NCBI GenBank assembly: GCA_937919925.1
Contig: CALFOT010000102.1
Coordinates: 1-12,753, forward strand
Length of the DNA: 12,753 bases
Reading direction: 5' to 3'
Source of the DNA: an uncultured bacterium
GTDB lineage: Bacteria > Planctomycetota > UBA1135
The notes under the pieces were generated by a model. That model did not search any database, had not been told where the DNA came from, and was given only the letters and a program-made list of their open reading frames with translations. The translations under genes and the position numbers were made by a program. Shown here one piece after another: positions 1 to 12,753 of this stretch. How positions within the stretch are numbered: the first letter of the stretch is position 1; each line of letters starts with the position of its first letter.

Positions 1-71
1 CTCAACGGTTGGCGTTGCAACTCCTACCTGCTGTGCTGGCCCCATGGTTAGCGCGACGATCCCTGTGCGCT

Positions 72-92
72 TCCTTGCCGAAAGCGCAAGGA
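72..92 (+). promoter_or_regulatory. 7-bp inverted repeat (TCCTTGC-cgaaagc-GCAAGGA) in the 5' noncoding leader region; possible end-of-upstream-transcript hairpin or protein binding site
   Basis: Arms 72-78 and 86-92 are exact reverse complements with a 7-nt loop. No T-run follows, so it is not a canonical intrinsic terminator. Confidence 0.25.
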
Positions 93-105
93 GCCTAATC
101 CGGGA

Positions 106-131
106 ATAGTGGGAGGGAGCCATCCCACTAT
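106..131 (+). promoter_or_regulatory. 9-bp perfect inverted repeat ATAGTGGGA-N8-TCCCACTAT about 90-100 bp upstream of the sigma-54 -24 element; candidate enhancer (UAS) for a bacterial enhancer-binding protein
   Basis: Left arm 106-114 and right arm 123-131 are exact reverse complements. The position, about 100 bp upstream of the -24/-12 promoter, is the classical location of NtrC-type activator sites. Confidence 0.35.
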
Positions 132-207
132 GTGAGCCAGCATTTGCGCGGGCCTTTGTGGCTAGCGTCAACTCAAGCTGAAGGCGCCCCAGGTTGGAAC
201 ATCACTT

Positions 208-223
208 TGGCACGCGCCTTGCA
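208..223 (+). promoter_or_regulatory. sigma-54 (RpoN) dependent -24/-12 promoter, perfect consensus TGGCACG-N4-TTGCA
   Basis: TGGCAC at 208-213, spacer gcgcc, TTGCA at 219-223. The GG and GC dinucleotides are exactly 10 nt apart. The predicted TSS near 233-235 is about 20 nt upstream of the ATG at 254. An NtrC-family activator is encoded in the same gene array. Confidence 0.7.
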
Positions 224-253
224 TAACATCCAGAAACCCATGGAACTCTGAAC

Positions 254-805
254 ATGAAACTACTCACTCTTACTGTCTTAATACTCACAGCATCTTGCGC
301 TGCTCCGGAGGTTGAATCCGGTCCTGACACGATTCAACTTCGCTCAGCGATTTCAACCGCTCTTCTTGGTGGTGATGTCACCACGGCCGAAATGGCGGCC
401 CGCGAAGCAGAAAGCACTTTGCCCGGGGATGTTGTGGTTGCATTGCTCGCTGCTGAAGCGCATGCGGCTTCAGGCAACCCAAATGCAGCAATCGCCAGTC
501 TCGACCGCGCCATCATCGTGGCAACTACCGATGAGTTACTCCGACACGCTTATCGCAATCGCGGTTCACTCTATATGCAAGCTGGTCGCCCGACAGAAGC
601 ATTCGATGACCTTCAGCAGGCCTATGAACTCGGTGACACAAGCATGGCGTTACTCCGCGACCTTGGTGCCGCAGCCTATGGCTCCGGCAACTTCCAGGCT
701 GCTCGTGCGGCTTGGGAACAACTTCCCGACAACGATCGCAAGAGTGTCGACACCGTAGTCGGCCCCGGTTTTTTCCTGGAGAAGTCCGTCTCCATCAATC
801 GCTGA
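254..805 (+). CDS. secreted protein or possible lipoprotein with TPR-like repeats (183 aa)
   Basis: The N-terminus MKLLTLTVLILTASC is a classic signal peptide with a Cys at the end of the h-region; the lipobox is imperfect (T at -3). The body is Ala/Leu-rich with repeated helical pairs typical of TPR (e.g. AIASLDRAI...AYRNRGSLYMQAGRPTEAFDDLQQAYELGD). Confidence 0.8.
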   Translation: MKLLTLTVLILTASCAAPEVESGPDTIQLRSAISTALLGGDVTTAEMAAREAESTLPGDVVVALLAAEAHAASGNPNAAIASLDRAIIVATTDELLRHAYRNRGSLYMQAGRPTEAFDDLQQAYELGDTSMALLRDLGAAAYGSGNFQAARAAWEQLPDNDRKSVDTVVGPGFFLEKSVSINR

Positions 806-826
806 TCACCAACTGAGGACCCAACC

Positions 827-1864
827 ATGACCCTTTTTCTTAATCTAATCACCCTGGCTTTACTCGGGCTTCCACAACAAGAAGGCACTCAAGGTGAGAC
901 TGTGCAATCACCGTCAAGCTCGCAACAAGCCGGTGCCAGCCTCGTACTGCCCGACTTCGATCCTGCCGTTTCCTTTAATCAACTTGAACAAGGAATGCGT
1001 CGCTTGGATCCCGTCACAAAAACACTGCGTGATGCCAACGAGACCATTCATCCTCTGGTCGAGGAGTTCAAGATTGACCCCTCTCTGGAAAACCAGGCGA
1101 AACTGGAAACGGCCTTAGCGAAGTTCACCGCCGATCTTTCACGCAAGATACGCAGTGCTCTTGCTGCCCATGAAAAGGTAACCTTCGCATTTCAAGATAT
1201 CGTGCACGGTGTCAAAGGAATGGGGGTATCCCTTGAACTGTACTCTGCTGATCTGAAGCAGCAGGCCGCCACCGAAGAAGAAGCGCTCGCCGAGAGCGTG
1301 AAGCAGCTAGAGGAGGTAGCCGAGGCTTGGGATGTAGCCGAGGATGCTGAAGAAAAGGAGTCCTTGATGGAACAGTTCAAGGAGCTCTATCGGCTGCAAC
1401 AACGGCAAGTCTATCGCGCACGATATTTAGGTGCATTGGCCAATCACTACAAGGATCTTGCCGGCGGCGTGGTGCAACTGGATGGTTCCCTACGCATGGT
1501 GCATGGTCGCGTTGAGGATGCTTATGATCGGCTCGAAGATGCAGGTGAGATGCTTGCATTTGCCGCAGGCTTCCGTCGCGATGCCACCGGAATCGTAGCC
1601 CACTACCAGTCGTTCTTCGGCCAAGGGAACGATTCGGTGCGCAATGTCCTGGAGCGGATTCAAAGTATCGAAGGACGTCTCGAGATCTTCGAAGGCGCGT
1701 CCAGTGTGCTGGACGAAGCTGGTCCATTGATGCCCATGTTGCATGACATGGATCAACTCACCCAAGGCTTGAAAAACAGTGCCGAAACCGCCGACCAAAA
1801 TGAAGTGGTATCAGCCGATAGCTATTGGGAATCAAAAATGCAAAAAACCCTGCAAGGGGAATAG
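827..1864 (+). CDS. secreted acidic alpha-helical/coiled-coil protein of unknown function (345 aa)
   Basis: GAGGA RBS at 815-819, 7 nt before the ATG. The N-terminal hydrophobic signal peptide is MTLFLNLITLALLGLPQQE. The body is Glu/Ala/Leu/Gln-rich with predicted long helices. No recognisable catalytic motif. Confidence 0.8.
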   Translation: MTLFLNLITLALLGLPQQEGTQGETVQSPSSSQQAGASLVLPDFDPAVSFNQLEQGMRRLDPVTKTLRDANETIHPLVEEFKIDPSLENQAKLETALAKFTADLSRKIRSALAAHEKVTFAFQDIVHGVKGMGVSLELYSADLKQQAATEEEALAESVKQLEEVAEAWDVAEDAEEKESLMEQFKELYRLQQRQVYRARYLGALANHYKDLAGGVVQLDGSLRMVHGRVEDAYDRLEDAGEMLAFAAGFRRDATGIVAHYQSFFGQGNDSVRNVLERIQSIEGRLEIFEGASSVLDEAGPLMPMLHDMDQLTQGLKNSAETADQNEVVSADSYWESKMQKTLQGE

Positions 1865-1900
1865 AGAAATAACCCTTTACTAAACAACCATCGAGGAATC

Positions 1901-2464
1901 ATGATGAACACAATCCTACTGTTTTTCCTGGCCGCAATGCCGCAACAGGAATTCGCCTCTGCACAAAGCGCATATGAGCAAGTGCAGCCCACCCCTTCCG
2001 AAACGGTTCAAGTCCTGGTTGAGCGTAACGAGTTCACTCTCGCTCGTGTGACTGAGTTGGAAAGGCGCATAGCTGCCGACGAGACAAAATTGATTGAACT
2101 GGATCGCTTAGAGGTTGAGCGCTATTTGGCACTCAAAGCTCACTTCACGGATAAGGAGCTTGAGAAACGCCTTCAGGCCGAAGCGCGTACTTTCGAACTT
2201 CGCCGCAAGGGAGTCAAGCAGTCCATCGAACTGACCAACATCAACTTAGAAGATGCTCGCAATCGACTTGCTAAGTTGGACGTGGATCTTCGTCTCGCAC
2301 GCATCGAGCAAGGTCTTGTTCAAAACACAGAGCCTGCACCTGGAACGCCAGTGGCGGATCGGCTTGAAGCCCGTTCACGCACCGTTCTTCTGGATCGCGC
2401 AATGGCCGTCGGCAAGTTTGATTTCGTGTCGATTCCGCACTCTTGGGTCACATTGGAATTCTAA
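1901..2464 (+). CDS. secreted coiled-coil protein of unknown function (187 aa)
   Basis: GAGGA at 1893-1897 just upstream of a tandem ATG ATG. The signal peptide is MMNTILLFFLAAMPQQEFASA. Charged heptad-like stretches follow (ELERRIAADETKLIELDRLEVERYL..., LAKLDVDLRLARIEQ). Confidence 0.8.
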   Translation: MMNTILLFFLAAMPQQEFASAQSAYEQVQPTPSETVQVLVERNEFTLARVTELERRIAADETKLIELDRLEVERYLALKAHFTDKELEKRLQAEARTFELRRKGVKQSIELTNINLEDARNRLAKLDVDLRLARIEQGLVQNTEPAPGTPVADRLEARSRTVLLDRAMAVGKFDFVSIPHSWVTLEF

Positions 2465-2476
2465 GGAGTGCGAATC

Positions 2477-3268
2477 ATGCGTTGTGCGGAACCCATTGCG
2501 TGGATTGTCTCAATAGGAGTTCATGCCTGGCTATTGATGCCAGTGCTTGCAGAAACAAGTGGGCAGTCAACATCGGCAGAAGATGTTGCAACTTCGATAG
2601 TAGCAGTGGCGGTTGTCGCCGAACGCCCCCCTTCAAAGGTCGAGGTTGAACCTGAACAGGAGCCGGAGTATTTGGAAGAGGAGATGGCATCACCGGTGGA
2701 GTTGCGCCCCGCTGACGAGCTCGCTGTGTTTGAGGAGGATGGCGATTCTTGGGAGGAGTCACTGGCAGAACCAGAAGGCAGCGGAGAATCGTCACCAGCA
2801 TCAGCAATGGTGTTTTCCGATGATGCCGTGCGAGCGCTGAACTTGGTGCTGGATCTTTCGGATCATGATCTATTCCTTTCTGCTGCTCAGGACTTAGAGA
2901 TACGTTTCCTCATCTATCCGGCTTCTAAGTCTCCCAAGTGGGTACTTGAGTTACATGGCCCTGGTCTTGAATCGGTGGCACAAATAACCCCTGATTCTTT
3001 GGGTCAGCTTTCCCGTCGCGCGCACGATTTGACTCCCGATCGGTTTTTCCGCACAATTCGCAATCGTGCAACACAATCGGCTGGATTTCCCTCAACCGGG
3101 GCTCGTTTGGTTGCTGCAGTACCCGCTGGAACCGACAAGATGTTCCTTGCTGCGGAAAGGAGTTACCTCCAACAAGCTGGGCCTGCAGCAGCTCAAATGA
3201 GAACTCTGCATGGGTGCCTTGTCCGCGACGGCAGCACTTGGCAGTTAGAGATAACGGGGGGGGTGTAG
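2477..3268 (+). CDS. membrane-anchored protein with TonB-like N-terminal SxxxH transmembrane anchor and acidic Glu/Pro-rich spacer (264 aa from ATG 2477; the longest ORF begins at GTG 2468)
   Basis: AGGAG at 2464-2468 is 8 nt before ATG 2477. The GTG at 2468 overlaps the RBS and is unlikely to be the start. The TM segment IAWIVSIGVHAWLLMPVL carries the S-x3-H spacing seen in the TonB anchor. It is followed by the acidic stretch VEVEPEQEPEYLEEEMASPVELRP. I cannot recognise a TonB C-terminal domain. Confidence 0.75.
   Translation: MRCAEPIAWIVSIGVHAWLLMPVLAETSGQSTSAEDVATSIVAVAVVAERPPSKVEVEPEQEPEYLEEEMASPVELRPADELAVFEEDGDSWEESLAEPEGSGESSPASAMVFSDDAVRALNLVLDLSDHDLFLSAAQDLEIRFLIYPASKSPKWVLELHGPGLESVAQITPDSLGQLSRRAHDLTPDRFFRTIRNRATQSAGFPSTGARLVAAVPAGTDKMFLAAERSYLQQAGPAAAQMRTLHGCLVRDGSTWQLEITGGV
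3256..3263 (+). repeat. G8 homopolymeric tract immediately before the stop codon of CDS 2477..3268
   Basis: A direct read gives ...acg ggg ggg gtg tag. The tract lies at the junction of two reading frames that are both open here (the 2477 frame and the 3214/3331 frame). Confidence 0.9.
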
Positions 3269-3330
3269 AATCTGAACCTCTTGGCCTCTTTCCAGCTACC
3301 CACCCCCAATTCCTGTTCTTCGGAGAACCC

Positions 3331-4845
3331 TTGGCTCATCTCTTAGTCGTTGACGATGCTTATCATAAAGTCCGCTCTGGTCTTGATGCGGTATTGGATG
3401 AACACCGGGTCTCTGGTGCCACCGACGGCGCCGCGGCTCTGCAGCTGATTGAATCCGAACCTTCCATCGACGTTGTGCTGCTTGATGTGCGCATGCCTCC
3501 TCTGGTCGGCAAGATTGAAGAAGAAGAAGGGTTGGCGGTATTCGAGAAAATAAAGGAGATTCGACCAGAGTTGCCGGTGATTTTCCTTTCGGCTTACGAC
3601 GATCTCCGCTTAGTGAATCGCGCTTTGACAGCAGGTGGTTTTTGGTATTTGAAGAAGCCACCAGACTTAGAGGAGACTCGAAGTTTAGTGCGCCGGGCAG
3701 TCGAGCTGAGCCTTGCACAGAGGGAATCTACCGAGAGGCGCGCTGCAGCGGAAGCTCGTCTCCAAGTGGTATCGCGTACGGGGATTCGCAGACCTAATAG
3801 TCGGCTGGTTGGTGATTCATTCGTTCTTCGTCAACTCAACTTAGAGTTGGCGATGTTCGCGGCAACGGATGTTCCTGTACTTTTGCTTGGTGAGACAGGT
3901 TGTGGCAAAGAGCTGTGTGCCCATGAACTTCACGATTTGTCTGCTCGTCGAAGTGGCCCTTTTATTGCTGTCAATTGTCACGAGCTTAATCATAGTGAAA
4001 CTGCTCAGTCGAGGTTGTTCGGCCATAGCAAAGGAGCCTTTACCGGTGCTGTTGAAGACACGCAAGGAGCCTTTGAATCGGCTCATGGTGGCACATTGTT
4101 CCTCGATGAAATCGGCGATTTAGATCTTGATATGCAAGGCCGGTTATTGCGCGTACTTCAAGAGCGTGAGGTCGTGCGCATCGGTGCTGGCGAACGCCCT
4201 CGCGCCGTAGATGTGCGCATGGTCTTTGCCACCAATCGGAATCCCGAGGTCCTTGTAAGTGAAGGTATCGTTCGAGAGGATTTCTACTATCGAATTGCAG
4301 TCGGGGTAGTGAGAGCACCGGCGCTTCGTGAGCATCTCGATGATTTGGAGTTGCTGGTGCCGGCTTTGTTGCAAGCTTCTCTTGTCAGGGATCGGATTCC
4401 TGAATGTACCGTAAGTACTGCTGTTTATCCTTTGCTTTGCAACCACAATTGGCCAGGCAACGTGCGTGAGTTAGAGAATGTTTTGAAAAGGGCTGCCGTG
4501 CGAGCAGCCTCTCAAGGTGTCATCTCACCAGAGCACATTGATTTGCCAAGAGATACCGTTGCCTCAGCCACTTCGGCAACAATCTCAGGCGATTTGTTCA
4601 CAGAGATCTTGGGAAATGGGGGGTACTCTGACGGCTTGAAGCGATTCCGAGACGAATACGGAGAAATCGCAATGCGTGAGGTCCTGACCAGAGCGGTACG
4701 TCTCTCGGGTAGCGTGGTGCGCGCCGGTGAACTGCTTGGCTTTGTTCACCCGGACAGCCGAGCGAAGGATTATGAGAACCTTCGAGCTTGGATGAAAACT
4801 CTTGGCTTGCGCAAAAGTGATATCGCAGAAGGAGGTCTCGCGTGA
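3331..4845 (+). CDS. NtrC-family sigma-54-dependent transcriptional activator / response regulator (receiver + AAA+ sigma-54 interaction domain + Fis-type HTH); likely TTG start at 3331, while the ORF-track frame opens at 3214
   Basis: Receiver motifs are present: LLVVDD, phospho-Asp context VVLLDVRMP, and the conserved Lys in WYLKKP. The AAA+ domain has Walker A GETGCGKE, the sigma-54 contact loop GAFTGA, Walker B LFLDEIGDL, and R-finger/sensor regions VRMVFATNRN and EDFYYRI. The C-terminal HTH is ...RAGELLG.... GGAGA at 3320-3324 lies 6 nt before TTG 3331, and the receiver fold begins at MAHLLVVDD. The stop overlaps the next start (GTGA at 4842-4845). Confidence 0.9.
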   Translation: MAHLLVVDDAYHKVRSGLDAVLDEHRVSGATDGAAALQLIESEPSIDVVLLDVRMPPLVGKIEEEEGLAVFEKIKEIRPELPVIFLSAYDDLRLVNRALTAGGFWYLKKPPDLEETRSLVRRAVELSLAQRESTERRAAAEARLQVVSRTGIRRPNSRLVGDSFVLRQLNLELAMFAATDVPVLLLGETGCGKELCAHELHDLSARRSGPFIAVNCHELNHSETAQSRLFGHSKGAFTGAVEDTQGAFESAHGGTLFLDEIGDLDLDMQGRLLRVLQEREVVRIGAGERPRAVDVRMVFATNRNPEVLVSEGIVREDFYYRIAVGVVRAPALREHLDDLELLVPALLQASLVRDRIPECTVSTAVYPLLCNHNWPGNVRELENVLKRAAVRAASQGVISPEHIDLPRDTVASATSATISGDLFTEILGNGGYSDGLKRFRDEYGEIAMREVLTRAVRLSGSVVRAGELLGFVHPDSRAKDYENLRAWMKTLGLRKSDIAEGGLA

Positions 4846-6467
4846 GTGAATTGATTTGCCCGGATTGTGAACAGCAGCTTGATGGCATCATAGATTTCTG
4901 TACGAACTGCGGCGCCAATCTTGAAGAAGTCGACGCCGGCAGCGACGTTTTCTTTGCGGACTCAGATTTTGAGACCACTGCTGAGGAGCCGCCTTCGCTG
5001 GAATCCTCCACTGTCATTTCGATGGAACCGATTGTTGCTCCATCGCCGCCGCCTGTTATCGCGCCACGAGTTGAAATTCCTTCTTCCAACGATGACCCCC
5101 CAAACCTGGTCATGGATACGGGGGTAAGCGCTCGCGTTGGTGAAAATGGTGTCCTCTGGTTCGGATTGGCGAACAATCGAACCTCCCGGATTAATGCTCG
5201 TCTTGCCGTCAATATGGATAAAGGGGCTCGCGAGATGTTTCACCATTTCAATGGGGAGCGCGAGCTGCGCGTTGGGCCATCCGGCGAAGGTACTGCTTCA
5301 GTTTCGTTCCGCGCTCAAGTAGCAGGTGAGTTTCCGCTTTCGGTCCGCCTCTTCGTCGAAGACTACCGTGCAAGCGGGAAGGTTTCATTCTACCAGGTTG
5401 CCGATCACTGTAAGGTTTTCTTCGGTATCTCTAGTCAACAAAGCGGTGGTTCCATCACCGTGCACAACGAAGTTTGTATCGATCGAAACTATGGCGGCGA
5501 TATCAGCATTCGCCCTGAAGCTCTGCGCAGCATTCAGGAGAAAATGGGAGTTAACGAAGGCGCAAACAGAGCTGCTCCCCAGGAGTTGCCGCTGGAGGCG
5601 CCAGAATCTGTGCAGGGTTGGATACAGCACTCTAGAAACGCCATTCGAGGTTCTCATCTCCGCTTGGATGTCATGCGGCTCGATAAGTTGTATCGGCGTT
5701 TCCATATCCTGGTTTGTAACGAACTCTGGTTTGGTCGTAATGATGTCACGCAACTTCCCGGAGGTCGTAGAGGATTCAACACCCTTGCTTTGCGTTGGCT
5801 TCCCTGTCGGTCAAAAGAGCAAGACCCTAAGAGTTTTTCCTTTAATCAGTCCATCAGCCGCCATCATGCCGGCATGTTGCATGCCGATGAAGCTGGCACA
5901 GCTATTAACTGTTGCTCCAGCTCACTTCAGGTAGATACCCATCAACTTGGCAAAGGAGATTCGCAGCAGTTTCATGCTGGATCCGCCTATCGACTCAAGC
6001 TCGGACATCCGGCCCTTGAGTTTGATATCACTCCTTTGACGACTTCGGGAGAGGATCCTTCGCAATGGTTGCGGGATTGGAACCAATTTACAGGTATGAG
6101 TGGAGCGATTGTTCATCCAACGCGTCACGATGCGATTCGAATCGACCGTGTCAATAACTTGGAGCAAGTCAGTTACGTCATGCTCCTGCAGTCTGCATCC
6201 ATTGGCGGTGGGCGCCGAGATGCTTGTTTTGTCAAGGGACTGCCCCCCGCAGTCTTGAGACTCGCGCGTTGTGGATCCAACCTATTCGTCTTGACTGGCC
6301 CAGATTTTGTAAATCAAGGTACTGCTGCTGCCGACGAAAGGTATTGGCGACCAATATGCGCAGGCGATCGGTACGACTCGGGCGAGTGGAGCTACCGGTT
6401 TTCGACATCTTCGGTTTCCGATACCAAAAGAGAAGATGATTTGGTGAGTGCCTTGGAGGACGAATGA
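4842..6467 (+). CDS. N-terminal zinc-ribbon (DZR-type, CxxC-N11-CxxC) protein with a central FHA-like domain (541 aa), GTG start
   Basis: GGAGG at 4831-4835 is 6 nt before GTG 4842. The N-terminus is MSELICPDCEQQLDGIIDFCTNCGANL, followed by a Pro-rich linker. The FHA signature elements are WFGRN...SISRHHAGM...EAGTAINC...LGKGDSQ...YRLKLG. The loop between the first and second FHA elements is longer than usual, so the call is moderate. Confidence 0.6.
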   Translation: MSELICPDCEQQLDGIIDFCTNCGANLEEVDAGSDVFFADSDFETTAEEPPSLESSTVISMEPIVAPSPPPVIAPRVEIPSSNDDPPNLVMDTGVSARVGENGVLWFGLANNRTSRINARLAVNMDKGAREMFHHFNGERELRVGPSGEGTASVSFRAQVAGEFPLSVRLFVEDYRASGKVSFYQVADHCKVFFGISSQQSGGSITVHNEVCIDRNYGGDISIRPEALRSIQEKMGVNEGANRAAPQELPLEAPESVQGWIQHSRNAIRGSHLRLDVMRLDKLYRRFHILVCNELWFGRNDVTQLPGGRRGFNTLALRWLPCRSKEQDPKSFSFNQSISRHHAGMLHADEAGTAINCCSSSLQVDTHQLGKGDSQQFHAGSAYRLKLGHPALEFDITPLTTSGEDPSQWLRDWNQFTGMSGAIVHPTRHDAIRIDRVNNLEQVSYVMLLQSASIGGGRRDACFVKGLPPAVLRLARCGSNLFVLTGPDFVNQGTAAADERYWRPICAGDRYDSGEWSYRFSTSSVSDTKREDDLVSALEDE

Positions 6468-7489
6468 GCCGTTTCGAAGAACGTATTCGCGCTGCCGAGG
6501 AAAGGGCGAAGGGTAGAGTCCAAGCGGCAGCAAACTGTCATTCCGCCTCGCCTGCGGAGCGTGGCACATGGGCTGAGTATCGGGAGCGCATGGACAGCCT
6601 ACGCAAGGAAATCGACAATCGGTTTCAATCGACCGGAAGTTATCAGAGCAAGGAATGCGGCCCTTTAGATCGCATTTTCCTCGAGCGTGCACTTTCCGCC
6701 CTGAAGCATGGCCTCGTTGAATCCTGTTTCTACAACTTAAGGATTCTCGCCCAAAAGGTGGCCCTCGATAGAGGGAGCCAAGACTTGAGCGCCCTGACCA
6801 CTGCTGGTGAGCGAGTACCGACGGTACGCAAAGAGCTTGGCTTGTTCCTTCAGGGCCGGGTTCCATGTGGAATCCTGGTGGCTGATCTTCTCCCAGATTT
6901 GGCGAGTGTTTTTTTGAAAACACTCCCGTTGCTTGAAGGTGCCGTAGTGGGAGGCTTGGCGATGGCGAAGGAGATTCCAGCTTTGGTAGATGCCGTCCTT
7001 TCGGGCATCGCAAGAGAAGCTGATAGTCTGCGCTCTCAGCGATTATCCTTATTCGCTCTTGTGCGTCGAGCATTGGAGATTGAAGGGCCAAGACTTCAAG
7101 AAGCGGACATGGATGTAAGCGTTGAAAACGAAGTGGAAGACGATCGCATTCATGCTGATGAACCACGTCTTCTCGATACTATCGTTGAGTTGTTAAGAAA
7201 CGCCGCAGTTCATCGAGAAGGAAGTGGTCGCGGGAAGGTGGTCATTAACTTGAGGCCGCGCGAGAACTATATTCACCTTGTGGTCTCAAGTCGACCTGCT
7301 CTTCCACCCCTCATCCCTCTTAATCGACTTTTCGAGACCGGAGTCTCGCGGAGGGAAGGTGGGGGCGATGGGCTTGCAACCGTCCAGCGCACCTTGACTT
7401 CCCATGGTGGCAGGGCGGAGCTTCAGTTTTCTTGTGGCAGTGGCACCTTCGACGTTTGCCTAGCCTTGCCTACCCGGCTTCCGGTTTAG
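6464..7489 (+). CDS. atypical histidine-kinase-like ATPase (GHKL/HATPase_c at C-terminus; no clear H-box; degenerate G1 box) (341 aa)
   Basis: ATGA overlap with the upstream stop (6464-6467). The N-box is LLDTIVELLRNAAVH, the F-box is LFETGVSRR, and the G2 box is GGGDGLATVQRTLTSHGG, with the typical HK ending GSGTFDVCLALP. The expected G1 position reads VVSSRPALPP instead of DxGxG. The N-terminal 230 aa are helical; H26 is the only weak H-box candidate. Confidence 0.65.
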   Translation: MSRFEERIRAAEERAKGRVQAAANCHSASPAERGTWAEYRERMDSLRKEIDNRFQSTGSYQSKECGPLDRIFLERALSALKHGLVESCFYNLRILAQKVALDRGSQDLSALTTAGERVPTVRKELGLFLQGRVPCGILVADLLPDLASVFLKTLPLLEGAVVGGLAMAKEIPALVDAVLSGIAREADSLRSQRLSLFALVRRALEIEGPRLQEADMDVSVENEVEDDRIHADEPRLLDTIVELLRNAAVHREGSGRGKVVINLRPRENYIHLVVSSRPALPPLIPLNRLFETGVSRREGGGDGLATVQRTLTSHGGRAELQFSCGSGTFDVCLALPTRLPV

Positions 7490-7498
7490 CCAAGCCGG
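7474..7498 (+). terminator. GC-rich 7-bp hairpin (CCGGCTT-N11-AAGCCGG) spanning the stop codon of CDS 6464..7489; possible weak or partial terminator or mRNA-stability element without a U-tract
   Basis: Arms 7474-7480 and 7492-7498 are exact reverse complements. It is followed by cccaggaatcgggg rather than a T-run. Confidence 0.2.
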
Positions 7499-7538
7499 CC
7501 CAGGAATCGGGGATAAATGAATCACATTTGGTGAGTTC

Positions 7539-7585
7539 CCCTGCATCTCAGGGAGTCTGGATTCACAAAAAACACCGATGCAGGG
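7539..7585 (+). promoter_or_regulatory. 9-bp perfect inverted repeat CCCTGCATC-N29-GATGCAGGG directly upstream of the second sigma-54-like promoter; candidate regulator binding site
   Basis: Arms 7539-7547 and 7577-7585 are exact reverse complements separated by 29 nt. The centre lies about 40 bp upstream of the -24 element at 7598. Confidence 0.3.
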
Positions 7586-7597
7586 CGTAGATGGCAG

Positions 7598-7613
7598 TGG
7601 CATGATGGTTGCA
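7598..7613 (+). promoter_or_regulatory. sigma-54-type -24/-12 promoter with one mismatch: TGGCATG-N4-TTGCA
   Basis: TGGCAT at 7598-7603, spacer gatgg, TTGCA at 7609-7613. The GG/GC spacing is correct. It sits in the only sizeable intergenic gap (119 bp) of the array, immediately upstream of the lipoprotein gene. Confidence 0.5.
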
Positions 7614-7635
7614 CTCTTTCATTGTTGTCCCCCTG

Positions 7636-8748
7636 ATGACTACCATGCGAATCATCATCATTACTACATTGAGTCTCGTTGGCTGTGTGAGCCCCCCTCT
7701 TGGCTCTACTTTCGAGGATGCTCAGTCTCTCGCTAATCGCGGGGAGTTCGGAGCTGCAGTAGCTGTAGCAGAACCGCTGCTGCTCAGAACAACTTCAGTT
7801 TCTACACTTGAGGAGGTCTGTGGGTGGGCGCTAAAGGCCGGGCGGATGGAGCAGGCATATGATTTCTCCAATCGGCTCATCGGCTTCGAATCCCAATCAT
7901 GGGTTGGCCATCGCACTCGTGGGCTGGCTCTTGTTTCTTTAAAGCGGCTCAGTGCTGCGATTCCAGATCTTGAGTTTGTCCATCGTAATGGCCCGCCAGA
8001 TTCTGAAGTTCAACGCGCCCTTGGTCTTGCGATGGAATTTGTTGGAAGAGATCCAGGCAAGGCAAACTCCCTGCTAGTTTTATCTGGCTTCGATGATGAT
8101 GAGGTGACCGCCGCTCTCAGCCGCCTCGAAGTTCTGCTTCATCCCGCGCCACTGCCTTCCGTCACAGTTACCGACGAACCTGCCGCATGGACTCAAGTCG
8201 CCGCACTTGATTTGGCCACGACATGTTTTGTCTTAGATGAGCAGCTGAGGCTTTCGGGCTTCCTTCTCAAAAACCAGGAAGCCGCTGCTCTTACCGGCGA
8301 CGAATATGCATCTGGCTTACGCGCTGCCGACCGTCGTCGAGATGCTGCTGCCCTTGTCGACCTTCCAGACGAAGATGGCACAGCCGCCGTTCTCACTCAT
8401 TTCGTCGAAGTCGGTCTACTGAGTGTCGACAACAACAAAATCAACCCCGACGAGATTCTCCAGCGTGGTCAGTTTGCACAACTTGTAACGGACCTTCTGC
8501 GATTACTCGAGGAGGATAAAGGATTTGCGGTTGGAGGTGACGGTGAATCTCCTTTCTCGGACATGAGCGTTCGGCATCCCCGCTTTGCGGTTGCGAGCGC
8601 AGCTTGTGCGCTTGGTGTTCTGCACGCAGACGCATCGCGACGTTTTCGGCCTTCGGACCCGCTTTCTGGCGCGGAACTTTCCGACGCTCTCGACCTACTT
8701 CGCGAAGTTCTTCTTCGTTCTCCGCTTTACCAAGAGATGATTCGATGA
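7636..8748 (+). CDS. lipoprotein with TPR-like helical repeats and two C-terminal SLH (S-layer homology)-like repeats (371 aa from ATG 7636; the track ORF opens at TTG 7609, which overlaps the promoter)
   Basis: The lipoprotein signal is MTTMRIIIITTLSLVGC (lipobox LVGC). The SLH-like motifs are LPDEDGTAAVLTHFVEVGLLSVDNNKINPDEILQRGQFAQLV and FSDMSVRHPRFAVASAACALGVLHADASRRFRPSDPLSGAELSDAL. Both follow the F-x-D...A...G(I/V/L)...F-x-P...(I/L)-(T/S)-R/G-A-E pattern. Confidence 0.7.
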   Translation: MTTMRIIIITTLSLVGCVSPPLGSTFEDAQSLANRGEFGAAVAVAEPLLLRTTSVSTLEEVCGWALKAGRMEQAYDFSNRLIGFESQSWVGHRTRGLALVSLKRLSAAIPDLEFVHRNGPPDSEVQRALGLAMEFVGRDPGKANSLLVLSGFDDDEVTAALSRLEVLLHPAPLPSVTVTDEPAAWTQVAALDLATTCFVLDEQLRLSGFLLKNQEAAALTGDEYASGLRAADRRRDAAALVDLPDEDGTAAVLTHFVEVGLLSVDNNKINPDEILQRGQFAQLVTDLLRLLEEDKGFAVGGDGESPFSDMSVRHPRFAVASAACALGVLHADASRRFRPSDPLSGAELSDALDLLREVLLRSPLYQEMIR

Positions 8749-9803
8749 TAGCCCTCCTTTCGATTGCCTGTTTTGCTTTGGCTCAGCCACTTGTGGCTTT
8801 ACCGGCACAAGAACCTAGTCATGATGTCTCGGATCAATCTGCAAGGTCGACTTCACTCGAGGTCGCAGGAGAAGCTGTTGGGCTTACTCGTGAAGCTGCA
8901 ATATCCGCTGCGAAACAAGATGCCATGTCGCGCGCGATTCAGGAACTTTATCGCGAAGAAGGTCTTGCCGCACCCCTGCAGGCTGTTGCCGATCGCTTAG
9001 CAGCGCTGGATCGTTCACTCGGTGGTTTTCTTGCCGCTGAGACTCTTGATTCTGAATGGAAGGAAGAGACTAGTCTCGCGAAGGTTCGCTTGAAAGTCGA
9101 AGCCGACATCGTCGCTTTTCGTCGCTGTGCTTCACGTGCTCTGCGTGTGCAAGTAATTTGCACAGGCCCCCTTTCAGACCAGATTGCATCCAGTTTCAAG
9201 GAGAGGCTTGCCGCCGAAGGTTTTGAGGTGGTATTGGGTGGATCGCGGGAAGGCGCCGATGCGATTGTCATCGCCAAGCCGGTGCTCGATAAATTGCCAG
9301 GCGGCGAGGCAGGTTTCTCTTCTTGGCGCGGCGCCCTCACGATTGAAGTTCATTCGCTCTCGATGCGTGACGACGCCACAGTTGTGCTTGCTGATCGTCG
9401 ATTCGAACCAAAGGGAGCCATGGTCGGCAGCAATGCCCGTGAAGTGGCACGGAAGACCATCCTTCCGCTTTGTTCAGAGGCGGCAGATCTTGCCGCACAG
9501 CGTATTTTGAACGCAGCTTCGGCAAGTGCCCGTTGGACAATCTCCGTCGAAGGCGCAACCGAACGCTACCTCGTCGAAGATTTGCTCGACGCCATTACCC
9601 AACGAGGTGTTTCTGCCGGCGTGGTGGGGGTTAGTTCTCTCAGCTGGGATCCTCCGAATGCAACCTTCCGGTTGGTCGTCGATCGTCGTGGGGCGAATCG
9701 CCTTGGTGGTATCATGGGCACTCTGGATTTGTCTGAAGGTAGGCGGGTGCGGGTGTTACGCGAAGCAAACTCAACCATGATCGTTAGAATTGAATCCTCC
9801 TGA
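8745..9803 (+). CDS. secreted protein with N-terminal LPP20-like domain (353 aa from ATG 8745; the track ORF is artificially extended upstream to 8604)
   Basis: ATGA overlap with the stop of the lipoprotein gene (8745-8748). The signal peptide is MIALLSIACFALAQPLVALPAQEP. EVAGEAVGLTREAAISAAKQDAMSRAIQELY resembles the LPP20/FlgP-type lipoprotein fold signature. The C-terminal half (GADAIVIAKPV...LTIEVHSLSMRDDATVV) weakly resembles the CsgG/FlgO-type motif. Confidence 0.55.
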   Translation: MIALLSIACFALAQPLVALPAQEPSHDVSDQSARSTSLEVAGEAVGLTREAAISAAKQDAMSRAIQELYREEGLAAPLQAVADRLAALDRSLGGFLAAETLDSEWKEETSLAKVRLKVEADIVAFRRCASRALRVQVICTGPLSDQIASSFKERLAAEGFEVVLGGSREGADAIVIAKPVLDKLPGGEAGFSSWRGALTIEVHSLSMRDDATVVLADRRFEPKGAMVGSNAREVARKTILPLCSEAADLAAQRILNAASASARWTISVEGATERYLVEDLLDAITQRGVSAGVVGVSSLSWDPPNATFRLVVDRRGANRLGGIMGTLDLSEGRRVRVLREANSTMIVRIESS

Positions 9804-9810
9804 TTTTGTC

Positions 9811-10899
9811 ATGTATTTCCTTCTCACTCTTCCTCTCGTTCTGTTTCAGAACGGCCCCTCTCAGCTCGATGAGATTCTTCCCAGTCGAGCCGAAAGCCTT
9901 GCTATTGAGCTCGCCGCTGACTTGAATGAAAGCGGTATTCTCGGAGAGCATGGCATCCAAGCGTTCGCCTTCCCAGGTGCAATCGGTGATGTACAAGGCG
10001 CTTTTCATGACCGCCTTTTAAATCACATGTTGCGCGACTTTGGCTTGGAGTTGATTGCCGAGCGCGAAGAAAGGGTTCAAATACTGCAAAACTATTTCCG
10101 TAAAGATGGTTTTGAACAAGGCATCTATGATGGTGGCAGCCTAAAGAGTCTTGGTGGACAATTTTTGGACAACGAGGCGATTCTCGGCGCCAGAATTTAT
10201 TCGGTGGACGGAGCGGATGGGTTAGAGATATATGCTCAAGCTGAACTTTGGGATGCACGCCGCGCCGTCATGGTGTGGAATAAAACGATATCGCTCTTGG
10301 TGAAGGAACCGGTTTCTCCGCCTGTTGTCGTAGAGAAAGAGGAATCCTTATTCGTGCCAGTCCTAATCATTCTTGCTGGAATCATCGCCGCGATCGCCAT
10401 ATTCAGTCTAATGAATCGCAGGGAACAGATTGCGAAGGCTCAGCGACGTGGAGGGGCATCTATCGAGAGGCAATCGCAGAAAAAGCGCGACCGTGATTTG
10501 CGAGGTGAGGCTGCTCGACGAGCGCATGCAGGAGCAGATCGCTTGACCGCAGCAGCAAGCCAAGTCGATGCCGCAGCTCGTTCTATCTTCGAAAATTCAG
10601 GTGAAGACTTACGGTCGCTCGCAAGGAATTTCGAGAAGGCTGCCGCAGGTACATTTCGCCGTCCCGTAGAGGAGCGAGGTGATTCAGAGATTGCTGCTGC
10701 ACGCGCCCTAGCTGACCATGACGAACGTACACTCGGCCTAGTAGAGGAAATGGGTCGTACTGTTGATACCCTAGTTGCCGGGGCTTCTTCTGATTCCGCT
10801 GAGGCGGTAGCTAAGTTGGCTGCCAAGCTAGAAGACCTCATCCAGAGTGCTAATCACCGTCTCGGAGAACGCACTGACCTGATTCGTTCCAGTAGTTAA
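9811..10899 (+). CDS. bitopic membrane protein: signal peptide, periplasmic CsgG/FlgO/TolB_N-like motif domain, single TM helix, cytoplasmic charged coiled-coil tail (363 aa from ATG 9811; alternative TTG 9790)
   Basis: The N-terminus is MYFLLTLPLVLFQNG. The periplasmic region FAFPGAIGD...GLELIAEREERVQILQNYFRKDGFEQGIYDGGSLKSLGGQFLDNEAILGARIYSVDGADGLEIYAQAELWDARRAVMVW follows the motif ER..l..il.E...q.sG.yd....k.lG...gadaii.G.i......g..i.a.l.d..tg.vvw. The TM helix is LFVPVLIILAGIIAAIAIFSL, followed by an Arg/Ala/Glu-rich tail. Confidence 0.55.
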   Translation: MYFLLTLPLVLFQNGPSQLDEILPSRAESLAIELAADLNESGILGEHGIQAFAFPGAIGDVQGAFHDRLLNHMLRDFGLELIAEREERVQILQNYFRKDGFEQGIYDGGSLKSLGGQFLDNEAILGARIYSVDGADGLEIYAQAELWDARRAVMVWNKTISLLVKEPVSPPVVVEKEESLFVPVLIILAGIIAAIAIFSLMNRREQIAKAQRRGGASIERQSQKKRDRDLRGEAARRAHAGADRLTAAASQVDAAARSIFENSGEDLRSLARNFEKAAAGTFRRPVEERGDSEIAAARALADHDERTLGLVEEMGRTVDTLVAGASSDSAEAVAKLAAKLEDLIQSANHRLGERTDLIRSSS

Positions 10900-10907
10900 T
10901 AATTGTC

Positions 10908-12533
10908 ATGACCCCCTTCTCATTTCTGAAACGATGCCCTGAGTGTAAGAACAAGCTAGAGCGGGGAGCTAATTTTTGCGGGTGCGGTGCGCCGGTGCGT
11001 GACTTTCGTCGCACTTGTCACCACTGTCATCGCATCGTTGATGCCCAAGCGGAAAGGTGTGCTCATTGCAACGCCCTTCTTGCAGAGGTCGAACCTCGCT
11101 ATGTTTTGATTCGCTGGGCTCGCCGTTCGCGTGAATTTGCCCGACGCATTGATGTTGTGGCCTTCACGGAAGGCGAAGAGGTAATCACAGATTCGGGCGC
11201 GGCACTTCAGGGTGCACTTGATGGTGGTGTTACGGTCGAAGCCGGGACGAAAGCGTTACTTCTTGTTAACGGTAGCTTGGAGAAGGTGCTTGAGCCCGGT
11301 TGGACTTCCACAACCAGCGATGCTCTCTCGGTTTATTCAGGTGAAGAATATATTCACACTTTGACCGTGATTGCTGTTGACTCAAGCGACACCGATTTAG
11401 CATGGCGATTCCCGCTTGCACTTGACTCGAACTCGGATGCCGGTGATGAGAAATCTTCCGCGATGGCGCTCGTCACTAAAGATGGGTTTCGTGTTGCGCT
11501 AAGGTTAGGGATTACCATTAGCCTTGCCGATGCAGCGGCCTTGGCGAGTAATCTGCTCAAGGAGCAAGTTTCCATTACTGTCAGTAGTCTCGCCGCTTGG
11601 CTTGCGCCTACGGTAGACGCCGCTGTTCGAGAACTCGTTGGACAGACCGATAGCGCAGAATTAAGAACGCCAGATAGCAATTGGCGTAGCCAATTTGAAG
11701 GTTTGTTGCGCGATCGACTCCAGCGTGACCTTGAGGTTGTTGGCCTCCGAATGGAAAGGCTCAGGGGTTTTGGGCTGGAGAGTCCTAGGCTCAAAGAGTT
11801 GGAAGACGATCGAGAAACCACTGCAGTCATTCGTGGCAAGGCGGGAGAGGCTCGAGCAAGACTTGAGCACATCGAGAATCTTCAAGATGCACTTGTCAAG
11901 AAACGTCGTCTCGATGACAAGGCACGTCTGGAAATCGAGAAGTCGGGCATTCTCACCGACGCAGAGATTGCCGAACTTAATCGCCATGCAGATGATGAGG
12001 AACTCGGTTGGAAACACGCGCGCGAAATGTTGGCCGCGAAACACGCTGCAGGGGTTGAAGAAATATCGAAACGTGCGTCCTTGAAGCTATTCGTCGAAAG
12101 GAAGGAAGAGGAAATTCGTCTTGATGACAAGCGCAAGCGGCTCGATATGGACCGAGATGAGCGGGAACGCGATCACGAGGCTGATGTCGCTCTGAAAATC
12201 ATTGCTGCCAAACAGCAACATAAAATGGAACAGATTCAGGTCTTCCAGGATTGGGATGATCCCGAGAAAATCCTTACCGTTCTTGCTGGGATTAGTCCGG
12301 ATGCTGCAGAAGCACTTCGTGCAAAATATCAGCGTGCCAACGACGATGACCGCGTTGAGTTGCTCAAGGAAATGCAAGGAGAAATGTCCAAGGTTCAACA
12401 GTCTGCGATGGGTGGAATGGCCAGTGTTGCAGCGGCAAAGGCAACCACACGGTTAATTCCATGTCCACATTGTCGCATCAATGTTTCCGTTGATACAACG
12501 AAGTGCCCCTCTTGCGATAAGCTTGTGAAGTAG
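10908..12533 (+). CDS. soluble zinc-ribbon / SPFH (band-7, flotillin-like) / coiled-coil protein with two N-terminal and one C-terminal zinc ribbons (541 aa)
   Basis: The N-terminus contains CPECKNKLERGANFCGCGAPV and CHHCHRIVDAQAERCAHCNALL. The SPFH motifs are VEAGTKALLLVNGSLEKVLEPGW and MALVTKDGFRVALRLGITISLADAAALASNLL, plus a downstream GLRMERLRGFGL region. A long E/R/K/D-rich coiled coil follows. The C-terminus is IPCPHCRINVSVDTTKCPSCDKLV. No TM segment. Confidence 0.7.
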   Translation: MTPFSFLKRCPECKNKLERGANFCGCGAPVRDFRRTCHHCHRIVDAQAERCAHCNALLAEVEPRYVLIRWARRSREFARRIDVVAFTEGEEVITDSGAALQGALDGGVTVEAGTKALLLVNGSLEKVLEPGWTSTTSDALSVYSGEEYIHTLTVIAVDSSDTDLAWRFPLALDSNSDAGDEKSSAMALVTKDGFRVALRLGITISLADAAALASNLLKEQVSITVSSLAAWLAPTVDAAVRELVGQTDSAELRTPDSNWRSQFEGLLRDRLQRDLEVVGLRMERLRGFGLESPRLKELEDDRETTAVIRGKAGEARARLEHIENLQDALVKKRRLDDKARLEIEKSGILTDAEIAELNRHADDEELGWKHAREMLAAKHAAGVEEISKRASLKLFVERKEEEIRLDDKRKRLDMDRDERERDHEADVALKIIAAKQQHKMEQIQVFQDWDDPEKILTVLAGISPDAAEALRAKYQRANDDDRVELLKEMQGEMSKVQQSAMGGMASVAAAKATTRLIPCPHCRINVSVDTTKCPSCDKLVK

Positions 12534-12561
12534 CGGACTTCAGCCTCGGACGATTCCTGAA

Positions 12562-12753
12562 ATGCGCTGCACCACCTGCGGATTTGAAAATTCTGGCACA
12601 GCCAAATTCTGTGCCGAATGTGGTGCCAGGATTGCGCCGCCTTCCTCATCGGCCCAAGTTCCTGACGCAGAGCTTTCACTCCAGCCCACCCTCGGCTCTG
12701 GTCCTCCATCGGACTCCCCAGCAGCGTTAGCTGGCTCCGAATCCCTCATCGCC
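12562..12753 (+). CDS. 5'-partial CDS (continues past window end): N-terminal zinc-ribbon protein with Pro/Ser-rich linker
   Basis: ATG at 12562, open to the end of the window (64 codons), so it is absent from the ORF track. MRCTTCGFENSGTAKFCAECGARI is the same CxxCG-N9/11-FCxxCG zinc-ribbon pattern as at the N-termini of CDS 4842 and CDS 10908. Confidence 0.6.
   Translation, partial: MRCTTCGFENSGTAKFCAECGARIAPPSSSAQVPDAELSLQPTLGSGPPSDSPAALAGSESLIA

Follow-up and report, generated by a model that had tools for sequence, protein, structure and literature searches.

The intergenic regions ahead of the two operons in this planctomycete locus carry an 18-bp palindromic site, yGGGA-N8-TCCCr (often yGGGAG-N6-CTCCCr), which is probably the functional element inside two sequence blocks that an earlier reading of the same DNA had set side by side. 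We consider it likely that these dyads serve as upstream activating sites for the REC-AAA+ enhancer-binding protein (EBP) encoded in the locus, and that they define a small sigma-54 regulon of three operons; the assignment of the sites to this protein is deduced from sequence, and it draws on the distribution, conservation and helical phasing of the sites.

The stretch analyzed here, referred to as the window, comprises 12,753 nucleotides of a contig that recurs almost unchanged across many aquatic metagenomes, and the copies that we designate L001–L010 are identical in both intergenic regions. One longer copy, L001 (15.4 kb), supplies the sequence upstream of the window. Within the window, TGGCA-N6-TTGC is matched exactly only at 208 and at 7598, in each case 31–32 nt 5′ of the first ATG of an operon, and both sites have the form of sigma-54 −24/−12 elements (TGGCAC-N5-TTGCW, with the GG and GC 10 bp apart and near a gene start). 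Counterparts of the first of these, P_tpr, lie 30–34 nt ahead of the same gene in three distant loci (L016, L019 and L020). A third perfect sigma-54 promoter precedes exbB, about 1.8 kb upstream of window position 208, and it has a dyad of its own, which places the ExbBD genes in the same predicted regulon. The coordinates of these and other features are collected in Table 1.

Table 1 Sites, promoters and genes of the locus and its relatives. Positions are those of the window unless a contig is named.
Feature	Position	Strand	Sequence or content	Remarks
Block 1	103–136		GGAATAGTGGGAGGGAGCCATCCCACTATGTGAG	Contains dyad 1a, a GGAAT flank that is not conserved and the first bases of weak site 1b
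Dyad 1a	110–127		TGGGA-GGGAGCCA-TCCCA	Centre 89.5 bp upstream of the first T of TGGCAC; about −115 from the inferred start
Site 1b (possible, degenerate)	131–148		TGTGA-GCCAGCAT-TTGCG	21 bp downstream of 1a; includes GTGAG; PWM score 3.5, top 0.25% of the window
P_tpr, sigma-54 promoter	208–223	+	TGGCAC-GCGCC-TTGCA	31 nt before ATG 254; identical in L001–L010
Block 2	7503–7535		GGAATCGGGGATAAATGAATCACATTTGGTGAG	Holds dyad 2a
Dyad 2a	7509–7526		GGGGA-TAAATGAA-TCACA	Centre 80.5 bp upstream of the first T of TGGCAT
Dyad 2b	7550–7567		AGGGA-GTCTGGAT-TCACA	Centre 39.5 bp upstream of TGGCAT; 41 bp from 2a
P_op2, sigma-54 promoter	7598–7613	+	TGGCAT-GATGG-TTGCA	32 nt before ATG 7645
exbB dyad (3a)	L001 756–773		in the context ACTGGGA-GCCGCCAC-TCCCACT	186 bp after the upstream gene
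exbB promoter, sigma-54	L001 824–839		TGGCACTCTAATTGCA	Outside the window; 21 nt before exbB
L016 dyads, TPR lipoprotein gene	L016 408–425 and 429–446		TGGGA-GCTTGCCT-TCCCG and TGGGA-GCGCGAAT-TCCCG	21 bp apart
L016 promoter	L016 497		TGGCATGGCGCTTGCC	31 nt before the TPR lipoprotein gene
L019 dyads, operon-2-like gene	L019 1776–1793 and 1798–1815			Promoter at 1844
L019 dyads, TPR gene	L019 8517–8534 and 8539–8556			Promoter at 8585
L020 dyad, exbB	L020 551–568			Promoter at 598
L020 dyads, TPR gene	L020 1695–1712 and 1717–1734			Promoter at 1796
Genes upstream of the window	Read from L001		Pkinase/FGE-sulfatase gene, exbB, exbD, 190-aa membrane protein	In this order; the last ends at window position 98
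Operon 1	254–7489	+	TPR lipoprotein, 345-aa, 187-aa, 266-aa, REC-AAA+ sigma-54 activator, 541-aa zinc-ribbon and HATPase_c-only kinase-like proteins	
TPR lipoprotein gene	254–805	+		First gene of operon 1
EBP	3331–4845	+	REC, AAA+ sigma-54 activation domain with GAFTGA, C-terminal domain	504 aa
EBP C-terminal 85 aa, presumed DNA-binding domain	4588–4842	+	AGELLGF...ENLRAWMK invariant	Strongly conserved
HATPase_c-only histidine-kinase-like protein	6464–7489	+		Stop codon 14 bp ahead of block 2
Operon 2	7645–12533	+	TPR/SLH-like lipoprotein, two proteins of unknown function, zinc-ribbon SPFH protein	
TPR/SLH-like lipoprotein gene	7645–8748	+		First gene of operon 2
Zinc-ribbon SPFH/Band-7 protein	10908–12533			Last gene of operon 2

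The first-pass annotation had proposed that two blocks of about 33 bp, one in each intergenic region, represent a shared enhancer for the locus-encoded EBP. The sequences and coordinates of these blocks are accurate: both contain GGAAT-N-G-N-GG, their 3′ 15-mers agree at 11 of 15 positions, and they start 105 and 95 bp upstream of the TGGCA elements at 208 and 7598. The resemblance between the blocks is nevertheless at the level of chance and is no sign of relatedness. The best local alignment of 99–207 with 7490–7597 is the block itself, with a Smith–Waterman score of 10, compared to 9.0 ± 1.6 (mean ± s.d.) across 2000 dinucleotide shuffles, 31% of which score at least 10. In addition, both blocks begin shortly past the points where the preceding genes end (stop codons TAA 96–98 and TAG 7487–7489), such that a position of about −100 in the window species is simply where the short intergenic regions begin.

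The proposed alignment also placed a one-base gap in the middle of the block, while the informative register puts the gap between GGAAT and the left half-site, thereby pairing dyad 1a with dyad 2a. The offset between the two copies is then 9 bp (89.5 versus 80.5) rather than the 10 bp suggested earlier; the idea that both occupy the same face of the helix survived this correction and now extends to 13 sites. Two features of these regions had been overlooked. Block 1 is a near-perfect palindrome (ATAGTGGGAGGG/CCATCCCACTAT), with arms at 106–117 and 120–131 that are complementary at 11 of 12 positions and with dyad 1a in the context AGTGGGA-GGGAGCCA-TCCCACT, and the second intergenic region contains a further dyad, 2b. 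The enhancer proposal therefore fits the 18-bp dyad within the blocks, given its recurrence, conservation and phasing, but not the blocks as they had been delimited.

The words GGAAT and GTGAG, which had been put forward as half-sites, fared poorly in an orthologous locus that is 87% identical (L011), where they read TGATT and GCGAA while the core GGGATAAATGAATCACATTTGG is identical at 22 of 22 positions; a GGAAT half-site was also rejected on the grounds that its spacing to the dyad varies. GTGAG falls at the position of the left half-site in the possible site 1b, which weakly suggests that it belongs to a degenerate second tandem copy. A similarly degenerate copy is found 21 bp downstream of dyad 3a (TGTGG-GTATACCA-ACCCA in L001 and TGGGG...ACCCA in L002), whereas no scoring copy is found at the equivalent place ahead of the second promoter of the window.

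We evaluated the distribution of the dyad in several ways. Matches to GGGA-N8-TCMCA number four on both strands of L001, compared to 0.2 expected, and no shuffle equaled this count; all four lie 40–90 bp upstream of the three TGGCAY-N5-TTGCA promoters, and none are found elsewhere in the contig. The two dyads at P_op2 deviate from the consensus in having TCACA instead of TCCCA. Across 43 kb of sequence (L001, L016, L019 and L020), each of the seven exact matches to GGGA-N8-TCCC precedes a sigma-54-type promoter by no more than about 100 bp. A half-site PWM constructed from the distant loci only placed 110–127, 7550–7567 and 7509–7526 as the top three of approximately 12,700 window positions, with 110–127 the highest, although this ranking, like the pattern counts, is not fully independent given that the motif was first spotted by eye in the window species. 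The least biased assessment is a de novo enumeration of all 4352 palindromic 4-mer dyads, with spacers of 0–16, in the 130 bp upstream of each promoter and without prior information. In six distant promoters GGGA-N8-TCCC ranked first (5 occurrences in 4 regions; family-wise p of about 0.024), and the same enumeration in the window species yielded a tie for first place.

Orthologous loci provide a view of which parts of these regions are retained, and a comparison of this kind had been suggested as a check on the original blocks. The second intergenic region of L011 has diverged, with the stretch ahead of the dyad identical at only about 5 of 16 positions, yet both P_op2 dyads are kept (GGGATAAATGAATCACATTTGG at 22 of 22 positions and GGGAGTCTGGATTCACA at 17 of 17). 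At the exbB promoter, the strain variants L002 (236–284) and L001 (774–822) differ by 13 substitutions in the approximately 48 bp that separate the dyad from the −24 element, and the dyad is unchanged. The comparison thus bears out conservation for the dyad at orthologous promoters and not for GGAAT or GTGAG. The surrounding 260 bp of the exbB region are almost identical between L001 and L002, so that the 13 substitutions form a patch of local hypervariability or recombination. In L011 (3210–3225), the P_op2 counterpart has AAGCAT instead of TGGCAT as its −24 element and so is without the GG, while its −12 region and the two dyads are preserved; this may represent a weakened promoter or a sequence error.

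Few homologs exist of the 541-aa protein (5 clusters) or of the 345-aa protein (7 clusters), and the contigs that encode them yielded three more lineages with promoter regions. The flanking proteins in these distant orthologous loci (L016, L019 and L020) are 35–64% identical to those of the window. Here the GGGA and TCCC half-sites are retained and the spacers differ, and the sites are mostly arranged as tandem pairs 21–22 bp apart. No recognizable dyad was found at the exbB-type promoter of L019 (position 7383). Two other contigs (L012 and L013) contained no promoter regions of interest, and three (L022, L023 and L024) were uninformative, with a TPR gene that overlaps the upstream gene or a contig that is too short. 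A scan of genome contigs with the single 541-aa protein as a query returned no match; with an alignment as the query, only a NIOZ-UU38 Planctomycetota MAG was recovered, and the metagenome scan gave the same contig. A 21-kb contig from JGI sample 3300072015 encodes a 66%-identical ortholog and is fully syntenic.

The dyads also stand in a fixed relationship to the promoters. Distances from dyad centers to the first T of TGGCA are 37.5, 37.5, 38.5, 39.5, 59.5 (four sites), 70.5, 80.5 (two sites), 89.5 and 92.5 bp, which step by about 10.5 or 21 bp. Phase concentration at a 10.5-bp period was R = 0.90 for the 13 sites and R = 0.89 (p of about 2e-4) with one site per promoter, values that should be read with the caveat that orthologous promoters are not independent samples. 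Site centers fall between about −64 and −118 at 8 promoters in 4 lineages. Classical enhancer sites are located between −80 and −150, and several of the sites described here, centered at about −64, are nearer the promoter than is typical. Dyad symmetry, often in two or more copies, is found together with conservation amid diverging intergenic DNA and with a constant helical phase.

One may ask whether the likeness of the two blocks means anything at all, as they could be merely G-rich and C-rich words that agree by chance and share no function. The shuffles that equal the pairwise score and the loss of GGAAT and GTGAG in L011 are what such an account would predict. It fits the flanks only, however; the dyad within is exclusive to sigma-54 promoter regions, emerged from the de novo enumeration in distant loci and keeps a helical phase, and we therefore regard coincidence as a very improbable explanation of the similarity.

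The palindrome of block 1 could instead act at the level of RNA, with 106–131 forming a hairpin that terminates or stabilizes the upstream exbB-exbD-190-aa transcript. It begins 8 nt past the TAA at 96–98, and its stem of about 11 pairs contributes to a predicted folding energy of −24.5 kcal/mol for the 71-nt context; the z-score of this fold is only −0.69, however, and there was no match in Rfam. Other dyads moreover have non-complementary spacers and arms of 4–5 bp (e.g., GGGGATAAATGAATCACA), often come as tandem pairs, and can lie far from any stop codon, as in the case of the exbB dyad of L001. An RNA hairpin as the basis of the conserved element is thus scarcely credible. A Rho-independent terminator at 106–131 was specifically considered and rejected, as no U-tract or T-run follows position 131 and a terminator scan did not list the palindrome, in addition to the unremarkable z-score.

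We next turn to the protein that would read these sites. The EBP has clear matches to Sigma54_activat (1e-56) and Response_reg (3e-16) in Pfam, with the conserved aspartate context in REC and a lid domain following AAA+. No other product of the cluster resembles a regulator, and the EBP accompanies the dyads wherever a locus extends far enough to reveal both. Its reading frame is open from a GTG at 3214 (543 aa); orthologs in L016, L013 and P0015 begin with VAHLLVVDD, equivalent to about 3331, and on this comparison the 3214 start is probably over-extended. Matches in the PDB to FleQ, NtrC and ZraR reach only residue ~419, and the segment beyond them is the best-conserved part of the protein outside the ATPase, with 49 of its 85 residues invariant across five orthologs.

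The classification of this C-terminal domain proved difficult. Pfam gave no HTH_8 and no match of any kind at E ≤ 10, and sequence and profile searches of the PDB returned only noise. Alignment to Fis using hhalign paired GSVVRAGELLGF with GNQTRAALMMGI and was not significant (probability of 0.07%), and a single-sequence AF2 model was helical and of poor quality (pLDDT 59), with an empty Foldseek result. By these measures the C-terminus of the EBP is not recognizable as a helix-turn-helix of the Fis/NtrC HTH_8 type. A word-index homolog search with the domain recovered two fragments only, while an exhaustive HMMER search identified it in 18 representative clusters out of 1.84 billion; all ten of the clusters scanned against Pfam are REC-AAA+ activators, with the domain at the C-terminus of proteins of about 500 aa. 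The alignment of these clusters has the pattern A-G-x-L-L-G-F, approximately 10 residues, then Y-x-N-L-R-x-W-hydrophobic-x-x-L-G-L, which may recall a Fis-type helix-turn-helix whose turn carries an insertion. It is conceivable, though on balance doubtful, that the domain is an undescribed DNA-binding module that reads GGGA-N8-TCCC, perhaps as a Fis-like helix-turn-helix with 8–10 additional residues in the turn.

These results bear on an alternative scenario in which the dyads are genuine but are recognized by some other protein; candidates are an EBP encoded elsewhere, a repressor, an anti-activator and a nucleoid-type protein that would shape the promoter. The EBP of the locus would then act from solution or from other sites. 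EBPs that work without binding DNA include CtcC of Chlamydia and FlgR of Helicobacter, and this precedent favors such a scenario, as does the failure of the C-terminal domain to match known DNA-binding families in Pfam, the PDB or the Fis profile; our inventory of regulators also covers contigs only. The association of the dyads with a sole regulator across all lineages points the other way, however, as does the placement of its conserved C-terminal 85 aa where EBPs carry their helix-turn-helix. The A-x-x-LG...NLR-x-W/K-hydrophobic-K-x-LG pattern in that segment recalls Fis-type domains, insertion aside, and strict phasing with the −24 element is a hallmark of an activator that touches the holoenzyme. 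On this evidence we view a different binding protein as unlikely.

A model in which the EBP itself occupies the dyads can be outlined as follows. Dimers of the EBP would use the conserved helical domain at the C-terminus to bind the dyads, and the REC domain would probably be phosphorylated by the HATPase_c-only protein, presumed to be its partner. Neighboring dimers, 21 or 41 bp apart on one face of the DNA, could then promote assembly of the AAA+ ring, which would contact the sigma-54 holoenzyme at the −24/−12 element on the same helical face; the GAFTGA loop and ATP hydrolysis would subsequently drive promoter opening. The predicted targets are exbB-exbD-190-aa, the operon from the TPR lipoprotein through the EBP and kinase-like genes, and the operon from the TPR/SLH lipoprotein to the zinc-ribbon SPFH protein. 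As the EBP gene lies within one of these operons, the circuit would be positively autoregulated. On the more doubtful view that the C-terminal domain is an undescribed DNA-binding module, this subfamily of planctomycete EBPs would act from phased sites 21 bp apart, at about −64, −85 and −106, which is nearer the promoter than is usual; with two or three dimers in place, the DNA would serve as a template for the activator ring almost beside the holoenzyme, with no long DNA loop.

The proposed arrangement has parallels in well-studied systems. NtrC (NRI) acts at glnAp2 through two strong dimer sites (TGCACC-N5-GGTGCA) that are separated by approximately three helical turns and precede a sigma-54 promoter. 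The present sites are similar in that dyads of about 17–18 bp, here presumed to serve a REC-AAA+-DBD regulator, occur in multiple copies, at integral helical turns that would promote oligomerization, ahead of a −24/−12 promoter, and in that the gene for the regulator resides in a target operon, here a predicted one; they differ in their GGGA/TCCC half-sites, in a tandem spacing of 21–22 or 41 bp rather than about 32, in proximal sites at about −64, and in a C-terminal domain that is not recognizable as HTH_8. The upstream activator sequence of NifA is TGT-N10-ACA, and its function is reported to depend on the face of the helix (Buck and colleagues, 1987). NifA sites share with those described here short conserved half-sites, a long variable spacer, a location about 100 bp upstream of sigma-54 promoters and a matched helical face, whereas the half-sites here are of 4–5 bp with an 8-bp spacer, the input domain is REC and not GAF, and the sites are often tandem. 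PspF, which has no REC domain and is controlled by PspA, regulates the membrane-stress psp operon from upstream sites with the aid of IHF. In both cases a locus-specific EBP is associated with a small envelope-related regulon (here SPFH, TPR and ExbBD-type membrane proteins); in our case, by contrast, the EBP has a REC domain, no PspA homolog was detected and the motif is unrelated.

A phylum-level literature search found no EBP binding motif for Planctomycetota, and the exact motif string was likewise unmatched. The element is probably of an ordinary kind, an enhancer for a sigma-54 activator, with a previously undescribed motif that is likely read by an unclassified DNA-binding domain, in a phylum that has received little study. 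While the general picture of sigma-54 enhancer action is unchanged, these findings offer a testable cis-regulatory code (yGGGA-N8-TCCCr together with a −24/−12 promoter) for an uncharacterized sigma-54 regulon in uncultured marine and aquatic Planctomycetota. They would tie three operons into one autoregulated unit that comprises ExbBD, TPR lipoproteins, coiled-coil proteins of unknown function and a zinc-ribbon SPFH protein, and they point to a small EBP subfamily with a presumed DNA-binding domain that lies outside current domain libraries.

Several other features of the locus were noted in the course of this work. Dyad 2b is flanked by a perfect 9-bp inverted repeat, CCCTGCATC-N29-GATGCAGGG (7539–7547 and 7577–7585), which is not conserved in L011 and for that reason is probably incidental, and a direct repeat, AGGAAAAC-GTTAC-AGGAAAAC, lies directly upstream of the exbB-promoter dyad (L001:~728–750). 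The 541-aa zinc-ribbon protein (4842–6467) is very rare, with 5 clusters among 5.8 billion proteins; it is always encoded between the same two genes, those for the EBP and the kinase-like protein, and has many invariant residues, with an N-terminal zinc ribbon as its sole known domain. A G homopolymer just 5′ of the stop codon of the 266-aa gene (3256–3263) is G8 in the window and in L001 and G9 in 3 of 10 metagenome contigs (L005, L007 and L008), where the 266-aa ORF is placed in frame with the open frame that precedes the EBP and the fusion is called as a 789-aa protein. This difference could be an error of sequencing or assembly, or it could reflect slippage or genuine heterogeneity in the population; in orthologs, the 266-aa-type gene and the EBP gene remain separate, with a gap of about 62 nt. 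An apparent 365-bp deletion in L003 and L005 was rejected as biology, being a scaffold gap of Ns, and position 1 of the window is the exact end of an N run in scaffold L003 (L003:~1640–1745). Lastly, a long polypyrimidine (CT-rich) tract follows the Pkinase/FGE-sulfatase gene and is itself followed by a GC hairpin, CGCGGCG-N-AGCCGCG(C); this arrangement is conserved in three divergent lineages (L001:575–660, L016:20–100 and L020:385–505).

Follow-up and report, generated by a model that had tools for sequence, protein, structure and literature searches.

A credible sigma-54 promoter before a planctomycete envelope operon that encodes its own candidate activator

In the glnALG operon of enteric bacteria, the enhancer-binding protein (EBP) NtrC amplifies its own synthesis. 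A sigma-54 promoter, glnAp2, stands before the structural gene, and the transcript continues into the genes for the kinase NtrB and the EBP (PMC4987338). The zraP/zraSR system has two sigma-54 promoters activated by the EBP ZraR, one for the zraSR genes themselves and one for a periplasmic envelope-stress protein (PMC4987338; PMC12316311). The operon considered here, from an uncultured aquatic planctomycete, would match this familiar regulatory design, of the glnALG/NtrC and zraSR/ZraR kind. The genes that it holds are rare and uncharacterised. What is unusual is that the EBP gene and the gene for a soluble histidine kinase are separated by one for a rare zinc-ribbon, tandem-FHA-like protein.

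The window is the whole stretch of DNA that was analysed, 12,753 nt long. Its first part contains the end of an upstream gene, a sigma-54-type element (P1) preceded by a palindrome, and seven open reading frames on the + strand 3' of P1, separated by gaps of 21, 36, 3, 62, -4 and -4 nt:

1..98, + strand: 3' end of the upstream gene u3, encoding a 190-aa multi-pass membrane protein
106..131, no strand: candidate UAS palindrome of P1, an inverted repeat with arms ATAGTGGGAGGG/CCATCCCACTAT of up to 9 bp
208..223, + strand: P1, -24/-12 element TGGCACgcgccTTGCA, score 23/23
254..805, + strand: g1, TPR protein (Pfam TPR_2, TPR_19 and others)
827..1864, + strand: g2, 345 aa, hydrophobic N-terminus
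1901..2464, + strand: g3, 187 aa, hydrophobic N-terminus
2468..3268, + strand: g4, single-pass membrane protein with a TonB-like layout
3331..4845, + strand: g5, EBP with receiver, AAA+ domain with GAFTGA, and conserved helical C-terminal domain; start TTG at 3331
4842..6467, + strand: g6, N-terminal zinc ribbon, beta-rich middle, tandem FHA-like C-terminal half
6464..7489, + strand: g7, soluble histidine-kinase-like protein (Pfam HATPase_c, 31.8 bits against a cut-off of 26.4)

The gene callers behind public contigs recovered g1-g7 identically. Those contigs that are identical to the window carry ExbB, ExbD and a 190-aa gene whose end is 155 nt 5' of the TPR gene. This last gene is u3, with several membrane segments in the hydrophobicity profile, and it is the final gene of an exbB-exbD-u3 unit that begins outside the window.

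The best reading of the locus, to which we give a probability of about 0.65, is that P1 is functional and drives g1-g7, and that the EBP acts on the palindrome in positive autoregulation. Sigma-54 at P1 would start transcription near 234. The transcript would begin with the genes for a TPR protein, two proteins that are secreted or anchored, and a TonB-like anchor, all four of the envelope, and continue with a signalling module consisting of the response-regulator EBP, the zinc-ribbon/tandem-FHA-like protein and the soluble histidine kinase, provided that transcription from P1 reads through to g5-g7, as we infer. Phosphorylated EBP would assemble on yGGGAG-N6-CTCCCr at 110-127, and its GAFTGA loop and ATP hydrolysis would open the sigma-54 closed complex. 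Given that the EBP gene lies inside the transcript that it would activate, the module would raise its own level, which amounts to positive autoregulation. Sigma-54 promoters are silent without an activator, and for this reason a low constitutive promoter presumably supplies the first EBP molecules. P1, the conserved UAS and the linkage of the EBP, g6 and kinase genes together have the look expected of a self-activated EBP operon. The original prediction went on to a "feed-forward or bistable" circuit, but positive autoregulation in a two-component system does not imply one, and nor does the layout.

The 504-aa start of g5 is also called in a relative of 66% identity and in the relative L012. 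Pfam finds Response_reg (2.4e-16), Sigma54_activat (9.2e-57) and AAA_lid_14, and the PDB matches are the ATPase cores of FleQ, NtrC, ZraR and PspF (E 1e-62 to 1e-49). The receiver has its acidic DD pocket, phospho-acceptor Asp (LLDVRMP), Ser (FLSAY) and Lys (YLKKP), all invariant among the three orthologues with a receiver region (that of L007 begins after the receiver). Walker A and B are present in the AAA+ domain, as is GAFTGA, which is invariant among orthologues. Scores against the NCBIfam equivalog cut-offs (315.8 vs 558.6 bits for NtrC, 287.1 vs 502.6 for PrsR and 242.2 vs 760 for ZraR) place it as an NtrC-family EBP outside these named subfamilies. The C-terminal 80 or so residues are the most conserved part outside the ATPase in the orthologue alignment, and four to five helices are predicted there in a model of pLDDT 68. 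Even with E <= 10 allowed, Pfam HTH_8 was not matched by g5, whether at full length or with an apparent insertion removed, nor was it in three orthologues; PDB sequence search, Foldseek with the same model and BLASTP against Fis gave no DNA-binding fold for this region. The sole support for a helix-turn-helix is a by-eye resemblance to the NtrC pattern. The fifth gene had been described as a complete GAFTGA-containing response regulator. The receiver and ATPase are indeed complete; because HTH_8 is not matched, the word does not extend to a recognisable DNA-binding domain.

The failure of all methods tried to recognise a helix-turn-helix in the EBP C-terminus also favours the strongest alternative, that P1 is a genuine sigma-54 promoter activated by some other EBP encoded elsewhere, with the EBP of the operon acting on other targets or without a specific DNA site, so that there is no direct loop. 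Planctomycetota have many NtrC-type regulators with predicted sigma-54 promoters (PMC12316311), and with many EBPs per planctomycete another could serve these promoters. We nevertheless consider this unlikely, since the palindrome travels with the cluster across lineages of 54-64% identity and through rearrangement, and the EBP is the cluster's only regulator with a plausible DNA-binding region. Moreover, both its C-terminal domain and the palindrome half-site are nearly invariant, and this match between conserved C-terminus and conserved half-site is counted in favour of the EBP as the binder. We infer that the EBP is the palindrome-binding protein.

The N-terminus of g1, MKLLTLTVLILTASC, is a signal or lipoprotein-like peptide. 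For g2 there is no match in Pfam, NCBIfam or PADLOC, and its relatives form only 7 clusters among 5.8 billion proteins, while g3 has orthologues in L012, L015 and L017. The membrane segment of g4 comprises residues 9-28, with an invariant W..HAW in the orthologue alignment, and is followed by an acidic Pro/Glu-rich linker that varies and a C-terminal domain that is conserved; Pfam TonB_C is not matched. In g6 there are zinc-ribbon matches at the N-terminus, and the motifs FGRND and ISR are invariant. A profile search with g6 found 7 representatives below 1e-30 among 1.84 billion, and more remote homologues (profile hits at 1e-14 to 1e-20) have Pfam FHA or Yop-YscD_cpl in the aligned region and are often fused to Ser/Thr kinases (Pkinase). 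There is no direct Pfam FHA match in g6 itself, and its best Foldseek PDB match, an FHA domain, reaches only E = 0.04 on a low-confidence model (pLDDT 48). The g7 protein, named a signal transduction histidine kinase in one source, has invariant N and G boxes (ELLRNAAxHR and GGDGL) in the orthologue alignment and an invariant His82 in LKHGLVESCFYNL, within the highly conserved block PLDRxFLExALSxLKHGxVESCFYNLR; HisKA is not matched in Pfam.

The order g1-g2-g3-g4-EBP-g6-kinase is kept in every relative with a long enough contig, and the EBP, g6 and kinase genes are always co-linear with g1-g4. In L017 the three modules are reordered, each of them retaining a sigma-54 site. Four lineages have a Pkinase/FGE-sulfatase gene beside the cluster. 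The original description of seven packed genes without a promoter-sized gap holds as regards the seven co-directional ORFs, but the 62 nt before the EBP gene are not negligible. They could hold, in or before them, a constitutive promoter from which g5-g7 are mainly expressed, in which case the envelope genes would be regulated and the regulator effectively constitutive. A sigma-54 loop requires some activator at basal level, the g4-g5 gap is of conserved length in L012 and L015 (62-63 nt), there is a weak sigma-70-like match, TTGACT-17-CACAAT, at 3029-3057 inside g4, and glnALG has an internal promoter of this kind, glnLp. On the other hand, the gap is just 22 nt in L017, and a search of 3240-3340 found neither a significant RNA structure nor a terminator between g4 and g5. 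A basal promoter is also compatible with read-through from P1, and the classical cases combine both. As the main account of how g5-g7 are expressed, a separate promoter is thus rather improbable.

For the palindrome, the original prediction of a candidate UAS about 100 bp upstream is borne out by the inverted repeat at 106-131, whose core is conserved across lineages at phased positions. In P1 the core is TGGGAG-N6-ATCCCA at 110-127, with its centre 91 bp upstream of the -24 GG. The motif common to the cluster's sigma-54 sites in the window lineage and its relatives is yGGGAG-N6-CTCCCr. In L012, L015 and L017, which are divergent relatives (54-64% protein identity, in g2), palindromes sit 39-93 bp upstream of sigma-54 sites and are often paired, with pairs at 39/61, 61/82 or 71/93 bp from the GG. 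Members of a pair are 21-22 bp apart, a distance of two helical turns that would suit dimers bound in tandem on the same face of the DNA. The pattern TGGGA-N8-TCCCA, derived from P1, has exactly one other copy in 13.2 kb, and this precedes the exbB sigma-54 site by 61 bp; for a looser pattern 0.08 copies are expected. The pattern was refined after the sites had been seen, and the independent test is therefore that of the three relatives, in which seven palindromes match at least 9/10 core positions and six of them stand 39-93 bp upstream of the cluster's sigma-54 sites (binomial P = 8e-11). On these comparisons the upstream palindrome is a real conserved motif and a putative EBP site.

That the palindromes are instead operators for a repressor or accessory factor, or RNA hairpins or terminators, is quite improbable. 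As RNA, the window palindrome can fold into a 9-bp hairpin just past the upstream stop codon, but a U-tract is lacking and folding reaches a z-score of only -1.1; in the stretch 95-210, between the upstream genes and P1, neither a significant RNA structure nor a terminator was found. Conserved half-sites around a variable 6-nt spacer are the mark of a protein-binding site rather than of an RNA stem, and the phased pairs stand at fixed distances from the -24 GG. In L012, moreover, the palindromes are far from any upstream gene: exbBD is absent, and about 300 nt separate the terminator of an upstream kinase gene from the palindrome pair and P1 that come after it. This implies that P1 would be a stand-alone promoter there, and that the palindromes are not terminators.

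The match of P1 to the RpoN consensus is as originally stated: the 16-mer TGGCACGCGCCTTGCA at 208-223 agrees with TGGCAC-N5-TTGCW at all conserved positions. It is the window's sole zero-mismatch match, with 0.03 expected by chance from 200 dinucleotide-preserving shuffles of the window. P1 ends 30 nt before the g1 ATG (254), and taking C222 as -12 the start site is predicted at about 234. The top three sigma-54 sites in the 15-kb region score 23, 22 and 22 of 23, and all are intergenic and on the coding strand, each ending 20-31 nt short of the gene that opens a cluster. Counterparts of P1 stand before the g1 orthologues in L012 (TGGCATggcgcTTGCC, 497-512), L015 (CGGCACggcgcTTGCC, 1796-1811) and L017 (TGGCCCggcatTTGCC, 8585-8600), at distances of 30, 29 and 33 nt respectively. 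This similar placement in three divergent relatives makes P1 credible as a sigma-54 promoter, and in comparative terms it behaves like a real one. One perfect match did arise in 5 of the 200 shuffles, but a chance match, with the operon read from an unrecognised promoter of another type, is extremely improbable given the conserved position of P1, two more sigma-54 sites in the cluster and the associated conserved upstream palindrome.

Control of the envelope proteins around the EBP gene was too narrow a frame in the original prediction, which missed a second sigma-54 site (P2) at 7598-7613; a third precedes exbB, just beyond the edge of the window. The relevant features downstream of g7 are:

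7509..7526, no strand: distal UAS-like site of P2, GGGGATaaatgaATCACA, 7/10 core positions, centre 82 bp upstream of the -24 GG
7550..7567, no strand: proximal UAS-like site of P2, AGGGAGtctggaTTCACA, 8/10 core positions, centre 41 bp upstream of the -24 GG
7598..7613, + strand: P2, sigma-54-type element TGGCATgatggTTGCA, score 22/23, before the g8-g11 operon
7645..8748, + strand: g8, opens the downstream operon; lipoprotein with an LVGC lipobox, TPR and weak SLH (S-layer-homology) similarity
8745..9803, + strand: g9, 352 aa, secreted or anchored
9811..10899, + strand: g10, 362 aa, with a central membrane segment
10908..12533, + strand: g11, double zinc ribbon and SPFH/Band 7 (Pfam Band_7 1.3e-09, DZR 3.6e-07)

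P2 ends 22 or 31 nt before g8, depending on whether the ATG at 7636 or at 7645 is taken. In L009, the closest distinct relative (87% identity), the block 7510-7531 (GGGATAAATGAATCACATTTGG), which overlaps the distal site at 7510-7526, is identical with diverged flanks, and 7551-7567 of the proximal site is identical while 7550 differs (window 7551 is coordinate 9969 of L001). The -24 of P2 in L009 reads AAGCAT, with GG replaced by AG, and P2 is therefore not uniformly a canonical sigma-54 promoter. L017 has a P2-equivalent site with two palindromes before its g8 orthologue. The g1-g7 operon would thus belong to a larger sigma-54 regulon of the cluster. Since the same motif precedes the exbB-exbD site and weaker copies precede P2, the EBP probably co-ordinates a three-operon envelope regulon (exbB-exbD, g1-g7 and g8-g11).

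Several known systems share parts of this arrangement. The PspF/pspABCDE system likewise has membrane-stress proteins under sigma-54 and an EBP, and an SPFH/Band 7 membrane-scaffold protein is encoded by the last gene of the downstream operon here. However, PspF has no receiver domain, is restrained by PspA and is not transcribed from the sigma-54 promoter that it activates, and no PspA/IM30 domain was detected here with Pfam. In the PrsK/PrsR/PrsT set of PEP-CTERM systems, too, a response-regulator EBP is found together with a histidine kinase and a TPR lipoprotein. PrsR is the second-best NCBIfam hit of the EBP, and there are weak Prs-set hits for the g7 kinase and the TPR protein, but the scores are far below the equivalog cut-offs (287 vs 502.6, 26 vs 300 and 22 vs 312), and PEP-CTERM or exosortase genes are lacking here. 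Modules of Ser/Thr kinases and FHA proteins are known from PpkA-Fha1 of type VI secretion, and FHA-containing EBPs from Myxococcus. They are echoed here by the FHA-like half of g6, by its kinase-fused remote homologues and by the flanking Pkinase/FGE-sulfatase gene, with the difference that the FHA-like protein is a separate polypeptide between EBP and histidine kinase, an arrangement of which we found no description.

The closest resemblances remain those given at the outset. As in glnALG, there are tandem palindromes upstream, here putative enhancers, although their sequence is GGGAG-N6-CTCCC rather than TGCACC-N5-GGTGCA, and the cargo is four envelope proteins rather than glutamine synthetase. 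In addition, an FHA-like protein is encoded between EBP and kinase, neither HisKA nor PAS is recognisable in the kinase, and the C-terminal domain of the EBP, unlike that of NtrC, is not recognisable as HTH_8. The zra system differs in having two divergent promoters and a membrane sensor kinase, where the planctomycete cluster has co-linear operons, a soluble kinase and an extra FHA-like partner. What the locus would have in common with zraPSR is an autoregulated EBP two-component system tied to the envelope.

A single site in the window, P1, matches TGGCAC-N5-TTGCW with zero mismatches. The expected number of matches per window is 0.03, and at least one match arose in 5 of 200 dinucleotide-preserving shuffles. 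If C222 is taken as -12, transcription is predicted to start at about position 234, and the first long ORF has its ATG at 254. A weighted consensus was also used to score each GG-N10-GC site on both strands of a 15-kb region. The top three scores (23, 22 and 22, the maximum being 23) belong to P1 and to two further elements, P2 and P0, and all three are intergenic and on the coding strand, with 20-31 nt from the end of the site to the first gene of a cluster. The features of the locus are as follows.

Promoter elements, palindromes and genes of the locus (window coordinates unless a contig is named; L001 is a strain-level contig of the same lineage, and L012, L015 and L017 are divergent relatives)
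L001 756-773: perfect palindrome TGGGAGccgccaCTCCCA, 61 bp upstream of the P0 GG
L001 824-839, just outside the window: P0 TGGCACtctaaTTGCA, ending 20 nt before exbB
106-131: inverted repeat ATAGTGGGAGGG/CCATCCCACTAT, centre 91 bp upstream of the GG of the P1 -24
208-223, + strand: P1 TGGCACGCGCCTTGCA, sigma-54 -24/-12 element, ending 30 nt before g1
254-805, + strand: g1, TPR protein
827-1864, + strand: g2
1901-2464, + strand: g3
2468-3268, + strand: g4, TonB-like layout
3331-4845, + strand: g5, enhancer-binding protein (EBP)
4842-6467, + strand: g6, zinc ribbon and FHA-like
6464-7489, + strand: g7, kinase
7509-7526 and 7550-7567: two weaker sites of P2 resembling upstream activating sequences (UAS)
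7598-7613, + strand: P2 TGGCATgatggTTGCA, sigma-54-type, ending 22 or 31 nt before the start of the g8-g11 operon
L012: element TGGCATggcgcTTGCC 30 nt before the g1 orthologue; palindrome centres 61 and 82 bp from GG
L015: element CGGCACggcgcTTGCC 29 nt before the g1 orthologue; palindrome centres 71 and 93 bp from GG; at P0, a single palindrome at 39 bp
L017: element TGGCCCggcatTTGCC 33 nt before the g1 orthologue; palindrome centres 39 and 61 bp from GG; at the g8 promoter, again 39 and 61 bp

In the three relatives, whose g2 identity to the window is 54-64%, a -24/-12 element precedes the g1 orthologue in every case (3/3), at almost the same distance from the start codon. The other intergenic DNA of these relatives gives no alignment at this divergence. 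That the element has kept its position where its surroundings cannot be aligned is strong evidence for a functional sigma-54 promoter, and P1 is very probably real. The original observation of a perfect sigma-54 match at this position is confirmed. L012 lacks exbBD; its upstream kinase gene ends in a conserved terminator, and a palindrome pair and P1 come about 300 nt further on. P1 is therefore able to act alone. The strain-level contigs L001-L006 teach us nothing about constraint on the promoter because they differ so little from the window: four ungapped comparisons (L001-L004) gave 5-25 substitutions over 10.8 kb, L005 being left out of this count since it is out of register past a 1-nt indel.

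A one-mismatch sigma-54-like site, TGGCCCttttaTTGCT, is found within the EBP gene at 3954-3969. It is probably a chance match, since 6 matches with at most two mismatches were found in the window and 7.5 are expected.

The palindrome upstream of P1 had been proposed as a candidate UAS about 100 bp from the promoter, and it proves to be a conserved enhancer-like motif that recurs at the sigma-54 sites of the cluster. Alignment of the P1 and P2 upstream regions by MAFFT was meaningless as a search for a common motif; one emerged only once the upstream regions were anchored on the -24 element, and it reads yGGGAG-N6-CTCCCr. In the window's lineage, the pattern TGGGA-N8-TCCCA, taken from P1, has one further copy in 13.2 kb, 61 bp upstream of the P0 GG, and a looser pattern that also catches P2 occurs in three places only, against 0.08 expected from shuffles. 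In 27.9 kb of the relatives, counting 16-mers with at least 9 of 10 core positions, there are seven palindromes. Six precede the sigma-54 sites listed here by 39-93 bp (binomial P = 8e-11), and the seventh precedes a weaker sigma-54-like site by 61 bp. They are mostly paired, with a spacing of 21-22 bp. This corresponds to two helical turns, which is how dimer sites in tandem should be placed if they nucleate an EBP oligomer on a single face of the helix. At P1 in the window there is one strong palindrome, its arms extended to 9 bp. It is worth adding that the exbB promoter has a possible second palindrome, TGGGT-N6-ACCCA, 39 bp from the GG, which was left out of the counts, its arms being 2 bp closer than in the canonical form.

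An inverted repeat might also act as RNA. The half-sites are kept while the spacer varies, which points to a site bound by protein, not an RNA stem, and the palindromes of L012 lie some 300 nt past the terminator of the kinase gene and are therefore not terminators themselves. A terminator or attenuator at the P1 palindrome was considered and dropped (folding z-score -1.1). No Rfam match to a known RNA element was found in the locus.

The obvious candidate to bind the palindrome is the cluster's own EBP, the product of g5, which is co-linear with the cluster genes in every case. Pfam identifies Response_reg (2.4e-16), Sigma54_activat (9.2e-57) and AAA_lid_14, the GAFTGA motif is present, and the protein matches the solved ATPase cores of FleQ, NtrC, ZraR and PspF at 1e-62 to 1e-49. 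No NCBIfam equivalog cut-off is reached, and by sequence g5 is classed as an unnamed member of the NtrC family. Among orthologues with an overall identity of 63-68%, the last 80 or so residues hardly vary. In this region HTH_8 gave no Pfam match at E <= 10, either for the window protein, for three orthologues or for a construct without an apparent 9-residue insertion. The C-terminal domain found nothing relevant among PDB sequences with phmmer, and BLASTP of the C-terminus against Fis was negative. A single-sequence AlphaFold2 model has four to five helices at a pLDDT of 68, and Foldseek with this model returned no match. A word-index homologue search with the 84-residue domain gave 2 candidates only. 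On visual inspection, EIAMREVLTRAVRLSGSVVRAGELLGF...ENLRAWMKTLGL looks like the NtrC pattern interrupted by an insertion, which we take as a lead. The original description of the fifth gene as a complete GAFTGA response regulator therefore holds for the receiver and the AAA+ domain with its GAFTGA, but not for a DNA-binding domain of the HTH_8 type, which was not detected.

The layout and the conserved enhancer fit the autoregulation originally proposed, and binding by this EBP is what we infer from them. On this footing we give a probability of roughly 0.65 to the full self-activation model, in which the EBP would activate its own operon. The further suggestion of a feed-forward or bistable circuit is unsupported, as positive autoregulation of a two-component system alone gives neither.

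The seven ORFs, which are the same in gene calls on public contigs, are separated by 21, 36, 3, 62, -4 and -4 nt. They are, as originally noted, closely packed with short gaps or overlaps, and all co-directional, but the gap in front of the EBP gene, at 62 nt, is appreciable, and its length is kept in two relatives (62-63 nt). A sigma-54 loop needs a basal promoter, and this gap may hold one. No terminator or significant RNA structure was found in it, and a terminator or attenuator there was dropped (z-score +1.4). There is also no terminator between the upstream exbB unit and P1, and transcripts that run on from P0 may contribute to the operon's expression. The end of g4 carries a run of eight G (3256-3263). 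In one metagenome contig, L005, a 1-nt length difference at this run fuses g4 and the EBP into a 789-residue ORF, which could be an assembly error or the mark of a slippage-prone tract.

The perfect palindrome at P0 probably places the exbB-exbD unit in the same regulon. A sigma-54 site precedes exbB in L015 and L017 as well, and the g8 orthologue in L017. In L017 the three modules are found in another order, which supports their being a functional unit. P2, which the original description does not mention, is less secure than P1, because in L009, a relative of 87% identity, its -24 reads AAGCAT against TGGCAT in the window. L009 retains the -12 element and the UAS-like blocks: both UAS-like sites, apart from their first bases (7509 and 7550), lie in blocks identical in L009, and the DNA between has diverged.

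The products of these operons are largely envelope proteins. The g1 TPR protein has a signal or lipoprotein-like N-terminus. The g2 and g3 proteins have hydrophobic N-termini and no known domains; g2 falls in 7 clusters among 5.8 billion proteins. Their N-terminal stretches end alike, in LPQQE (827-890) and MPQQE (1901-1950), which may be a common processing or sorting signal. The g4 protein has a single membrane helix, in which W..HAW is invariant, then an acidic linker that is variable and rich in Pro and Glu, and lastly a C-terminal domain that is conserved and matches nothing in Pfam, TonB_C included; by sequence this is a TonB-like layout, adjoining ExbB/ExbD. In the downstream operon lie genes for a TPR lipoprotein, a pair of unknown envelope proteins and an SPFH/Band 7 protein with a zinc ribbon. 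A gene for a 190-residue multi-pass membrane protein between exbD and P1 (window 1-98; L001 1944-2516) belongs to the window's lineage only, being absent from L015, L017 and a relative of 66% identity from JGI. Within g8, at 8395-8469, the strain contig L003 has 15 substitutions in 75 nt and is nearly identical to the window elsewhere, which looks like local recombination or a hypervariable patch. An anti-phage system (no PADLOC match) and a Psp system (no PspA or IM30 domain) were both dropped.

The kinase g7 has HATPase_c above the Pfam threshold and an invariant His82 within a highly conserved block; no HisKA match and no recognisable sensor domain were found. Its single short hydrophobic stretch (residues 133-151) is at the threshold for a membrane segment, and the protein is probably soluble. 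The g6 protein (541 residues) has an N-terminal zinc ribbon and, in its C-terminal half, invariant FGRND and ISR motifs. A profile finds remote homologues at 1e-14 to 1e-20, whose aligned regions are Pfam FHA or Yop-YscD_cpl and in many cases form fusions with Ser/Thr kinase or double zinc-ribbon domains. The AlphaFold2 model from a 5-sequence alignment is poor (pLDDT 47.8), so that its best Foldseek match, an FHA domain at E = 0.04, is only a hint. The protein is rare, with 5 clusters among 5.8 billion proteins and 7 representatives below 1e-30 among 1.84 billion, and over genomes and metagenomes the profile returned only the Planctomycetota MAG NIOZ-UU38.

In four lineages the cluster has on its left, as a conserved neighbour, a Pkinase/FGE-sulfatase gene, which encodes a Ser/Thr protein kinase with an FGE-sulfatase domain (L001 1-570; the JGI 3300072015 contig; L015 3-389); this is of note given the FHA-like domains of g6. 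Ser/Thr phosphorylation may plausibly be linked to the His-Asp pair, though this is speculation. Straight after the stop codon of this gene, about 45 nt of non-coding DNA (...CTCTTTTACCCTCTTACCCTCT...) are almost invariant (L001 571-615; L012 about 30-75; L015 about 390-435) in lineages whose protein identity is only about 60%, and a GC-rich hairpin follows in L001 and L012.

Identical or nearly identical copies of the window occur as 13-15 kb contigs in many aquatic metagenomes. The lineage has no isolate. NIOZ-UU38 is the only named relative, and the JGI 3300072015 relative is a 21-kb contig with the same gene order at 66% identity. Of the 37 collection blocks that list the locus, 26 have it on contigs of which the longest measures 10-20 kb; the six contigs retrieved span 13.2-15.4 kb. 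It may be that assemblies from many samples stop at common points to either side of the locus, which would point to repeats or strain variation on the two flanks.

Taken as a whole, a wider reading can be offered tentatively, and we think it rather unlikely in this full form. The window would be the core of a Planctomycetota-specific regulon in which a single EBP, acting through a new enhancer, GGGAG-N6-CTCCC, turns on three sigma-54 operons; their products together would form a TonB-like apparatus of the envelope, powered by ExbB/ExbD and provided with an SPFH scaffold. The EBP itself would be governed by a previously undescribed module of three parts, in which signals from the Ser/Thr kinase of the flanking Pkinase/FGE-sulfatase gene reach a soluble histidine kinase that has no sensor, the zinc-ribbon/tandem-FHA protein being the coupling element.

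As predicted from sequence, one operon would join two signalling chemistries, a His-Asp phosphorelay and FHA/phospho-threonine recognition, and the locus would put an ExbBD/TonB-like energy transducer under sigma-54 control. To our knowledge there is almost no experimental work on sigma-54 control in Planctomycetota, and the locus is a clean testable case, with a defined promoter, a defined 18-bp enhancer motif that the different lineages keep, and a small set of envelope genes as its regulon. In the classical cases, glnALG with NtrC and zraSR with ZraR, the EBP gene is read from a sigma-54 promoter activated by its own product (PMC4987338, Table 1), and according to a recent survey many genes of the NtrC family, Planctomycetota included, have predicted sigma-54 promoters (PMC12316311). 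The likeness to glnALG and zraSR lies in an EBP that amplifies its own operon, a well-known design. The regulatory logic is thus familiar, and the locus is of value for its new enhancer motif, its rare and unusual FHA-like partner and its unknown cargo, to which a probable wider regulon of three operons can be added.

Follow-up and report, generated by a model that had tools for sequence, protein, structure and literature searches.

Zinc-ribbon modules on the FHA, SPFH and kinase proteins of a probable two-operon, sigma-54-controlled envelope-signaling locus in an uncultured planctomycete

In the 12,753-nucleotide stretch of DNA analyzed here (the window), which encodes 12 proteins, three proteins bearing Cys4 zinc ribbons (ZnR), g6, g11 and g12, belong to what is probably the cytoplasmic part of an envelope-signaling locus; its two operons appear to be under sigma-54 control, and its host is an uncultured aquatic Planctomycetota bacterium. 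Judged by their sequences, the ribbons are ordinary members of the ubiquitous Zn_Ribbon_1/DZR family, habitual on each of the protein classes concerned, and they probably serve, with a fair measure of doubt, as generic adaptors on a kinase/FHA/SPFH signaling complex rather than as a locus-specific tag. The shared pattern is thus real but largely ordinary, since the same very common and promiscuous module is found on each of these protein classes elsewhere.

The ribbons and the proteins that carry them

All five Cys4 segments singled out in a first-pass annotation of this DNA are present in the genes to which they were assigned, at residues 6-23 of g6, 10-26, 37-54 and 519-536 of g11, and 3-20 of g12. 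The motifs are real, non-random and conserved: in a six-frame scan of the window stop-free CxxC-N(5-20)-CxxC is confined to these ribbon sites, strict motifs are observed four times against a mean of 0.004 in residue shuffles of the 12 proteins (the shuffled sets never reached three proteins), and the ribbons hold 12 of the 12 cysteines of g11 and all four of the g12 fragment. The knuckles are not CxxC throughout, as had been described: in the first ribbon of g11, knuckle two reads FC-G-CG, an invariant CxC. The designation of the three proteins as cytoplasmic holds because none has a hydrophobic segment; they had also been called consecutive, and are in fact interrupted by four genes, g7-g10 (6464-10899), that separate g6 from g11 and g12.

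The cytoplasmic protein g6 (541 aa, 4842..6467; all features lie on the forward strand) combines a ribbon, a conserved beta domain and tandem divergent FHA domains, as assigned from its ORF, its orthologues and profile searches. Its ribbon (residues 6-27, 4857..4922, CPDC-x10-CTNC-GANL) matches Pfam models weakly (DUF7575 19 bits, Zn_Ribbon_1 15.7, DZR 16, all below cut-off), with the orthologue P0010 reaching the Zn_Ribbon_1 cut-off at 25.2 bits. Orthologues were compared at 87, 66, 44, 32 and 25% identity; the four ribbon cysteines are kept in P0002-4, P0010 and P0011, and the L008 orthologue features a variant ribbon, CPHESC..CCVHC. The beta-rich domain (residues ~88-215, 5103..5486) has no assigned family; it appears as a conserved block in the A1/A3 alignments and as beta strands in a low-confidence AF2 model, and a Pfam search gave no match to it. 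FHA1 (residues ~285-400, 5694..6041) retains G298-R299 and S339-R-H-H and bears an LPCRS insertion, and the key FHA G, R and S residues are invariant in the alignment. The degenerate FHA2-like domain (residues ~425-530, 6114..6431) is devoid of Ser-x-x-His and aligns with the Pfam FHA matches of remote relatives (P0024, 462-528; P0025, 477-542; P0018, 498-561). Together with an hhalign probability of 94.6% for FHA in g6 and Pfam FHA matches at the aligned positions of remote homologues, these features identify g6 as a predicted tandem-FHA phosphothreonine reader.

The second protein, g11 (541 aa, 10908..12533), consists of a double zinc ribbon, a soluble SPFH domain, a long coiled coil and a C-terminal ribbon, with Pfam Band_7 (38.8 bits) and DZR (30.7 bits, spanning residues 10-55) both above cut-off. 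The N-terminal double ribbon (residues 10-54, 10935..11069) reads CPEC-x10-CGC followed by CHHC-x10-CAHC, and the C-terminal one (residues 519-536, 12462..12515, CPHC-x10-CPSC) gives weak Pfam matches to Zn_ribbon_15 and UPF0547. All 12 cysteines, eight N-terminal including the CxC knuckle and four C-terminal, are invariant at 85, 46 and 39% identity. A hydrophobicity scan detected no transmembrane (TM) segment, and Foldseek returned 41 PDB matches at E<=1e-3, headed by HflK/C, prohibitin, stomatin, erlin and flotillin; several chains of the major vault protein rank lower. The protein is accordingly best described as a predicted soluble SPFH (flotillin/HflK-like) member of the cage family; confidence in the AF2 models of g6 and g11 is low to moderate (pLDDT 47.8 and 62.1), with the ribbons poorly modeled.

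Only the 5' end of g12 (64 codons, 12562..12753) lies before the end of the window, which truncates the gene upstream of its kinase domain; Pfam matches and longer contigs mark it as a ZnR-prefixed Hanks Ser/Thr kinase. Its ribbon (residues 3-24, nt 12568-12633; Zn_Ribbon_1 27.6 bits vs. a cut-off of 25) is followed by a Pro/Ser-rich linker, and the continuation in L001 features the kinase motifs GxGxxG..HRDVKPAN..DFG and NCBIfam kinase matches (E 5.7e-54). While the first-pass description of the fused bodies as FHA-like in g6 and SPFH/coiled-coil in g11 stands, g12 is not the unknown Pro/Ser-rich protein it had been taken for, since longer contigs continue into a Hanks-type Ser/Thr kinase domain. 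In L009, paralogues and orthologues of g12 carry two more ribbons 3' of the kinase domain. Both the common broad family of the ribbons (Pfam Zn_Ribbon_1/DZR) and the retention of the Cys pairs in orthologues of g6 and g11 are in keeping with the original notion of a shared module.

Locus organization and regulation

We delimit the two operons, g1-g7 and g8-g12, by the sigma-54 promoter-like motif in front of each. The first, TGGCACGCGCCTTGC (208..222), is a perfect match to the -24/-12 consensus TGGCAC-N5-TTGC and the sole zero-mismatch sigma-54 site within the window; it is intergenic, on the coding strand, 32 nt 5' of the g1 start. The second, TGGCATGATGGTTGC (7598..7612), has one mismatch to consensus and likewise lies 32 nt 5' of the g8 start, and the same element, TGGCATGATGtTTGC, is found 31 nt 5' of the g8-like start in L009-L011 and L015, where the proteins are about 46% identical. 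The proposal that the ribbon proteins belong to one regulon gains support from these motifs before g1 and g8 and from the presence in the locus of a sigma-54 activator, g5.

The activator in question (3214..4845) is a response regulator with a receiver and an AAA+ sigma-54 activator domain (Pfam Response_reg 60 bits, Sigma54_activat 191.6 bits; NCBIfam NtrC-like models match too). The g5 stop and the g6 start share 4 nt, and a second 4-nt overlap joins the g6 stop to the start of g7 (341 aa, 6464..7489), a soluble histidine-kinase-like ATPase (Pfam HATPase_c 31.8 bits vs. a cut-off of 26.4). No HisKA/H-box match is detectable in g7, so that a two-component step is presumed rather than established. 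This arrangement is conserved: wherever the contig extends downstream of a g6 orthologue, the next gene encodes a 341-aa g7 homologue (L001-L006, L007, L008, L017 and the P0003 contig; the L016 contig ends at the g6 orthologue). Short contigs, each covering one flank of g6, still show it next to g5 or g7 at identities as low as 25-32%, and the complete trio is present at 35-44% identity.

In the second operon, g8 (7645..8748) is called as a lipoprotein from its hydrophobic N-terminus with an LVGC lipobox and has TPR and weak SLH-like C-terminal features (Pfam TPR_9 and SLH, both sub-threshold), while g9 (8745..9803) is a secreted protein with an N-terminal signal-like segment that gave no match in Pfam and NCBIfam-type family searches and is conserved together with g8 in L009. 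The bitopic membrane protein g10 (369 aa, 9811..10899) has a single strong hydrophobic segment (TM at ~residues 183-211) and a cytoplasmic, helical C-terminal half. A g10 homologue is located directly 5' of every g11 homologue, and the pair is kept among homologous loci; g10 is a candidate membrane anchor for g11 and probably tethers it.

Readings of the shared module

In the reading that we favor, g6, g11 and g12 would be parts of a single Ser/Thr phosphorylation pathway, where the g12 kinase phosphorylates a substrate, FHA1 of g6, with its Gly-Arg and Ser-x-x-His intact, binds phosphothreonine, and g6, whose gene is presumably translationally coupled to those of the sigma-54 response regulator g5 and the histidine-kinase-like g7 on either side, in this bound state gates both in a putative phospho-relay that activates the sigma-54 promoters ahead of g1 and g8. 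The ribbons would be small Zn-stabilized protein-protein or oligomerization knobs helping to concentrate kinase, reader and scaffold beneath the membrane, an adaptor role that we infer from the promiscuity of the ribbon family. The first 30 positions of the A1 profile match a large number of unrelated proteins with multiple ribbons, as many as 19 in one of them; ZnR/DZR kinases are common, many relatives carrying PF13240 or PF12773 with Pkinase; ZnR-FHA relatives of g6 are found down to 18-25% identity; and, among 20 scanned relatives, FHA-FHA modules of the g6 type are fused to Pkinase in eight and to ZnR/DZR in seven. Because ZnR-FHA proteins, ZnR/DZR kinases and SPFH+ZnR proteins occur elsewhere, their distribution indicates that the individual fusions predate the locus and were acquired independently, long before its two halves joined. 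Nor do orthologous loci always keep all the ribbon proteins together, the g2-g7 and g8-g12 halves occurring apart in other Planctomycetota (L007 and L008 vs. L009 and L012).

The independent age of every fusion and its occurrence elsewhere, together with the absence of locus-specific similarity, could also mean that the ribbons neither share a function nor mediate interactions, each family having inherited its own as an independent structural cap or as a contact to membrane or nucleic acid, and that their co-occurrence is a by-product of a ribbon-rich lineage; the basic g11 N-terminus is indeed found where other SPFH proteins hold a membrane anchor. We nevertheless regard this as unlikely: every cysteine, including those of the odd CxC knuckle, is conserved at 39-46% identity, and kinase and FHA partners are repeatedly ZnR-decorated in separate loci, a recurrence which suggests that the ribbons matter for the pathway beyond folding.

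Slightly less probable still is the dedicated address tag first proposed, whereby the ribbons of g6, g11 and g12 share one docking site and so assemble a signalosome; candidates for the site are the coiled coil on the cytoplasmic side of g10, the SPFH cage and the ribbons themselves. The module does mark three of the 12 proteins of one putative sigma-54 regulon, its cysteines are strictly conserved, there are three ribbons per kinase, and zinc-ribbon proteins around a soluble SPFH have a precedent in ydjGHI (PMC11237479, PMC8581546), although the reported two-hybrid contacts of Bacillus subtilis YdjI are with YdjH and PspA and not with the ZnR protein YdjG (PMC8581546). Non-Cys identity among the g6, g11 and g12 ribbons, however, amounts to 4-5 of 18 positions, as compared to 3-6 of 18 between the locus ribbons and those of unrelated proteins, and the common positions are those of the family consensus, leaving no shared signature past it. 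Net ribbon charges differ widely (-7, +4 and +1), which speaks against one common surface, even if the acidic g6 ribbon (-7) could complement the basic N-terminus of g11 (+4). Furthermore, g6 retains its ribbon in loci that have no g8-g12 next to it, and g11 carries ribbons at both termini, which are widely separated in the cages that its relatives form. With the fusions also predating the locus, a locus-specific docking partner is unsupported. It is important to note that in another planctomycete (L018) a ZnR-FHA-FHA gene lies between three ZnR-kinase-DZR-TPR genes, and this recurrence of ribbons on an FHA reader and neighboring kinases could equally mean specific ZnR-mediated pairing, as opposed to the generic adaptors that we favor.

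Cys4 Zn sites can serve as redox switches in other proteins, such as Hsp33 and RsrA, and the locus looks envelope-related (lipoproteins, SPFH, sigma-54 regulator), but a redox switch, in which oxidative or envelope stress would oxidize CxxC, release Zn and change kinase, FHA or SPFH activity or assembly, making the ribbons the stress input, is highly improbable here: the sequences are indistinguishable from thousands of structural ribbons, known redox-switch Zn sites have other folds, and the window is devoid of thioredoxin- or peroxiredoxin-type genes.

Relation to known systems

In zinc-ribbon/DZR+FHA proteins, as in g6, a Cys4 ribbon at the N-terminus is joined to FHA by a Pro-rich linker of low complexity; Anabaena FraH has an N-terminal double zinc ribbon, a Pro-rich linker and a C-terminal FHA, and P0018, P0020, P0024, P0025 and P0040 show the ZnR-linker-FHA layout with Pfam-significant DZR and FHA matches. 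In contrast to these proteins, g6 has a single ribbon, an extra beta domain and two FHAs, the second degenerate, and sits between a sigma-54 response regulator and a histidine-kinase-like gene. Among ZnR-prefixed Hanks kinases and PP2C phosphatases (Zn_Ribbon_1/DZR + Pkinase; NCBIfam NF045510 '4-Cys prefix', NF011149), g12 resembles the kinases in bearing a Cys4 ribbon directly before the kinase domain, and the PRK14559 phosphatase model has N-terminal ribbons with which those of g11 and of the kinases align; the g12 ribbon falls under the NF045510 cut-off (14.7 vs. 24 bits), and g12-type kinases add two ribbons after the kinase domain, then TPR. With the SPFH cage proteins (HflK/C, QmcA, stomatin, prohibitin, erlin, flotillin) g11 shares the SPFH fold and the long helix that follows it, as well as Pfam Band_7 above cut-off, but it lacks a TM or hairpin anchor and has zinc ribbons at both ends.

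Nor is the combination unprecedented in kind, as the B. subtilis pspA-ydjGHI system already places two ZnR-bearing proteins around a soluble SPFH: YdjI, with band-7 and a C-terminal ZnR, and YdjG, with two ZnR, are encoded in the same operon (PMC11237479), and YdjI, itself soluble, depends on partners in the membrane (PMC8581546). YdjG joins its two ribbons to an NTF2-like domain and a TM segment. In both systems several zinc-ribbon proteins surround a soluble SPFH that lacks its own anchor and relies, in g11 only probably, on neighboring membrane proteins; at the level of architecture g11 resembles YdjI in its C-terminal ribbon and missing TM, with g10 always 5', and differs in its extra N-terminal double ribbon and in matching Pfam Band_7 rather than the YdjI-type model. 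Pfam and NCBIfam-type searches of the window found no PspA/ESCRT-III homologue, and the partners here are instead a Hanks kinase, an FHA protein and a sigma-54 two-component cassette. Archaeal SPFH + coiled-coil + ZnR proteins and STK/STP/FHA genes occur in ESCRT-type loci (Makarova et al. 2024, PMC10936438); while that system is tied to Vps4/ESCRT-III, both absent here, its likeness at the domain level extends to the same SPFH-CC-ZnR architecture and to a kinase and FHA around a membrane-remodeling scaffold.

Zinc ribbons on three proteins of the locus

The window's twelve genes (g1 to g12), called identically on more than 20 near-identical aquatic-metagenome contigs, are all co-directional on the + strand, and three of their products carry Cys4 zinc ribbons: g6 (4842-6467), g11 (10908-12533) and g12 (from 12562, truncated at the window end). 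All Cys4 segments quoted in the first-pass annotation are found in the sequence, with the CxxC-x10-CxxC form at residues 6-23 of g6, 37-54 and 519-536 of g11 and 3-20 of g12, and a conserved CxxC-x10-CxC variant at residues 10-26 of g11. The knuckles (Cys pairs) are thus not uniformly CxxC as had been described, the second knuckle of the first g11 ribbon being invariantly CxC, nor are the three genes consecutive, four others lying between g6 and g11; all three proteins do lack a hydrophobic segment, in keeping with the cytoplasmic location proposed for them. At window positions 10977-10985 (g11 residues 24-26) the variant knuckle reads C-[GS]-C, the same form being seen across 39-85% identity.

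In a six-frame regular-expression scan of the window, stop-free CxxC-N(5-20)-CxxC is restricted to g6, g11 and g12, and the four strict motifs observed compare with a mean of 0.004 in residue shuffles of the 12 proteins, with no shuffle placing motifs in three proteins. Neither g11, with 12 cysteines, nor the g12 fragment, with four, has a cysteine outside a ribbon. Loss of the Cys pairs from orthologues had been named as grounds for abandoning the idea of a shared module; instead they are kept in the orthologues of both g6 (four cysteines at 87, 66, 44, 32 and 25% identity, with a CPHESC...CCVHC variant ribbon at 35%) and g11 (12 of 12 invariant at 85, 46 and 39%).

By family, all the ribbons conform to the generic Zn_Ribbon_1/DZR (double zinc ribbon) consensus C-x2-C-x10-FC-x2-CG: g12 scores 27.6 bits on Zn_Ribbon_1 (PF13240; Pfam gathering cut-off 25) and g11 30.7 bits on DZR (PF12773; 27.3), while the g6 ribbon itself, at 15.7-19 bits, is below the Pfam cut-off that its orthologue P0010 reaches with 25.2 bits. 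On the NCBIfam '4-Cys prefix' model of kinases, NF045510, the g12 N-terminus gave 14.7 bits (E 0.027), below the 24-bit cut-off.

The co-occurrence of ribbons in one locus is what recommends the first-pass suggestion that they form a dedicated address tag for the locus proteins or share a common docking partner; beyond it we found no positive evidence. Outside the cysteines, the g6, g11-N1 and g12 ribbons agree at 4-5 of 18 positions, compared with 3-6 of 18 against ribbons of unrelated remote proteins and up to 12 of 18 between truly orthologous ribbons, and net charges run from -7 in g6 through +4 and +3 in g11 to +1 in g12. Such background-level identity and differing charges argue against a locus-specific signature or a common surface, making a dedicated tag improbable, and the same identity level led us to reject the idea that one ribbon had recently been duplicated or exchanged among the three genes.

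Reader, kinase and scaffold bodies

The first-pass label 'FHA-like' for g6 is borne out by Pfam FHA matches in aligned relatives and by profile-profile comparison, the body being a predicted FHA region by homology through intermediates. Directly, it gives no Pfam match at all, PF00498 being absent from g6 and its sub-regions even at E≤10, and a PDB sequence search with g6 likewise returned nothing. A profile of five g6 orthologues (A1), searched against 1.84 billion representatives, retrieved 259 proteins of two kinds: the first aligns over only the first ~30 positions and comprises unrelated proteins with multiple ribbons, as many as 19 in a single one, and the second aligns over positions ~275-530. 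Many of the 20 second-kind relatives that we scanned have a Pfam FHA or Yop-YscD_cpl match precisely where they align with the profile (FHA in P0040 at E 3.2e-13 and in P0024 at E 6.1e-16, for example), and hhalign pairs A1 with the Pfam-certified FHA segment of P0040 at 94.6% probability (E 6.6e-8); against one unrelated canonical FHA sequence the g6 profile gave no match. The predicted fold of the body is also the FHA beta-sandwich; the AF2 model of g6, built from 5 sequences (pLDDT 47.8), was usable for the 270-400 region only. Within the tandem, FHA1 (~285-400) retains G298-R299 and S339-R-H-H, of which G, R and S do not vary among nine sequences, and its predicted phosphothreonine pocket is intact; FHA2 (~425-530) has lost the Gly-Arg and Ser-x-x-His residues. 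The N-termini of the 20 scanned FHA-FHA relatives carry ZnR or DZR ribbons in 7, a Ser/Thr kinase domain in 8 and TIR in one. The part of g6 that separates the ribbon from the FHA pair includes a conserved, poorly modelled beta-rich domain (window 5103-5486, residues 88-215), for which no family match was found.

The g12 product, previously described as an unknown Pro/Ser-rich protein, proves to be a Hanks-type Ser/Thr kinase whose catalytic domain lies beyond the window end: on longer contigs, such as L001, the same gene runs past the Pro/Ser linker into GQGGMGAVY...HRDVKPAN...DFG, and NCBIfam kinase models match the continued protein at E 5.7e-54. In L009, another homologous locus, the g12 orthologue and a paralogue begin with a ribbon, which is followed by the kinase domain, a further two ribbons and finally TPR-like helices, and PF13240 or PF12773 is frequent on kinases among the g12 relatives. 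A search for the full-length kinase yielded fragments of 403 aa or less, and its near relatives in the protein database are all fragments, since assemblies break inside the gene. Contigs with this locus all end within it (window 12562-12753; 3' ends of L001-L006). The two L009 kinase paralogues are roughly 90% identical, and repeats are probably the cause of these breaks.

A called 1380-aa ORF of L009 (4051-8193) places a ZnR-kinase-DZR-TPR protein in frame with homologues of g8 and g9; the sigma-54 motif and the lipoprotein start inside it point to separate expression of the g8-like part, in addition or instead. Several homologous loci are flanked by diversity-generating-retroelement genes (bAvd and reverse transcriptase) with kinase-FGE-sulfatase (C-type-lectin fold) targets, namely at L009 506-3938, L012 4790-6752 (- strand), L018 1819-6702 and on the contig of P0003, the g6 orthologue of the 66%-identity relative. 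In L018, one of the kinases built as ZnR-kinase-DZR-TPR has an FGE-sulfatase domain at its end.

The label given to g11, 'SPFH/coiled coil', was correct. The protein scores 38.8 bits on Band_7 (PF01145; cut-off 23.6), and its AF2 model (pLDDT 62) places an alpha/beta domain at 68-291, ahead of very long helices, with 41 PDB matches in Foldseek at E≤1e-3. The best-ranked of these are SPFH cage proteins (HflK/C, with 7vhq at E 5.7e-7, prohibitin, stomatin, erlin, flotillin and QmcA), a few major-vault-protein chains standing lower in the list; a PDB sequence search with g11 gave no matches. No hydrophobic segment that could form an N-terminal TM or hairpin anchor was found in g11.

Two modules and their sigma-54 motifs

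Upstream of g6 lie the TPR lipoprotein g1 (254-805), the exported helical proteins g2 (827-1864) and g3 (1901-2464), the N-terminal TM protein g4 (2468-3268) and the sigma-54 response regulator g5 (3214-4845); g6 is separated from g11 by the HATPase_c protein g7 (6464-7489), the TPR/SLH-like lipoprotein g8 (7645-8748), the secreted protein g9 (8745-9803) and the bitopic membrane protein g10 (9811-10899). The layout of g4 is TonB-like, with its N-terminal TM followed by an acidic/Pro-rich spacer and a C-terminal domain, and the P0003 contig has MotA/ExbB and ExbD genes just upstream of g1; the first operon may include a Ton/Tol-like energiser. In one assembly (L002 1569-3938) g4 and g5 are called as one 789-aa gene, which reflects a sequence variant or else a misassembly that fuses the two overlapping ORFs.

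Among the relatives, which come from Planctomycetota MAGs, the one at 66% identity keeps the whole g1-g12 order and with it all three ribbon proteins; in more distant relatives that order is split. In L007 (44%) and L008 (35%) the g6 orthologue lies between the genes for the response regulator and the HATPase, with unrelated genes downstream. On each of two shorter contigs a single side of this cassette is seen, as the response regulator and g6 orthologue before the contig end in L016 (25%), and as the g6 orthologue and HATPase gene in L017 (32%). L009-L011 and L015 carry homologues of g8-g12 and lack the first half, and L012-L014 retain only a g10-like gene and the SPFH gene; genome and metagenome scans for further loci gave one locus each. 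Because the two halves occur separately in distant relatives, the locus is, judged from gene neighbourhoods, a composite of two modules: A (g2-g7), with the tightly overlapping g5-g6-g7 cassette as its core, and B (g8-g12), built on g10-g11 and ribbon-bearing kinases. The cassette (window 3214-7489), with 4-nt gene overlaps and a 341-aa HATPase_c gene, has its three genes together at 35-44% identity (L007, L008), and looks like a three-component junction at which Ser/Thr-kinase signalling meets two-component signalling in Planctomycetota. In another planctomycete, a ZnR-FHA-FHA protein lies amid three ZnR-kinase-DZR-TPR genes (L018), so that ribbon-bearing kinases are again found together with an FHA reader that bears a ribbon.

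The sole perfect match in the window to TGGCAC-N5-TTGC, at 208-222, lies 32 nt before the g1 start, and a one-mismatch sigma-54 match, TGGCATGATGGTTGC at 7598-7612, lies 32 nt before that of g8; both are on the coding strand, in intergenic gaps that are the only two of any size in the window. Furthermore, L009-L011 and L015 conserve the second element as TGGCATGATGtTTGC, 31 nt before the g8-like start (at 6028-6042 in L009, a locus with 46% protein identity), in flanking DNA that has otherwise diverged. It is important to note that the argument rests on motif position and conservation, counts with ≤2 mismatches over the whole window being only mildly above chance; scans for sigma-70 promoters and terminators gave chance-level results. 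With g5 having a clear receiver and a sigma-54 AAA+ activator domain, the earlier assumption of one regulon is reasonable, and the motifs imply two putative sigma-54 operons, the first encoding the activator. In the same cassette, g7 has HATPase_c and no HisKA match; an H-box is not evident where one would usually be spaced, and a conserved LKHG(L/V)VESCFYNLR segment near residue 81 holds the only candidate His.

Proposed assembly and known systems

The locus thus brings together a kinase, a tandem-FHA protein, a soluble SPFH protein and its bitopic partner, and a sigma-54 activator alongside a kinase-like ATPase, in linked genes with sigma-54 promoter motifs. We propose that g12 or a paralogue would phosphorylate a target, that FHA1 of g6 would bind phosphothreonine and modulate g7 and g5, and that g5 would in turn drive both operons, with g11 forming an SPFH assembly that g10 tethers to the membrane and the ribbons acting as generic zinc-stabilised contact modules that favour assembly of the kinase, reader and SPFH components. 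Rosetta-stone fusions of the g6-type FHA pair with kinases and the L018 neighbourhood support the kinase-to-g6 step. It is unlikely that the ribbons go further and serve as hetero- or homotypic co-assembly tags, by which the Hanks kinase and its FHA reader are brought to a soluble SPFH cage anchored by ribbons, a flotillin-type kinase signalosome with output through the response-regulator/ZnR-FHA/kinase-like cassette to sigma-54 transcription; if true, this would be the first concrete function for a zinc-ribbon prefix that is very common in bacteria.

Of the unexplained additions to bacterial signalling and membrane-associated proteins, short Cys4 zinc ribbons are among the commonest, and their presence in this uncultured organism on a kinase, a likely phosphothreonine reader and a membrane scaffold under one sigma-54 promoter set makes the locus a compact test case for ribbon-mediated co-assembly. 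The more solid by-product is the conserved three-gene cassette of sigma-54 response regulator, ZnR-FHA-FHA protein and soluble kinase-like ATPase; in the literature searched we found no earlier description of this cassette or of its joining to an SPFH/kinase module.

As for known systems, the locus is not a known anti-phage system, PADLOC returning generic kinase hits only and nothing for the other proteins. The ribbon pattern is what a domain specialist would expect, ZnR-kinase, ZnR/DZR-FHA and SPFH with ribbon each being a known architecture: a band-7 protein with a C-terminal ribbon is found in B. subtilis YdjI (PMC11237479), and SPFH with coiled coil and ribbon in archaea (PMC10936438). 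Unlike HflK/C, stomatin and flotillin, g11 has a double zinc ribbon in place of the N-terminal membrane anchor. Its Pfam model (Band_7 only, rather than Band_7_1) and gene content set it apart from the PspA-linked SPFH type of YdjI: PspA-like proteins were looked for in the window and not found, and no PspA/ESCRT-III-like partner was found among g2, g3 and g10. It does resemble YdjI in being a soluble SPFH protein (PMC8581546), and the ydjGHI operon, with several ribbon proteins around such a protein, is the studied precedent for the arrangement described here (PMC8581546, PMC11237479).

Follow-up and report, generated by a model that had tools for sequence, protein, structure and literature searches.

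A rare gene module of an uncultured planctomycete with sigma-54 type promoters and a possible trans-envelope arrangement

Organization of the locus

The window analysed here, a stretch of 12,753 nucleotides taken at its full length, belongs to an uncultured aquatic planctomycete of the Phycisphaerae type. The open reading frame listing contained three same-strand frames (g8, g9 and g10) near the coordinates given in the preliminary description, and these are real, conserved genes. Together with two genes downstream, they are arranged as follows.

7645..8748, + strand, g8: lipoprotein with a TPR region (aa ~60-160) and a C-terminal SLH-like region
8745..9803, + strand, g9: secreted 352-aa protein with a hydrophobic N-terminus (MIALLSIACFALAQPLVAL); its ATG overlaps the g8 stop
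9811..10899, + strand, g10: predicted bitopic connector protein, 362 aa
10908..12533, + strand, g11: N-terminal double Zn ribbon, SPFH/Band_7, long helical region and C-terminal Zn ribbon
12562..12753, + strand, g12: Zn-ribbon Ser/Thr protein kinase, only its 5' part lying within the window

The gene order g8-g9-g10-g11 was fixed in seven lineages, all of them uncultured Planctomycetota/Phycisphaerales. Synteny of g8/g9-g10-g11 was kept at 25-57% identity, with the genes separated by 7-20 nt or overlapping. The spacing from g9 to g10 was a 7-9 nt gap or a 4-nt overlap, and the Zn-ribbon SPFH gene always began 8-20 nt 3' of g10 in the relatives recovered. This neighbourhood comparison, in which every relative recovered was syntenic for g8-g9-g10-g11, agrees with the earlier proposal that the genes form an envelope module. 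An exhaustive HMMER search of 1.84 billion proteins returned only 6 representatives of the g10 family, and the identical g10 protein was present on 27 contigs. The gene set is very rare and uncharacterised.

The g8 lipoprotein and its probable partner g9

The frame of g8 had been placed with a start at 7636. The frame itself was retained and the start was moved to the ATG at 7645, which is common to two orthologous loci and is also the gene-caller choice. Along their entire length the orthologues share 42-44% identity. Lipoboxes were sought with the pattern [LVI][ASTVI][GAS]C at the end of the signal peptide. g8 carries L-V-G-C at residues 11-14 (MRIIIITTLSLVGC) and its orthologues carry LLAGC, so that the lipobox of a bacterial lipoprotein is present, in line with the earlier lipoprotein call. 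In the TPR region, Pfam TPR_9 was matched with an E-value of 1e-5. The family profile matched the TPR proteins DNAJC3 and MamA (E 1e-4) and weakly resembled the TPR lipoprotein NlpI (E ~0.1). Two SLH-like repeats follow.

8353..8505, + strand, g8 SLH-like repeat B: aa ~237-287, degenerate, R274-G275 being invariant where SLH domains have the 'TRAE' motif
8551..8679, + strand, g8 SLH repeat C: aa 303-345, Pfam SLH

A canonical SLH module consists of three tandem repeats, or of one repeat per chain of a trimer, and the arginine of the TRAE motif is conserved, with an established role in SLH domains. In the window protein, Pfam SLH (PF00395) found a single repeat with 19.4 bits (E 0.001), which is below the gathering score of 20.8 bits. 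At the homologous position the orthologues scored 32.2 bits (locus L010) and 22.6 bits (locus L009), both above the cut-off, and these scores make the assignment in g8 credible. The family profile of repeat B was similar to the SLH domain of Bacillus anthracis Sap (3pyw, E 0.012), and hhalign aligned repeats B and C in register (E 0.0022, 56 columns). The segment upstream showed no significant similarity (hhalign, E 0.5-0.7), which leaves two repeats in place of the canonical three. In the family alignment R274 is invariant in repeat B, and repeat C reads S-G-A-E, without the arginine. The earlier SLH assignment had been put too firmly: the window protein's own single match stays under the Pfam cut-off, and the assignment gains credibility from the orthologues, a degenerate second repeat being present as well. 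The description of g8 as a lipoprotein with TPR and SLH-like regions is supported by these sequence comparisons.

The stop of g8 and the start of g9 overlap in ATGA at 8745-8748. The translational coupling noted earlier for these two genes is reinforced in three relatives (L007, L009 and L010), where g8 and g9 are one in-frame ORF joined by a Pro/Ala/Glu-rich linker. This fusion suggests that g8 and g9 act together. The N-terminus of g9 is hydrophobic (KD 2.24), its putative signal peptide lacks a basic n-region, and no lipobox pattern was found in it. The protein had been called LPP20-like. The LPP20 model (PF02169) did not match g9 at E<=1, nor g9 and five homologues at E<=10, and these searches lend the assignment no support. 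No other Pfam family matched at these thresholds, and NCBIfam and PDB profiles gave no match to g9. The AF2 model of g9 had a pLDDT of 36.8, too low for a comparison of its fold with that of LPP20.

g10, a predicted bitopic protein

The third gene encodes a protein for which three parts were delimited.

9862..10305, + strand, g10 periplasmic alpha/beta domain: aa ~18-165, modelled in the LpoB/TolB_N/PelC/GNA1162 fold class
10348..10410, + strand, g10 transmembrane helix: aa 180-200, KD 3.03
10411..10896, + strand, g10 cytoplasmic helical tail: aa 201-362, with conserved motifs

Transmembrane segments were called where a 19-aa window had KD >= 1.6. In g10 only one such stretch lies outside the N-terminus, a strongly hydrophobic one at residues 180-198 (LFVPVLIILAGIIAAIAIF). 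The protein has neither a lipobox nor a cysteine in the N-terminus. This bears out the earlier view of a protein that is not a lipoprotein and has a single transmembrane helix. Its putative signal peptide, like that of g9, has no basic n-region. The flank that follows the helix is strongly basic in all seven family members (net +3 to +5), the preceding flank having a net charge of -2 to +2. The basic flank fits an N-out/C-in topology, as the preliminary description had it. About 160-164 aa follow the helix, close to the ~170-aa cytoplasmic coiled coil claimed before; the tail stands, at ~164 aa, and of the coiled coil the AF2 model has only four confident helices. The motifs A-T-x-RGG, RDxxL, G-x-F-x-x-PVE, LADHDxRxLGLVEE and RRLGERxDLI are kept in the tail across the family alignment. 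The linker between ectodomain and membrane is ~15 aa here and a charged helix of 100-130 aa in three relatives, so the geometry would differ between lineages.

The AF2 model of the ectodomain resembles solved structures of the LpoB/TolB_N/PelC/GNA1162 fold class, to which CsgG belongs. Foldseek matched it to GNA1162 (4hrv, E 1.2e-3), PelC (9h80_A, E 0.046, probability 0.97) and TolB (7mx5_B, probability 0.98), the nearest solved structures being LpoB and GNA1162. The HMMs of CsgG (PF03783), FlgO and TolB_N matched neither g10 nor five homologues at E<=1. The domain had been described as CsgG/FlgO-like; the fold class is retained on the strength of the model, and membership of the CsgG or FlgO family is unsupported, given the HMM results and the missing lipobox. 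The modelled domain, at ~150 aa, also lacks the inserted hairpins from which CsgG forms its outer-membrane barrel. The combined data support a bitopic non-lipoprotein with a predicted periplasmic domain of the TolB_N/LpoB/CsgG class and a conserved cytoplasmic tail.

Downstream genes

g11 starts 8 nt 3' of g10, and it lies directly 3' of g10 in L007, L008, L009, L011, L012 and L018. Pfam analysis of g11 gave Band_7 with 38.8 bits (cut-off 23.6) and DZR with 30.7 bits; the L011 orthologue scored 25.5 bits for Band_7. No 19-aa window of g11 reached KD >= 1.6, and a membrane anchor of its own (transmembrane helix or hairpin), of the kind that flotillins and HflK/C have, was not found. A longer copy of g12 on L001 gave Pkinase with 114.9 bits together with Zn_Ribbon_1. 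Its counterpart in L009 is 70% identical and directly 3' of g11, and in L007 an M1 peptidase takes its place. The downstream Zn-ribbon Ser/Thr kinase was absent from the preliminary description, as were the sigma-54 promoters and the upstream ExbB/ExbD/TonB-like genes.

Sigma-54 type promoters and upstream genes

The pattern TGGCAY-N5-TTGCW had two exact matches in the window, both on the + strand and located in the only two intergenic gaps. The expected number was 0.01, and two or more matches occurred in 0 of 200 shuffles. The promoter features and the candidate regulator are the following.

7598..7613, + strand: sigma-54 type -24/-12 promoter element TGGCATGATGGTTGCA, 32 nt 5' of the g8 ATG
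208..223, + strand: second sigma-54 type promoter TGGCACGCGCCTTGCA, preceding g1
110-127: inverted repeat TGGGAGGGAGCCATCCCA, candidate activator site for the g1 promoter
3214..4845, + strand, g5: sigma-54 activator of the NtrC type, carrying a receiver domain; candidate for regulating the module

The g8 element recurs 33 nt 5' of g8 in L009 and L010, and it is the longest conserved block of the upstream alignment. In g5, Pfam identified Sigma54_activat (E 1e-56) and Response_reg (E 3e-16), and NCBIfam identified ntrC (E 6e-94). A spaced -24 GG/-12 GC element and a nearby gene for an enhancer-binding protein are both present, which marks the genes as a predicted sigma-54 operon. An rpoN (sigma-54) gene was not seen on the contigs of the loci, all of which are short.

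The MotA_ExbB and ExbD genes found directly upstream have a sigma-54 type promoter of their own, the third of this kind, located 5' of exbB just outside the window (L014, 824-839). An inverted repeat similar to that of the g1 promoter is found near it (L014, 756-773). Within the g1-g7 operon, g1 is a TPR lipoprotein, g2 and g3 are coiled-coil proteins, and g4 is a TonB/TolA-like anchor. In L009 the gene 5' of g8 is a Zn-ribbon/TPR gene and not the g1-g7 operon. A Pfam match to PspA/IM30 was obtained for none of the 11 window proteins, and no PspA-like gene is present.

Proposed model and alternatives

We read g8-g12 as one sigma-54-dependent operon, most likely for a trans-envelope sensing or scaffolding module, and give this reading a probability of about 0.4. 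The N-termini of g8, g9 and g10 look like those of exported proteins. The function and the physical complex are inferred, the links between compartments being drawn from gene context and order, from gene fusion and from predicted topology. The lipoprotein g8 would be anchored in a periplasm-facing membrane, with its SLH repeats holding peptidoglycan or a wall polymer, and g9, a single polypeptide with g8 in relatives, would be its obligate periplasmic partner. The g8/g9 unit may contact the small alpha/beta ectodomain that g10 would expose on the periplasmic side of the inner membrane. The conserved four-helix tail of g10 could then bring g11, the soluble SPFH protein with Zn ribbons, to the membrane, and perhaps also the kinase g12; alternatively, the tail might be enclosed by an SPFH assembly. 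In this way a cytoplasmic scaffold and phospho-signalling would be linked to the condition of the wall or the outer membrane. The activator g5 would drive not only the module but also the g1-g7 operon and the neighbouring exbB-exbD, and the output may feed back on g5. Counted against the model were the replacement of g12 in L007, the lack of a PspA-like gene, the fact that rpoN was not seen on the short contigs, and the differing g10 linker geometry. The sub-threshold SLH score in the window, the two repeats with repeat C lacking its arginine, and the g9 and g10 signal peptides without a basic n-region were counted in the same way.

A somewhat doubtful alternative is that the genes are co-transcribed without a physical bridge, g8/g9 being an independent periplasmic adaptor at the wall that works like NlpI or LpoA, for example with wall hydrolases or wall synthases, and g10-g11-g12 a separate microdomain/kinase unit of the inner membrane that shares only regulation with it. 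The weak resemblance of g8 to NlpI is in keeping with this, g9 and g10 have no sequence relationship, and envelope functions are often grouped in operons without forming complexes. However, the order and close spacing of g9 and g10 are strictly conserved at the identities given above, the g10 ectodomain is conserved and its fold class is a protein-binding module in LpoB, TolB and PelC, and no lineage with one half alone was found in a small sample of mostly short contigs.

It is unlikely that the genes encode a Tol-Pal/TonB-like energised envelope machine, in which the co-regulated ExbB/ExbD proton channel and g4 would power conformational work on the periplasmic proteins g1, g2, g3, g8/g9 and g10. 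Its purpose would be tethering or constriction of the outer membrane, or control over wall synthesis. Here g8 would act as Pal, and the g10 ectodomain would stand in for the TolB N-domain or LpoB, both of which it matches. The upstream exbB-exbD genes with their own promoter, the TPR proteins, and the single N-terminal transmembrane helix of g4, which contains S-x-x-x-H (SIGVH) and is followed by an acidic Pro-containing linker, speak for such a machine. So does a published survey that detected no known outer-membrane tether in Planctomycetes (10.1101/2021.05.31.446380). On the other hand, no TolB beta-propeller, OmpA-like Pal domain, TonB_C or TolA_III was matched, g10 differs from TolB and LpoB in its predicted inner-membrane anchor, and its family is far too rare for a general planctomycete tether. 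The Zn-ribbon/TPR gene 5' of g8 in L009 indicates that module and motor are separable, which also argues against this machine.

An apparatus that exports or assembles a polymer or fibre of the cell surface, with g10 as a periplasmic ring by analogy with CsgG and PelC, is highly improbable: the fold class and the PelC match favour it, but g10 has no lipobox or CsgG HMM match, its 150-aa domain has no room for the CsgG membrane hairpins, and no locus contains a glycosyltransferase, polymerase, secretin, beta-barrel or fibre subunit gene.

Comparison with known systems

LpoB is an outer-membrane lipoprotein activator of PBP1b, tethered by a long disordered linker (PDB 4q6l, 4q6z). In contrast, g10 lacks a lipobox and is predicted to be anchored in the inner membrane by a transmembrane helix C-terminal to the ectodomain, with a ~160-aa cytoplasmic tail. 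The two share 5-8% sequence identity and no HMM relationship, and no PBP gene is linked here. CsgG (curli), PelC (Pel polysaccharide) and GNA1162 (DUF799) have the broad fold class in common with the g10 ectodomain. All three belong to the lipoproteins, CsgG and PelC assembling into rings associated with the outer membrane, whereas g10 is not a lipoprotein and is not matched by the CsgG HMM.

To our knowledge, SLH tethers have not been described in Planctomycetota. Through SLH domains, proteins of the envelope are anchored on peptidoglycan or its polymers (PMC10628300, PMC5020339). g8 is similar to SLH anchors such as Sap and the outer-membrane tethers OmpM/Mep45 in that its orthologues pass the Pfam cut-off and its second repeat resembles Sap. 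It differs in having two degenerate repeats rather than three, with the motif arginine kept only in repeat B, and in that a lipid anchor and TPRs stand where those proteins have an S-layer or porin domain.

The likeness to Tol-Pal comprises the TolB match of the g10 ectodomain, TolQ/R-type ExbB/ExbD, g4 with its S-x-x-x-H, TPR proteins and a putative wall-binding lipoprotein. The differences are that Pfam found no beta-propeller, OmpA-like Pal or TolA domain III in the window or its flanks, and that here the TolB_N-like domain appears membrane-anchored, the wall-binding part is SLH-like, and SPFH and kinase genes are attached.

In Bacillus subtilis, YdjI/SamI is a soluble SPFH protein with a C-terminal Zn finger that the membrane proteins YdjG/H recruit to the membrane, encoded in an envelope-stress operon (PMC8581546; bioRxiv 10.64898/2026.02.06.704340). 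By analogy, g11 is without a transmembrane segment and carries Zn ribbons, and its gene comes immediately after that of the membrane protein g10; it matches Band_7 (PF01145), and its likeness to YdjI is one of domain type. Unlike SamGHI, the present module has no PspA/ESCRT-III gene, its g10 shows no sequence relationship to YdjG or YdjH, and it is found in a diderm organism with added periplasmic SLH/TPR components and predicted sigma-54 rather than sigma-W control.

A wider and decidedly unlikely reading joins these likenesses: exbB-exbD, g1-g7 and g8-g12 would form a ~15-kb sigma-54 regulon for an undescribed trans-envelope system of Phycisphaerae energised by the proton motive force, in which g8/g9 on the wall, the g10 connector, a soluble SPFH cage and the Zn-ribbon kinase would work together. 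If true, the system would sense or maintain attachment between outer membrane, wall and inner membrane, and would combine the functions of Tol-Pal with those of a stress system of the Psp/SamGHI type, in a phylum without a known outer-membrane tether. For the g8-g12 module itself, the best reading by analogy is that it is comparable both to SamGHI and to Tol-Pal.

Gene Layout and Distribution

Every long ORF of the window is encoded on the + strand; together they make up 11 genes and the start of a twelfth, referred to as g1–g12 in their order. The genes of the envelope module and those directly after them are the following:

7645-8748, + strand: g8, 367-aa ORF, SLH-like/TPR lipoprotein
8745-9803, + strand: g9, 352-aa ORF, secreted partner
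9811-10899, + strand: g10, 362-aa ORF, membrane connector
10908-12533, + strand: g11, N-terminal double Zn ribbon, Band_7/SPFH domain, long helical region and C-terminal Zn ribbon
12562-12753 (12752-13441 in contig L001, 6152-6874 in L009): g12, Ser/Thr protein kinase with N-terminal Zn ribbon

The g8 stop overlaps the g9 start in an ATGA, and gaps of 7 nt and 8 nt separate g9 from g10 and g10 from g11, respectively. The g8 start given in the preliminary description, 7636, is an in-frame ATG 9 nt upstream of 7645 and was not retained; the ATG at 7645 is common to two orthologous loci and is picked by gene callers. In the g8-g10 region, the Rfam scan detected no RNA families and the repeat scan no notable repeat, and the G+C content is even (0.49-0.56). 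The PADLOC scan of all window proteins gave no defence-system match.

The g10 family is extremely rare. Only six members turned up when 1.84 billion representative proteins were searched exhaustively with HMMER. Two g10 loci were found among 185,579 species genomes, both in MAGs labelled Planctomycetota or Phycisphaerales, and a third in GCA_964389745.1; a metagenome scan for the family returned just the contig already known. An identical g10 protein is held by 27 aquatic-metagenome contigs, and a 69%-identical copy with the same gene order was found in a JGI contig. Word-indexed homologue searches with g10, g9 and the g10 family profile returned 2-3 proteins each, so deep alignments could not be built. 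The g9-g10 order is kept in every recovered locus (L007, L008, L009, L010, L011, L012 and L018), and g11 follows wherever the contig runs beyond g10. Since this order is kept at an amino-acid identity of 25-57% among the recovered loci, the genes are conserved and linked.

In about 30 samples, the contigs with this locus are nearly all 13-15 kb long (L001-L006, L014-L017). Those examined end upstream of exbB, in an FGE-sulfatase gene where seen, and within the kinase gene. A likely cause of these assembly breaks would be the membership of both genes in large paralogous families of Planctomycetes.

The g8 Lipoprotein and Its Partner g9

The N-terminus of g8 contains a lipobox, MRIIIITTLSLVGC, which reads LLAGC in orthologues. 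The predicted TPRs of g8 are supported by a Pfam TPR_9 match (E 1e-5) and by matches of the g8 family profile to the TPR proteins DNAJC3 and MamA at about 1e-4 and, weakly, to NlpI. The Pfam SLH model scored 19.4 bits on the window protein, just below the cut-off of 20.8, and 32.2 and 22.6 bits on the homologous segment in L010 and L009. About 65 residues upstream, a second, more degenerate repeat matches the SLH domain of B. anthracis Sap (3pyw) at E 0.012. In hhalign it is in register with the first repeat (E 0.0022, 56 columns), and it has an invariant Arg-Gly at the TRAE-motif position of SLH repeats. No third SLH-like repeat was detectable with hhalign. Given the lipobox, the orthologue scores and the second repeat, it is reasonable to keep the earlier name of SLH-bearing lipoprotein for g8, with a non-canonical SLH region.

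The N-terminus of g9 is strongly hydrophobic (KD hydropathy score 2.24) and has no lipobox. The protein matched no Pfam family at E ≤ 1, and together with five homologues none at E ≤ 10. No match was obtained in NCBIfam or, with the g9 profile, among PDB sequences. One of the three domain calls made from the sequence alone, that of an LPP20-like protein for g9, found no support, as neither Pfam nor NCBIfam returned LPP20. No relationship between g9 and g10 was detected by hhalign. Going purely by its sequence pattern, g9 might have a second LpoB-like domain as its middle domain.

In L009, L010 and L007, g8 and g9 form a single continuous ORF with a lipobox at its start and a Pro/Ala/Glu-rich linker between the two parts. 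This fusion places g9 in the compartment of g8 and argues that they would work as one unit. Because the most divergent lineage, L007, carries the fused form, the split form of the window is probably derived.

Predicted Topology and Fold of g10

Hydropathy analysis of g10 revealed one TM segment (residues 180-198, score 3.03), and the window protein has no lipobox, which agrees with its earlier description as a single-helix protein that is not a lipoprotein. In all seven g10 family members compared, the 20 residues after the TM segment have a net charge of +3 to +5 and the 20 residues before it of -2 to +2. Under the positive-inside rule, this charge pattern predicts a cytoplasmic C-terminal tail and an exported N-terminal domain. 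A signal peptide would fit the short hydrophobic N-terminus.

An AF2 model computed on an alignment of 7 sequences reached a mean pLDDT of 75.7. It contains an alpha/beta domain at residues 18-165 (block pLDDT 64-90) and a TM helix that runs on to residue 249 and is followed by three further helices. The pLDDT of the tail blocks is mostly 75-95, lower in the inter-helix loops and about 60 just past the membrane. The CsgG-like character proposed earlier for g10 holds at the level of fold and fails at the level of CsgG/FlgO family membership: the CsgG, FlgO and TolB_N HMMs matched neither g10 nor its relatives, and the lipobox is absent. A PDB profile search with the g10 family gave spurious helical matches only.

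The tail carries the motifs A-T-x-RGG, G-x-F-x-x-PVE, LADHDxRxLGLVEE and RRLGERxDLI, kept down to 26% identity, and is therefore more than a spacer. A reading of the tail as Hpt (Pfam E 0.11) was rejected, the candidate His being Gln in two homologues. Between ectodomain and TM helix, three g10 relatives, P0007 (L011), P0008 (L012) and P0009 (L007), carry an additional charged helix of 100-130 residues, rich in Glu, Arg and Ala; the distance from ectodomain to membrane thus differs between lineages. In two of these three, P0008 (LFLATC) and P0009 (LLLSC), the N-terminus resembles a lipobox, a hint at a variant that is doubly anchored or spans the periplasm.

The N-termini of g2, g3, g9 and g10 (827-890, 1904-1960, 8745-8815 and 9811-9870) share a hydrophobic core with no preceding Lys/Arg and have Pro-Gln-rich ends (LGLPQQEG, AAMPQQEF, ALPAQEP and FQNGPSQ, respectively). 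This motif may be a lineage-specific signal-peptide or sorting feature.

Neighbouring Genes

The Band_7/SPFH domain of g11 scored 38.8 bits against a cut-off of 23.6. Unlike flotillins and HflK/C, g11 shows no hydrophobic segment in the hydropathy analysis and must have a partner to reach the membrane. The g12 protein (Pkinase match of 114.9 bits in the longer copy) shares 70% identity with its L009 counterpart and is more conserved than g8-g11. In L007, g12 is absent and an M1 peptidase follows g11 instead. Upstream of g8 lie the following genes:

g1: TPR lipoprotein
g2 and g3: exported-looking proteins without family matches
2477-3268: g4, 263 aa, one N-terminal TM helix containing S-x-x-x-H (SIGVH)
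3214-4845: g5, NtrC-type sigma-54 activator
4842-6467: g6, Zn-ribbon protein
g7: HATPase_c protein
L014 860-2516: MotA_ExbB (205 aa), ExbD (156 aa) and a 190-aa ORF without family match, directly before g1, outside the window

In L014, an FGE-sulfatase gene precedes this exbB-side set. The S-x-x-x-H pattern in a TM helix is found in TonB and TolA. In g4, the helix is followed by an acidic, Pro-containing linker and a C-terminal domain, and we read the protein as TonB/TolA-like. Its C-terminal domain had no match in Pfam or PDB, including TonB_C and TolA, and g4 may be a TonB-like transducer whose output domain is new.

A stretch of g6 (WFGRND...SISRHHAGML...) looks FHA-like by eye; this reading was rejected, with no Pfam or PDB sequence support. 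An FHA-like domain there would suit the nearby kinase. Short Zn ribbons are located as follows:

4842-4930: g6, N-terminus
10908-11090 and 12460-12530: g11
12562-12640: g12

A Zn-ribbon/TPR protein is also encoded upstream of g8 in L009 (153-1256). The ribbons of these four proteins may represent a shared docking or membrane-association module.

Predicted Sigma-54 Promoters

The pattern TGGCAY-N5-TTGCW has exactly two matches in the window, in its only two intergenic gaps, and a third perfect element was found in L014:

208-223, + strand: sigma-54 -24/-12 element before g1
7598-7613, + strand: sigma-54 -24/-12 element before g8
L014 824-839: sigma-54 element before exbB

By chance 0.01 matches would be expected, and two were not reached in any of 200 shuffles. 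L009 and L010 preserve both the sequence and the placing of the g8 element (32-33 nt ahead of the ATG), and no conserved block upstream of g8 is longer. A loose pattern with 2 mismatches was discarded, as its 6 matches against 7.5 expected are at chance level; the weight for the promoters comes solely from the exact-pattern test and cross-locus conservation. The three elements (TGGCAY-N5-TTGCA) stand 21-32 nt upstream of exbB, g1 and g8, each the first gene of its transcription unit, and the ~15-kb region therefore gives the impression of a single sigma-54 regulon that encodes its own activator, the NtrC-type g5.

An 18-bp inverted repeat, TGGGAG-N6-(C/A)TCCCA, occurs at 110-127 of the window and at 756-773 and 2528-2545 of L014, 50-80 nt upstream of two of the three promoters (exbB and g1), and is a candidate activator binding site. 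Upstream of g8 there is no exact copy, and a partly conserved GGGAGT..GGATTC block is present.

Proposed Working of the Module

Starting from the parts, their order, the g8::g9 fusion, the predicted topology, the g10 ectodomain fold class and the promoter elements, we infer a trans-envelope arrangement, to which as a whole we assign a probability of about 40%. The g8/g9 unit would be bound to the wall and contact the g10 ectodomain, and the conserved g10 tail would serve as a dock for the soluble SPFH protein g11 and perhaps the kinase g12. The envelope state would thereby be coupled to a cytoplasmic scaffold and phospho-signalling, with possible feedback on g5. It is rather doubtful, as the strongest alternative, that g8/g9 and g10-g12 are co-regulated yet physically separate units. 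A Tol-Pal/TonB-like energised machine using the adjacent ExbBD and g4 is less likely still. A CsgG/PelC-like export ring is highly improbable, as no synthase, subunit or barrel gene is linked. The anatomy of the module is solid, its context is intriguing and its distribution narrow; its function we infer entirely.

Each domain type is known, and no description of the combination was found in the literature. It joins an SLH/TPR lipoprotein and its partner of unassigned fold to an LpoB-class domain borne by a single-pass protein of the inner membrane whose tail is conserved, together with a TM-less Zn-ribbon SPFH protein, a Zn-ribbon kinase, sigma-54 promoters and a neighbouring ExbBD/TonB-like set. 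If the links of the trans-envelope arrangement are real, the module would be a compact case in which a diderm wires a wall-bound periplasmic unit via a single-pass membrane protein to a cytoplasmic SPFH scaffold and a kinase, the whole under sigma-54 control and beside an ExbBD motor. A membrane-anchored variant would then be added to the LpoB/TolB_N/CsgG fold class. Rarity limits its importance: the 6 representatives in 1.84 billion proteins all come from uncultured aquatic Planctomycetota.

A survey of outer-membrane tethers reported no known system in Planctomycetes (10.1101/2021.05.31.446380), which makes the SLH-like lipoprotein mildly interesting. It would be a candidate wall-attachment protein for this group; the g8-g11 family is far too rare to be a general planctomycete tether solution. 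On the cytoplasmic side, combinations of SPFH proteins with coiled coils and Zn ribbons are on record from archaeal ESCRT neighbourhoods (PMC10936438). The nearest precedent for this half of the module is YdjGHI/SamGHI of B. subtilis, an envelope-stress operon whose soluble SPFH protein, which has a Zn finger close to the C-terminus, is recruited by the membrane proteins encoded next to it (PMC8581546; bioRxiv 10.64898/2026.02.06.704340). The module would, if the proposed links hold, be a diderm counterpart to such soluble SPFH proteins recruited by dedicated membrane partners.

Follow-up and report, generated by a model that had tools for sequence, protein, structure and literature searches.

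The window (the whole 12,753-nucleotide stretch of DNA that was analysed) ends in a run of five genes on one strand, which starts at position 7645 and has intergenic gaps of -4, 7, 8 and 28 nt. Within this run, packed between the genes for a bitopic membrane protein and a zinc ribbon (ZnR)-Ser/Thr kinase, lies an ORF with an ATG start that encodes a protein of 541 aa with the domain order ZnR-ZnR-SPFH-helical-ZnR, referred to below as the SPFH protein. Further upstream are genes for a response-regulator sigma-54 activator, a second ribbon-bearing protein and an HATPase_c protein, as well as elements of sigma-54 type. The coordinates are collected in Table 1.

Table 1. Features of the window, in order of position
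Feature	Position	Strand	Evidence and remarks
Perfect sigma-54-type element TGGCAC-N5-TTGCA	208..223	+	31 nt before ORF 254
Response-regulator sigma-54 activator (REC + AAA+)	3214..4845	+	Sigma54_activat, E = 1.1e-56; Response_reg, E = 2.8e-16
541-aa protein with N-terminal zinc ribbon of the same type	4842..6467	+	Weak ribbon matches
HATPase_c protein	6464..7489	+	HATPase_c, E = 2.1e-7; histidine-kinase-type ATPase, no HisKA detected
Sigma-54-type promoter element (putative) TGGCAT-N5-TTGCA	7598..7613	+	Intergenic, ahead of the gene run from 7645 to the end
Exported TPR-like protein	7645..8748	+	First gene of run; N-terminal hydrophobic segment, weak TPR_9
Exported protein of unknown fold	8745..9803	+	Second gene of run; N-terminal hydrophobic segment
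Bitopic membrane protein	9811..10899	+	8 nt ahead of SPFH gene; candidate membrane dock
ZnR-ZnR-SPFH-helical-ZnR gene	10908..12533	+	ORF, Pfam Band_7 and DZR, AlphaFold2, Foldseek
N-terminal double zinc ribbon	10935..11072	+	Residues 10-55; DZR match; eight invariant Cys
Basic motif	11112..11153	+	Residues 69-82; modelled beta-hairpin, start of SPFH body
SPFH/Band_7 domain	11232..11762	+	Pfam, residues 109-285; modelled fold, residues ~61-292
Charged helical region, flotillin-like wall and roof helices	11784..12446	+	Residues 293-513
C-terminal zinc ribbon	12456..12521	+	Residues 517-538; four invariant Cys; weak Zn_ribbon_15
ZnR-Ser/Thr protein kinase, 5' end	12562..12753	+	28 nt past SPFH stop; runs off window

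The SPFH domain matched the Pfam family Band_7 (PF01145) with an E value of 1.3e-9 (38.8 bits, gathering score 23.6), and the N-terminal region matched DZR (PF12773) with 30.7 bits (gathering score 27.3). The latter region consists of two Cys4 ribbons, C10/C13/C24/C26 and C37/C40/C51/C54. For the third ribbon, C519/C522/C533/C536, the Pfam match was weak (Zn_ribbon_15, E = 0.016). In an alignment of 60 sequences, in which the relatives are 20-48% identical, except for one homologue at 85%, none of the twelve cysteines varies. The first-pass annotation, made from the letters of the DNA, had proposed an SPFH protein with two N-terminal ribbons and one C-terminal ribbon. This proved to be the case: Band_7 and DZR both score above threshold, the predicted fold agrees with an SPFH protein, and the cysteines of all three ribbons are conserved. 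The three ribbons are predicted to bind zinc. The annotation had further described the segment that follows the SPFH domain as a long, charged and EA-rich helical region. With 41.6% charged residues (A 14.0%, E 12.7%) and long predicted helices, the greater part of this description stands, but 'EA-rich' is loose, and was rejected as a literal description because the 221 residues include just 3 EA dipeptides. The basic motif RWARRSREFARRID, which opens the SPFH body, has the family consensus RWxRxxxDFAxRIE; W70 and A78 are kept in 90% or more of the 60-sequence alignment. It is modelled within a pair of strands (66-70 and 76-84), and the region has the top hydrophobic moment of the whole protein. 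We infer that it is a candidate contact for lipid headgroups or for a partner.

The canonical bacterial SPFH proteins (FloA, FloT, HflK/C, QmcA) have an N-terminal anchor, which the window protein lacks. In a Kyte-Doolittle scan, no 19-residue segment exceeded 1.6; the maximum, 1.50 at residues 196-214, sits within the confidently modelled SPFH domain, and the scan detected neither a transmembrane (TM) helix nor a membrane hairpin in residues 1-110. The TM segment of the bitopic neighbour, taken as a control, reached 3.03. The absence of a hydrophobic segment or insertion hairpin, as first annotated, is therefore upheld, and the region 10908..11800 did score as SPFH. The AlphaFold2 model (mean pLDDT 82.5, mostly above 90 over approximately residues 110-290) has an SPFH core leading into long helices (293-332, 364-447 and 479-513), with ribbons at both ends. 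Its top Foldseek match was the flotillin complex 9l3g_a (E = 5.6e-9, 447 columns); stomatin, HflK/C, prohibitin and QmcA were also matched (E values from 1e-4 to 5e-8), and the isolated SPFH domains of stomatin and flotillin were found with a probability of 1.00 and target-normalised TM-scores of 0.6-0.74. Identity in the structural alignments to flotillin is only 13-16%, and a search of PDB sequences with the single protein returned just one chance match, to an antibody chain. With moderate confidence, we take the SPFH protein, which has no hydrophobic anchor, to be a cytosolic, flotillin-like scaffold.

In the flotillins (Flotillin-1/2; FloT/YuaG), which are the best structural match, long charged helices likewise come after the SPFH domain, but the window protein has neither a hairpin nor an acylation-site region nor a TM segment, and it bears ribbons at both ends. 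No match to an NfeD-type (YuaF/YqiJ) partner gene was found among the window ORFs. HflK/C, QmcA, stomatin and prohibitin similarly combine the SPFH fold with helices that build closed cages, but they carry an N-terminal TM or hairpin anchor and no zinc ribbons. The vault particle has an SPFH-like shoulder domain, and the major vault protein was also matched by Foldseek, over 410-450 columns. These matches and the lack of an anchor could be explained by a free, vault-like cytosolic cage, never docked to the membrane, with the ribbons closing or decorating the particle. We regard this as quite improbable: the vault matches are weaker than those to flotillin, stomatin and HflK/C, the immediate neighbour genes encode membrane or exported proteins, and YdjI, the sole soluble relative studied, is membrane-associated in cells (PMC8581546).

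A word-indexed homologue search returned four close Planctomycetota relatives alone, even when the 60-sequence profile was used, and the wider family became visible only by an exhaustive search of representatives, which gave 338 representative clusters without annotation. An alignment of four sequences, used as a locus query, yielded 7 metagenome loci. The close clade was placed in Planctomycetota MAGs, while the family reaches at least Planctomycetota and many unclassified metagenomic lineages. Cluster names for 20 representatives were 'hypothetical protein', plus one RPABC4/Spt4, a ribbon-based mis-annotation. Among the best 150 representatives, ribbons were present at both ends in 93 and at the C-terminus in 110, and only 2 had any hydrophobic segment. 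In the set of 60 aligned relatives, Band_7 was matched by 55 and the ribbon models by 53 to 60; Band_7_1 was also matched, weakly, by 22 (best E = 1.8e-6). Against the PDB, the family profile matched the double ribbon of DZANK1 (E = 3.2e-8) and residues 51-377 of Flotillin-2 (E = 5e-4), the sole SPFH protein matched there.

The bitopic protein has a signal-like N-terminus, an external domain of ~155 aa, a TM segment (residues ~176-204), then a basic stretch, and finally ~155 aa of helical tail in the cytosol. Its AlphaFold model, computed from a two-sequence alignment, is poor (pLDDT 54) but for the tail helices, which reach 70-90. The bitopic topology initially assigned is supported. A homologue with 47-53% identity lies upstream of the SPFH gene in two close relatives (L005 and L010). 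The position is taken, in the distant loci L020 and L022, by a protein of matching size and topology, whose external domain matches CsgG; its alignment with the window protein is colinear but weak and falls short of significance (hhalign E = 0.014, probability 3%). Such a neighbour was not evident in L014 and L015. The conservation of the bitopic neighbour and the presence of look-alikes in L020 and L022 make recruitment by the adjoining membrane protein, as the first-pass annotation had suggested, plausible.

On the other side of the SPFH gene, the kinase translation begins MRCTTCGF...KFCAECG, and the near-identical contig L001 extends the gene into a Pkinase domain (E = 5.4e-33). In L005, too, a kinase gene follows that of the SPFH homologue, and its product shares 70% identity with the window kinase. 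The two exported proteins that open the gene run also have counterparts in L005: the first is 44% identical to residues 676-1025, just past the TM, of a ZnR-kinase of 1380 aa, and the second is 56% identical to residues 1068-1379 of that kinase. In L005, both counterparts are thus fused to the kinase as an external domain.

The sigma-54-type element ahead of the run has one mismatch to the pattern. With at most one mismatch allowed, the pattern was found 3 times in the window, compared to 0.60 expected, and 4 of 200 shuffles reached 3. The element may serve as a promoter, and the response-regulator activator is likely to be the regulator of the sigma-54-type promoters of the window. This activator is 38% identical to the one in a distant SPFH locus, L013, where the HATPase_c module recurs as well: a Pkinase-HATPase_c fusion there has a C-terminal part homologous to the HATPase_c protein of the window. 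The ribbon-bearing protein encoded between these two genes aligns weakly and colinearly with a ZnR-FHA protein of L013 (SISRHH/RISRHH, E = 0.05). Its C-terminal half is possibly FHA-like, judging from this alignment; Pfam gave no FHA match for the protein.

The closest studied system is found in Bacillus subtilis, where YdjI (SamI), a soluble SPFH protein that ends in a zinc finger, reaches the membrane only with the adjacent membrane proteins YdjG and YdjH (PMC8581546; bioRxiv 10.64898/2026.02.06.704340). YdjG bears two zinc ribbons at its N-terminus (PMC11237479), as many as the SPFH protein has at its own. The latter resembles YdjI in being anchorless, in its C-terminal ribbon and in the adjoining membrane protein genes. 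It differs in that it has no Band_7_1 (PF13421) match at E <= 0.1, matching Band_7 and, as a profile, Flotillin-2 instead; in that it carries both N-terminal ribbons itself; and in its helical region, which is much longer (~220 residues). Its neighbours also differ from those of the YdjI locus, being a Ser/Thr kinase, a sigma-54 activator and an unlike bitopic protein. The architecture looks like a YdjG-type double ribbon fused onto a YdjI/flotillin-like body. Two soluble prokaryotic subfamilies without an N-terminal TM, SPFH8 and SPFH9, had been predicted in 2009 (Hinderhofer et al., PMC2636767); the likeness is one of description, and the paper makes no mention of zinc. The arrangement is consequently less unusual than the first-pass annotation implied: soluble SPFH proteins such as YdjI are on record, an anchorless SPFH protein is already known in kind, and the double ribbon on the scaffold together with the kinase link is a variant.

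A Pkinase gene was present in 9 of 13 independent family loci, several of which had two to four; this is a raw count, and since Ser/Thr kinases are abundant in Planctomycetota, some chance co-occurrence with SPFH loci is expected. In L021, no kinase was found at a distance of up to 7 kb from the SPFH gene. These kinases are often ZnR-kinase-TM-sensor proteins, and some are targets of diversity-generating retroelements. FHA proteins were present in three loci (L013, L015 and L020). The kinases of most loci examined, the downstream ZnR-Ser/Thr kinase of the window and its sigma-54-type promoter element are all points absent from the first-pass annotation.

Some zinc ribbon families bind DNA or RNA. 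Should the ribbons bind nucleic acid here, the SPFH protein would be a regulator rather than a scaffold; the faint matches of the family profile to ribosomal protein bL32 point that way, as does the annotation of the YdjG ribbon, in another study, as a TF-type ribbon (bioRxiv 10.1101/2021.02.15.431232). However, ribbons of this kind (DZR/Zn_Ribbon_1) are also carried by kinases, FHA proteins and lectin-fold proteins of the family loci, no DNA-binding domain was detected in the SPFH protein, and the SPFH and helical regions make up ~84% of its 541 residues. A regulatory role of this kind is very improbable.

The retroelements beside some relatives have kinase-FGE-sulfatase proteins as targets, and other neighbours in family loci include caspase-FGE-sulfatase proteins, a vWA protein and RT-Cas1; in one locus, a Lit-like Peptidase_U49 occurs together with four kinases. 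Such neighbours would be expected of an anti-invader superstructure, in which hypervariable lectin-fold sensors signal to kinases and an SPFH assembly contains a protease or other effector, or sets its threshold. Band7-like domains have been counted among the superstructure-forming modules of systems of this type (PMC7159879). We nevertheless consider this function unlikely for the window. No defence model of PADLOC-DB matches the SPFH protein or its flanking genes, the sigma-54 activator alone being matched, by RtcR/PspF-type models, via its AAA+ domain. No effector, reverse transcriptase or FGE-sulfatase domain could be recognised in the window, and no relative was found on plasmids (tblastn with the family member P0026) or in viral contigs (scan with the close-relative alignment). 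The anti-invader reading overlaps, moreover, with that of a receptor-kinase scaffold and is compatible with it.

A further possibility is that the SPFH protein is an adaptor for membrane repair: just as YdjI brings PspA to membrane under stress, it would bring in a polymer of ESCRT-III/PspA type, either alone or together with a Vps4-like ATPase. The C-terminal ribbon and the lack of an anchor, both shared with YdjI (PMC8581546), argue for such a role, as do the Band_7_1 matches among relatives. In L014, an AAA ATPase gene lies beside that of a ~200-aa protein with a faint Snf7 match (E = 0.0076), and in L016 an AAA ATPase with a weak Vps4_C match lies beside another ~200-aa protein. In archaea, an SPFH protein with a coiled coil and a zinc ribbon is encoded in 'Meth_adaptin' ESCRT loci, and related ESCRT loci also carry membrane Ser/Thr kinases and FHA proteins (Makarova et al. 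2024, PMC10936438). The combination of SPFH domain, coiled coil and ribbon is the same as in the window protein, compared by description at the domain level, but the archaeal gene is linked to Vps4 and ESCRT-III, both absent from the window. Overall, we find the repair adaptor rather unlikely. The Snf7 and Vps4_C matches fall below the Pfam thresholds, and in the window a profile search of the ORFs detected no PspA, Snf7 or such AAA gene, and no TPM-domain (YdjH-type) gene. Two small helical proteins of the window (827-1864 and 1901-2464) were tried as ESCRT-III/PspA candidates and rejected: their hydrophobic N-termini suggest export, and they found no support in Pfam or in PDB sequence searches, where no ESCRT-III match was obtained.

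We favour the view that the SPFH protein may well act as a scaffold beneath the membrane, where partner proteins dock it and where it organises a receptor-kinase module. To our knowledge, every SPFH protein with a helical extension whose structure has been solved forms a ring or a cage. By analogy, the window protein would assemble via its C-terminal helices into a ring or cage, with the C-terminal ribbons meeting at its apex. The end at which canonical members have a TM or hairpin, here the double ribbon and the basic beta-hairpin, would face the inner membrane, and the protein would be held there by partners, without an anchor of its own. Candidate docks are the bitopic protein, through its helical tail in the cytosol, and the membrane Ser/Thr kinases, which bear ribbons of like type; the parallel would be soluble YdjI, brought in by YdjG, with its two ribbons and TM, and by YdjH. 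Once docked, the assembly could cluster or enclose the cytosolic parts of receptor kinases and their partners. The upstream sigma-54 activator probably drives the gene run, and the adjacent HATPase_c protein could feed its receiver domain. The interactions, oligomeric state and localisation of the SPFH protein are predicted here from homology and gene order.

A wider claim, to which we attach a low though not negligible probability, would be that the family is the scaffold of an undescribed receptor-kinase assembly: a cage docked via zinc-ribbon contacts under clusters of kinases, whose sensors are retroelement-diversified in some lineages, and through which ligand detection would be coupled, depending on the locus, to sigma-54 transcription, to ESCRT-like remodelling or to protease effectors. 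The small DZR-type ribbon, which the scaffold has in common with the kinases, the FHA proteins and the lectin-fold proteins, would then be the docking module throughout the system.

The family carries the principle of an anchorless SPFH protein placed by its partners past Firmicutes, to at least Planctomycetota and many unclassified metagenomic lineages. The double ribbon, of a type borne there by a partner, is now found on the scaffold itself, and the scaffold is linked to receptor-type Ser/Thr kinases, FHA proteins and sigma-54. It is established that eukaryotic flotillins, which have no TM helix, scaffold receptor kinases (PMC3980747). If the ribbons are docking modules, a role would be assigned to a small, uncharacterised domain that is among the commonest of its sort in the signalling proteins of bacteria, and there would be a bacterial counterpart to the flotillin-/HIR-type scaffolding of eukaryotic receptor kinases. 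The finding bears on how bacterial SPFH proteins select what they organise.

We conclude that the gene at 10908-12533, whose reading frame was confirmed, almost certainly encodes an anchorless flotillin-like SPFH protein (541 residues). An AlphaFold2 model, built from an alignment of 60 sequences (relatives 20 to 48% identical to the target, plus a single homologue at 85%), had a mean pLDDT of 82.5 and contained, in order, two small ribbons, the SPFH core, helices at residues 293-332, 364-447 and 479-513, and a terminal ribbon. In a Foldseek comparison with the PDB, the top match was the flotillin complex 9l3g_a (E 5.6e-9, 447 aligned columns, probability 1.00); stomatin, HflK/C, prohibitin, QmcA and, more weakly, major vault protein followed, all with probability 1.00. 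The family sequence profile reached a sole SPFH protein in the PDB, Flotillin-2 (residues 51-377, E 5e-4), and also the double ribbon of DZANK1 (E 3.2e-8). Together with a Band_7 match above the gathering score, the predicted fold bears out the SPFH assignment of the first-pass annotation.

The two N-terminal zinc ribbons and the C-terminal one that had been read from the sequence were also recovered: the double zinc ribbon (DZR) model scored above threshold, all 12 ribbon cysteines (8 N-terminal, 4 C-terminal) were invariant in the 60-sequence alignment, and ribbon profiles matched 53 to 60 of the 60 members. The family's best-conserved motif, RWxRxxxDFAxRIE (in the target, RWARRSREFARRID), forms a basic beta-hairpin after the double ribbon in the alignment and model. 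That the protein is a nucleic-acid-binding regulator acting through its ribbons seems to us very improbable. As had been claimed, no hydrophobic segment was found: in a 19-residue hydropathy scan, no window of the target reached the usual transmembrane (TM) threshold of 1.6, the peak of 1.50 (residues 196-214) lay within the well-modelled SPFH core, and no membrane hairpin turned up. As a control, the TM segment of the upstream bitopic protein scored 3.03. The helical region, described as long, charged and EA-rich, is indeed charged (41.6% of residues 293-513, with A 14.0% and E 12.7%), but 'EA-rich' was loose wording, since this region contains three EA dipeptides only.

The lack of an anchor had been presented as the central surprise. 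Soluble subfamilies, SPFH8 and SPFH9, had previously been noted (PMC2636767), Bacillus subtilis YdjI was known to combine an SPFH domain with a C-terminal ribbon (PMC8581546, PMC11237479), and an archaeal protein combining SPFH, coiled coil and ribbon had been described (PMC10936438). Because anchorless SPFH proteins were already reported, the surprise is explained in principle. Three features appear to be undescribed in the literature searched: the presence of ribbons at both ends, the conservation of the ribbon-SPFH-ribbon order in at least 93 of 150 representative clusters, and the link of the family to receptor-type Ser/Thr kinases, FHA proteins and a sigma-54 activator (two loci).

Word-indexed searches yielded four close relatives only (100, 85, 46 and 39% identity), one of them named as originating from a Planctomycetes MAG. 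A genome scan assigned two relatives to Planctomycetota MAGs, a placement that covers the closest clade only. When 1.84 billion cluster representatives were searched exhaustively with a profile, 338 proteins were recovered at E <= 1e-3, with 176 at E <= 1e-10. Among the best 150 of these 338, at least two N-terminal ribbons were present in 121, a C-terminal ribbon in 110 and ribbons at both ends in 93, many of the remaining members being fragments; any hydrophobic segment was seen in only 2. Lengths ranged from 214 to 887 residues (median 621) and varied chiefly in the helical region. Since it recurs across these representatives, the double-ended-ribbon SPFH architecture is not a one-off; it is that of a sizeable, unannotated family, and none of 20 representatives looked up had an informative name.

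Within the window, at least five genes follow closely on one another on the same strand, with gaps of -4, 7, 8 and 28 nt, and the SPFH gene is the fourth of these. The features are collected in the table.

Features of the window and of the SPFH protein
Feature	Position	Strand	Remarks
Sigma-54-type element	208-223	+	perfect TGGCAC-N5-TTGCA; 31 nt ahead of first ORF
Sigma-54 activator	3214-4845		receiver domain; Sigma54_activat E 1.1e-56
Second 541-aa protein	4842-6467		N-terminal ribbon of the same type as in the SPFH protein
HATPase_c protein	6464-7489		Pfam HATPase_c; HisKA domain not detected
Sigma-54-type element	7598-7613	+	TGGCAT-N5-TTGCA (sequence match); intergenic, ahead of the 7645 gene run
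First gene of run	7645-8748	+	hydrophobic N-terminus; 44% identical to residues 676-1025 of the L005 1380-aa kinase
Second gene of run	8745-9803	+	hydrophobic N-terminus; 56% identical to residues 1068-1379 of the L005 1380-aa kinase
Bitopic protein	9811-10899	+	signal-like start, external domain of ~155 residues, TM ~176-204, then NRREQIAKAQRRGG
SPFH gene	10908-12533	+	541 residues
DZR	residues 10-55		Pfam 30.7 bits (gathering score 27.3)
Band_7/SPFH domain	residues 109-285		Pfam E 1.3e-9, 38.8 bits (gathering score 23.6)
C-terminal ribbon	C519, C522, C533, C536		weak Zn_ribbon_15 match, E 0.016
5' end of zinc ribbon (ZnR)-kinase gene	12562 onwards	+	start MRCTTCGF...KFCAECG

The gene at 12562 continues into a Pkinase domain (E 5.4e-33) on L001, a near-identical contig. 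Every retrieved contig with the exact target protein (L001-L004, 28 index blocks at 10-20 kb) stops 0.5-0.7 kb past the SPFH gene, inside this kinase gene; population variation at this point, or the presence of paralogous kinase sequences, may account for the repeated break in assembly. The first two genes of the run match a kinase of L005, the locus of the 46%-identical relative, in the region beyond its TM segment: two separate exported proteins of the window correspond to consecutive external parts of one ZnR-kinase-DZR-TM protein (L005 4051-8193); judged from these alignments, genes were either split or fused between close lineages. The bitopic nature proposed for the third product was upheld by its signal-like start, its TM segment and a tail of ~155 residues modelled as helices at pLDDT 70-90. 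This protein is kept directly upstream of the SPFH gene in L005 (47% identity) and in another close relative, L010 (53% over the external domain). Two distant loci, L020 and L022, have a protein of the same length in this position (358 and 357 aa), with a TM segment near residue 200, a helical tail and an external domain matching CsgG (E 1.9e-9 and 1.8e-6). The profile-profile alignment of the window protein with these was colinear and not significant (E 0.014, probability 3%); they share architecture and position, as distinct from proven homology.

Among 13 independent loci with a family member, 9 carried Ser/Thr kinase genes as a raw count (the window, L005, L013-L018 and L020), several of them two to four. 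The four others were mostly short or truncated contigs, except L021, which had no kinase despite 7 kb on either side of the SPFH gene. A frequent kinase layout was ZnR-kinase-(double ribbon)-TM-external domain, the latter often an FGE-sulfatase domain of C-type lectin fold. FHA proteins were present in L013, L015 and L020.

Allowing one mismatch, the sigma-54 motif matched three times in the window, against 0.60 expected (3 was reached in 4 of 200 shuffles). The whole window may consist of two sigma-54-dependent operons, each element fronting a gene run, with the activator at 3214-4845. The L013 activator is 38% identical to that of the window, and the two SPFH proteins are only 22% identical; a one-mismatch element ~200 nt before the gene preceding the L013 SPFH gene is a single match, not significant alone. 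The product of 6464-7489 is a homologue of the C-terminal portion of a fusion between a Ser/Thr kinase and HATPase_c (L013 11935-14061), which hints at a link of Ser/Thr kinase signalling to a two-component-like output. In L013, this fusion is followed by a receiver-sigma-54 activator. The C-terminal half of 4842-6467 gave a weak colinear alignment with a ZnR-tandem-FHA protein of L013 (E 0.05; SISRHH versus RISRHH), and no Pfam FHA match was found in it.

Other neighbours were found in some loci only. Diversity-generating retroelements occur in L005 and L008; in the latter, bAvd and reverse transcriptase flank the family member. That of L005 lies beside the SPFH cluster (repeats at 1-145, 335-479 and 3788-3932), with a template repeat upstream of bAvd and reverse transcriptase and two variable repeats, one located 3'-terminally in a kinase-FGE-sulfatase gene. 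From about column 27 onward, in the conserved part, all repeat differences but one fall at template adenines, and the element is apparently active. L013 encodes caspase-FGE-sulfatase proteins. In L017 (11814-21793), the protein P0022 occurs on 33 contigs, the longest of 125 kb; after it come a Lit-like Peptidase_U49 that bears an N-terminal ribbon, and four genes for Ser/Thr kinases, of which one includes an FGE-sulfatase domain. In L018 (1293-2900 and 5183-6424), a second Band_7 protein with hydrophobic segments (residues 296-353) directly precedes the ribbon-SPFH gene, after which come a vWA protein of the membrane and a pair of kinases; by analogy with HflK/C or Flotillin-1/2, the anchored and anchorless proteins may pair. 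In L019 (2040-4436), genes for a reverse transcriptase and Cas1, which make up an RT-associated CRISPR adaptation pair, lie immediately downstream of the family member. Membership of an anti-invader conflict system, an idea that overlaps with a scaffold role, would be in keeping with the neighbouring retroelements, caspase proteins and Lit-like protein and with the inclusion of Band7-like domains in a list of superstructure-forming modules (PMC7159879); however, no PADLOC model matched and the window has no effector, and we hold it to be rather improbable.

A membrane-repair adaptor of the YdjI type, serving an ESCRT-III/PspA polymer, is unlikely but has several points in its favour. Band_7 was matched by 55 of the 60 aligned members and Band_7_1, the YdjI-type model, additionally by 22, the target itself having no Band_7_1 match in Pfam. 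AAA ATPases adjoin ~200-aa proteins in two distant loci, L014 (2618-5133) and L016 (4460-8043). One of the ATPases matches Vps4_C weakly, and one of the small proteins matches Snf7 faintly (E 0.0076). They could be ESCRT-III/Vps4-like pairs, and kinases and ribbon-SPFH genes are found in these loci too. The archaeal SPFH protein with coiled coil and ribbon is likewise found in ESCRT loci (PMC10936438). In the window, however, no ESCRT-III, PspA or AAA-type genes were found.

To our knowledge, all SPFH proteins that have a helical extension and a solved structure assemble into closed rings or cages. In such cages (HflK/C, flotillin, stomatin, prohibitin and QmcA, all among the Foldseek matches of the target), the SPFH domain meets the membrane with its N-terminal end and the C-termini converge at the apex. 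The target has its double ribbon in the N-terminal, membrane-end position, then the basic hairpin, and a ribbon in the C-terminal position. Because these elements fill the positions set by the solved cages, the target would form an assembly beneath the membrane, with partner proteins docking its base; candidate partners are the bitopic protein, through its tail, and the membrane kinases, through their ribbon-bearing cytosolic parts. A free vault-like cage that never docks is improbable. For docking, B. subtilis offers a direct precedent: YdjI/SamI is anchorless with a C-terminal zinc finger, and deletion of either adjoining membrane protein, YdjG or YdjH, releases it from the membrane (PMC8581546; bioRxiv 10.64898/2026.02.06.704340). 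YdjG bears two zinc ribbons ahead of its TM segment (PMC11237479), and by comparison the target looks like a YdjI/flotillin-like body to which a YdjG-type double ribbon has been attached. Such a layout suggests cooperation between the ribbons and the SPFH body, the precedent leaving the ribbon ligand aside. The docked assembly would organise the kinase module, and with moderate confidence we regard the target as the scaffold of that module.
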